Origin: Azolla caroliniana | Taxonomy: Eukaryota; Plantae; Polypodiophyta | DNA length: 64,000 nt | Reading direction: 5' to 3' | Assembly (NCBI GenBank): GCA_043228905.1 | Contig: JBHGNT010000006.1 | Coordinates: 4,402,001 to 4,466,000, forward strand | In this document: positions 1-64,000 of the stretch, one piece after another | Layout: each line of letters starts with the position of its first letter | Numbering within the stretch: position 1 is the stretch's first letter | Translations under genes and position numbers: made by a program | The notes under the pieces: generated by a model | Databases searched by the model: none | What the model was told of the DNA's origin: nothing | The model's input: the letters and a program-made list of their open reading frames with translations, nothing else

Positions 1-39
1 GAGCCCACAACAGGGCATACTTGGAATCATCCATAGATT

Positions 40-2616
40 ATGATTCTTAGCTGGAGATCATGTTTCAAGATCTCAACTTGCAAGTATTTTTCACATGGGA
101 AAACCTGTTTCTCTTCAGTTGTGGCCCCTTACCACTCGCAAGATAGCACAAGAACAACAAACACAACGCAAAACACCCAAGAAATCAACACATATGTTGC
201 AAAATGCTGCAAACAAGGAAGGATTAGTGAAGCCATTGATGCAATTTATGATAAAGATCCATCAGCTAAACTTACCACTTCAGAGACTTATATCTGCCTT
301 CTGGAATGTTGTAGTAGAATTAGGTCTCTCAAAGAGGCCAAAAGATTACATGCCCATATCACAAAGAGTGAGAAATGTGGTCACATTTGCCATCGGGTCA
401 TCACAATGTATACAAAATGTAATAGCCTTGAAGATGCTTTATGGGTCTTTGACTCACAAAGTCGGAAGAACCCGGTGGCTTGGAATGCCATATTGTTTGC
501 TCATGTTGAGTTGGGTACCTTAAAGCAAGCTAAAAAAATATTTGATTTGGTTCCTAACCCTAATATCACATCATGGAATGGTATGATAAGAGCATGCGCT
601 AAGCATGGATGTATTAAAGATTCTGTTCATATGTTTGAGAAGTTGTTGTATGAGAAGCATTTACCAGCACCGAATAGTCACACTTTTACAAGTGTTTTGA
701 GCTCAGTTTCAAGGCAAGAATTGGTATTTAATGGTATGGAAATCCATGCTCTAAGTGTTAAATATGGGCTTGATTCTGCTGAGATTGCATGGGCAGTGAT
801 CAACATGTATGCAAAATGTGGGAAAATTGATGAAGCTCAAAAGGTCTTTAGCTCTACATCTTCTAAGAATGTTTTGTGTTGGGCAGGTATGATTACTGCA
901 TGTGCAAATAATGGTCAAAATGAAGGAGCTCTGAAGATTTTCCAAGAAATGATGGAAGAAGGATTGACACCGACCCTAGCCATTTATATAAAATCTCTAG
1001 AAGCATGTGCCGGGATTGAGTTCCTAATTGGTGGGAAGCTAATACATTGCCATCTTTCCCAGGATAGCAACGAGTTCATTGTTCCGGTAGCAAATGCTCT
1101 CATCTTAATGTATAACAAATGTAAATGCTTTGAAGATAGCAAAAGCATTTTTGAGAAATTGAAAGAAAGGGATGTTTTCACTTGGAACCTAATGATTAAA
1201 GCAAATGTAGAGCTTGATAAAAATGAAGAGGCCCGCTTCTTGTTTCAAGATATGAAAAAGACTGGTTTAAAACCGAATGTGTTTACCTACAGCATTGTAC
1301 TCGACAGTTTTTCTAGCAAGTCTGAGCTTAAAGAAGGCAAATCTATCCACTCAGAGGTGAAGAAATGTGGGTTTGAGTCAAATATTGTTGTGAGGACAGC
1401 CTTGGTTAATATGTATGCCAAATGTGGAGACCTTCCAAAAGCACGCATACTCTTTGATGAGCTAGAGAAGAAAGATGTGGTATTGTGGACTACTATGATC
1501 GGGATGTATGTACGCTATGGTAATGGTGAGGAAGCTCTGGATTTGTTCGAGAAGATGGAGGAAAATGGTGTGAAACCTGATGTGTTGTCTTATGTAAATG
1601 CACTTTCTGCATGTATGTGCCCTGATGCATTAAGTAAAGGAGAATCACTACATGCTCGGATTAAAGAAGAAGGGTTTGAATCAGATATTGTGGTGAGGAC
1701 TGCGATAATGAGTATGTATGCAAAATGTGGGGGTTTGAGACTTGCAAAACAAGTGTTTGATGACATCTATGATCGAGATGTAGTTGCGTGGACTGCACTT
1801 TTAAGTATATATGCCCATGAGCTTCGTGATGATCCTAGTTCTATTATGGAGCTGTATAAGGAAATGCAAAAAGAAGGAATAAAACCAAATGGAATTACAT
1901 ATATCACCATCTTGGATGCATGCTCTAATGCTTCAGCCTTAGATCTTGGTAAACTGATCCATCGAGACATTTTGGGTAGTGATGAGAAATGTGATAGCAA
2001 TGTGGGTGCTGCATTGATCAATATGTATACTAAATGTGGAACTATTGATGATGTCCAAAGAGCTTTCGATAATTTAACTACTGGTCAATGTGTTGATGTT
2101 TGGAATTTAATGATAGCAGCCTATGTGCAACATGGACTTCATAAAGAGGCATTAAGAATCTTCGAACAAATGTGCGAGCAACCAATGTTAGTACAACCAA
2201 ACAAAGTGACCTTTGTACATGTCCTTTCAGCATGTGATAATGCAAGTCTAGTGAGTGAAGGTCGAGAATTTTTCAAGTCTATGAAATCTCATTATGGAAT
2301 CACACCATTGGCAGAGCATTTTACTTGCATGGTGTCTCTTCTCGGAAAAGTGGGGTTGTTGGAAGAGTCTGAATCTTACTTAAAGGACATGCCGAGTGAG
2401 CCAAGTGGTTTAGTATGGATGACTATGCTCAATGCTTGTAAACTCCATGGCGATCTCAAGAGGGCTGAAGAAGCTGTAAAAAGAGTCATTGATATGGATG
2501 AGTATAACGAGGAAGCATGTAGAATACTTGCTAGTATGTATGATGCTGCTGGAATTCAAGTTGATGAGGGATTAAACATAACAAAGATTGAAGATCAAAT
2601 GGGAAATGTCACTTGA
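40..2616 (+). CDS. PLS-class pentatricopeptide repeat protein, E subgroup (putative organellar RNA-editing factor), intronless, 858 aa
   Basis: Repeated P-L-S motifs (e.g. ALVNMYAKCGDLPKARILFDELEKKDVVLWTTMI). Terminal E1/E2-like segment MPSEPSGLVWMTMLNACKLHGD...LASMYDAAG. No PG box or DYW domain. Ser/Arg/Lys-rich N-terminus. Confidence 0.92.
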   Translation: MILSWRSCFKISTCKYFSHGKTCFSSVVAPYHSQDSTRTTNTTQNTQEINTYVAKCCKQGRISEAIDAIYDKDPSAKLTTSETYICLLECCSRIRSLKEAKRLHAHITKSEKCGHICHRVITMYTKCNSLEDALWVFDSQSRKNPVAWNAILFAHVELGTLKQAKKIFDLVPNPNITSWNGMIRACAKHGCIKDSVHMFEKLLYEKHLPAPNSHTFTSVLSSVSRQELVFNGMEIHALSVKYGLDSAEIAWAVINMYAKCGKIDEAQKVFSSTSSKNVLCWAGMITACANNGQNEGALKIFQEMMEEGLTPTLAIYIKSLEACAGIEFLIGGKLIHCHLSQDSNEFIVPVANALILMYNKCKCFEDSKSIFEKLKERDVFTWNLMIKANVELDKNEEARFLFQDMKKTGLKPNVFTYSIVLDSFSSKSELKEGKSIHSEVKKCGFESNIVVRTALVNMYAKCGDLPKARILFDELEKKDVVLWTTMIGMYVRYGNGEEALDLFEKMEENGVKPDVLSYVNALSACMCPDALSKGESLHARIKEEGFESDIVVRTAIMSMYAKCGGLRLAKQVFDDIYDRDVVAWTALLSIYAHELRDDPSSIMELYKEMQKEGIKPNGITYITILDACSNASALDLGKLIHRDILGSDEKCDSNVGAALINMYTKCGTIDDVQRAFDNLTTGQCVDVWNLMIAAYVQHGLHKEALRIFEQMCEQPMLVQPNKVTFVHVLSACDNASLVSEGREFFKSMKSHYGITPLAEHFTCMVSLLGKVGLLEESESYLKDMPSEPSGLVWMTMLNACKLHGDLKRAEEAVKRVIDMDEYNEEACRILASMYDAAGIQVDEGLNITKIEDQMGNVT

Positions 2617-4862
2617 AATAATGAAGTTCCAAAAAATGCATGGATTTTGAAGTTTTTTGGGTCATTACATACCATTACAAATCAACTGGGAAGTTATATG
2701 GCACAAAAACGTTCGGACATTTACGTGACTTTGACATTTATTGGTATGTTTGGATATGACTTTATGAACCAATTCAAATCATCTCCCAACCTGGAACATT
2801 ACAAGATCATTTATGACTCCAAAATTTGTAAAAATTCATTTTCTTCAGGTTTCGGTATTGGTCCGTACACTTGTTGAAAGCTTTTCTGTTCCTGAAATAA
2901 TAAGAACCTTATCAGTCGACATTACCTTCTTTGCCATGAGCTGTCAATAGGTTACACCATGGTGCTTCAGTCGACCATTCTCATGGAAATGGTAAATTTG
3001 CATTGAGTTGAGTCAATGTTCCTTTCTTGATCTCTTGCAGCTCTCGAGTGAGCTTCATGGATGTGATAATAAATGAAAAACAAAAATCACTCTGAAGTGG
3101 AGATAATGAACGTGTGATGAACTAGAAGAACTCATTTTGGAAAGGAGGCTAATGAACACATACATGTAGACCAGTTCTTATGATTGCGAAATTGGGGATT
3201 CTCATGTAATGGTGTAGAGTCATGATTGTAATCCCATTGTCTTGAGTTTTGCCTATCTAAAGGCTCTCATTCTACTTCATAATATACTTCTATTTTGCAT
3301 CCTCCATTTATCATTCTTTACATTACCACCTCTTTAATGTTTATACCAACATCATATTAATCACATAAATCACCAATATATCATGCATTTTCCGCTTTTG
3401 AACTAATTTGGTCAAGGGTAGTCAAACTTGTTATTGCACTATGATGCATACAATAAACTTTGCTAATGGTAGTACATAATGGAAAAAAGGACACCTTGCT
3501 TGATATACTTGACTACATTGTGAGACCATTGGATCATGGGAGAATTATACTTCTCTTAAAAGGTGTAAGCCACACACACATGTTTGTGGATACATCTTAC
3601 AACCTTGCCAACATAGGACGTTATCACATGCATGAGAGATTTCTATAAGAAGATCCCAAATACAAATAAGGGCCCAAACCAAACATTTGGGCAATAGTTC
3701 ACAAAATGCTCAAGATGCCCAGAGACTTGTATCTCACTACCACCAATACACATTGCGTTTGATAATATCTACACATCAAACTATGCTATTACCACAAGCT
3801 TCCACTCTTTAACACAATCATGTATGTTCTAAGTCTCTTCCTTTTTAGATCCTCTTCTTTTTAACTAAAAAATTGAATGTTACCATAGCCTTACATAGGC
3901 AAGTACACATCATCTTGCAATTTTCTCTATTTTTTCTTGAAATCACAACACTTGTTTTATCATTTGCCTCCTCTTGATGAGCCATGTATGGTGAAACATG
4001 CCTTACAAAACAATCTCCATCATTGAACACCAGACCATTGAAACGGGAAATTTGGCAAAAAATAAGATCTTTCCATGAATCATTTAGATGTCTTAAAAAT
4101 GTGGGAGGATACTTAGGGGAGAATATTTCTCTAATATAGATGTAAGAATTTTTTTGCATAAAATCCAATTTTGGTGAGTGGCCAAAATGCAACTAAAAAA
4201 GAAATAGCTAAGTCCACAATGACACTTGACTTTTCAAGGGTGTGGACATAATTGGTTAGCTTGCTACTCTGACACTAAAGCAAAGACATTGTCCTTTGAT
4301 TCCATTGAATCTTGTGGGATCACTAAATATTCAATGTTGATGTCCTCCTTCATGTGTTTATCCTCAATGTAGTAGGGAGAGCTTATCTTGTAACTTGTAA
4401 GTGGCTATTGACGATTTGGAACCCAAGTGGCTATTGAAGTGATAGTTTCCATTTTGTGGCCCTGACAAAAAAACCTTGAACGACTGTTGTATAAAGCATT
4501 CGTTACGAGAAAGGGTTGTTCGTTCTTGAGTAAAGTTCTTAACAGCCCTTTCAACCCTTCTCAATTCATCTCCTCCTCTTCTTCTTCGATATCTAGTATT
4601 ATCTACTAAACATTAATGCATCAAACACATATCTTTTCCATACACTAAACATGTTTCCAAGAAAAAATAAAATGCACCATTGGATCAATGAGTAGGTGTG
4701 AGCTAATGTTGGACAGATCAATCTCATCACGACTTAGAAAAACGATTTCTAAACATGAGCTATATAGTGACATATTTCTAAGTGGATTTGTGGTCTATAG
4801 CACAGAATTCATGTTATTCGTCTTCTTTGTAAAGGCCACTCTTACTACCTTCACAAGCAACA

Positions 4863-7800
4863 ATGGTCATGCTTGTTACTGTGAGAGTAGTCTCTGCTTC
4901 TTCTCCTTCTCCTTCTGCAGTGGAAAATCCTCTTCCTCCTCAAAATTCCCAAAACAAGACTTTCATCTATGATCGCGCATCTCCTTCTGGCCGATGGCCT
5001 GCCCAGTTCCGTCTCAGCATTGGCGAGAAGACAGAGGATCCATGGATAACTCTATCAAATGAATTAGATACAATTTCCCTCCATCCAAACAATGATGGAA
5101 GAGAAACTAACGCAAAGTTCAAGCCGCCCATCGTCAATCCTTATGTTGCTGCCCATGGTAAGTCTCATGCCTCTCTCACATCTCAAAGTTCTTTTGTTTC
5201 TAATATGGTTCGCCAACCAAAAAACGGCCGCCTTATCCGATTATCAAAACTTGCTCTTCGGAAAGCCAAAGATTGGAGAGAAAGAGTGGATAGATTGTCC
5301 TTTGCTATTTGTAATCTGGGTGTTAGAGAATCGGTTGCTGATCTATTGAAAGAATGGAATGAACAACTCTCACCCACTGATATGTGTTTTGTAGTGAAAA
5401 ATGTGGGTAATTCCGATTGGCGCCGGGCGCTTGAGTTGTATGAATGGTATAATAGACAACATTGGTTTGAACCACATGCTAGAATGTTGGCTGGAATACT
5501 TAGTATTCTTGGTAGAGCCCATCAAAGCTTTCTCGCGAAAGAGATTTTTGATCGAGCTATGCCAACTCTAGGGAATTGTGTACAAGTTTACAATGCTATG
5601 ATGGGTGTATACGCAAGGAAAGGGGATATCAATAGTGTGCAAAAGTTGCTCTCACATATGAAGGAAAAAGGATATAATCGGGATTTGATTACTTACAATA
5701 CGGTTATCAATGCGAGGTGTAAGGCTGGTTTAATGCCTGGAATGGCTATACAACTACTTAAAGACATGAAGAAAGACCATTTGACACCTGATGTTGTTAC
5801 ATATAATACTCTTCTCAGTGCTTGTGCTTTGAGAAATGATTCCGATGAGGCTGAAAAGATATTTGATAACATGAAGACTTACCGGTGTGAGCCAGACTTA
5901 TGGACCTATAATGCCATGATTTCTCTCTATGGAAGAATACCAGGTAGAGAAGATACTGCCATAGAATATTTTGATCTCATCCAAACTAATGGGTTAGTGC
6001 CGGATGCAGTGACTTACAATTCAATTCTTTATGCATTTGCCAAGAGTAAAAGAGTAGATGATGTTGAGAAAATAAGGATGCATATGAAGCAAAGTAGATG
6101 TAAGTCAGATGAAATTACTTATAATACTATAATATCTATGTATGGGAAGCTTGGTTTGCATGATAAGGCGCTGTGTTTATACCAAGAGATGAAAGGCATA
6201 GGGTGTCACCCGGATGCTGTGACGTTCACAGTGTTAATTGATGTATTAGGGAAAGCTGAGCGAGTTGATGAAGCAGAAAGGGTATTCCAAGAAATGGCAG
6301 ATCTCCGTATTACACCCACATTACAGGGATTCAGTGCTATGATCAATGCTTACGCAAAGGTGCAGAAATTTGCTGAAGCACAATGCACTTATGAATGTAT
6401 GCTTGAAACTGGAATTGTTCCAGATAACTTGGTTTTCTCTCTCATGTTAGATGTTTTACAGAAGGTTGACCTTCCAGAGAAAGGAATGCAAATGTATCAA
6501 AGGGCTATCAAGCAAAAATTTATACCAGAATTGCATGTTTACAGAATTTTACTGTCTTGGTTCTCTTGCAAAGGTATATGGAAAGAGGTAGAAGTTGTTA
6601 GTAATGATTTGATGCAGTCTGGCTTTGCATGTCATGAAGTTTGTGATGCGTTCATTCAGGCTAATCTACCTGATAAGGCAGCTAAGCATTTGTGTTATGC
6701 TGCCACAGAAGGATTAAGTATTAGCGAAAAATTAGTTCTTGATATACTAAATGCGTTTGGAACTTTAGCCAAGTATCAAGAAGCACAATCATTTGTGGAA
6801 TCTTTGGATAGTTTCTTCCCGGATCTCGTGTCTACGATGCGTGAAGCTCTAATAGTTATTTTTGCTGAATTTAAACAGGTTTTTGCAGCAATGAATGAAC
6901 TTGAGAAGGTTCGAAAATATTCAAAACCTTTAAACATGAGTACTTATCAATTACTAATTTCAATGTTTCACGATGCTGGCCTGTTCGATCATGTCATTTT
7001 AATGGCCACTGACATGCTGTCATTTGGCATTGAACTAGATGAGATTTGTATGAATTATGCAAATTCTGCCTATGTCAAGTTGCAAGGATTGACCCGTGAA
7101 TTTTCATTGGATGGTCATAGAACAAAAGAGACTTTGTATTCAGAGCTGACTTTAAATTCATATATTTCTCGCATAGAAGCTTATGGGAAGGAACACCTCT
7201 GGGAAAAGGCAGAGAGAGCGTTCAAAGAACTGCAAGAAGCAGGACACAAACCCTCTCTCAAAGCTTGGAATACCTTGATCTCTAGTTATGCAATTTCTGG
7301 GGAGTATGAAAGCGCTAAGTGTGCATTTGCTGCAATGGTAGCTGATGGGAAAATGCCAACTTCATGTACATGTAATGCAATCCTACAAGCGGCGATAAAT
7401 GCTGAAAGAACTAAGGATATCTGTAGCATTCTTCAAGAGATGCGACAATATGGAGTTAGCCCTGGAAAGAGTGTATTTCTTGCGATTCTTGATTCATCTT
7501 CAAATAAGGGAAAGATCCATGTTGCAAAAGCTGCATTCCAAGAGATAAAATCGGCTGGCTACTTGCCCAACATGCAGGTGTATAAAAACATGATTCTATT
7601 GTTTGCTAGGGTGAAACGTGTAAAAGATGCTGAAGACATGATCAAAGACATGAAATTAGATGGCTTCTCTGCTGATCTTGATATTTATAATGCTATGATT
7701 ACACTTTATGGGAAACTAGGGCGTTATAGGAAAGGTGCTGAAGTGTTCGTTGGGATGCAAGAGGCAGGATGTTCCCCGGATATGTATTCATTCAATTCAT

Positions 7801-9551
7801 TGATCTGGATTTACAGCAAGTGTTTGAAGATACCAGAAGCACTAACTATAGTTCGACAAATGGAGAAAGCAGGATTTGTGCCCGATGCCGAGTCATATAC
7901 TGCATTGATCTCGGCTTGTGGACGCCTCAACATGCAAGAAGCAGCAGAGGTCATCTTCAAAGATGCTTATGAATCTGATTGCAAACTCAATTACAAGTTA
8001 TTCCATGCCATGATGGGTATCTACCGGAATGCTGGACAGCCTGAACAAGTGAAGAAGGTTCTTGATCAAATGGCAACTGCCAACATCGCACCAACACTTG
8101 GAACATTCCATCTTCTTATGGATTCCTATGGGAAGGGTGGTGATCCAAATCAGGCCGAGGCAGTATTGAATGTTATGCAAGAAGCAGGATTCAATCCAGG
8201 GCCTTTACAATATACAGGTGTTGTTAATGCATATTTGAAAAATAACGACCATGGACGAGCAATTGAGAAACTATTGAGCATGAAAAATGAAGGGTATGAG
8301 CCAAATTATATGTTATGGACATCTTTAGTAGGTGCAGCAAGCCATTGTGAAGAAATCCGGGATGCAATCACGTTGTTGAGGGCATTGGCTGATGTGGGAT
8401 TCTCAATTCCGCTACGGTAAGCATTGACAAACAATCAGTTTTTGAGCTACTACATTTTTCTCTTCCTAATGTTTTGTGTTTCGATCCTTATGCTCTAGAT
8501 TGTTAACGGAGAAAAGTCTTGGGCTTATTTCTGAATTTGACCAAGTCTTGAAAGAGCTAGAAGTGTTTGGACAGGATGCCGGGTTGGGTTTTACAAATGT
8601 TCTCTTAGATCTTTTGTGGGCATTCCAAATGCGAGCCACAGCCTCAAGAGTTTTTACCACTGCTTTGGAGAGGGGGATATATCCCCCAACGACAATAAGG
8701 TAATGATACGTACGATTCAAATATTTGAAGATTGTATTCTTGAAAATTTGTTTTGGTCTGAAAATTAGTGCAACAATTTAAATGCATGTATGTTACATTT
8801 ATTAGGGTTCAGCAAAAGGATTGGCATGCAGACTTGAGACGATTGTCAGCTGGAGCTTCACTCGTTGCATTGACGTTATGGTTTGACCAAATGCAGGTGT
8901 CTCTTTGGTTTTGACTAAGACATTTATGTATTTATATGTTTATCTATCTATCTATATTAATTCCTTTCAGTAAATAAAGACTGTCTATCCAAAATATATT
9001 TAAAATAACGTTGATCTCATTCTTGAATATGTGTATAGAATGCTGCTCTTCAAGGATTTCCTGAGTTTCCAAAAATGGTTACTCTCGTTACTGGTTGCAA
9101 TCTAAGCACAAGAAACCAGAGCTCTGTTCAACAGACTGTGAAGGTTCACCTCTGGACCATAGGGTCACCATTCTTGAAATCAGAAGCGAGGTCAGGCTTG
9201 TTTGAAGCGAAAGGATATTCGACATGTCATTGGTTGAAAGATTCTCCCCATTGTATGGATCTAAAGCTAAGAAACTTTACTATCTTGCCTGAAACAAATT
9301 CTATGCAAATGCATGGTGGTGCTTTCATGCAAGCAACATTGGTGCCTGGATTACAAGAGATAGAAGAAAGTGTGGGTAGCCTTAGACCTAAGAAGTTCCG
9401 GAGGCTTATACATATGAGTCAATTAAAGCGAAAGCAAGTGATAATTGCCGAGCTGGAATCTCGTGAACGGATGAAGAAGAATGGAAGGGTGAACTTGAAG
9501 AGACAAAGAAGAGCAAAGTTCAGAAAGAAGCTACATAAAGTGCAAAAATGA
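4863..9551 (+). CDS. EMB1270: Chloroplast P-class PPR protein, EMB1270/At3g18110-like; exons 4863-8416, 8499-8699, 8806-8896, 9039-9551 (about 1452 aa)
   Basis: Recognised motifs DMCFVVKNVG..DWRRALELYEW...PHARMLAGILSILGR, AMPTLGNCVQVYNAMMGVYAR and C-terminal DWHADLRRLSAGASLVALTLWFDQMQ-NAALQGFPE. Three GT-AG introns join in frame (4359 nt in total). Orthology is from memory, not a search. Confidence 0.88.
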
Positions 9552-10564
9552 TGACGACTTAAAGTGAACATGGACAAGTTATACTAGCTGAGCACTCTGA
9601 TCGCAAATGCTCTTATTTTAAAATGAAGCAAAAAGGTTCAGAAAAGATGCTGCAAAAGATGCGAAAGGGATGAGGGATGAGTTAAAAGCGAACACAAATT
9701 ATAGTTAGGGTTGAGAGAAAGAAGCTATATAAGGTGCAAAGGTGAATGGATGTTGGAAGAGTTCTTAAAGTGGATATTAAAATGGATTAGAATAGTGAAT
9801 GTGCCATTACTGGAGAATCTGTTTGATCTATGGCAGTATAAACAACTATGCTTATTCTTTGCTCTAAAGCTCAATTCCCTAGTTATCACCTTTGAGGTTA
9901 GAGGTTACTGGATATGGTGCTAGTTTTGAATAGCCTTTTGCATGTTGTATGAGGTGAAGAGAGTTCTACCAACAATATCTCTCTGAACGGAAGCTTTATG
10001 TTGGCACATCTGCACATGTTCAAGAACTTCATGTTGAAATTGGATTAAAAATTTGGATGGGCAATAACATGGAATAAATATTTGTTTGCCCATCTTTTTT
10101 TTGTACATGCGTCATCTCATACATTATGACTGTCTTTATGTAAATTTGACAATACAAATTCATATTATGTAAAGGAAATTCTAAGTATTTCACTGCATTT
10201 CATCTATTCTTTTTGATACCTTCATAAAACTATTCATAATTATGTGACAAAATTTCTTGTCTGGATGCAAATAGCTCATTGTTTAGAAGCAAACTTTGTT
10301 TCTATCTTAATGTTAATCTATATGTATTATATCTATCTTAATGCAAGCACGAAAAGAGTGGTATAATTAATGCACATGGAAGGAAAAATGAGATGAATCA
10401 TATACATGCATGCCATCATCCTGAAATATATGATGTTAAGAATCTCAGCCTGAATGCCTTTCATCCTTGATAGTATACATCATCATAAAAGGGCTACAAA
10501 TATTCCAACGACATTTGTAGTAGTCTTTTGCCATCATATCATAATCAACTGTTTCATCAAAATG

Positions 10565-13500
10565 TCAGTTGTTTAGCTGCAAGGTGAATATTGATGAGAG
10601 AGAAACAGAAACCTTATAAAAATGAATTGATGAAGAATTACATTTCTCTAGAATAGTTTGTTTGAATAACTTCTGTATACATATAATTCTTATGTAAGAT
10701 ATGACAAGGATACTATAAATTAGTCATAGTTGGAGTTTAGACTCACGCCTAGCTGTAGAGTGGTCTCCGCATGAAGAGGATGATGATGACTAGGCGAACT
10801 TATACCATTTCTCATACTATTGTTACTATTATTATTGCTGGATTGATCATTTATAATATTGTGCCTGTCAAGAGCACTTGAGGCAGATTGATCAATCATT
10901 ATATCATGATGTTGCCGAAGAAAAGTCACATCTTCATCAAATGAGTTGCTCAATCCATTAGTCAATCTTGAGACCTCAAGAATCTGGCATAAAGACATTA
11001 GCAGGACACAGATTTTCTTACCAATTTGATCTAACCAATTTTTACTTATGGTTTTACAAGCTTACATTACTGAAAATCTTACATTTCAATATATAAGTGC
11101 ATATATATAGATGATCTAGTGGTAAACTGTGATTGTGGCAAAAGTTATGGTTGTGGACTCGAGTGCGAATTGATGTTGTAGACAGTAACAATGTTGTCCT
11201 AAAAAGGTGGACTTCCAACAAGCCACAACCCAAGGTGGACTCAATTTTCCACAACTGAAGGGAAGTGTTAATGACAATGCCGAAGGGTTGATTGCTGGAA
11301 TTGCAATTCAGAAAATCACTAGGCATTGTTTCTTTAAATAATAGTCTCACAACATGCCCTAAAGAAAGGACAACAATAAACATTTGATGTCCCTATAATT
11401 CCAAAGGAAAGACAATAAGGCCAGGACCTCAACTCGAGTTCAGAATATATTTCACAGGTTCTGGGTTTGATATTTTCCACGAGTTTGAAATAAAGGTTTT
11501 CAAAACGTAAGGGTAGAAAACCAAATCCGATGATGGGTTCTAGACAAACCCACTCCTCTTAGACACAAGGATGACACAATCCAAGATTGTTTCCCACATA
11601 TCATCAGATGGGTTTGTCTTTGCCCCCTACTCCATGAGATCAGCGGAACATACAACCGGCCCAAGCCAAACAAAGAAACCACCACTAAACTTCTTCATAG
11701 TCACAGCCCCATTCATGTCCATCACCAAGAGCTCAATACACACAATAGAACTACGCCCTAGAAGGATTACACCGAGACGAGCTACAACACTCTGTTGTGC
11801 ATGCAACCATTACCTGGGGACCTCGTGCATGCAGAACTTCGCTATCTCAAAAAGATAAAAAAACGTCATTATTCAGTCATAGGGGTCGTAACCGAAGGCT
11901 ATTGTTGCAATCACATTGATCTAGAAGATCCAATGCAATACATACCTTGATTTAAGCTCTCAATTTGTTGATAAACCATTCATTATATCTACGATGAGAT
12001 ACAATTATGTCAGTTTCCTACACTTTGTAAAAATGCTCTTGTCCAGGCTAATATTACTTTCTTACTTTCTGCAATCACAAGAGTCTCTCTCTCTCTCTCT
12101 CTCTCTCAAGAGTGTGGCCCATCTGACAGAAAATAAAATTAGGATGACTTTATGGAATTGTAACGGTGCACTTTGGACACACCTTGGCTGTATAGAGGAG
12201 ATTTTGAAGGTATTTGATATATTTTTATTAATAGAAACACATCAGAGTCTAAACAGAGGAATCCCACCAGTTGTAGGCTTTCGTTGGGAGTCTGTTTTTA
12301 GACAAACCTCACATTGACACACTATTGGAAGATTTGGAGGTACTGCAATATTATTTCGGAGAGGGATACATAATAGGATAGAAATACTAAGGACAGACCT
12401 AGAAGCCCGTTTTATGTGGGTGAAAGTCTTCACAAGCACTAGCAAGGATCAAACAATATTTATCGCCATTTGTTACTTTCCCCGAAAGGATCCTGTTATA
12501 ATATGGTTGGAGACGCAAGTTTAGTTGATGAATGAGCGCCACATGGGCCTTCTCTATACGAACCTTTAGTGGATGACATAATCCAATATTCTTCTCAAGG
12601 GGAAGTCTTCCTCGTAGAAGATTTCAATGCGAGAACCCAATCTCAACAATGCATAATATTTCAAATGGATAAAAACGTAGAAATGGTGAATGTCGACCCT
12701 TTAGCCATAGGCATCACACGTAAATCAAAAGACCAAGGGGCAGATACCACAAGCTTTGGTCATCATCTGCTCGAACTTGGAAGTCGACACCAGATGATCA
12801 TATATAATGGTTTATCCAAGTGGCTGGGCTCGGAAGAGCTTACATGTTTCCCACATGGAGGAGGGGAAAGCACAATTGACTATCTAATAGGACACCCTGA
12901 AGCTACCCATATGATTAACTCCTTCTGGGTGGCCCCAAGCCCTATTGGTGTAGATGATAGCTTCCTATACTTTGAGCTAAAATGCAACAACTCCAACGCC
13001 ACCAACTCTAGCCAACCAAACCATCACACCACAATACATTTTACACATGAGCTCTCTGACATGTTCAAGTCCATCTCTCCTTTCTTGATTCTTCCTTGCC
13101 TTTAGAGAACCTTACTACACAAAACTCACACACATCCTTCACTTTGTAGCAATTAGTAGTTTCCCATACACGAAACACTCCAATCAAAGTAGAATATGGT
13201 CTTCTATGCCACATAATAGATGGCATGCTAAGGATTGTAGAGACTTGTATAGATAACTTAAAGTACCATGATTTAGTGGTACTATTTCCTCAATACAGGC
13301 TCACAAAGAGATACGCAAGATGACACGTCGTAAAAGACGAGCGTGGAAAGCATCTCAATATTAAGAACTCTACCACATGTTCATGAGTAGGGATTGCGTC
13401 CTTGCACGGAAGAGACTACGGAAACCAAGACCACATACACCCATTGAGGATCCCAAGACTTGACACACATATACAGAGAGATTGTACCACATCTCTCAAG

Positions 13501-16500
13501 CCCATGCCTTCCACACCTCGACCTACTATGGGGACACTTTTCACAACCTCTAGGGTCACGAAGGTCATAAAAAAATTACAACATAGGAAGTTCATGGACC
13601 ACACAAGATTGCGAGCCAAACACATCATATATGCTCGAGAGTGCGTAGCTCCCTTTCTACCACAGTGGACCATGAACACAATGGCCCCTATACATAAAGG
13701 AGGGGACCCCATGACCCAAATACATATAGGACCATTATGATAGGTCATATGCTCCTTAAATTATATGGTGCAGTAATGGAAGTAGAGCTCAACGATTATA
13801 TGGAAACCTTAAGTTTGTGAGCACCTATTACGGGAATGACCATATAATATCCCATGCTGAGAATTTACCGTAGTATTCTATACACGTGGATAAGTGTGAG
13901 GGTTAAACGAGAGTGTAAAGAAGGGGAGGATTACTTTTAATCCTCGTGATTGAGACAACCCATTAGGCCAAGTGTGAACTTGCTTGGGGGCCTTGGGTAT
14001 CGCTATAAATAAGAGGCCTAGCTACCCTCATTTCATGATCTTTTGACTACGTCGAGACTCTGTTCTTGTGGTGGGTCAACTCTTGTAGCAAGCGCGCTAG
14101 CACCAGATACGACTCAACGCCAGGGCGATGGTATGGGACACCAATCGAGGCTCAAGTCCGTCTCAATCCCTTCGCTCGAGGGTGGTCGAGTGGATTGGCA
14201 CCCTTCTTTCTCTCTCTCCTATCTATCTATCTATCTATCATTCTTTTATCATTATCATATGCTTACATTAGGGCATATCTCTAATAGTTGGTATCTGAGC
14301 TTATGTTTCTAATGTTTCCTTTGTTTGTTTTTGTCTTCTTGATGGATGGTGATCGATCGTCGTGCGGTTGACCTTGATCCAGATAGCGATCAGCAAAGGA
14401 ACTTCGGTAACTCTTTCTTGTTTTCTTTTATTTTTTCTTCTCCCATCTAATCATGTATATGGTCAATATGAAATTTTTTTCATTGATTCAATGATGTTGT
14501 AGTGGTAATTAATTGGTTATATAAAACATTTACATATGTGTATGACGTCAATACCTCATTTGACATATATTTAATATGTGATTAGTATCGTATGCTTACG
14601 AGGTTAATACCTCAATTGCGTATTACGACATACATATGTTACGTTTGCGTATGAGGTCAATACCTCGATTTCTATGTAAATGATATGTGTTTGGTGTCGT
14701 ATGCGTAAGAGGTCAATACCTCAATTGCGTATTACGATTAACCCTTAATTTTGGATGTTTCGTATGTGCAGAGGGTATATGCCTCAATTACGTATCTCGA
14801 CTACATCATTTTTGGCTATTTTATATTACGATTTCTTTTATATATGTATATGTGGTCACGTGTATACGTATTTGATCGTATATATGTGATAATATACATA
14901 TGTGTATATAAGTTATTACTGACAGGAACTACACGCTCCGATGAACAACGCTCGGCCACAACCGAGTCTAAAATCAAACATAGAAAAAAACGGATAATGA
15001 ACGCACGACACAAAGGAGAGAAGAGTACACAAGATGTTTAACGTGGAAAACCCTGAGAGGGAAAAAAAACCACGGGAGTTCACAGACTCCAAACTATCAC
15101 TATATCACAATGATTACAATAGTGAGCTCACGGAGGCAACGACCTCGTGCTCACGATCTTCGCCACAGGCGGCGGTTACAACAGAGGCAACGACCTCTCT
15201 ATGTCTCGAGCTCACTCTGTACACTGTTACGCACTCTCTGATCTAGCGCCAACAAGAATGACAACTACACTCTAAGTTTGCCCTAAGTCATATTTATACT
15301 AATATGACTTTTCGACTATTTACAAATGTAGCCCCGATGGACTCTCAAAAAACATATTTACGAATATGTCCCTCCATCCGGTGAGCACTCCTCACCGGGC
15401 CTGCATCATCCGGCGCTTGCCGAGTACTCCTCATCCAGTTCTCACCGAGTTTTCTGTAGCTGGGTACTCGTCATCCGATTCTCACCGGGTCTTCATCATC
15501 CAACTCTTGTCGGGTACTCGTCATCCGGTTCGCACCGGGTATGCATCATCCGACGCTTGCCGGGTACTCCTCATCCGGTTCTCACCGGGTCATCCCATCC
15601 GGAGGGACCTGTTTCCTAACAATTACGTGATTTCAATATTGAATGTTTTCCTTTTCGTGGAAAGGATCTTGGTGGCAATCCTCACATTTTTGTGAGAATG
15701 GCGTTGTCACCATCCCTTTTTCAACAAATTTTTATTGTTGACATCCCCGTTGGTAACTTCGATGTCGTTACATAATGAAACAATCTTAGGCACAATGGTG
15801 TTGAGAACGTAGGGCTTGACCCACTTGATGTGAGGTTGCTCTTATGACACACATAACCAACATCCCTTCCTCATTACATGGATACGATGCCACCATGAGA
15901 TCATTCTTACGAAAGGCATTTGTAATGACGTAGCCATGTGATGGGCCACGTGGGCCTACTACGAAAAGAGGGCTCATTTGGCTTGACCATTAGGTTGCAC
16001 TTTGGTGTTTGCCATCGTAATTACGAGACTTGAGGTTAGGTAGCATACCAACAAAGTTTGTGGTAAACAAGGGGTGAACCATCATTTGTTGTTAAGCCAT
16101 TTACGGGAGAAACAAAGGAAAGAACCGAAGAAGCAATCTGCACGTGGCTGGGCCGATGGGAGTCTCATTTTGAGCTCTATCCCACGCAAGATAGTACGAA
16201 GATTGCATATATCGGCCGAGAACTAGGGGGTAAGGCTGCCGCCTGGTGGCGTGGGCTCCGTACTTTGGAGAAATTGCCCGATACCTGGAAATATTTTGTC
16301 ACATTTTTCAAGGGCCAATTTTTGCAACCCCCCTCTCGAACTGAGAAAACACAAGCTTTAATGAACCTCGCTAGCAAGACGTTTTCCTCGCAAGAAGACT
16401 ATGTTCACCATGTTAGAACCCAAATTCAAAAATCGAATCTAGAAGGGGACAACTGGTTAATAGATTGTTTTGTCAATGGCATCCCCAATCTAGACTAATA

Positions 16501-19500
16501 CTAGATAGTGCACGATAAGGATCCAAAATCCTTCGAAGAGGCAGTTGAGATAGTTCTTTGCTATCAACACACTTCGAAGAAGAACCACAACAAACCCAAC
16601 GAAGCGCCCGGGACTAAGCAATCGCAATTCGCTAGGAAACGCAAGACACCCAACGAATTCATGGATCGCGATTGTAAGCGACAACATCCTTTTTGCGTAT
16701 TCTGCAAAAAGAAGGGTCATACAAAAGAGCAATGTCGAAAGCTCCAACGGAAAGAGCACGACATCAAAGCTAAAGTTGCGAACCATAAAGGTCATATTCC
16801 TAATGTCCTTTAGGTCTATACACATGATTTAAGTTATTGTGCAAACGGGTATATTAATGGATCTCCCGTACAATTTTTGTTTGATTCGGGAACCGCACAC
16901 AACTTTGTGAATGATCGTTTGGTTCAGATATGGGAATCCAACCCACCGTAAGTGATCATACCTATACGCTACATTTGGCGATTCATTCATTAAGAATTTC
17001 TATTGATACTTATATAGAGGAAGTAGACTTCCATGTAATGAATCTTTGTACCACTGATGTAATACTGGGTTATCCCTGGTTGTATAATAAAAACTCTTCT
17101 TTATCTTTTGATTGGGTTCATCATTCAATAACTTTTGTACTAAACAATTGTACTCATTTCATTCAACGTGTATAAAAACAATCCCTCTCAATTGTTTCCT
17201 CTCCATCAATATCCGAGTTGTCTTGTTCTACTCTATTTTATTATGTACTTGATCCAAACATTCACGTTTATAATATCGATAATGTCTCGGTTCAATTAAC
17301 ATATTTTGAACAACTAGATGAAATCTTAAATGATTTTCGTGATGTTTTTTCGAGTGAACTACCATATGGGTTATCTCCTAAACGTAATATAGACCATCGT
17401 ATAGATATTGTACCTGGCGTTGCACCAATAAGTATACCTCCTTATCGCTTAAGTCGATCCGAAGAGGATGAGGTATTTAAGTAACTCAAGGACTATTTAC
17501 GAATGGGTTATATACGTTATAGTAAATCTCCATGGGGTGCACTAGTTCTCTTGGTTAAAAAGACAGAGGGCACATGGCGCATGTGTATTAATTATTGACG
17601 CTTGAATAAAGTGACGATCAAGAATTCGTATCCATTGCCCCGGGCTGACGATCTAATTGACCGTCTCCAGGGAGCTCAGTATTTTACGAAACTTGATCTT
17701 TGTTTTGGCTACCATCAAATTCCTATAAGTGAGGACGATGTTCCAAAAACGGCATTTCGTACACGCTATAGCCATTATGAGTTTTTGTTTATGCCTTTTG
17801 GTTTGACCAATGCTCTGACTACATTTCAACAAGAAATGAATGACATTTTCTGAGAACAACTTGGAAAAATTTGTCGTTATTTTCTTGGATAATATTTTAG
17901 TTTATAGCCGTACATTAGAAGAACATGCTAAACATGTCCGCTTTGTTTTACAAACATTGAGTGACAAACAATTTTATGCGAAGATCTCAAAATGTGAGTT
18001 CTTCAAGAAATTAATGACTTATCTTGGACATCTCATAACCGAACGAAGAGTTGAAATTGATCCTTCTCAAATCGAGAAAATCAAGCTTTGGCCTACTCTT
18101 CGAAATATTCGAGAAGTTCGATCATTCCTTGGTTTTGTTGGGTTTTTGCGAAAATCCCTTCATAATTACTCCCAATTGACGACGTCGTTTACTGATCTTC
18201 TAAAAGGTCAAACACGTTGTCATGCCTTTCGGCTCCGGATCTAGGAGAAAGAAGAATATGAGATAAGACTAGTAATGAATAGGTAAAATGATAGGTAACT
18301 TATGAATCTCGTGAATCCCCACGAGTTTAGTATATTTAATCAATATCTAGATAGTAAGAGACAATTTAGATCATTCGTGAATCCCATGAATATATTATAT
18401 TGGTCAATCCTTACAAAATAATCAACAACCCATACATCTTTCTCTCCTCCTTATATAAGGATGGCAAAGGCTAAGCATAGCTTCATGCTTTTTCTAAAGT
18501 GTTCATGCACACTTAAAATGTGTATGAGTTGCCTTTTACACTATGCTTTTATTTCCTAAATATAGTGCTCATGCTCGCTAGATGTGCATGAGTAATTTTT
18601 TATTGGTGTACATTTTTCTTATAAATAAAGTATTCACGCATTCTAAACATGCATGACTTACCTTTTAATAAAGGTAGGCGTAAATAAAGGTCTTATACAT
18701 ATTAAATCTATATTTAGCACACTTAGGATAAGTTAGTACAATGATAAGGTTGGGGTTTGTCTACGTGGAGGTACAAGGTTTGAATCTTGCCCTATGCATG
18801 TAACAATATTTTCTTCTATTTACAAATTTGTCTCTACATCCAATGAGAGACTCCCACCAGCCATCTTTATCTGGCTCTTGCCGGTTCTGCTTGATCCGGT
18901 TCTTACCAGTTCTCCTTACCGGGTCCTCCTTACCGGTCCTTACTGGGTCCTCCTTGTCCCATCCGTAGGAACCAAAATGCAATTTTCACGTAGTGTGCGA
19001 ATTACACTATGACAGCGTAAGTCTACAAAACCTATGGTGTGGAATGCTACACTAGACCTCGCCTTTGAGGAACTCAAGGACCTAGTGTGCAAGGCTCCTC
19101 CACTTCTTTTACCCGATCCTTCAAAACCTTTTGAGGTTGAAAGCGATGCAAGCGATTATGCTATAAGTGTTGTCTTATATCAAGATGGTAAGCCAATGGC
19201 ATTCGAGAGTAATAAACTTGATTCTGCTCAATGTCGGTATACCGTTCAAGAAAAGGAATTATTTGTAGTTATACATGCGCTCAAAACATGACACCATTAT
19301 CTTTATGGAAATCGCTTTGTAGTAACTACGAACCACGAGTCCTTAAAATATTTTTGTAACCAATAAGACCTGAAAGGTCGTAAGGCACGATGGGCTAATC
19401 TCATCCAGGACGTTGATTTTTCCACACGATATTGTAAAGGTTCCATGAACACTGTCGCTGATGCACTAAGTCGCATCCGTGAAGTTAACATACTTAGCTT

Positions 19501-22500
19501 CACTGAAATAACATCAGATGATAGTTATTTTGTGAAATACTGGGCAAGAGTTGAGTCTAGAACAGACACCACCACATCCGCGAAGGAATACTTCCACATT
19601 GCTAACAGTCTGCTCTACCGTAATGGGAAGGTTTGTGTTCCAGATTTGCCTGAGGTCAAAAAGAGAATTCTTTTTAAATGCCATGATGCACCCTCAACAG
19701 GGCACCCTGGATTACATCGTACGGAGATCCAAAGTTTACTAGTGACTTCTGGACACAAGTCTTTTAGAAGTTAGAAACTACATGGAGCGTGAGTTCCACG
19801 GATCATCCTCAATCCGATGGACAGATAGAATGAGTAAATCAAATTATTGAGGACATGCTTCGATCATACGTTGGTACAAAACCAACAAAATGGGAACGTT
19901 ATCTCCCAATTTTGGAGTTTGTTTATAATAGCTCGAAGCATACATCGACGGGATATACATCATGTATATGTATGGTTTTCAGCCAGGAGCCCCGATTTAT
20001 GTTAATATATACATCATGATGAGTTGCGAAGTACGCAAAACTTTCTTCGGGATATGCAAGATATGTTTCATATTGCACGAGATAATATAAAAACAGCTCA
20101 AGATAGAGTGCGTTTTTATGCCGATAATCATAGGCAACCTTGTGTATTCAACCCTGGACAGAAGGTATTTTTACGTGTACCTCACAATTCTAAGACATTG
20201 TCTAAGGGTAAGTGTGCTAAGTTAGCCCCACGGTTTTGTGGACCTTTAAAGTCCTCAAATGAATTGGGTCATCAGCCTATGATCTCGCTCTCCCCGATAG
20301 TGTTGAAATTCATCCAGTTTTTAATGTGAGTCGTCTAAAAGAACTTCTAGGTTCTGGTAACAATACAGTTACAACTAAAACTCTGGTTACTTCTAAAGAA
20401 TTATCTTCTAAACCACATGTACCAAAAAGAATTCTCGATGTTAAAACAAAAAAATTACGTACTAAAGAAATCTTAGAATTTAAAATAAAATGGATGGATA
20501 AATCAATAAAAGATGCCACATGGGAACGCGAAAATACTCTCAAAACTAACTTCCCTAATTTTTCATTGCAAGAGTGCAATGTTTTAAAGAGGTGGAGTAT
20601 GTTACGGGCATGACCATATAATATCCCATGCTGAGAATTTACCGTAGTATTCTCTATACACGTGGATAAGTGTGAGGGTTAAACGAGAGTGTAAAGAAGG
20701 GGTGGATTACTTTTAATCCTCAGAATTGAGACAACCCATTAGGCCAAGTGTGAACTTGCCTGGGGGCCTTGGGTATCGCTATAAATAAGAGGCCTAGCTA
20801 CCCTCATTTCATGATCTTTTGACTACGTCGAGACTCTGTTCTTGTGGTGGGTCAACTCTTGTAGCGAGCGCGCCAACACCAAGTACGACTCGACGTCAGG
20901 GCGATGGTATGGGACACCAATCGAGGCTCAAGTCCGTCTCAATCCCTTCGCTCGGGGGTGGTCGAGTGGATTGGCACCCTTCTTTCTTTCTCTCATATCT
21001 ATCTATCATTCTTTTATCCTTATCATATGCTTACATTAGGGCATATCTCTAATAGCACCCGAGCATGCTCGCTTTAGACGAGCCTTCTCCACTATTGACC
21101 ATATCTTCACACTTAGATGCTTAATTGACCAGACGAAGTCTCACAAGAAGAAACTATATTGTTGTTTTGTAGACTTCCGCAAAACCTTTGGCACAATCCC
21201 TAGGGAGTGGTTGTTCGATAGGCTTAAAAGCCTGGAGATACCAAATGACATTATTTGGGCCATCTATGCTTTATATAAGCAAGTCTTCGAGTGCCTAAGA
21301 TGTCTTGATTAGCACCATTGGTGTAAAACAAGGTTGCCCCCTATCCTTGACTCTTTTTGGGATCTACATTGATGAGATCACTGATTTTATTGCTCGTAAG
21401 GCAAGCAACATTGTAGTCATTGAGGGTACGCAAGTTAGTCTCTTACTCTATGCAAACGACATAGTCTTGTTGTTGGAGTCTGAACATGACCTACAAAAGC
21501 ACCTTAATGCCTTAAATGACTTTTGCACAAAACGAGGATGGGTAGTGAATTTATGGAAAACTAAAGTCCTTATCTTTGACACATCTGCTTGAGTTAGGAC
21601 TATTAAATGTTACTTAACCCTCTCTCATAAACCAATTGAGGTAGTTGGACCATATGTATATCTTGGAGTCACTTTCAATGCTCGCTCAAGTAAATTTTCG
21701 ATGACACAGGCAACCGACGAAGATACTCTATCGCGAGGATATGCATCCCTCCCACTCTTAGAGAGGCAATACCACCAAGTATACTTTCAAGAGCCACGAA
21801 CTAAAGGATGGCTCTTCAACTCATTAATGACCCCTTCCCTCATGTATGCATCAGTAGTTTGTGCTCCAAGTCTACCATCTTTCATGTGGACGCAATTAGA
21901 GAGACCATTGGTGACGATGTTATCATGTCAACTCCAAAGCAAATCGATAGTACCACATGACATTATTAGAGCAAAGTTTTCTTTGCCCCCGATGTTAGTA
22001 GAAGCAATTTTCCAACTTGTCGTTTTTATTCATCGGACACATAGCCAACCACAAGATAGGATATCTCGTCAAGCTTTTGCAACATCTCGATCCCTCTATG
22101 AGTCCAGACATACTATCTCTTGGTATAACATTGTAGTGAGTTGGCTGCTTGCAAACGACCTAGACATTAATAACCTAGCTCTGCCCCTCCAAGTCTGACA
22201 TCTCATTATTTGTCCGAAACGGTGCCAATGGACAAATATTCATCATCATATATGTGGGCGACCTAGTGACTAGAGGAGCACAATAAACCGACATCAACAA
22301 CATTAAGATGCTCCTCTCCAGCAAATTCGTGATGACATAAATGAAAGAGCTCCATTAATTCTTGGGCATTGAAGTAATTCGAACCTTTGATGGCATTATG
22401 ATCTCCCGTCGCTACCCCTCTCGACCGAAACCTCAAACTGGATGCCGACTCTAGCACCACAGAGTGTGAGCCAACACACTATTGGCAACTTGTCAAAAGT

Positions 22501-25500
22501 CTTATTTACCTCACGATCACTCGACCCAACCTCAGCTATCCAATTGACCTCCTTAGTCAATTCATGCAAACTCCACATGATATTTATTTACATTGTGCTA
22601 AGCGAGTGGAACGATGGAATATGACATTCTCTACAACTCGTCACGCCAATTCGGCTTAAAGGGTACATAAATGCCGACTGGGCAAGCTACAAAGTTGGCC
22701 GACGATCGACTTCGGGGTTCGTATTTTCTATCAGAAGTGAGGCCATATCATGGAGCAACAAGAAGCAACCAACTATTGCATTATCGAGCACAGAAGCCAA
22801 ATTCAAGGGCACGACTTTTCCGGCATGTGAAGCCATATGGCTCAAGTGGATACTAAAGAATCTGGATGGCTCCATCAACGCTCCAATCTTGCTCTATTGT
22901 GACAACATTATCCATCTTGCTTGAAACTTGGTCTTCCAACTCGGACAAAGCACATTGAAGTCGATTCGAGAACGTGTCCTTGCAGGGGATGTCGATCTGA
23001 GACACATCAGCATGAATCTTCAGACAGACAACATCTTCATGAAAGCCCTAGGAGCTGACAAGCTTCGGCAATTCATGTCAAACTTTGGACTGATGACCCC
23101 TAACTTGCCCAAATTGAGGGGGAGTGAAAATGAGAGAATCGTATACCAACCAAAGCGGACACCAACAGATACGGACACCAAAGAAAAGCTCAAAGGTTGA
23201 AACGGCTGATAGCCATTGGGACAGAGTTGAAGGGCCGAAGGCCGAAAGCGGTTATTATTTCTGTGCAGTTGTTGTTCTCTACTTCATGTTATTATACATC
23301 TTGAGTATTCTATTTTCCTATCTATCTTGTGTCTCTCCTCTTTCACGCACATAACACACATCTCTAATATATTCCGCTTAACATAATTACACATGTATTT
23401 ATTTACATTCCAAATAGGGAATAAAATGATAGCATAAGTATGTAGAGCTAATGTGATTCTCAAGAATCTCCTAGTGCTTAGAACTCTATTGTAATCAAGA
23501 GCTCAAGAGAGATTAACAATAGTGTTTAGTGAAATAACGATAATCTCTACTCCTTGTTGATGCTAGGCCTCTTTGTAAGAATAGCGAAATAAAATACATA
23601 CTTTGTATCTAACTAGTGTAAGAGAGAATGTGAGAGAATGTGAGAGAGATATTAGTACTGTCATTGTTGTCACCGTCACCATCTTCGTCGTCGTCACTTA
23701 CGAGCACAAACCGCTCTTCACTGTCACCATTTTGCATCGTCGCCACTATCTTCGTCGTCCTCACTTGACAGTATTACTTGAGGGTTTACCTTTAGGATTA
23801 TCTCCAAAAAGACTTGGGCTAGTGACAAGCAATTTCTTCTTTTGCACTATTCAAGGTTAACGACGGTACTCATCGTTTTATAGTGTTTGATTGCTTGTTA
23901 GATTTGAGGTTACCTTTCTTAGATTTGGCGAGTTTTGTCACGTTATTTGATGCCACAAAAGTGAATGTTTGCACAATTCGCACATCTTGTCCTAAGATTA
24001 GAGATGGAGATTGTACTTTTCCTCTTTCTAAGCTATTGTCGATTGCATCATAAATGGATATGCCTAATGTTTTTATATTTGATGGTAAGCATGGATTTAC
24101 AACATTTCTTTCTGTTTCTTTTTCAAAAAGATATGCCTTGGATTTAGAGCATATCTACGAAAGTTAAAGGGAGTATTGGTAGCGAGTCAAATTTCTTTAC
24201 TTGGCAAAGAGTTTGGGTAGCTCATAGTTTTTCACATTCACTTATTAATATAATTCTGTGTTTTATCTATAAAAAAGAGAGAGATTGGACTTAATTATGT
24301 TGATAGGTGATTAAACCACAACAATTTTATTAGCCAATAGGATAGATCTTTTCAAAAGATAGCAAGGTTAGTTTGAAATCCCTCTTAATATGAGGAGCAA
24401 TTTGATATTTTCCAATAAATTATAAAGTTGATGAATGGTTAGCAAGAATTTAAACAAATACATATAAATTTTCAAATTAATTTTTTTATTATTCAATTTT
24501 AGATTCACAGTCTTATGTTTGGTTGTATGCATACCTTCAAACGTAATGCTTCATTCTCTCGTAACGTAATCTGCTCCTAGTAGTATCACACCAATTTGTG
24601 TAAGAATAGATTCACAAATTCATATAATATATGACCATGAAGTGTTTATAAATAACAAAATTTAAGTCCCCTTTGACATGAGTTTAAGAGGGGGGATAGT
24701 ATATTCCAATAATTCCTACATATTTGTCATCCCATTTAGTTTCTTTAAAATTCAAGCAAGCTTGATGGCCCAACAAAATACACATTAGCATGAGCTTAAA
24801 TACTAAAACTTGTCCTAGGCGCGACAACAAAGACGTTGTAACGTTGCAAGTAGTCGGAACCTCAAGGGAAGTTGGGAAGGTGTCTATGAGCACATACAAG
24901 TACTAATGCTGACAGATGCACATTTTTCTAGTCATAATTCCATGGCGCCTAATGTAGAAGGCGTCTAGATATAATTTGTCCCCTTCGACCTTGCAAAGCT
25001 TCCGCATCATGTAAGGAGAATTTCTTCAACCAATCTAATCAAGCTCTTTACTGATATTTTTTAGTGTGGTTTCTGTTTTCTGTACATAGATATACTGAAA
25101 TATATGTTTTTGAGAGAGAGATAAAATTTTCTCCGTTTTGATGCGACCTACCTATGCGTGTTATGTACACGCATTTTGTTGGGCGATTAGAAAATCCTAT
25201 TCTGGAACTCTTATTGATGGGCATACCTTATCTTTGTATGAACCACAAAATATTATGTACTGTATCTGAACAAGATACAAGCGTCACATGATAACTTCTA
25301 CCCAATTTGCTTCTAAACTAGAGACCAAATAGCTATTTAATGGTGCTAAACATCCAAAATCTGATTGCTCAATCGAAATAGTAAACCCTGTAATGGAGGA
25401 CATATACAGAGATTATGGGAGAGTGGGGAACTATCTGCATTTGGCAGAATTTCTAGGGTTGCTAAGAAGAATCCAAAACAAAGCCTAGTTTAGAAGATTT

Positions 25501-28500
25501 GCGACAAGATTTGGGCAAAATATATGTATGCTCAACATGGATTAATGGGACATTTCCAAAAGTATTCACAATACAATCATGCATTGCCACTCACGTCATA
25601 CCTCTCCCTTTTTGAAAAGGCCTAGTTGTAACCTAAGTATTCATCCATGACCAGAACATTTAATGGAACTTTTTCACAACACTTAACCAAAATATGCAGT
25701 ATGCAATGAGTGAACGCATTTGATTGATCTATGACCCGTATTTGAGATTGGACAAATATTCATTCAAGGTATTAGCATACCATTTCCATAGAAAAACAGA
25801 AGAAAGATATTGATTATGCACCTGGTGATGAAGAGCTTGGATCTGCTCCATTATCAAATTTGTCTGAACACATTAACAATAAGTCTGAGTAGCTAAAAAG
25901 AACGTAAATATTCTATGCATGAGACTATATTTCAAGACATATCCTCACAATGCATGATCTTGACTCATCATATTCATCCCACCTTTCTTGCTCTTAGTCG
26001 AGCGAGCCCAGATTCAAGTTGTATTTCGAGCTTTTGAAGATCGTTTATTTGGAGGGATCCCAAGTGTTGCCCTAGCATCTTCCTATAACAATAATGCCAA
26101 AACATTGTCTATCACATTGACAATTAAGTAAAGGGTGCATTTTTCAAACTTTTAACATGCTTCTCGCAAGTTGATAATTTGAGCTAACCTTTGTGCCTCT
26201 TCTAGAAAGCTCAATCTCTCCTTCATTCGAACAATCTCTTGTTTCCAGTACTGCATACATATATTCCAAAAAACCAAGAAACAAGCTCTAACCAATTTAT
26301 TAAACAAAAACGTTGGTCATCAGCTTAATAAGAAGAATCTTTGACTTTGTATCAGTTTGAAACCTTGTATCTTTCGCATATTTAGTTCAGGCTTCAAGCA
26401 TTAATTCAGGGGAATACCTCCTGCGAATTAGTAAGTAAAGCCAACAACCAGATGGGCATTTGGATTACGTGTAGGCTCTACCTATACCTCCATTTGTGTG
26501 ACAAACATTAAAATCAAGACATCTCACGTGTAAGCAAGAACCTATGATCACTAAGGATAAGTTGCAAGATCTTGATCCTGATAGCCCAGATCTTGATCCT
26601 CCCATAACAATGCACCACCAATCCAAATTGATACTCAAGTGTTTTATTAGGGAAATTTCCCATTCACCACTTACATCAGCCTGCATGAACACAGGTATCC
26701 AAACTCTTTGTGGTGTGCTAGTGGGTCATGAACCCATGATATAAGCATAAGTCTTACCATAAGAGCCAATCATGTGAAAAACAACATTGGGGTCATCAAG
26801 CACTCTTTTAAACGCATGCATTCAAAACAATCACAGGACCTCAAAAGTGCCTACAATCAGGGCTCACCAAACCTGGTGATTTAGAGTAAACTTTACGGGT
26901 AGAATTGAATAATCCTAGTCCAATTTTACGTCATCTTCAAAATAACTAGTGTAGTGATAAATTCCGGTCTATAGGTTGAGTTTTTCACCTATACAGTGGA
27001 ATTTTCAACTCATAAAAAGGTTTAAAATATCTTTTATGTGGGTCTCATCACATTTCTTGAAATTTTGAATCGTTAAATAAAACGTCAAATCAATGTACAA
27101 GGCAGTAGGTTAGGAGACATGCATTTAAGTTTCAGGCATTAAATTATAAGTCTCCTTCAATGAAACATAATGAGAATCCTTGTTCGTTTGAACTCTTCAA
27201 AATGAGCATCCTATATGTAAGCCCAAAAACTTAAATTTTTTACTATAAGGATTAGAACCAACAAAAAGGAATAGTAACCTAACCTTACTCTTGACTTTCA
27301 TGAAAAAATGATACGGTGTAACACATATTGCAGCATGATAATTAAAAGACTTCGAACCTCAAAGGAATATATAAATGTTTCCCCTGCATAAATACGATTA
27401 TTTTTGGATCTTCCTATTATTATCTCTGTATATTTCCACATCTATAGATAGAGGCAATATATTGATTTTAATGTTTGTTACGCAAAAGGAATTATTTTCA
27501 AAGAAAGTTTCACAGTCTAATGGTGAATTCCTCAACCCCCTTCTTGACCAGTTAATTTACACGTGCTATTTGAGCAAGTAGATGGTTGAATTCCTTCCAC
27601 TTTTCTGAGTCTCGTAGGAGTTGTCCAAGGGCTAGTGTTGGCCAAGGCCATTTGTGGAAACTGAGAAAATTTGTCTTTGGGGTATTTTGAAGTGGTCTAC
27701 CTAAAACATAATGGGTTTTTTGAAAAAATGACCTAAATGCCAATATATTGGGTTATCCAAAAAGCTTAATATGTTGTACAGAGTAAATGGGTTTTCTGAA
27801 AGACCGAATATGCTTTATATATTTGATTTCACAGAATAATGTCAGATTCTTTTCAAAAATGGTTTCAATCCCATATAAGATAGTTTGCAAAATGTCAAAT
27901 ACATGTCATGACAGAGCCCCTTAATGGTTTCTCGAGTTGCCATTAATCAATAGAAATTGATCACATAACATGATGAATTGGACATTTAACATAGAGTAAC
28001 TGTGAAATATTGAATGGTTTTATCAGCATTTGAAAAACAAAATGGCACATGGTTATGTGAAATGGAAACACGGCAAGTAGGTCATTAATTATGGGTTTTT
28101 TTCATGAGCCCTTCAGAGATTGTTCTTTGAATAGTTTAGCATATTTATCCGTGTGATATTTTCATCATGTTTTCAAGCACATTTTATCTCTTTGGAAAGA
28201 TGGATCTGAATGTTTGGATTTCTAATATCATTGGACTATTATTTTATCGGTCATTGAAGCCGATCCTCACAAAAATATGGAAAAATAACAAAAAACTTCT
28301 GATGATTTTCACCTCTTAAAGAGTAAAGTAATATATGTGTTTGGTCAAAAGGCCAGGTTAGGGATGCCACCCTCTCCCTCTTTCTATTACAATGCTCATC
28401 GTCGCCCACATTCGAGTTTGCTTTCCTGACATATTTTTCTCACAATCACTCCAACGTGCACTCTCGTCAGTAAAATTCTCAAAAGTAAAGACTCACTTTT

Positions 28501-31500
28501 GGTTCCATAGATAATACGATCTGACCTTTTAGGACAATAATAAAATCCACCTCTGTCTCTCACTGATAGACTTGACTTTCCTGCTTTATTTGGTCAGTAT
28601 CCATGTTAATAATATCAAGATTTAGAAATCTTGGCCTTACATAATCCATGATAATGGCAAATCTGCATGATAAGGATTAATGATATTGAATTGATAAAGC
28701 ATTAACAGCTTCACACTGAGGTCAATTATGATAAATCACTCCCTAATCACGTGGGTCTTTAATTTATCATGTTAATCTCTAATCACGTGGTAACTGCACT
28801 AAATCAATCCATAATTGTATGCCTAACGATAGCTAGATTTGTTTTATTTGTATGCCTAATGTGGCAAAGCACAGAAAACACTTAAGACTACCACAGATGT
28901 TAAATCATTAGACAGAATGAGTTAAATTAGGGATGAGTTTCTTGCCCAGGCATATGACTGTTATTTTCAAAGACCATACGTTTTGAATATGTGAGAATTT
29001 GTTCCTATTATTATTATTATTCATATTGGATACAAGAAAACAGTCCAAGTAATTAATTCAGAAGTACCTCTACGTTCTCTGTTTCAGATATTCCATTTTC
29101 AGCAGGTCTTGGGTGTCTCATGTATCTTTCGATTATCTTTTCCATACTATTTCGAAAGAAAAGAAATGATGTTAAGAGAACCCACGTTCTGTTTTTTAAA
29201 AATAAATACGCAACATTATACATTTAATTTACTTCTGAAAAAAATCTACACTCATTTTTATGATAATATGTTAGTATACTATATTATATATATAGACAAT
29301 GAATATTAGCATTGAATCTACAATTAATCTATAATGAATATTTGTGTTCCAGAAATGGAATTTCACAACACATTTACTGCATGTTATGTTGCCAAAGTGT
29401 TTGGTGATAGCATTGCATTAGGCATTATGTGAGAGACCTCAACTTTTGTTCCCACCTATAATTGCTTATGCATTAGAGATAGAGAGCCTATCTTATTGAA
29501 AAAGTCTACAATACAATAAATCTATCTCTTTGGAGAGATGGATATAAATGCACAGGTTTCCGATAAATTGCAGATTTGTGCATCGTAAGGAGGAAAAACC
29601 ATTGAGATTTTTAACTGGAAGAAAGTCCAAGGAACAAAGAGGGAGGGATGATCGTAGAGTTGAATGGTTTGACAAGGAATAAGTAGGTAACATTGTATAT
29701 TTTCACACCATAGTAGCATTCTGCATTATAGTTATCGCAACACTTCATATCATAGCTATGCATCATAGCTAGGTGCGAAGCAAGCAAGGACTAGAGGTAT
29801 TAAATATAGTGGAGGTCCCAATGCTATGCCATTCCCGTTTGGCCGCTAGTCTTTGGATAAAACCCATCTTACGCTCTTGTTTCTTGTTTTTTTCCTTTGG
29901 CAATTCAATTGAATTTCTATCTTCAGCCCTGATAGCCAGCAAGTTAGGTGATGCCGGTCAATGAAGATACCTACAACTATTATCACATTGGTAGCTCATT
30001 TACAACATGCTCGCTCAGATCATTTACAAATGTTAGATTTAAGATGGGTTTAATAGTGGCACAAAAATGTCTTCTTGGTTGGACATCAAGTTTTGCAGAC
30101 CAATGCTCTATCTGATGGCACTAAAAACACTTTGACATCATTGACTTAGAATTCCTCTCCACCCCCTATTTACCCATTTCAACATACTTTTGTATTTCTA
30201 TCGTCTAAAACAGAACCATGGCTGGTTAAGCCACTGTACATCCCGTGCTAAATACATCACAACATCTTGGGTGTAGTGTTAAGCCCTAAAAGCATCACAA
30301 CTGGTGTAGTGGTAAACCAGTGCTTCACAATATCAAGGTTGGTTCAAGTTTTAAAGTATCTAGCAATGTGTTTATTTAATACAATATAAATTATAAAAAG
30401 TCTTCGTAAACTTATAATGCACACCATTATTTCTCTACAGAAGAAAATTTAAGACATTGGCATGAACATGTTGTCATAACATTGAGATTATCTCACAACA
30501 CTAGAGACAAGTGCAAAATGTCCTCACATTATCTACTCTAAATAATCCTTGTTCAGACAGATTACACACTCAAGATTAATAAGAAACACAATTTTAGCAT
30601 TTAATTAGAAATTAAATGAAAGATTACAAAGCTAAGTAGTAAAAGCAAATATGTAATTAGAGTTTGACGTTGCTTAGTAAAAGAAAATTAGAGTTGATAT
30701 TGTTTTAACTTATCATTGTTAACTACTTCTATACACTTTCAAAGAGATAAGAAGAAGTAACTTAAAAGCATTGTCTAAAAAGTTCTAAAGAGATTGTAAT
30801 TATAGTAAAAGTCAGTTTGTAAGCTTTTTGACGCTTCCTCAAGTGGTCTCCAAAGAACTCGATTTTAGGGCCCCCCAAGTTCTCTTCTCTTTTGAGTTAT
30901 AAACTGAACTCTAATCTTCTTAATATTCATGAGACCCAAAACTTAAGCTTAAGTGTTCATCTTGAGTACTTGGGTTAATCATAACTTGTACAAATATTTG
31001 AGCTTTTCATAACTTTCCTTAATAGCATGTGTTAAATGATTAAGAATAATTAAGTGACCCTGGGCTCATTGGTTGTATTTAGGAATTAGGTTTAGATTTT
31101 GTTGGCTCATTCACGTTGGTTGCTCATAAGCTCATAGGCTTACAACTGGTTTGACACCCCTCTCCTACTCATCTCGACAACTATAGAATAAACGTTTTTT
31201 CGATCGTCTTACATCTTGGTTCTAGGATTTTTAGGACTAGCTAGAACAATCTTAAAACTTGTTAGTTGTCTCGATTTGTATTGAAAGAGCATTCGAATGA
31301 CGATGTAATCCTTCTAATTTAATTGTGCTTGGATGACTAACATGTTGAATGCAAGAAAGATCATGGAGAACATTAGGACTCTAAAAGGACTGTTGTACCT
31401 TAAATTTGACATGAAAGAGCTTGGAAAGAGATGGCGTCCTCACATAATCTAAAAGATTGTTGTAAATAGAAAACTAGAGGAAAAGGCCAATTGGGCCGGA

Positions 31501-34500
31501 TTAGTGTGAACCTTCTTAAGTATAAGAAGAATGAACTCAGGGTTTGGAGGGAAGAGGCCATGTTGATCTTTGAATCAGTCATGGTGCAAGTCATCTTTTT
31601 GGAGAACGTAAGTGAGAGAGAGCTCTTGTAACTATGGTGCATCTATTGGTCTTTGAATCAGTTATGGTAGTTATGGTGCAACTCCTCTTTTTGGAGAGTG
31701 TAAGTGAGAAAACCTCTCATAACTATGGTGCATCTATTTTGGTACAGAGTGAATAAGGCTATTTTCAGCACCTTGTATTGATTCTCTGTGCACTCACCAT
31801 TCTAGAGTATCATGTCATTGTATCAACCTTACCACTTCTTTGTTGTAGTCATGCTGTAGAAACCCTATGACAAGTATTGCATCACATAGACATGGATGAT
31901 CGACCCAATCACTTAGTTGACAAGAATATGTGGTATTTACTTAGTTATAGTTACATTGGTTGGCCGTTTTCAAAGATGAGACCATATTTTAGATGTAATC
32001 TCTCCTTCCATCTCATATGCCATTTGGTGTCTTAGAAGACAGTAATCTGCGTGTGTGTATGTGTGTTATATGATATGATTTGGGTTATCACAAAGCACAC
32101 AATTCTTTCTCTCAACACAAATGAGCTCCTAAAAGCGTTAGGATCATACAGATAGCACTGGCATTCATTCAATGTACATAGAAAGTGCCACACAACATGC
32201 TACATCTTGCTTATCACATGTAGAATTCTAATCGGTTACCCTGAGGATCACGCCCTTAACACATCTTCCTATTGCTAAATTTTACATATTCATGCATTAC
32301 CTCAGCGTGCGTTGAGCTCTAGTTGGCTCTCCATTTATAGGACCTTAGAACTCTCTTCTTCCCATGATTGATATAATGGCAAGGAGAGCCGCCAAGTGTC
32401 AATTCTCATTCCTGAACATACGCTGGAACAACTGATTCGTGTATAGTTGATTTTGCCACTCCTCATTTTCACTGAATGCATTATTTCATATGTACCCTTA
32501 TCCATCCTTTCATCAGGTTGCTCGTTTGCTATTGCCAATTAGAAAAAAAAATGTTATTTTGCAGTAAAGCTAAACTATCATTTGCGAGTAGAGTGGTATT
32601 AGTTAACCATGTTCTTTTATATATTCTTTCGTATATTATGTCATGTTGGAGTTTTTCCAAATCATGTATGGGACAGCTACAAAGATTGATCAAGAATAAT
32701 TTGTGAGTTGACAATGAAGGAAGCCATGTGAGGGCAAAGGTTTCTTGGTCCACAATTGTAAGTCATCCTATGAGGGAGGATTAGGAATTTGGTATCCATC
32801 ACAACAATCAAAAGCTTTCCTTGTGAAAATGGTGATTAGGGGATTGTTGTCGGAACCAAAACCATGCAAACAAATGTTGATGTACATATTGCAATGGTTT
32901 GTCTCAAAACTGGTGGAGATTAGAAACCCAATATTCAATGGAGTTTTGTTGAAGACAAACATATTGTTGTTTCTACAAAATGGGAAGACACATTTGCTCG
33001 ATCCGTTATTAATTCATGAAAGGATGTCTCTCTGGATTTAGTTAAACGATCTCTAAATAGAAAAGTTGAATTCTATAGACATTTGGATTTCGATTTGCAC
33101 TAACCATAGGGGACAAACACTTGGAAGTTGTACACAATGTCTGTGGGCAAAAGTATATCCAGAGCAAATACAGTCTATAGGTGCTTGGATGACATTCCTA
33201 TACTCATCAACAAATCAAGAAACATTGGTGTTTAATAAGATAAGGGGTGGAAAGACAATGTTTTCTATGATAAAAGTCATCTTTTCTAATTCTACACATA
33301 AGTGGATATGCTTCTTTACTCCATTGGATTTTTTAATTGGAGTAAGAGTGTGTCACGATACAGTGACGTAAAATACATAGTTGGTGAGGATTGAACCTGC
33401 AACCTCACGTCAGCAAGATATCATGCTCAACCATTTTGATATGAGCATAAAAAGATTCAAGGAGGTTACAAGTATTTACATTGTGAGTTGAAGTACATGC
33501 AATAGAATATTCTAGAACCTTCTAGAGGTATGTGACTAGGGAGTATAACTAGATCAATTACATTATATATAAATCCATGCTCTTATCAAAATGGTTAAAC
33601 ATGATATTTTGTTGACGTGAGGTTATAGGTTCAATCCTTACCAACTATGTATTTTATCTCACTGTATCGTGACAGAGCATAGCGCGTATATTGCGGAAGA
33701 AACTTTTATGACTTTTGATATATATGATAATGGTAGGTTAAATTTCACACACAACTGATTTGCTTTTCTTTGTTTGCAAAAGGAAGTGAGGCTGGTAGCA
33801 AATGATGGATCAAACTAGTTCTTAGATCTGAATCCACAAACGCTGAATCTTTTATGGAGATTTTGGATCATGGAAAGTAGACTAGTATCTAAGTTAACTT
33901 GGGATCCTAGAGAACTTTATTGGAAAGTGTCATTTCGAGATCAAATAAACAAAGTGCCTTTTCAGTATTCTATGAAGATTATATGCTAGGTCATGGAAGG
34001 TACAAGCCGCAAATGTTTTCTGGAAAAGAAATGGACTCTCTCCACAACAACTCAAGCAATTTTGGAAATGGTCGTAGGGCATAAAATGAGTAGGAAAGAT
34101 ATATGTTTTAGATTGTTGTTGATTCACAGAGCTATACCAATTAATAGATGAAGAAATGGGGTGAATGCAAAAAGTATACATCCTTTTTGTATGAATCTAG
34201 TGGAGACTACTAAACATTCTTTATGAAGTTGTGATTTTGCAATGGAAATATGGAAAAGAACATAAAATCTATTAATACCATAATATCCTCGAGGGAGTAT
34301 ACATGGGGGATGGTATTATGGCAGTTGTACAAGGTCAACCAATGCAAAAAGTATGTGTCCTTTTGCATGAATCTACTGGAGACTACTACTAGTAGGCATT
34401 GCATGTGGAGTTGTAATTTTGCTACAGAAATATGGAAAGGAATCTAAACATGATTAATAATAGTATACCCTCCAACAGTGTATATATTTTGGGGAGGTTA

Positions 34501-36633
34501 ATATGGCGGCTGTACAAAGTCAACTAATGTTATATGAACAAGAGGATGTTGCAGTGCTCTTTCTACTAGACATGGTCTGATGCAAAAAACAATTATTGTA
34601 ACCCTGAATCCAAAAATAGAGACTGGTAAACCTGAAAATAGGGGAATTGATAATAGTAGCACTATTTGGAATATTTGGAAGGCTAAATGTGACAAAATGT
34701 GACAAAAAAACCAGCTCAAATATAATTTCTTGGATTCGGCCAAAGATTGTGCATAATCACAAAGGCTCTCTGGATAACTTAAAAGGCAATATGCAATGGG
34801 TAGAGTTACAATGATTGGAGTTTCATGCCATATGGGACAAATAAATATTTTATAGGCAGATTTTGATAAGGCGGAATGGGTTTACTCTACACCGAAATAT
34901 TCATTTAAACCGATAGTCAATGATTGGAGTTCCATGCCAGATGGACAACGAAATATTTTATAGGCCGATTTTTGACAAGGTGGAGTGGGTTCACATTACA
35001 CCGAAGTATTTATTTAAGCCGATAGTCACAACTTAACACGGGGATAGCTAAGGATATCTATATATTCTTAACATTAATGTAGTATCTTTTCTTGAAAAAC
35101 AAATAATAATAATAATAATAACGTTGGAGAGAATTTAAAGATTCCTCCTTTCATTGCTTATCAAGCAGTAATGGCTAATAATAAACCATCATGATCATCA
35201 GAATTTTTATTCATACTTTGGATGCTCCATGGGAATGCCATTTCGAAATGAGTTGGATTTTCCATTCATCAAAAATCAAATTATCATTTACATTAGATAG
35301 CTGATTACAGTTATTTTGGGTAGCTCATCATAGCATAAATACATTTATAAGCAATATTTAGTTATATTTTTCCAAGATTAATACACACACACGTGTGTGT
35401 GCGAGTGTAAAGTATGTGTGTATGTTTGTCCCCAGTAACGGCTAGACTGTTCAGTAAACCTTGATAGATCAATATTGTATATTATGAGTATATCCATAGG
35501 AAAATCTAATCTTCTCGTAAACCATATTCAATGATATCATAAACCACAAAAGATTCATAATTAAGAGAAAAATTATAGCCTCATGATAAGAACGAAAACC
35601 CGAAACAACGGAGCAAACATTAGTTGGAAAACAGACATCTCAACTTTATAACTTTCTATCCCATAAAGATTAAAAAACCTCAGGAAACAGCAAGAACATT
35701 AGTATCTTCTAGTCATCTCAATCGAACAAGAATTAGCATAACTGGGAAACGGTTAATGGAAAAGGTTGGCGTCTGGAAGCATTAAAAAACTTCACATGAG
35801 ACTCTATATATTTGAAATTATATACTTACACATGAAATAGACGAAAAATGAAACAGTGATCAACACTCGGGAGGGAAACAGATGCGAACTTAGTTGACAA
35901 TAGTGATGATAATGATGATGTTTAAAAAACGAAGAAGAGGGAGGTGAAGAAGTGGCATGGATAAGTACCTGGATTTATTACTTGCAAATTCAAAGAGCTT
36001 TCCTGTGGAGGAGAATATTATGATAGCGATGTCAGCATCACAAAGAACGGAAAGCTCGTAAGCTTTTTTCAACAGCCCATTGCGGCGCTTGGAGAAGGTG
36101 ACCTGGCGGCTCGTCGTGTTCTCAATGCGCCGGATCGCAATCTTTCCTCTCCTGCTGTGACTACTATTACTACAGTAGTCACTGTTGTTCAACAGTACAT
36201 TCATATTTTCCATCATGTCGTTCTTATTAGCTATATTCACATGATGATCTGGCTGCACAGTTACTCCATGATCCATTTGGTTATCCTCACCATCATCATC
36301 ATCGCTATGCTGCTGAAGTTCAGTAGTAGTCGTAGTCGTAGATATGTAGTTAAAGCTAGCCGATGAAGTAGCATGTCGATGATGATGCAATATAAATTCT
36401 TCTTTTTCTTTTTCTTTTTCCTTTTCGCCTTCTTCTTCCTTGTCTTCTTCTTCGTCGTCGGCTTGTTCCGCCAGTTCTTGTTCTGCTTCTTCTTGTACAA
36501 ATCTGGCAGTACTTATATTGTTACCCCTATTAAGCGGAAATGAAGGCTTTTTAAGCTTGCGGTGATCATGATGGGTACTGCAATGGCGCCGTTTCTCACG
36601 AGTTATTTCCACATCATTACGGTTATCTTCCAT
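10565..36633 (-). CDS. MIKCc-type MADS-box transcription factor with about 159-aa N-terminal extension; exons 36633-35969, 29146-29068, 26250-26189, 26082-25983, 25863-25822, 24576-24535, 10983-10747, 10576-10565 (about 412 aa)
   Basis: MADS domain [41 protein letters not shown] exon [10 protein letters not shown] exons [56 protein letters not shown] and [14 protein letters not shown]. Canonical 79/62/100/42/42-nt exon sizes, all GT-AG and in phase. C-terminus ETTLQLG(LNN). The last mini-exon and the start codon are less certain. Confidence 0.9.
14544..14786 (+). repeat. About 55-bp-period degenerate tandem repeat with palindromic core GAGGT-N4-ACCTC in the Gypsy 5' leader
   Basis: Cores at about 14544, 14600, 14653, 14709 and 14771 (gaggtcaatacctc and variants). 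Confidence 0.7.
14920..15621. mobile_element. Solo LTR (702 bp) nested in the Gypsy leader, TSD ATTAC
   Basis: Termini TGACAGGAA...TTCCTAACA. ATTAC at 14915-14919 and 15622-15626. Internal CCGG-rich tandem repeats at about 15375-15600. Confidence 0.8.
18218..19014. mobile_element. Solo LTR (797 bp) inserted in Gypsy pol, 4-bp TSD ACGT/GCGT
   Basis: Termini TGTCATG...TATGACA. Removing it plus one TSD copy restores the pol frame (LLKGQTR|KSTKPMVWN). CCGG-rich repeats at about 18880-18960. Confidence 0.8.
22230..23407 (+). mobile_element. Ty1/Copia 3' fragment (RT end, RNase H, LTR remnant), related to the Copia at 51338
   Basis: Translates to [21 protein letters not shown] and [16 protein letters not shown]. 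Nucleotide similarity to 61655-62740. The CT/CA-rich LTR-like end terminates in TTTACA. Ends are approximate. Confidence 0.78.
28743..28790. promoter_or_regulatory. Paired G-boxes within a repeated 12-mer CTAATCACGTGG in MADS intron 2
   Basis: Identical 12-mers at 28743-28754 and 28779-28790, embedded in a TAAT/ATTA-dense region. Function is inferred only. Confidence 0.35.
30292..30352 (+). repeat. Possible degenerate tRNA-derived (SINE-like) head
   Basis: A-box-like TGGTGTAGTGG at 30302-30312 and B-box-like GGTTCAAGT at 30341-30349. No cloverleaf, tail or TSD seen. Confidence 0.3.
31569..31738 (+). repeat. Imperfect direct tandem duplication (about 80-90 bp unit)
   Basis: tttgaatcagt..atggt...ctttttggaga..gtaagtgaga...taactatggtgcatctatt occurs twice. 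Confidence 0.65.
32520..35030 (+). mobile_element. Degenerate L1-clade LINE 3' fragment (post-RT region and zf-RVT-like motif) in MADS intron 1, with internal tandem duplications
   Basis: [19 protein letters not shown] and C..C...ETT..HCMWSC motifs. Resembles the L1 at 40581-42796. Duplications at about 34100-34440 and 34810-35028. Confidence 0.7.
33351..33674. mobile_element. 324-bp foldback (MITE-like) element with 98-bp TIRs, TGTCA...TGACA termini and tRNA-like A/B boxes in both arms; related to the LTR of the 52017 Gypsy
   Basis: Arms 33351-33448 and 33577-33674 are reverse complements (10 mismatches counted by eye). Flanks GAGTG and GAGCA are consistent with a CpG-decayed 5-bp TSD GAGCG. 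Confidence 0.85.
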
Positions 36634-37311
36634 TTTTTCGAGGATATACCGACTTTACGATCAGGAAAGAGAAAAAGAATCGGCGAAAAAGAAGAGAGGG
36701 AATGTGCCGAAAGCTTTAGGGTTAGTTTAATTGCTGGAATCAGGTGAGGGGACGGCTAGGGAAATCAGGAGAAAACGAAGGAGAAGAAGTCTGAAGGAAT
36801 AGGTTCCGAAATCAGGAGAGGAAGAAGAAGAAGAAGAAGAATGTCTGCAGAAGCTACTGAGCCATGGCGAGAGCTTCAGAAGAAAGGGAGAAATGGAAGG
36901 AACGAAGGAACGAAGGAGGAGGAAGAAGAAGTGACGACATAGAAATTAAATTGAAAAAATGAAAAGAAAATTAATAAAAATAATAAAATTGAAAACAAGT
37001 TGGAAAAGTGTTAAAGATAATCAAGACAGGAAAACAAAACAAATTAATAAATTAAGGGGGTGATATTTTTAATTTTCGGGCCAGGGATTAGAGCACGTTC
37101 TTCACCTGTTTCTTCGCGCACCTAAAAACCGCTGTTTTCAACGCGAAAAACAACTCTGGTTTTTTGTCCCCTTCTGCTGGTTTTCCGTACCAAAGTCGCT
37201 CTCAATGTCCGCACAGGGCGCACGCTTTTCAAGTCTGTTATTATTACCCACTATAGTTAGAACCTTACCCATCTTTAGCAGGATATTTGGAGCGGATTCT
37301 GGAGAGTCAGC

Positions 37312-37540
37312 CATAGTACGTATTACGTAATATACTCGAATGCATTGGCAAACATCCTTTTTCATACGAAATCAACGAATGCGTATGTTATGACAACATT
37401 CTTGTATGTTTTTTTGTACACTTTTTACCTTATAATAAATGAATACAAAAGTATGGTATTTACCATACTTCGAGGGTGTTTACCATACTCGAATTATAGG
37501 AATAATCTCGAATGTGAATGCACGTATGGCTCATACTATG
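37312..37540. mobile_element. hAT-type MITE (CATAGTA...TACTATG), about 680 bp upstream of the MADS ATG; same family as 59521-60123
   Basis: Same TIR and a shared subterminal sequence aaaagtatggtattta.cat.cttcgagggtgtttacc..ctcgaat. No clear TSD. Confidence 0.72.
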
Positions 37541-37689
37541 CTTGACACTATTACTCAACCGGATATATGTATCTTCTTACGTACACACATATGTACATAC
37601 ATACATACATACATAATGTATAGCGAATATAGCCTCAAAAGATTAGCACTCAAAAGGTATAACCGGTCAAGTGTGCCAGGTAAAGAAAT

Positions 37690-37930
37690 CTGGATGTTGT
37701 CAATTTGCAAGTGGATATCGAGAAAGCGTTTGATAAGTTCAGTGGAAGGGGTAAAATGCACAAGATGGGTTTTGGCCTGAAAATGTTAAAAGTTATGTAT
37801 TGGTTTTATGAAAAAATAGTCATGTTGGATGGAGAAATTACTAATTCATGGGCATTAGTCAAATTGACTAGACAAGGTGGTCCCATTAGTGCATTGCTAT
37901 ATGCAATTGTAACTCGTCCATTGTTAAGCA
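37690..37930 (+). mobile_element. Short L1-type RT fragment
   Basis: QVDIEKAFDK and RQGGPISALLYAIVTRPL motifs. Confidence 0.6.
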
Positions 37931-39287
37931 TATGCATATAATTCATACATTATATTGTGTCGTGACTCGTGATCCGTGGATCTGCAAACAAACATAAGAA
38001 TCAAACAAAATTTGACTAATTGGAAGATACCAACCTAGCCATTACATGTCACTTTACAAAAGTGCGAGCAATATTGATGGCTTATCTACAATGGTATTTA
38101 TGTTGTATAAATTGGCCAAAATAATGTTGCAAAGAATAATTTCTAAAATGTATGATCGATTTTGGGGTTATAACTAACTTTTATCACAAGCAATGAATGT
38201 TATGCACAACCAAACTTTCTAGTGTACTAAAACTTACTCAACCTATGTTGACAATGGGAGCTAATGTTTAACAAATTCTCTTATGAATTAAGATGTTGGT
38301 TCATTTGTCCGCACATCTTCAATTTCCTACTTTTGGTGTTTGGAAATCACTTATTAGGTTTATGTGTTTGGTACATTTAATGGTTGCAAGAAAGGATATC
38401 CTTTTAGCACAAAATTGGTTGGAGATTGGAAGGTACTTCTATAAAATATTTGTTAGAAAGGTACATATATGCATGTCATCACGAAATATATCTAGCAAGA
38501 ATAATTGAGCAACTAGAGTCTAGAACCATTTACCGTTGTGCCACTTCTAGAGGCATTGAATGAATTTGATACTTGGTAGTTAAAGAGAGGCACCATACGA
38601 TCAAGATGAATGAATTATGGGCTCGTATCATATATAGGGTAGTTCTTTCACCTCCTTGGGTTCAAGGGCATATTTATCCACTCTAGAAAATAACTAATCT
38701 AAGGGATGGTAGAAGGAAACATTTATTAAACTTTAGAAATTAGGTTTGTTTCTTAACTAAGGGAGCTCATTCTCATGGTTCCAATAGGATATCACCTTCA
38801 AAATAGGATATGAATCATTTTTTGAGATGTAATAGAGAATTGGAAACAATTCAAAAACTTGTTGTGAACTTGTCCATCGACAACAACTTTATTTATCAAC
38901 ATAGTATGTTCTTGTATTCTTATTGAAAATTAGTTACTCTAACTTGTTTGTTCTTCTTAAGAGTCAATTTGAGGCTGGTGTGTGGAAACATGTCAAGGTC
39001 TTCCTTTTTGTTGCCAATATGAGCAAGAGTGAGTGTAAACCACCCTTGATTAGCTACTTACATTAGATTAACTACAAAAGCAAACTCTAAACTCACTCTA
39101 CAACGTAATTACTTTCGGTAGCTAACTAATCACTTAACACATGTGAGATGTTACCATGACTTAAGCATACAATAGAAAGAAAAATCACCAACATGACTTC
39201 TCTTCTATTAATACTTGCTTAAAATAAAGACAAGTTTTTATTGATCCAAAGACAAGGCTCTTAGCTTATAATCAGGGAAATGATTAA

Positions 39288-39312
39288 GGGGGGGAGGGGG
39301 GAGGGGGGGGGG
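39288..39312 (+). repeat. Poly-G tract (G-quadruplex-capable)
   Basis: gggggggaggggggagggggggggg in AT-rich intergenic DNA. Confidence 0.75.
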
Positions 39313-40580
39313 AGAAGAAAGAGATATATAATATAATAGTTAATAGACATAATATCATCCATGATGAGACCAAATTTGACATATGGGGCCAAATCAACAT
39401 ATCATGTTGTACGTGACTCCTTCCTGAGGAAGGAGGGTACTATTGTGTAGTAAAAACTCTCTACATGTGAAAATAATGCATTTAAATATGTGCTCACCCT
39501 TCTTGGTGGACATTTGAGTATGACATTTACATTATCACGTGGCATGCCCATGTTACAAGTCATCATATATTGTGTGATAAGTAAGTGATGTTCACCCTCC
39601 AATAGGTTTTAATTGCATATATTTCTTTATATTTTGGTGATGATGTCATGATGCTAACACAAAACCTAATTTGTGTAAGTGAGTTCAAAGAAATGTTTAT
39701 AAGGCTCATGGGGGTTTTGAGATGCAATTGCATATGTTCCGCCATTTGCATCGGGGCTAACATTGGAGGTTAATATTCGCGATTGTAAAATTCCAAACTT
39801 AGCATTTTAGCAACTTCGCACTCTATCCTTAGTGCCTCAACTAATCTATACTTAATGATCACTTTCTTCATAGCATCACTTGAGAGCTCCAATACATCTT
39901 TTGCGCACCATCTCTTAAAACCATTTCATAATGTCAAGCGACCAGCTAGATGAGAGGATTTTTCTCATATTAATTTTTTGTATGGCCAACTTGCATATTT
40001 GAGATGAGCCTTGCATTCTTCATTAAAATAAGCATTGCATGGGATTCATAATCAACTACACTTCATCCTCCCAAGAATATGCCAGTGTGTGTATTAAATC
40101 CCATGTATGAGAACCATAATTTGACATGCATCAAATCCAACACCATTACATTTGATCGACTTTCACATTTTAATAAGTTCAAATTCTAGCATTAAAATCT
40201 CTCACAACCAACATTTTTCCTATCTTCTCATATATAAGAATGTCAACACATACATTGGAAAAATGATCATCATGATCTAGCTCAGACAAATTATAGCAGT
40301 TGGATTTTCTACGAGGAATGTAACAACAAAGGAATACACAATCAAGTGATGATCTAGTATTTGTCCTGTGCTCAATCTAATAAAGGGCAACACTTGAAGG
40401 CTACCTTTGGGCAATGCAATAACCATAGGCTTTTAGCCTTTAGGTAATGCAATATACAACATTCTATGTATCGGGACATCTTTGTAGCTCTTATTTATAG
40501 TATATTATCTATGAGGCACACACCACTACATTCATAGATTTTATGGTCTCCACTATGTGTGTGTTTGACTTTCATGTTTT

Positions 40581-42796
40581 TTTTATAATAAAAAAAAAAC
40601 TACTTCCATTAGTTAAGCAATGTACAAAGGATAATTTACAATTCATATCTTACACGACATCTTGCATGTCAAAGGAAAACAATATGTGTAGATGAAACAC
40701 CAAAAAAAAAAACAACAACTCCAAAGCACCACATCATTCGATGTGTATAGCATTACTCGGACGCATATTCTCCACGTGAGCCTCATACAAAATAGAATTC
40801 AGCATAGATGTCCTCCATTCACTCCTCATGACAGCACCCATCTAGATGTTCGGTACACTCGGAGGGAACAACCATCGTGGTGGTTGATAATTCCACTTCA
40901 CTTTACCATATATTATCTGCAACATCGACGAACCACTCCATTTCAGAAGGAAACGAGCTCTAGCTTCTTCCCTTGCGTCAAATGACCCTTGAAGCCTTTC
41001 AAACTCTCCTCGCAACGTAGAAATAAGATTAAACCAGATCATCATTAATTTCTCAGCTAGTGGGGTTCGTTTACTTGCGAAAGTCTCCTTGCACCTAGAT
41101 ACCCACACTTGCCAGACCGTAAGGCCGACCACTAATACCCATATGTCCATGTAGCGTTCCTGTAAGAAGAATAAACCTCCTTGCACTGGTTGCACAGATC
41201 CTTGCATCACCTGTAAAGAAGGATTGTTTCCATTCCACCCTTGAAACCACGAGGCCGATTCAGTGGCCAACCAAGTGATTGTTGCGCTCGATACATGAAC
41301 CTCAAACCCGAAACGAGCCAAGATTCTTAAGCTCCTTAGCCAAATTTCTTGTGCTCGTGGGCAACACCACAAACAATGAGCGATGTCCTCCAAGCTCGCA
41401 CTACAGGCCTTGCAGCTACTCATGTCGCCTCTATTCCCAAGCCACTCTCTTGTTGGAACAACCCGATGGGTGATTAACTAGAAAAACACTTTGATCCGCT
41501 CGGGAAGGGATGAGTTCCATATCCTGCTCTTGGTTCTATCCACGAAGACTGAATCGATAGCTGCTTGGGTCCACTTGTTGGCACACTTCTCACGATACGA
41601 ACCTAACTTTCTCCCCAAGCACGTTGAGTATTCGAAGAAACCTAATGATTTATCTTGTTCTCCCTTCCACGTGTATTCAACAGGATCCCATTCTACGCGC
41701 TCGAGAGGCTTGCTTTCAACCACGTACAAGATCCAATCCTCCTCAAGCTCTTCGATTGGTGGATTCACCTTCCATTTCTTTCTGTCTCTTGCCACAATTC
41801 TAATCGGGTACCAGCCTGCACTTTCATCTAATAATCCCATTTGGATAGTCTTCCCATTCTTTCCTAGACCCCTGACATCGATAATTTTTTCGATATCATC
41901 ACATTGTCCGGACCATTCACCCTCTTCCTCGTTACCAATAGGAAGCGAGGAGACAGCTGTATTGACTACGCTAAGCATCTTTCTACCATTTCTGACCTTT
42001 GCCATGTCTTCATATAATTGATCACGATTATTGCCAGACAACCGCATCCAATCACCCATCGAGTGTATCCCTAGACAATACAATATAGCTCACGGCATGC
42101 GCTTGCTTTGTCCAAGCATCGTTCCTTCTGGCAATTGTACTGTCTCATTCCACAATAGGAATTCAGTTGCAACAAGTTCAAAGCAAAATCTGGTAGATAT
42201 TGACAAAGGAATTCAGTTGCAACAAGTTCAAAGCAAAATTTGTGACAAAATTCGCAACTGGTCAGGGATGAACTTATCTTTGGTTGGCAAGATCATAGTC
42301 CCTAACCATGTGCTCTTGTCTACGTTATGGCATGCAGTTTCAGTGTGGATGTTTGACAAGCAAGCTATTCGTACTGTTAAATCGTGTATTAGGGGATTCC
42401 TTTGGGCTGGGATGAGGAAAGACAGCGCGACAGCCAAAGTATCATGGTCTACGTTGGTTCTTCCCAAGAGTAAGGGGGGTTTAGGATTGATTGACCCTGG
42501 ATTGCAGAGTCAGGCATTGTTATGTAATGTATTGGTAAGGAGCTTGCTACCCGGTAACGAGTTATGGAAAACATTGATACATAATAGGAGCATTCTCTGG
42601 AGTCCAAGACTGGGTGGGCAATGGAAGTCACACAAAGCATGGCCTTTTTGTATGGACTTAAAGTTAAGGAAATCTAACCGGTTGGCTGATCGTACTTGTA
42701 TGTTAGTGATGCAGGTGTGGAGTATGCTCCGAGGGCATCTAAGTCGGAATCGTCCAAGTACTAGTGCTGAATGGATGCGCCAACCCCTATTGTGGA
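40581..42796 (-). mobile_element. 5'-truncated, 5'-inverted L1-clade LINE (twin priming); 16-bp TSD TTGACTTTCATGTTTT
   Basis: TSD at 40565-40580 and 42797-42812. Short poly(T) at the left end. 3' ORF2 (zf-RVT CKAC...DIAHCLWCC) on the minus strand to about 42160. The upstream ORF2 part (LSLVGKIIVPNHVL...KGGLGL...WMRQPLLW) lies on the plus strand, about 42160-42796. Confidence 0.88.
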
Positions 42797-44385
42797 TTGA
42801 CTTTCATGTTTTACCTCCGCTATTGTATGCATAATGTATGACATAGTTGTGTTTGTCTTTTAACATCAAATCATGTATACATTTGGTTAGAAGAAAATAT
42901 TGATAGATATTAATGTAGCAAAATGCACCACTAAACAATGCACTACTTTAGTTTGATGCCTCTATGTTAACATGTTTTGTTTTTGAAGATTTAACACTTC
43001 AAATACACAATAACTCTATGAAAAGCTATCAATTGAAGAAAAACAGAGACTTACATTAAAAAGATACATATTCCAAGTTTAAAGAAGCATGTATAAAAGG
43101 GTCGTGGCTCCAAATCGTGAACAATTTTGAAGAAAGTATTTATTGATTGTTTTATACACTCATTATATCTATCTCATTGTTATTTATCCCTATTTGCTCT
43201 AAATTTTCCTACATTTCATGCAACTCACATTTTCATATAGCATCAATGTATCTTTATAATATAAAACATTCATGTGGAGCAATAAAGTAGAATGCCAATT
43301 ATTAATACCAAGTGTTGTTTCAAGAATTTTGAAATTGATGTGTAGCCAACTTACTCCCTACATATGTTGAAACAAATGTTTTAACAATTTTTATACACCA
43401 TCATTACTGGGGACAAGCTTGGTTCAAGGGTTCCACATGCACCAATATGATGACATCGACAAACCGAAGACATCAAGCAAATACAAAAGCAAGTAGCATT
43501 ACAAAGTCAACTTAGTTGTTTATGCCTCCAAACGAGTTTTAAAAGCACCATTGTTGCCAATCTTTAATCAACTATAATGCTCGCCGTGATTTGTTCCCTA
43601 CTCTTAGGTCCTGTTTGGCTAATTATTCATTCTTGGGTATGAAAACACTTATTTAAATACACATTGGATGAGGAAAAGGTTTGAACTAGTAGAGCATTGT
43701 TCTCATATGTTGGATGGAGACACATGCTTTGGTTCTTCCATTAAACATCAGACTTCATGCGATAACAATGAATGTGGGCGTGACAAATGCTTTCCTCTTC
43801 CTCGATCATGAGCACCATCCAAATGTGTCGAGCATTTAGCCATCCACGACCCATGCTATATGTGCCAATGTTTGGGTTTGTCGTCCGCCAATAACATCGA
43901 TTAGATATTGAATTGAAGCATAACTATCGTTACGAATGAACAAAACACCTGGTTATTGAGCTCCATACGATTGAATGCGGGAACTCTTTTTGTGTGAAGA
44001 AGATAGCTCATGCGCTTTTGTGCCATTTTTCGTGAATTTCCTCTACCAAGGGCATAGATTTCAAAATCAAAGAAGTATAACTAACGGTTTCAATGAATCA
44101 ACACATGGGTGTGGTCGGTCATCGATGAAAACACTTCTTTGTTGGATGGACCCTCGAAACCGTTGACGATATTCGAAGCTTTTCAAGCGGTTGTTTGTAA
44201 ATGTGTTGGAAGTTGATAGTGAAGATTTTGTTTTCGGTTCTATGATGTGTGAATATTCTCATCCATCCCTCACATAAGTGGGCATGTGGTCTTTGTGTGG
44301 TAACATGTACAAGTTGCAAAAGCTCTTGATTGAAATTTAAAGGGTATAGGGCCTATTCTACAGAACAGAGAAGAAGAAGAAGAAG

Positions 44386-46858
44386 ATGTCACATATGACC
44401 CTCCTCCCTGCTCCTTCTCCTGCTGTGGGTGGTCTCTGTTTCAAGAGACTTCCATATTTGAAACTCCCGTCGCACAGTCCACTCTCACATCACCGTAGAA
44501 GAAGCTATGGCTATGGATTTGTTTCTTCTTCTTCTGTTTTTACCACACCTAGGGGGTCTTTTCACACTCCCTCCCCCGAAGACAGGCCTGGACTTACCCA
44601 CATTTGCAATACATTGGAACTCTGTTTCTTTGAGGTATGCTTCTTGTCCTCTCTGAAAATATTATCGGTTCCCTTCTTCTTGTTGTTGTTTCTCTATTTC
44701 TCTCTCTCCAATTGTTTTTTTTCATTCTCTTTCCGATTATACTTTTGTTAGATTTCCCCTCTTTTCCGTTATTTTCTTGTTAAATCTTCCCTCATTTCAT
44801 TTATATGTTGTTATTTTCGTTTTTCTCTATTTTCAACTGCATTTATTGCTAATTTTTTCTGGGTCATTTCAGGTCTATTGTTACTGAAATTTCTCATTTT
44901 TTTTTGCAATTATATGGCTGTTTTTTCTCTCTCTTTGTTTTTTCAATTGTATGTCCAAAGTTTGGTCGAGCTTCAAAAGCATAGGGAATCAACTCTTAGC
45001 ACATGGGATGCAACTGCAAGTACACATTACTGACTTCTTCCATATGTCCACACCTCCATTTGCAACATGCAGAGGAGTCACCATACAGCGACTAAAGGAG
45101 GCGCAGTTGTAATTTGCTTTATTTATTTATTCTTTTCCATTGTCCAAGGTTGTTTCTTTCTTTTTTATTGTGTTTTGCTTTCGTTTTTTCAAGGAAGTAT
45201 TGTGATTGGTAATCTTAAATAACTGGTTTTGTTTAGTTTGTCTTATTGCTGAAATTTTGGTCTTCTAAAGATAAACTCAAAAACTCTTTATTGTTAAACA
45301 AGAGCTTCTCAGTTAAACAGTTTCATTGACCCAAAAATGAATCTCTGTTAATACTCCAGAAGACATTTTAGGTTTGTATTCGGAATCTTGGGAGGCCCTT
45401 AGGGGTGGCTTTGCATGGTTTCGTCTCTACAATAGTGGAGGCTTTTACACATGGCTACACGCGTGAACAACTGTTGTTAGAAATTGCGGTAATGTTTTCT
45501 GTACAGAAAAGAAAAAGAGTCGTCACAATCTGACACACAATTGTACAATGAATTATTTGGCTGGAATAATATTTTAATGTCGTTTTTTATGCTTAGTTTG
45601 GATCAGTGCGGATGAATGAATTTGAGATAGGCACAGTCGGATGCCGATTGACATCCATGGACATGCATTATCGTTCTAAATGGCTTGAGACTGTATATAT
45701 ATGCATATATCTCAACTACATTTTAAAAATTTGTTTTTCCAAAGATGATGAAAGTAGATTTGATTTGATTCAGGTTTATGTAACTCTACACATGCTAAAT
45801 GCCAATGACTATGATGCATTGGATTCGGCTATAACTTCAGATGCACAGCTCTACAGTACAATTCGTGTGCGTTACTGATATATATTAATTAATACTAGAA
45901 GATATGCTTGTTTTGGCGACCTTTGCAATGATAGCCTGTCGATTTTACTTATGCAATACTTGCTTGTTTTGTTTTGTCATTTGACATATTATTTAGCATA
46001 CACTTGATCGGCAAAACAAAGGGGATGAACCGGTAATACCATTTCTTCTCTTTTATTTTTCAAATAAAACATTTATATTGCTTCATGGGAAATCTCAATA
46101 TAAGGTAGGTTAGAGAGAATCCACAAAAGAATTCTTAACATGTACAAAAATCCACAAAAGAATTCTTAATATGTACAAAATTGGCCAAGAGTAAAATATG
46201 GTGCTGAAAAAAAAAAATCACTACAAAGGCAAAAAGGTGTTTGTAGTGGAAAACTCACTCTTATATGTATAACCATTATAACATTAATGGAGTTGATTTT
46301 GACCATAGGTATAGATCCATAGATCATGGAACTTAGCTACAATATGAATAATAGCTATGGTTTGGACCATGGCCAAAGGTTAATTGGTACAATAGGTCAT
46401 GTAGCTAAATAAGCCACAAAGTAGTTAGTAGTCCGCACGTGTAGTAGATATGTCATCTCACTTGTGTAGGTATGACCTATTTCATATCACATGTAGATGT
46501 GGCTTATTTTGCAATCCGTAGGTGGATATATATCATGCCACATATGTGTAGGTGGGTCTAAATCGTGTGACATATGTGAGGGGACATTGCATTTTGAAGT
46601 AGATGTTTTGTTTATAAATTTGGAATCTTGTTGTAGAGCGTCATCGATTTTGATCGACGTAAAGGTGCACCCAGCAGTTTGGTGTCTGAAAAAGTAGTTA
46701 TTAATCCACAGATGATGCCAGTGAGCCAACTTGTTCTTTTGACTGTGAAGGTGAGCCGAAAATAGCAACTATCAATTAAGATTACTTGGTTTATGTATAA
46801 CTTAGTTGACTAACTAATTGATTTTGATCAATACTAGGTCATCAATGAGCGCAAGTGA
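44386..46858 (+). CDS. Uncharacterised, probably plastid-targeted protein; exons 44386-44634, 45372-45488, 45597-45692, 45774-45866, 45997-46032, 46712-46750, 46838-46858 (about 216 aa)
   Basis: Ser/Pro/Arg-rich transit-peptide-like N-terminus. GT-AG, all phase-0 exons join to ...LELCFFE-VCIRNLGRPLGVALHGFVSTIVEAFTHGYTREQLLLEIA-FGSVR...YRSKWLET-VYVTLHML...-HTLDRQNKGDEP-MMPVSQLVLLTVK-VINERK*. The last three exons are less certain. Confidence 0.68.
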
Positions 46859-48767
46859 TGGTCAACTACCTTCCTGGTGAACCTTCTACGAGAAAACTTA
46901 TTTTTTGTTGTGATTAAAAGGAAAGCATGCCACTGCATTGTTGTATTATATGTGGGATTACAAAATTCCATGTTATCTTGTTATATATGATGATATTTTC
47001 TTGATTGCATCCATTTTGTTCACAAATCATGTCCTTGAATGTTTGAAAGGCTTGAGTAGTTTTTATGTTTCCAGCATCAAGTAGAATGGATTTTAAGCAT
47101 TTTTCTCGACGTATATGTAACGAAGATAAATAATTGGGGTTTATAATTAACTTATGTACACATAATACTAGGAAACTAACTATATGTTGTACCTAAAGTT
47201 ATAATATGCGAGTTTCACTAATCCTTGCTTCTTCAATTTTGCTACTATCTTCTGAAAAACATGCGATCTTGGAAACATGAATGTAGTGTTTGTTGACAGA
47301 AAACATATGAATTCCAAGGATAATGATATATCCAAGCTAATTGAAATTTAAACATCTTTCTGAGTACTATGTTCGAACATTCGAGCACTCGTCATTTTCT
47401 TGAAATTACTTGCTTGCTTCTCAACAAATGCAATTTCTTTGAGATAATGTGAATGCATTCAATATTAATGTGATTGAATCAAAATCCTACTGCAATAATT
47501 GACTTTCATAATAAATTACGTGTTTCATGATGTGATGTCACTTCAACCAAGAAAAAAAAAACTAAGGGTAGTAGAAAAATGAGGACAACTAACCTTCTCA
47601 TTGAGTGTGTGGTTAAAAACCATGGCGTACTCTATAGTTTTTGTGCGCTAAAAAAGGGGTTTGGGGTATAAGCATCTCATCCTATGTTTCATATGCTTGC
47701 TGACTACCATTGAAAAAGAACTCTAGAGCACCCAATCTATCTCTTTCAATATTAACTGGATGTAAGCTTATTGTCATGACGCTTATTTGTATGGTAATAT
47801 CTCCTCTCTCAAATATTTTGCAATCTCAAAGTATACAGTGAGTGATCCTCTGCATGTGTTGTAATCTTATTGTATTATTTTTTGTGTAGATTGAAAACTG
47901 AATAACGTGACGTGATTTTAGTAAGAATAATCCATTATATTAATATTCAGCCAACAAGAATGATCCTCACAGGTTCTGTACTTTTGAAATGCCAAGTAAT
48001 AGCATCTAAGAAGCGTTCCATTGACACTTTAGAGTATCAATCTACTCATGGCCAAACCAACTTATAATTATGGTAGAATGCTACCTTCATACATTGACAT
48101 TCATTTTTAACTAGACTAAAAAGTTAATGTCATATTCCCAGGACAAAGTTTAGTGTCTAGATTGATTCTAGACACGGTACAGTGCCCATGATGACATTGT
48201 CAATACTCTAGTTTTCAGCAAGTTCAAACAAACCCAACGTTTCCATGCCTTTTTCAAATCTAAATACACCATTGCAAATCTATGTGAAATTTTGCATTCA
48301 AAATGGTTCACAAACTCATACTGTAAATTGTAATACAAGGACTAGAATTGAAACCAATGGCATTCAAACTACATACTTTTGTGATTGTCTTTGTTTACTT
48401 TCAGTTTGTTATCTTTTTAAAGTTTACTTAGAAATTCAGAATGGGTTACACACAAAAGAAATTGAATCTTTTTATTGGATCTGATAACAAAACTTAATAA
48501 TTGGGAGATGAAACTGAAAAAAGGTTTGTCATACAACTTTCTTGAACCCCAAAAGTTTATAATGTATGATATACAAATTTCACCTGAAGACAACCAAATG
48601 TTTGATTGATTCTTAAAATTGTGCCATGATAAACAAGTGCTTAACACGACGATAAATATTGCAGAAAACCTTTTAAGGAAATCGATGGTATAGTAAATGT
48701 ACATGAATCGAAAAACTGGTTTACAGATCTTTCAATATATGAGGGCTTATAATCTAGGTACAAAATT

Positions 48768-50543
48768 TCAAACTTCAGGTTTCTTTGCCTCTGTCTCTTT
48801 CTCTGTTGTATTGCTAGCTTTAAGAGCATCTGATAGCTTTTCATATATTTCATGCATCACACTTGTTGGTTGAATCGCCTTTTCAGACAGAATCTTGAAA
48901 GCAGCATGTTGAAGATTTGCTTTGGTAAGTGATTGAGAAATGACTAGATATGTAACATCATCTGGCACACAGTGTCTTGTTACCATCAAATCTAATATTT
49001 GAAAAGCCTCAACAACTTTCCCAGACGCACAAAGAGCACCAATATATGAAGTAAATGATTTGACACTATGACTGCATCCCCTCTCCCACATTATCGCTAG
49101 CAATTTTTTTGCTTCTTCGATTCTTAGTGCTTTGCTAAGACTCGAAATCAATGTGTTGTATATCACAACATTCCACGTGAAACCTTTCTTATCAACTGTC
49201 TTCGAGAGCTCAATTGCCTCGTCCAGCTTCCCGGCTTTACATAGCCAGTTTATTAGAGTGCCATAGGTCACGATACTTGTCTTGCATACCTTCTCAATCC
49301 TTTCCACGACAGTCTCAGCTTCTTCACCCTTTATTACTCCTTTGCAAAGATTCTCGATGATAGCATCTGAATGTATAAATGTATCCCCCACTTGCTTCTC
49401 AAACAATCGGGTTGCAGCATCCGCCTGACGTGCCTTACAAAGGGCTGAAAGCAAGGTGTTATAAATACATGCATCTGGAACTAGTCCAGTAGAATTCATT
49501 TGTTCCAAAATACTTGAACATTCATTAATTCGACCTTGTTTGCAGTAATAGTTCACCAATATGGAGAAAGACACAATAGTAGGTGAACAACCTGCTTTTT
49601 CCATATGAGTTATCATTGAGGTTGCATCATCTATCTTTCCAGCCTTGCAAAACCCATCTATCAATGTGTTAAAAGTGATGGCATTTGGTTTACAGTTATT
49701 CGATTCCATTGCTTTCATGACTTCAACAGCATTTTCAAACCTTGAAGCCCTACATAAACCACTCAAAAGGGCATTGTACAGGGCAGCATCAAGCTCAATT
49801 CTACTATCCACGGCTTCTCGAATAAGCTTTTCAGCTTCTTCGATCTTACCAACATCACAAAAACCTGAGATAATGGTTGTATAAGACACTTTGTCTGGGA
49901 AAAAACCTGCACTAACCATGCTACGAAGGACATTCAGTGCATCTTCAAGCCTTCCTACTTTAGTATATCCATTCATAAGAACACTATACATGATTTGATC
50001 GGGGGAATGTCCCATACTTAACATATCATGGAACACCTCTTCAGCTCGGTTTATATACTTAGCCTTCACAAGCCCATGTATAAGGATAGTATAAGCATGA
50101 AGAGATGGCTCCCTCTCTAAAGTCCTCATGTGTTCGAATATTCTTTCAGCTTCGATAAGCATATCCAAGCAACCATAGATTCTTATCAATTTGTTATAGA
50201 ATCTAGCGTCTCCAGACAATCCAGCATTCCTCATGTCCTCAAGGTAATGCGAGATACCTCTGATATCTTTAGATTTAGAGAGGATATCGATAAGGGCAGC
50301 ATATGATTGAGCATTATGCCTATAGTTTCTTTGTTGTCCAGCCCATCCAAAGAAACCAGTAGCAGATAATGGATTATTCATCCGTTTAAGTACATGACAT
50401 ACCAAAGAAGGTCGGATAGATGCAGAAAAAGGAGCTAATATATCTGCAAGATGTTGTGGTCCATGGAAGCCTCTCCGAAGTACATCCACAATCTCTTCGA
50501 TCTCCTTCCAATGAGAAAGACCATGTTTAAAACTCTGCTTCAT
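48768..50543 (-). CDS. P-class pentatricopeptide repeat protein, intronless, 591 aa
   Basis: FFGWAGQQRNYRHNAQSYAALIDIL lead-in followed by tandem 35-aa P repeats (PNAITFNTLIDGFCKAGKIDDA etc.). Confidence 0.9.
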   Translation of the reverse strand: MKQSFKHGLSHWKEIEEIVDVLRRGFHGPQHLADILAPFSASIRPSLVCHVLKRMNNPLSATGFFGWAGQQRNYRHNAQSYAALIDILSKSKDIRGISHYLEDMRNAGLSGDARFYNKLIRIYGCLDMLIEAERIFEHMRTLEREPSLHAYTILIHGLVKAKYINRAEEVFHDMLSMGHSPDQIMYSVLMNGYTKVGRLEDALNVLRSMVSAGFFPDKVSYTTIISGFCDVGKIEEAEKLIREAVDSRIELDAALYNALLSGLCRASRFENAVEVMKAMESNNCKPNAITFNTLIDGFCKAGKIDDATSMITHMEKAGCSPTIVSFSILVNYYCKQGRINECSSILEQMNSTGLVPDACIYNTLLSALCKARQADAATRLFEKQVGDTFIHSDAIIENLCKGVIKGEEAETVVERIEKVCKTSIVTYGTLINWLCKAGKLDEAIELSKTVDKKGFTWNVVIYNTLISSLSKALRIEEAKKLLAIMWERGCSHSVKSFTSYIGALCASGKVVEAFQILDLMVTRHCVPDDVTYLVISQSLTKANLQHAAFKILSEKAIQPTSVMHEIYEKLSDALKASNTTEKETEAKKPEV

Positions 50544-50772
50544 CAGATGAAAAGTACTTGGGAAAATAAACCCCAGACCCTCACTTTAACCCAAATTCAT
50601 CAGAAGAGAGGATCTTTCTGATAAACCAAAATGAACATTTCCCCTCCAAATACACTTCCAAAAAACCATAACTCTAATACTAAACCTAATTCACCAAAAA
50701 ACAGATCTTTCTGAGCAACCCAACTGAACATTCCCCCTCAAAATACTCTTTTCAAAACCCCTACTCCAAATT

Positions 50773-50803
50773 CTAACCCTAACCCTAACTCTAGCCCTAG
50801 CCC
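50773..50803. promoter_or_regulatory. Telo-box-like / telomere-like hexamer repeats upstream of the PPR gene
   Basis: ctaaccctaaccctaactctagccctagccc, about 230-260 bp upstream of the ATG at 50543. Confidence 0.35.
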
Positions 50804-51599
50804 GAAACCATCAGAAACAGAGCTCCCATGTATAGCTCATCATAAAAAACCACCAGATCGCCCAAATGGCCATTTCTCCTCTCCGTGAAGGAAACCGTTT
50901 TAAAACCCCTGCAAAAAACAAGCCTACTAACTAGAGAGGGAATGGGCATGATGGAATTCTTGTGTGTTGAACCTTTGCCCTAAATCCAATGAATGTTGTT
51001 ATGGCCAGCCTAAGTATGTTGTCAATAGCTACCTTCTCGGGCCTGATACAAGCAAAGTTGGGTCGAAGGTATGTTAAGTCTCCTTGAGACAAAACACGCA
51101 CACACACATATCCCCAATAGGGAAACCCATCAATGGAATCATTGACGGCTAGATAACCAGGGCTACATAGAGAAGTTGTTGGAACTATTGAGTGTATGGG
51201 GCACACCTTTCCTTAGCAAACAAGCAAGGAATGTACACGTAGTAGGATCACGTTGTTGTTGGGCCAACAGATTGTTAGAACTTTTGTAGCAGCTCCATGG
51301 GCATCCACCCCAATGCGAACATGTATAAGCTTTTTTTTGTTGAGAATCAAACTCAACTTCCCTAGTGTGAACACCCCACCTCCTAGTATACATATAGTAA
51401 CTAGTGTGTCATAGGACCTAAAGTCCTATGGCACATATTTCATAAGTAATTAATACTCCACCTCTTTCCCAAGAGGTGGTTCTAATGAGAGAACTTAGAG
51501 AGAAGGTGACTACATAAGCACCGTCTCCTTGTCTTTGTAATTGTTGGTTGCTTCTTGTTAATATAGTTTTCTTGTTTTCTATATACATTGTGTTTTTTT

Positions 51600-51600
<1 letters not shown>

Positions 51601-51666
<66 letters not shown>
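51601..51666 (+). repeat. Compound microsatellite (CT)n(CA)n within the Copia 5' LTR
   Basis: Long CT then CA run. The 3' LTR copy (about 63153-63179) is much shorter. Confidence 0.9.
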
Positions 51667-51667
<1 letters not shown>

Positions 51668-52370
51668 CTTTTCTGTTACACATAATCACTCCTGATTCTT
51701 TACATGGTATCAGAGCGCTTGGTAGCTTGATCCAAGTCCATCTACGTGTGTTGTGCCTAAGCCCACGTTCACGAAGAACTGACTGATCACTATAGTAGCA
51801 ACATGCATAGTTCGCATCATAGAGAAGAAGAAGAAGAAGTTCAACATGAATACTCCGATGGGAGGCGCTCTTCCTACTGAGAAACTTGACAACAACAACT
51901 TCGCATCTTGGGAGTACAAGATGCACCAATACCTTGTCGGTCAAGGCTATGTGAGCTATGTCGAGGGAGCACAAGAAAATCAACCCAACCCAACACATGT
52001 CGACCACCCAACTTGGTGTCAAGACTGAGAGGGAGAAAGAGAGAGAAAAAGAGATAGAGAGATAATTGAAAGAGAATTATTATATTGAAGCGTAAAATGG
52101 ATTACAAAGAGTAGGCTACAAAATGGCGTTGAACCAATTTAGGTTTGGGATGGGTGGTAGATCCCTATTTATAAGTAATAGAGAACTCTCTAGAATATTC
52201 TAGGTTATCCTAGAATGTAGAGTAATCTAGAAGATCTCTAGAGTATTCTAGAAGGTTCTAGTGGTATAGAACACTCTAGAATATTCTAGGTCATTCTAGA
52301 ATGTAGAGTAATATAGAATATTCCTATGATATTAGATTTCATATTCTAGAGACTATATATATAAGAATAT

Positions 52371-52425
52371 TAATACAATGGTTAAGGATTTGACATGTGT
52401 ACAACAAGGTCGTGGGTTCAAATCC
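52371..52425 (+). promoter_or_regulatory. tRNA-like Pol III A/B-box module in the 3' LTR (second copy at 57757-57811)
   Basis: A-box-like TAATACAATGG(TTAAGG) and GGTCGTGGGTTCAAATCC with a perfect B box at 52415-52425, 44 nt apart. Confidence 0.6.
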
Positions 52426-52479
52426 TTTCGAGTCATAACGTGAGTGTCATTATCCTTTCGATGCATGATGTGACTGTTA

Positions 52480-55400
52480 TCATGACACTATCCCCCTTCT
52501 TCGACGACACGTCTCACGGGTCGTAGGGTTTGTATTAGGACCTGGTTTACAAGGATATTGGCGATGAAATGCATTGACGAGTTCTGCAGCATTGAAAAGA
52601 TTTGTGGCAGGTTCCCAAGTTCGATCATTGGGGGTATAGCCTAGCCAATCGACCAAGTAATACAACTTGTTGCGCACGATTTTAGAATCGAGAACGACAG
52701 CAACTTCAAATTCAGGCCCGTCCAAGAACTCGACAGGTGGTGGGGGTGTCGTAAGACGGCCCGGAATTGAACTTGTAGTATAAGGTTCCAAAAGGGATAC
52801 ATGAAACACCGGATGAAGATGCATGTGCGGAGGGAGGTCAAGACGAAATGCAACATCACTTATCTTACCAGTGATCATGTAAGGGCCAAAACGTTGGTAA
52901 TCCAATTTACTGCAAGGTCGAGTGGTCTTGATGTTGTGTTGGAGAAGCCATACATGATCCCCAATGCGGAACTTTTTTGAGGAGTCTAAACGATGACGAT
53001 CGGCAAGCCTCTTGTGTGTAAATTGAGCATCATGCAAATTGTGGAGAATGTTAGCTTGAATTTCTTGGAGGCGACTAAGACGATCCTCGGCAGCAGGGTT
53101 GGTAGGAACTTCTGGATGCGCATTCATCGTCCATCGAGGATGACAGCCCGTATTTGCGAAAAATGGGGAATATCCTGTAGAAGAATGGGCTGAGTTGTTG
53201 TAAGCGAATTCCGCCAAGTGCAAAAATGCAACCTAATCATCTTGTTGATAGTTGATGAAACAACGAAGATATTGTTCCAATGTCTGGTTGGTACGCTCTG
53301 TTTGGCCATTTGTTTCAGGATGATAGCCCGAAGAAAGCTTAACTGAAATGTGGAGAAGTTTGAACAGGTGCTTCCAAAACTTTGAGATGAATTGTGGACC
53401 ACGATCACTAATAATATCATCTGGCAGACCATGATGCTTAAATACCTCCCGCATAACGAGATCAGCCGTCTCTTGACTAGTAATCGACTTTGTACATGGC
53501 AAGAAATGTGCCATTTTGGTAAATCGATCAACCACTGTGAGAATTGCATCAAAACCTTTTGAAACTGGGAGATCAGTAATGAAGTCCAAGGATATAGACT
53601 TCCAAGGTGTTTCCGGAATGGGAAGTGGTTGTAGTAAGCCATAGGGTCGGTGACGAGGATTCTTTGATCGACAACATATATCACAACTCCGAACATACTC
53701 CTCAACAAAATGACGAAGGCGAGGCCACCAATAGCGTCGAGAAATTAATTCTAGAGTCTTGTGAACTCCAAAATGACCAGCCATTGGTGAGTCATGGCAA
53801 TGTTGCAAAACTTGTAGCCGTGGGGGACCATCAGGAACATACAATAAATTTTGTCGAAATAGAAAACCATCATGCCAATAGAACTGACAATAGTCATTAC
53901 GAGGATTTTTCGACTGTGAGCAAGAAGCACGATCCGGGACGATATGATCCAAAACATCCTTGACGAAATCATCAGTGGCCATATGATCTCGAATGGAATC
54001 AAGAAGAGTGGAATTTTCAAGAGCTGTTATGGCGTTAACTACCATTAATCGTAATCGATTAGGACCCAAAAGGATTTGTTTTTGATGCTCAAAAGCAGGT
54101 TCCCCTGGACGAAGTTCCATATAAGACCGCCGAGAAAGAGCATCTGCTTTGCCTTGCTGCATCCCAGGGCGATATATGATGATAAAGTCGAAGTGAGTCA
54201 AAAATTGCGCCCACCGGGCTTGTCGCCGACTCAAGACTCGAGCATTTTGGAAATAAGTCAGGTTCTTATGATCATTGTAGACAATGATCTGCTGAGAAGA
54301 ACCTTCTAGGAAATGTCGCCATTGTTGAAACGAATCCACGATTGCAAGAAGCTCTTTGTCATGGATCTCGTAGTTGATCTCTGCAGCTTCAAACTTTCGT
54401 GAATGAAAGGCGACAGGGTGTAGTTGTCCATCATCTCCAGTCTGCGAGAGGACACTCCCTAGTGCAAAATCAGATGCATCGGCTTCGAGGATGAAGCGTT
54501 TTGTTGGGTCGACATGTGCTAAGATAGGTGCCGTTGTAAATGCTCGTTTTAAGCTTTCGAATGCCTCGGATGCATCTAAACTCCATATAAATGGTTGATC
54601 TTTATGTGTGAGCTGAGTAAGCGGAAGCACAACCTTAGAATAATCTTTAATAAATTTTCGATAAAAATTTGCAAACCCGAGAAAACATTGCACATCACGC
54701 ACTGAAAGGGGCGTTTGCCACTCTAAAATTGCCTGTACCTTCATGGGGTCCATAGCAATACCATTTGACGATACAACATACCCCAAAAATTCCACTTGAT
54801 TCTGGCCGAAACTACACTTTTCTAATTTTGCGTAGAGACCATATTCTCGGAGTCGGCACAGTACTTGACGAACATGTGCATCATGCTCCTCTTGGGTCTT
54901 TGAGTAGATTAAAATATCATCTAGGTAAACTATAGTGAAGATATCAAGAAAATCTCGAAAAATATCGTTCGCCATATGTTGGAAAACAGCAGGTGCATTC
55001 GTGAGACCAAATGGCATCACTGTATACTCAAAATGTCCATAGCGAGTGCGGAAAGCTGTCTTCCATTCATCCCCCGGGCGAATCCGAACTAGATTATATG
55101 CTCCGCGAAGGTCCAACTTCGTGAAATATTTTGCACCACTGAGACGTTCCAAAAGATTCGGGATTAATGGTAGAGCATATCTATTTCGGATAGTCACTTT
55201 GTTTAGCCCTCGATAATCCACGACCAACCAAAGAGTCCCATTCTTCTTCTTAACGAAGAAGATAGGTGCACCAGCAGGGGATCTAGAATGTCGAATGAAT
55301 CTGTTTGCCAGATTCTCATCAATATATTCCCGCAAAGTCTCTAGCTCTACAGGGGAGAGATTATAAATTGGGCCCCATGGAGGTTCTTTCCCTGGTTGTA

Positions 55401-56124
55401 AGTCAATAGGGCAGTCATATGGCCGATGCTCCGGCAATGTATTGGCCTTCACCTTATCAAAGACATCTGAAAACTCCTTGTATTTCTCTGGTAGTTTAAT
55501 ATCCGCGTCACGTGAAGTGGATGATGGAGTTGCTACTATTGCGAAGACGAACATGGCCTCGTTCCCCCCTTCCTCCCGCAACTGTCGTAAAGAGATGGGC
55601 GATAACCCCGGGGAGCTATTAGCACATGTAGGAGAGAGGGATGCGGGATTTGTGCTTTTTTCCCGAGTCTCCTCAATTGTTCTTTTCATCCAATCAATCT
55701 TCGGGTTATGGAGTTCAAACCAGGGGAGACCTAGAACTATTGGGTGGTCCGGACTACGAATAATATTGAAAGAGATTAGGCTTGCCAAATTGCCAAGAAC
55801 TATCCTAATTGGCTCGGACTCCTCGACTATATCTCCTGATGCTATGGGACGTCCATCGATGACTCCTACGGCTACTGGGTTGGGAAGCTTATTCAAGAGG
55901 ATGTTTTGTGACAAGGCAAATTCACGATCCATGAAACAAGAGTTGGCTCCAGAATCTAGAAGGGCAGAGGCTAGGACTCGATGACATGTAGATGTGGTAA
56001 GCTCGACTTGTGCTGAAAAAACTCGACTCACTTGATTTGATGAAATGGAACCACGACTAGGAACTAACTCTACATAGCTAGGATGGTCCAGCCAAATGGC
56101 TCCTATTTTGGCCGGACTTACTCG
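52480..56124 (-). pseudogene. pol: Pol (PR-RT-RNase H-IN-chromodomain) in the -1 frame relative to gag, with one nonsense mutation at 53233-53235
   Basis: LLDSGA, YLDD, EADASDF, H-H-C-C and DDE integrase motifs, and chromodomain FEVAVVLDSK..YYLVDWLGY..DRTWEP. The frame is open from the GTTAAAC slip site. QQDD*(W) TAG is followed by the same frame. Confidence 0.9.
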
Positions 56125-57242
56125 TTTAACACATCCTCTAATTGACTCAAGACATCGAATCTATTCTCATGACATGGACTATGAGGCTTATTTATGTTAT
56201 TAGAAGTAACAATAGAACTCGATGTAGGGTTTTCATGGGCACTTACTTGGTATACTTGACGCCTAGGTTTATGTGGACAATTTACAGCTATATGTCCTGG
56301 ACCACCACAATACAGGCAGAGGTGATGCGCTCGACGTCGTTGCTTCTCAGCATCTGATAACGGCCCACGACGTTGTGTTGACTCTATTTCCATCGGAGTT
56401 GGGCCATCCCTTGTAATGGGTCTAGAAACTTGTGGAGGCGTTGCGACTACGGAAGCGTAAGTCTGTTCAGGTTGGCGGCGTAACATTTGTTGGCGCTCAG
56501 AACGTCGCTCAAATAGGCGATTATCACATCGCACAGCTCGACTAATGGCTTCTGTAAGTGACTTCGGATCTTCAGGGAAAGTAAGAAGAAGATCTTTGAC
56601 ATCATTTCTCAAACCTTGACGGAATTGATCCATTAAAGCTGCCTCATCCCAAGGGATATCGCATGCCAAGAGACGGAAATCGGCTGCATAAGACGACGCG
56701 GGACGATCTCCTTGTCGGAGCCTTCGAATCTTGTTTATCGCTGTCCTAGTGTTGTCGGTGTCTCCGAAACTAGCTTGAAACTCTTTAACAAAGGCCTCGA
56801 AATCCTCCAGCAATGGTGATTTCTTCTCGAGAAGTGGTGCGAACCATGCTAACGCCGTACCGCATAGCAAAGTTCCCACTAATCCCACACGAGCAGCATC
56901 AGTTGGATACCGATTGGGATGTAGCTGAATAACTAAACGTACTTGATTCAAAAAGCCTCGAAATAAAGACCTCGTACCATCAAACTTGGCAGGGAGGCTG
57001 ATCTTTGGCTCTCTAGGGGAGTTTTGAGCCCCCGACGCTTGCTCTCGTAATGACAATATAGTCGCCTCAAGTTGATGAACCCGCTGTGATAACTCTTCAT
57101 ATTGTTGAGCTTTTTCGGCGCTCACGTGTTGTAGATCTCCAAGTAGCCTTTGATTCTCATGCTCTAATGCCACAAATTTATTCGTCAGCATGTCGAGCTC
57201 AGAAAGAACACGCATGTATTCTTGTTTGCTCACGGACTCCAT
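56118..57242 (-). CDS. gag: Gag (sushi/PEG10-like capsid, N-terminal coiled coil, CCHC zinc knuckle)
   Basis: EPKISLPAKFDGTR..FRGFLNQVRL, GTALAWF, LRQGDRPASSYAADF, CLYCGGPGHIAVNC. Open 374-aa frame. Confidence 0.92.
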   Translation of the reverse strand: MESVSKQEYMRVLSELDMLTNKFVALEHENQRLLGDLQHVSAEKAQQYEELSQRVHQLEATILSLREQASGAQNSPREPKISLPAKFDGTRSLFRGFLNQVRLVIQLHPNRYPTDAARVGLVGTLLCGTALAWFAPLLEKKSPLLEDFEAFVKEFQASFGDTDNTRTAINKIRRLRQGDRPASSYAADFRLLACDIPWDEAALMDQFRQGLRNDVKDLLLTFPEDPKSLTEAISRAVRCDNRLFERRSERQQMLRRQPEQTYASVVATPPQVSRPITRDGPTPMEIESTQRRGPLSDAEKQRRRAHHLCLYCGGPGHIAVNCPHKPRRQVYQVSAHENPTSSSIVTSNNINKPHSPCHENRFDVLSQLEDVLNE

Positions 57243-57337
57243 AGCTGATGAGGGGAGAGGAGAAGGAAGAAGAGAACTTGTTAGGGTTTGTGGAAGACGA
57301 AGAGATGAAAGGGAAAAAAAATAAAAATTGGTTCAAA

Positions 57338-57465
57338 CTGTCAAGACTGAGAGGGAGAAAGAGAGAGAAAAAGAGATAGAGAGATAATTGAAAGAGAATT
57401 ACTGTCAAGACTGAGAGGGAGAAAGAGAGAGAAAAAGAGATAGAGAGATAATTGAAAGAGAATTA
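57338..57465. repeat. 64-bp tandem duplication of the U5 end of the 5' LTR
   Basis: 57338-57401 equals 57402-57465. Absent from the 3' LTR. Confidence 0.9.
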
Positions 57466-59520
57466 TTATATTGAAGCGTAAAATGGATTACAAAGAGTAG
57501 GCTACAAAATGGCGTTGAACCAATTTAGGTTTGGGATGGGTGGTAGATCCCTATTTATAAGTAATAGAGAACTCTCTAGAATATTCTAGGTTATCCTAGA
57601 ATGTAGAGTAATCTAGAAGATCTCTAGAGTATTCTAGAAGGTTCTAGTGGTATAGAACACTCTAGAATATTCTAGGTCATTCTAGAATGTAGAGTAATAT
57701 AGAATATTCCTATGATATTAGATTTCATATTCTAGAGACTATACATATAAGAATATTAATACAATGGTTAAGGATTTGACATGTGTACAACAAGGTCGTG
57801 GGTTCAAATCCTTTCGAGTCATAACGTGAGTGTCATGATCCTTTCGATGCATGATGTGACTGTTATCATGACACTTGGGAGCAACTGGCGAGTCGCGTGT
57901 TGTATTGCCTTGCATCATGCGTTCATGATCACATGCTTGGCTACATTCGAGAGGCCAAAACGCCAAAAGAGGCATGGGGGAAGCTCAAAAAGATATTCAA
58001 CTCTGCCAAGAGTTGAACAACATACAACTGAGTGATATGTCAATTGGCAGTTACACCTTGAAGATCAAGGAGTTGTGCGATCCCCTCGGGACGATCAATG
58101 TCAACATTGACGATGATGAAATGGTGTAGATATGCCTCGGTGGCCTAGAACCTCGGTTCAATGCAATAAGGTCAGTCGTCCTCACGAGGGAGAATCCTCT
58201 CTCCTTTGATCTCCAATCGATGCTATTAGTCGAAGAAAATCGTGTCTGAACAAGATGCAACGAATCAGACGGACAAATGCTTGACACGAGTTCATATGGA
58301 GGAAGAGGGCAAGGCCATGGAAGAAATGACCAATCAGGCCGAGGTCGAAACAACCAAAGGCAGATTGATCACAACTTCTTCTATCGGCAAGATGTCAGAA
58401 ACTCACAAGGAGGAGCATCTGGAAGAAGGGGAGCAATCATGCCGGACCAAGCTGACAAAACAATTCTGTCCAATGCAGATATTGTGGTAAAATTCGCCAC
58501 TACAAGGTAGAATGTCGCAAAAAGATGAGTGAGTCGGCCTTCACAAGCCAACAACTCACCAACTACACCTCCAACTCCGACTACGACGATCGTGGCGGAA
58601 TGTTTGTAATGAGGCACAAAGCAAACTCAATGTCAGCCTCCAACCCGACCATCACCTCCAATGCAGAAGATGTATGGTTTGTCGACTAGGGTGCATCCAA
58701 TCACATTACGTCACATAAAGATTGGTTCCGAGAGCTACGAAAGCCCAAATGACTCCGCTATGTGGAAACTGGGGATGACACAATTCACCCCATTAAGCTT
58801 GTTGGTAATGTCCAATTCGGCAAAGAGGGCAACCATACCTACATCAAGAAGTTCTTGCATGTTCCGACAATAACAAAGAATCTTGTCTCTATCGGCTAGA
58901 TTGTGGAACAGGGCATGCAAGTTCGGTTCAACGACGGAGGATGCTTCATAGAAAAGGAAGGCTGATTTATTGCTCGTGGTCGAAGAGAAGGTCAGATGTT
59001 CATTCTCGATTCTCACGTGATGAAATCAACAATATTTGCCAAAGGCCATGTAGAGCTATGGTACAAAAGGATCAGCCATATCAATATCCATAAGCTTAAA
59101 GGAATGCAGTCGAAATGGCAACATTTGGTGGTTACCAGTACTATGTGATGTTCATCGATGGCTCCTCCAGACGCACATGGATATTCCCTATGCGGCAGAA
59201 GTGTGAAGTGTTCTCGCACTTCTAGAAGTTCAAAAACGAAGTCGAAAAGGCAACCGGTCGTCATGTACGGTGCCTTCGATCAGACGACGACAAAGAGTGC
59301 TTCTCCGACGCCTTCACAACATACCTTCAATAAGAAGGAATTTGGTGGGAGTTTACTTACCAACACACACCTCAATACAACGAAGTAGCCGAATGAAAGA
59401 ACTGTCATATACTCGAGATGGCAAGGGATATAATGAATGAGAAACATCCGCTGAAATCGTATTGGACTGAAGCGGTGAACACGACCATCTATCTAATGAA
59501 TCAGTGCACAACATCCGGAG

Positions 59521-60123
59521 CATAGTACGTAAAATTCGTGTTCGTCTACTATATCATTTGTTTTCCTACGTTGGAAAACAAACACGAATGAATTCAAATA
59601 TTCATGTTTTTTTTTTTTTCCTTTTTACCTTTTTTTATTGGTTTTTTGCCTCTTTTCCCCCCTTTTCCTCTGCACATCAACGCTACGCTCTGCTCTGCTC
59701 TCCTCCCCTTTTCCCCCTTTTCCTTGAACAATCTGCTGCTTGCATCGTGCACACTAGTCAATAGTGAGTCAGTGACCACATCTTCTCCCGACCATTACTT
59801 TCTGTAATTTTTTCGTAATTTCTGTAATTTTGTTGTAATTTCTGTAATTGTTCTGTAATTTCTATAATTGTTTTGTAATTTTTGTAATTTCTCTATAATT
59901 TTTGTAATTTTGTTGTAATTTCTGTAATTTATGTTATTAAGAAGGTAATGTTTTTGTTTTGCAATTTAAAATATTTTTTTTACCTTGAAAAAATATTTAC
60001 CTTATAGTAAAAATTTATCCAAAAGTATGGTATTTATCATTCTTCGAGGGTGTTTACCCTTCTCGAATGATTGAATCATTCTCAAACACGAATGCACGAA
60101 TGGTACACATGGTTCATACTATG
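59521..60123. mobile_element. hAT-type MITE (603 bp), TIR CATAGTA, 8-bp TSD ATCCGGAG, inserted in the Copia integrase
   Basis: TSD at 59513-59520 and 60124-60131. Internal (TGTAATTT)n array at about 59803-59930. Confidence 0.88.
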
Positions 60124-60966
60124 ATCCGGAGTGCACGATATTATTCCCCACGAGAAGTTCTATGGGAAGAATCCGGACTTATCCCACGTCTGGACATTCA
60201 GCTATATCGCATTTGTACACATTCTTGATGAAAAACGGCAAAAGCTCGGTCCAAAATCAAAGAAGTGTATCCTCGTGGAGTACTCACTCGAACAAAAGGG
60301 GCATAAGTGCATCAACCCCTCTACCAAGAAGGTACGAGTGAGTAGGGATGTCATATTCGACGAATCAACATCCTGGTACACAATCGACTAAGCTCCATCC
60401 GACTCAATCGAAACCGATTTCGACATAGATACGGGAGAGAATGATCGATTGAGGCTCACATCAGAAAAAAGTCCAATCTCAACCAGATTAAGTGGACCAA
60501 AGGAGCCATCAAGTGACCACAACACGTCGCGGCCAAGTCCGAAATCGGACAAAGGAAAGGCCAAAATGCATGAGTACGAAGACTCAGATGGAAACGAATC
60601 GGCACACTCATTCGAGAGTCAACAATGAGTATGGTGGATTGGAAGTTCCTATCATGAGGACACTAGGAGCCAAGAATGTGTTTACAAGGACAAGTGAACA
60701 ACCACGTCGCTCCCCCTGAGAAAAGAATGTGGTCAACCGATTCGGCTACAACGACTACATGGCATATCATTATGCATTCATGATGAAGGTGACAACAATT
60801 CTAGAGCTGATTTTTTTTTCCAATGCCAGTAAGGACCCGCAATGGGTCAAAGTGATGAATGAGGAGATGCAAGCATTCTCCAAAAACGAGACGTGGGATT
60901 TGGTCACCTCTTCACCCCATCAAAAGGCAATTGGATGTTGATGGATATTCAAGGTGAAGCATAATG

Positions 60967-61247
60967 TGTTGGAATGAATGCATGGAAGTAAGTAAGGACC
61001 TGTAGGTTATGTGTTCGGCCAACAACACAGAGAATATGATAGAAGAAATGATGGAAACGCAGACACAATTTTAGCTCTAATGGAAGCTTTTGTTATTCAT
61101 TGTTCTCTCTATCTCAGAGACTCAAGATACAAGAAGATCACAATATACAACATTAGGTTATTGCTTATATACCAAGCCCTAACAACTATTTGGAGGTGTT
61201 CACACACTAGGATACAAAGTGGAAGGAGTTGACCTTTTATGCCAACA
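60967..61247. mobile_element. Short solo LTR (281 bp) inserted in the Copia RT, TSD TAATG/CAATG
   Basis: TGTTGG...CCAACA termini. Removal restores KVKHN|ANGTVNRYKARLVAK. Confidence 0.82.
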
Positions 61248-62398
61248 CAATGCCAATGGCACCGTCAATCGGTATAAGGCCCGGCTTGTGGCAAAAGACT
61301 ATGTGTAGACACACGGGTTGATTATGAAGAGACCTTTGCCCTGGTGGCAAAGATGACAACCATTTGAACCATGATCGAGCTTGCAGCAACCAAAGGGTGG
61401 CACCTCCACCAAATGGACGTGAAGAACGTCTTTCTCCAAGGCGAGTTAGAAGAGGAGGTGTACATGGTACAACCACCTAGATTCAAGTAAAGTACGCATC
61501 CGACTGGTGTCTGCTGACTCACAAAGCCTCTCTACGGCCTCAAGCAGGCATTGAGAGCTTGGCACTCAAAGATAACCCAATATCTTTAGCAAATCAGTTT
61601 AAAAATTTCCAAGTCCAACAATTCCTTGTTCATCCGGAGTGACTCCAAATGACAACTATTCATCATCATTGACGAGTTGGTCATTAGAGGAGAGCACATT
61701 GCAGATATTGACCATATCAAAAAGCTTCTCTCCAGCCAATTCGAAATGAAAGACATGAAGGAGCTCCATTACTTTCTAGGAATAGAAGTAATTCGACCTC
61801 TAGACGACATCATGACCTCCCAATGTCACTATATTCTTAATCTTCTTTATAAGGTTGGGACGATAGAGTGTAAGCCTGTTGCTACCCCTCTCGATTCAAA
61901 TCTAAAGCTAGTTGCCGATTCCAGCACATAAGAGTGTGAGCCGACTTTTTATCGACAATTAATCAGAAGCCTAATCTACATCACCATTACTCGACCTGAC
62001 CTCAGTTACCCGGTCGACCTCCTTAGCCAGTTTATGCAGGCACCACGGAACATTCACCTAGACTGTGCTAAGCGAGTGTTACACTATGTGAGTGGAACCA
62101 TGGATTACAGTGTCGTCTACAAATTGGCCACATCGATTCAATTCGAAGGGTACACCTATGACGACTAGGCCGACTACAAAGCCGACAGACGATCCACATT
62201 AGGTTTTGTCTTCTCCCTTGGCAACATAGCCATATCTTGGAGCAACAAGAAGCATCCGACATTCGCATTGCTGAGCACATAAGCCGAATACAGGGGCACG
62301 ACCATCGCTGCATGTGAAGCCGTTTGGCCGAAAGAATCTTGAAGGATCTGGGTGTTCCCATCATGGATCCAATTCTACTTTACTACGACAACATGAGT

Positions 62399-62626
62399 AG
62401 TATTCATCTAGCTTGGAACCCAGTCTTTCACGCTTGGACCAAGCACATTGAGGTGCATTATCATTTCATCCAAGAGTGTGTCATGGTTGGAGATGTGGAC
62501 TTGCAACACATCAGTATTCATCTAGCTTGGAACCCAGTTTTTCACGCTTGGACCAAGCACATTGAGGTGCATTATCATTTCATCCAAGAGTGTGTCATGG
62601 TTGGAGATGTGGACTTGCAACACATC
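62399..62626 (+). repeat. 114-bp in-frame tandem duplication in the Copia RNase H
   Basis: SIHLAWNPVFHAWTKHIEVHYHFIQECVMVGDVDLQHI appears twice, with AGTAT microhomology at the junctions. Confidence 0.9.
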
Positions 62627-64000
62627 AGTATGAAACTGCAAACAACAACATCTTCACAAAGGCCCAGGGAGCTGACATGTAGTTGTTCATGACGAACCTC
62701 GGTCTTTTGACCACTAACTAGCCGAGCTTGAGGGGGAGTAAGGATAAGGAGCCGTCCGACCATCCACACCCGAAGCCGGAGTCAACTCAAAGTTGACCCG
62801 AAAACTAGACCAGTCCGAACCAACTATCCGGCGATCGGAAATTGTGTTTGAGGGGACGTGTTGAGAATCAAACTCAACTTCCCTAGTGTGGGAACACACC
62901 TTAGTATACTCAAGCGTGTGAACACCCCACCCCCTAGTATATAGTAACTAGTGTGTCATAGGACTTAAAGTCCTATGACACATATTTCATAAGTAGTAAA
63001 GACTCCACCTCTTTCCTAAGGAGCGGTTCTAGTGAGAGAACTTAGAGAGAGGGTGACTACATAAGCACCTTGTCCTTGTCCTTCTCTTTGTATTGTTGGT
63101 TCATTTTTGCTTCTTGTTAATACAATTTTCTTGTTTTTTGTATACATTGTGTTCTCTCTCTCTCTCACACACACACACATCTCTTACGCTGCACAAAATC
63201 ACTCCTGATTCTTGTCAAATTAAACCTTAAAAGTAAATGATTAATAAATTGGAAAATCAAAAAAATTAAAGCTAATTTGATCTTTTCCTCATTCTTGTCA
63301 CTTTATAGTATATACAAGCAAAACATATGTGCCAGGTTTACAATACAACGATCAAGTCTTCATTTTTTCTATCTTAAAAGCAACTAATGAAGAAAAAAAT
63401 GCATGTGTTAAATCTCATTCTATTATTATAAGTTAAGCGACTACTACTAGTAACAAATGGATGATTACTCAAATTAGTTTCAATCCGATAAACTGTTGAA
63501 ATTAAACCATGTGTGCCAAATAGGGATGAATACACACGTTGCAGAGTGAACTCCAAATGGTAATTTATCCTCATACTTATTACCATGTGTGTGTCCATAT
63601 TATACAACTCATTTTGAGGTGAAGGTATGATTTTGTTTCTAAATGTTATATCTTCAAAACATTCCGTGTCAATGTCATTCCTAGGGTTTGAAACTTTAAC
63701 CCTGCTTTCAAAGAGTCTAATCTATTACCGTTGTGCTACACAATGTTGTTTATGCAAAAACTCTTAACTCATGTATTTCAATCATGTCTAAATATCTTCG
63801 TTTATCATTTCCATCATGAAATAGTCATCCTCTCACCACTTTTAATTCTTAGCTACTATTTTATTGTTTCCCCACCCTTCTCTTGGTCTAGAACCTTGAT
63901 GATTTCACCTAGTCACACATAGATATGGTGTGCTATGACATAGTAATGGCATCCTCAAATGCGACCAAAACTACATTATCCCAAAGGCACAAGGTGGCAA

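Follow-up and report, generated by a model that had tools for sequence, protein, structure and literature searches.

In the window (the whole 64,000-nt stretch of Azolla caroliniana DNA that we analyzed), we found a tRNA-gene-type promoter carried backwards in both LTRs of an autonomous retrotransposon. Comparison with host tRNA genes and with related elements supports the view that this module is a promoter remnant of tRNA origin, and the antisense A/B module in autonomous LTRs is a real, apparently selected feature. Very probably, the boxes are a Pol III-factor site of some kind that has been maintained by selection.

The carrier is a chromovirus on the minus strand, with two 471-bp LTRs that have 2 differences between them and the TSD CTTGG (Table 1). 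It is nested inside another element, presumably of the copia type. As the earlier note had proposed, the chromovirus is autonomous (5.86 kb, with gag-pol and a chromodomain) and self-priming, with a PBS complementary to the R start; it is also young. We call it Tcn1-like from its PR-RT-RH-IN order, C-terminal chromodomain, and R-start-complementary PBS, a likeness that is a by-eye resemblance to SM-Tcn1, our integrase tree being composed of fetched relatives only. In the window copy the integrase is broken by an in-frame stop (53233-53235). Self-priming is supported by the other host families in which both ends were found: the PBS and R start are complementary over 7 to 13 nt, and the bases covary. 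The R start/self-primer (52126-52136 and 57512-57522, minus strand) also fits the B-box consensus, in sense orientation; there is no A box at tRNA spacing ahead of this site.

Table 1. Positions in the window of the chromovirus, its parts, and the A/B module.
Feature	Position	Strand	Remarks
3' LTR	52017..52487	-	LTR pair comparison
5' LTR	57403..57873	-	LTR pair comparison
64-nt tandem duplicate of U5 end	57339-57402	-	between 5' LTR and PBS
TSD CTTGG, 5 bp	52012..52016, twin 57874-57878	.	flanks chromovirus
Surrounding element, presumably copia-type			chromovirus nested inside; basis, its LTR pair and ORF fragments
gag	56118..57332	-	
pol (PR-RT-RH-IN-SH3-chromodomain)	52480..56160	-	gypsy order, C-terminal chromodomain
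Polypurine tract (PPT)	52488..52502	-	
Pol II TATA box	52166..52173, twin 57552-57559	-	conservation 0.90
R start/self-primer	52128..52140, twin 57514-57526	-	complementary to PBS
Self-priming PBS	57325..57338	-	12-nt complement to R start
Palindromic TTCTAGAA repeats	52180..52323, twin array 57566-57709	.	6 core matches
AT-rich tract upstream of A box	52320..52370	+	between module and Pol II promoter; candidate TFIIIB/TBP landing zone
A box (tRNA positions T8 to G19), 3' LTR copy	52371..52381	+	
Variable-loop-like AGGTC (tRNA 44-48)	52407..52411	+	adjoins B box; conserved extension
B box GGTTCAAATCC, 3' LTR copy	52415..52425	+	core conservation 0.95
Identical A/B module, 5' LTR	57757..57811	+	directed outward to flank
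First T4 run downstream of 3'-LTR module	52680..52683	+	

The module lies where it had been reported, in the U3 of both LTRs at 52371-52425 and 57757-57811, and it is antisense to the element because the element occupies the minus strand. It sits at the U3 edge, between the outer LTR end and the Pol II promoter, which comprises the TATA box, the R start, and the TTCTAGAA repeats, which resemble heat-shock elements (HSE). Of 14 families, 8 have these repeats, and the A/B module persists in the 6 that lack them. A strict B-box pattern has only two matches on both strands of the window, and these are the two LTR copies. Our remeasurement confirmed the tRNA spacing claimed before, 44 nt from A-box T8 to B-box G52, which agrees with most host tRNA genes: the G18-to-G52 distance is 35 nt in the module and 34 to 35 nt in 61 of 71 host genes. 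The best local alignment of the module with 39 host tRNAs scored 57, a value that none of 1,000 dinucleotide shuffles reached, and when 5,116 tiles of the window were aligned with tRNAs, the top 3 all overlapped the module. A matrix trained solely on host tRNA genes gave it 35.7 bits (host median, 35.3), of which the B side contributed 29.2 and the A box a modest 6.6; G10 is not retained in the window's family. Of a type 2 Pol III internal promoter, the module has A-box T8, A14, G18, and G19, the B box GGTTCRANYC, and tRNA-like spacing. Of the captured tRNA/SINE head that had been proposed, the tRNA origin is supported; we found no SINE donor, and no TSD or tail is visible as a SINE hallmark at the module. 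Upstream, the AT content is 0.81 to 0.84 at 50 to 20 nt ahead of G18, compared with 0.68 farther up (25 representatives), and neither TATA-like motifs (6 of 25) nor CAA (7 of 25) are clearly enriched there.

By its distribution, the module is an old feature of the clade. A metagenome scan returned 77 related loci with best-segment integrase identities of 39 to 94%, the lowest values including degraded copies. We scored 65 loci, made up of 62 of these, the window, and 2 host loci, after dropping those with too little sequence past the integrase end. With the host-tRNA matrix set above the 99th percentile of shuffles, the module was antisense in 59 of the 65 and in sense in 4, and the A-to-B spacing was 34 to 35 nt in 57 of the 59 that bore it. 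Module-bearing loci are found on every main branch of the integrase tree. At 42 further host loci (62 to 73% identity), every integrase end scored had the module, one with the A box deleted. A pattern spanning the module matched 291 times for the window's family in the host genome (G000), and one sister subclade by itself has 2,425 near-exact modules in this genome, which makes the module relevant to Pol III biology and to tRNA/SINE annotation. Several metagenome families closely resemble families in the host genome, so these data give depth among co-existing families rather than a proven host range. Other Tcn1-like elements do without the module: it was not found in L126 or L148 although the LTR is present, nor by eye in the published SM-Tcn1 LTR or in the visible 5' 400 nt of the RLG1 transcript, which resembles an LTR start. 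The four other matrix failures were L101, which is degenerate (its sisters L099 and L100 are intact), and L129, L151, and L154, in which the LTR is broken or absent. Two unrelated LTRs in the window lack the module, and a viral contig collection held no relative of the element. A single capture by the ancestor of the chromovirus clade is the likely origin.

Across families, the boxes are more conserved than the rest of U3, as the earlier note had asked of a functional module, in both an alignment and a pair test. For the alignment, 14 U3s less than 80% identical were selected and aligned with MAFFT without the boxes, from the 26 of 57 LTRs that reached the R start. Mean conservation in this box-independent alignment was 0.95 for the B core, 0.90 for AGGTC, and 0.86 for the A core, alongside 0.94 for the LTR end and 0.90 for the TATA box; it was low in the spacer (0.57), the AT tract (0.62), and the HSE region (0.46). 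In 25 independent pairs, substitutions amounted to 73/512 in the boxes compared with 915/4493 in the remaining U3 (p=8e-4) and 126/578 in the spacer (p=1e-3). The pair test is biased because its loci had passed the matrix, and the box-independent alignment is free of that bias. Within the A box, T8, R9, A14, G18, and G19 are conserved across families and G10-C13 drift. AGGTC retains G46 in 24, T47 in 25, and C48 in 20 of the 25 representatives. In the B box, T54, T55, and A58 are present in all 25 and C56 is present in 24, while position 57 is G in 17 and A in 8. Such G/A variation at position 57 beside fixed T54, T55, A58, and C56 is the tolerance pattern typical of a B box.

Since the autonomous elements hold this promoter backwards under constraint of TATA strength, it should do something other than what LTR Pol III promoters are described as doing. 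We favor, at slightly less than an even chance, a captured type 2 promoter kept as a TFIIIC-recruiting DNA site at the U3 edge that opens or shields the Pol II promoter in new copies. Under this proposal, a tRNA promoter captured once by the clade ancestor would then have been kept by selection as a DNA site. The module would recruit TFIIIC at the outer U3 edge, and through TFIIIC, TFIIIB would assemble on the adjacent AT-rich tract, with Pol III. The neighboring Pol II promoter would be opened or shielded in new, still unmethylated copies, to the presumed benefit of the copy in cis. Any Pol III RNA would likely be incidental and in many cases terminated early at a T4 close by, and it cannot replace the genomic RNA because the module faces outward, antisense. 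In short, the module likely binds the Pol III apparatus of the host and may help new insertions remain active. According to PMC11346459, TFIIIC sites organize chromatin, tRNA genes are nucleosome-poor, and methylation impairs TFIIIC binding. We counted against the cis model the decay of the B-box CpG in resident copies, the enrichment of T4 runs, the Tcn1-like relatives without a module, and the nondetection by Rfam. A broader version, which we put forward only tentatively and as less likely than not, is that an entire clade of autonomous chromoviruses in plants has domesticated a tRNA promoter. It would serve as a portable TFIIIC/Pol III platform that faces outward from both edges of the LTRs and allows new copies to stay transcribed in heterochromatin. 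If it is true, the clade would have a built-in Pol III anti-silencing device in thousands of copies, and the platform could compete for TFIIIC or drive Pol III into flanking host DNA.

Alternatively, selection could act on a Pol III transcript: an antisense RNA covering the integrase tail, the PPT, and the end of U3, or else a short RNA resembling a tRNA. Such an RNA would restrict copy number or enter small-RNA pathways. We regard this as unlikely. In its favor, the antisense orientation is fixed, and there are precedents in the Ty1 antisense RNA (PMC12786077) and the foamy virus Pol III miRNAs (PMC3993851). T4 runs lie nearer than chance, within 20 nt in 10 of 25 representatives (3.7 expected) and within 50 nt in 17 of 25 (8.0 expected), with the caveats that the families are related and that the PPT contributes some runs; in several families they are placed where a tRNA gene ends. 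This enrichment also fits a real small RNA. However, across families the distance from the B box to the first T4 ranges from 0 to 908 nt (254 nt in the window's family). The RNA predicted from the 3' LTR would be ~320 nt long and antisense to the U3 end, PPT, and chromodomain. For the 5'-LTR module the first T4 is at 59561, and its product would vary with each insertion site.

The structure of such an RNA is not conserved either. A functional tRNA gene was rejected: there is no cloverleaf, ARAGORN made no tRNA call on the module and at a relaxed threshold made none on 59 modules, and Rfam gave no tRNA match at E<=10 over 51500-58800, so that the covariance-model similarity to tRNA that had been put forward as a check is lacking. 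The acceptor stem is indeed absent, as had been observed (3 of 7 pairs; family mean, 3.12, compared with 3.58 when shuffled). The T stem is the sole stem above chance (3.16 of 5 pairs versus 2.07), and pairing in the acceptor, anticodon, and D stems is at the chance level or near it; searching the host genome (G000) for a pattern that requires an intact T stem gave one match, inside a tRNA array. No single tRNA isotype or anticodon is retained, there being 7 isotypes among the 25 representatives, and the parent tRNA cannot be named. One subclade has a strong hairpin (z of -4.4 and -6.3), which speaks for an RNA, but there is no fold conserved across families (swap controls not significant; mean z, -0.75 and -0.84) and no strand bias in folding (G-U 8 versus A-C 8). 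A rod hairpin between the segment after the A box and the B box looked real in the window's family and one subclade; it was rejected as a conserved structure because exchanging the 5' arms between families left the pairing just as good, with 776 of 2,000 swaps reaching the observed value. With no conserved cloverleaf, hairpin, anticodon, or terminator distance, these results point to a TFIIIC/Pol III DNA site and not to a functional RNA. The antisense regulator suggested in the earlier note is likewise unsupported as a defined regulator RNA, since neither structure nor terminator distance is conserved.

A role in integration, with TFIIIC on cDNA ends or new insertions serving as a tether to Pol III or condensin compartments that steers or aids the process, is improbable. 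The module is always near the integrase attachment end, the B box beginning 21 to 73 nt from the LTR end in module-bearing families, and Pol III factors serve targeting in other retroelements according to PMC12786077. However, the element has its own chromodomain, and a survey of 30 host copies with ~1.5 kb around each, together with 4 larger stretches, showed no tRNA gene and thus no sign of targeting to tRNA genes.

Shielding of resident copies by TFIIIC against methylation should slow the decay of the B-box CpG. We counted CpGs by hand in the sister subclade, which carries a CpG in its B box. Among the first 100 copies listed, the B-box CpG had decayed in 12 and the spacer CpG in 14, and in the 3'-LTR copies (100 of 607) the B-box CpG had decayed in 13, while two CpGs located past the PPT in the same copies had decayed in 14 and 16. 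The window's family has no CpG in its B box; the core was altered in 2 of 100 copies listed, and the flanking CpGs were altered in ~11 and ~17. Because the B-box CpG decays as outside CpGs do, most resident copies look methylated and unprotected. The anti-silencing insulator that had been proposed is therefore unsupported as a durable one, and a protective effect in young or rare copies, in the sense of a chromatin barrier, may still be compatible with these counts. C56>T occurs in ~10 of 100 resident copies by hand count and is fixed in just 1 of 25 lineages; thus, selection appears to act on reproducing copies.

We give little credence to a neutral relic of a single tRNA/SINE insertion that is merely inherited, a reading that was already disfavored. 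One capture would account for both orientation and position, relatives without the module exist, and the B-box CpG decays in resident copies. Nevertheless, the boxes match the conservation of the TATA box and LTR end while the spacer has drifted, among families with ~55 to 95% integrase identity, and the hypermutable C56 is retained in 24 of 25 representatives. Very improbable is an action in the genomic RNA, whose sense-strand complement of the module would pair with a host tRNA or the self-primer and aid strand transfer, as has reportedly been proposed for HIV-1 U3-R: the sense strand is complementary to tRNA loops, and in the window's family the B-box complement and the PBS share TTGAACC, but no tRNA isotype is tracked (7 among 25), primer pairing leaves the A box and spacing unexplained, and B-box G57 is mismatched with the self-primer A in 23 of 29 scorable loci. 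A second primer-binding site was likewise rejected.

The LTR Pol III promoters that we found described sit in short non-autonomous elements; in Cassandra the promoter drives the element itself, and for Helenus the same has been proposed. Helenus TRIMs have tRNA-derived A/B boxes in their LTRs, with an inferred function (Kojima 2024, PMC10886601). They resemble our element in having tRNA-derived sequence in both LTRs, conservation confined to boxes A and B, and no functional tRNA. They differ in being non-autonomous, 311 to 1263 bp long, and tRNA-primed, whereas the window element is autonomous, 5.86 kb long, and self-primed. In the Helenus LTRs compared, the tRNA part has the sense orientation, with transcription of the element as its proposed role, whereas the chromovirus module is antisense at the U3 edge; the chromovirus, unlike Helenus, keeps a Pol II TATA promoter, and its module cannot make genomic RNA. 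Thus, of the features that define Helenus and TRIMp3, the boxes in both LTRs are present, and the non-autonomous body of at most ~1.3 kb without coding and the sense promoter are not. Kojima 2024 (PMC10886601) argues that autonomous partners must rely on Pol II. The paper also mentions that "not a few" LTRs in Repbase look like a portion of a tRNA and that only TRIMs were pursued, so such LTRs may already have been noticed. The earlier note had not recognized the arrangement as described. tRNA-derived A/B boxes in LTRs are known from Helenus (PMC10886601), which the note did not cite. For the antisense arrangement, full-text searches outside Repbase reports and subscription journals turned up no account of autonomous chromovirus LTRs that carry a tRNA promoter in antisense. 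Cassandra and Ajax TRIMs differ in that their promoter is of the 5S type (type 1) and they are non-autonomous, Cassandra's driving its own transcript (PMC10886601 and PMC10946416).

Tcn1 is presented in PMC6317226 as a chromovirus clade of mosses and club-mosses, most members of which are self-priming. These elements share with ours gag-pol with a chromodomain, a self-priming PBS, TG..CA LTRs, and a 5-bp TSD, and no Pol III module appears in the portions searched of the published descriptions (PMC2864245, PMC6317226) or, by eye, in SM-Tcn1. For SM-Tcn1, the PBS is by eye complementary to a 14-nt LTR stretch, i.e., self-priming; the paper reports no evidence of self-priming (PMC2864245). Extra-TFIIIC (ETC) sites and tDNA barriers, whose role in chromatin does not require a tRNA product, are, like the module, B-box-centered DNA elements (PMC11346459); they are host loci, whereas the module is mobile and retains an A box at tRNA spacing. 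Foamy virus miRNA cassettes are likewise Pol III units in the LTR of an autonomous retroelement (PMC3993851; LTR location, PMC7104284), but they give structured, conserved small RNAs, whereas the module lacks a conserved fold. As a small mutable target, the module offers a way to ask what keeps chromodomain elements active in repeat-rich chromatin, and it could probe whether plant TFIIIC acts as a barrier or an activator.

Additional A/B modules were seen in the host genome and related loci. A tandem array of ~15 U3 units of the window's family (mostly 377 or 463 bp), each with the module, lies at G000:C3:23489017-23494679 (L025-L030), and the module is tandemly duplicated within the LTR at L189:607-1141, L090, and L141. 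At 33351-33675 in the window, two U3 pieces from a different and older LTR family lie head to head, each with the same outward-facing A/B module. This family has 943 candidates in the host genome, a PPT in relatives, and no pol match in 25 loci, and it is possibly a non-autonomous derivative of the chromovirus clade. A foldback donor element was considered for this stretch and rejected, given the head-to-head U3 pieces and the PPT. Degenerate tRNA-spaced A/B modules outside recognizable clade LTRs (L020:416, 503, and 57; L212:1014; L108:2963; L110:1020 and 6344; L112:2663; L063:3270) may point to further kinds of repeat or to a SINE donor. In L031-L039, L048, L067, L079, and L081, host tRNA genes and pseudogenes (Lys-TTT, Ile-TAT, Arg-TCT, and Leu-AAG) form tandem arrays. 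Elsewhere in the window are a second, distant gypsy element without the module at 13828-21055 (RT identity, 36%; LTRs 94% alike) and, at 48768-50585, a 605-aa ORF with PPR-like repeats.
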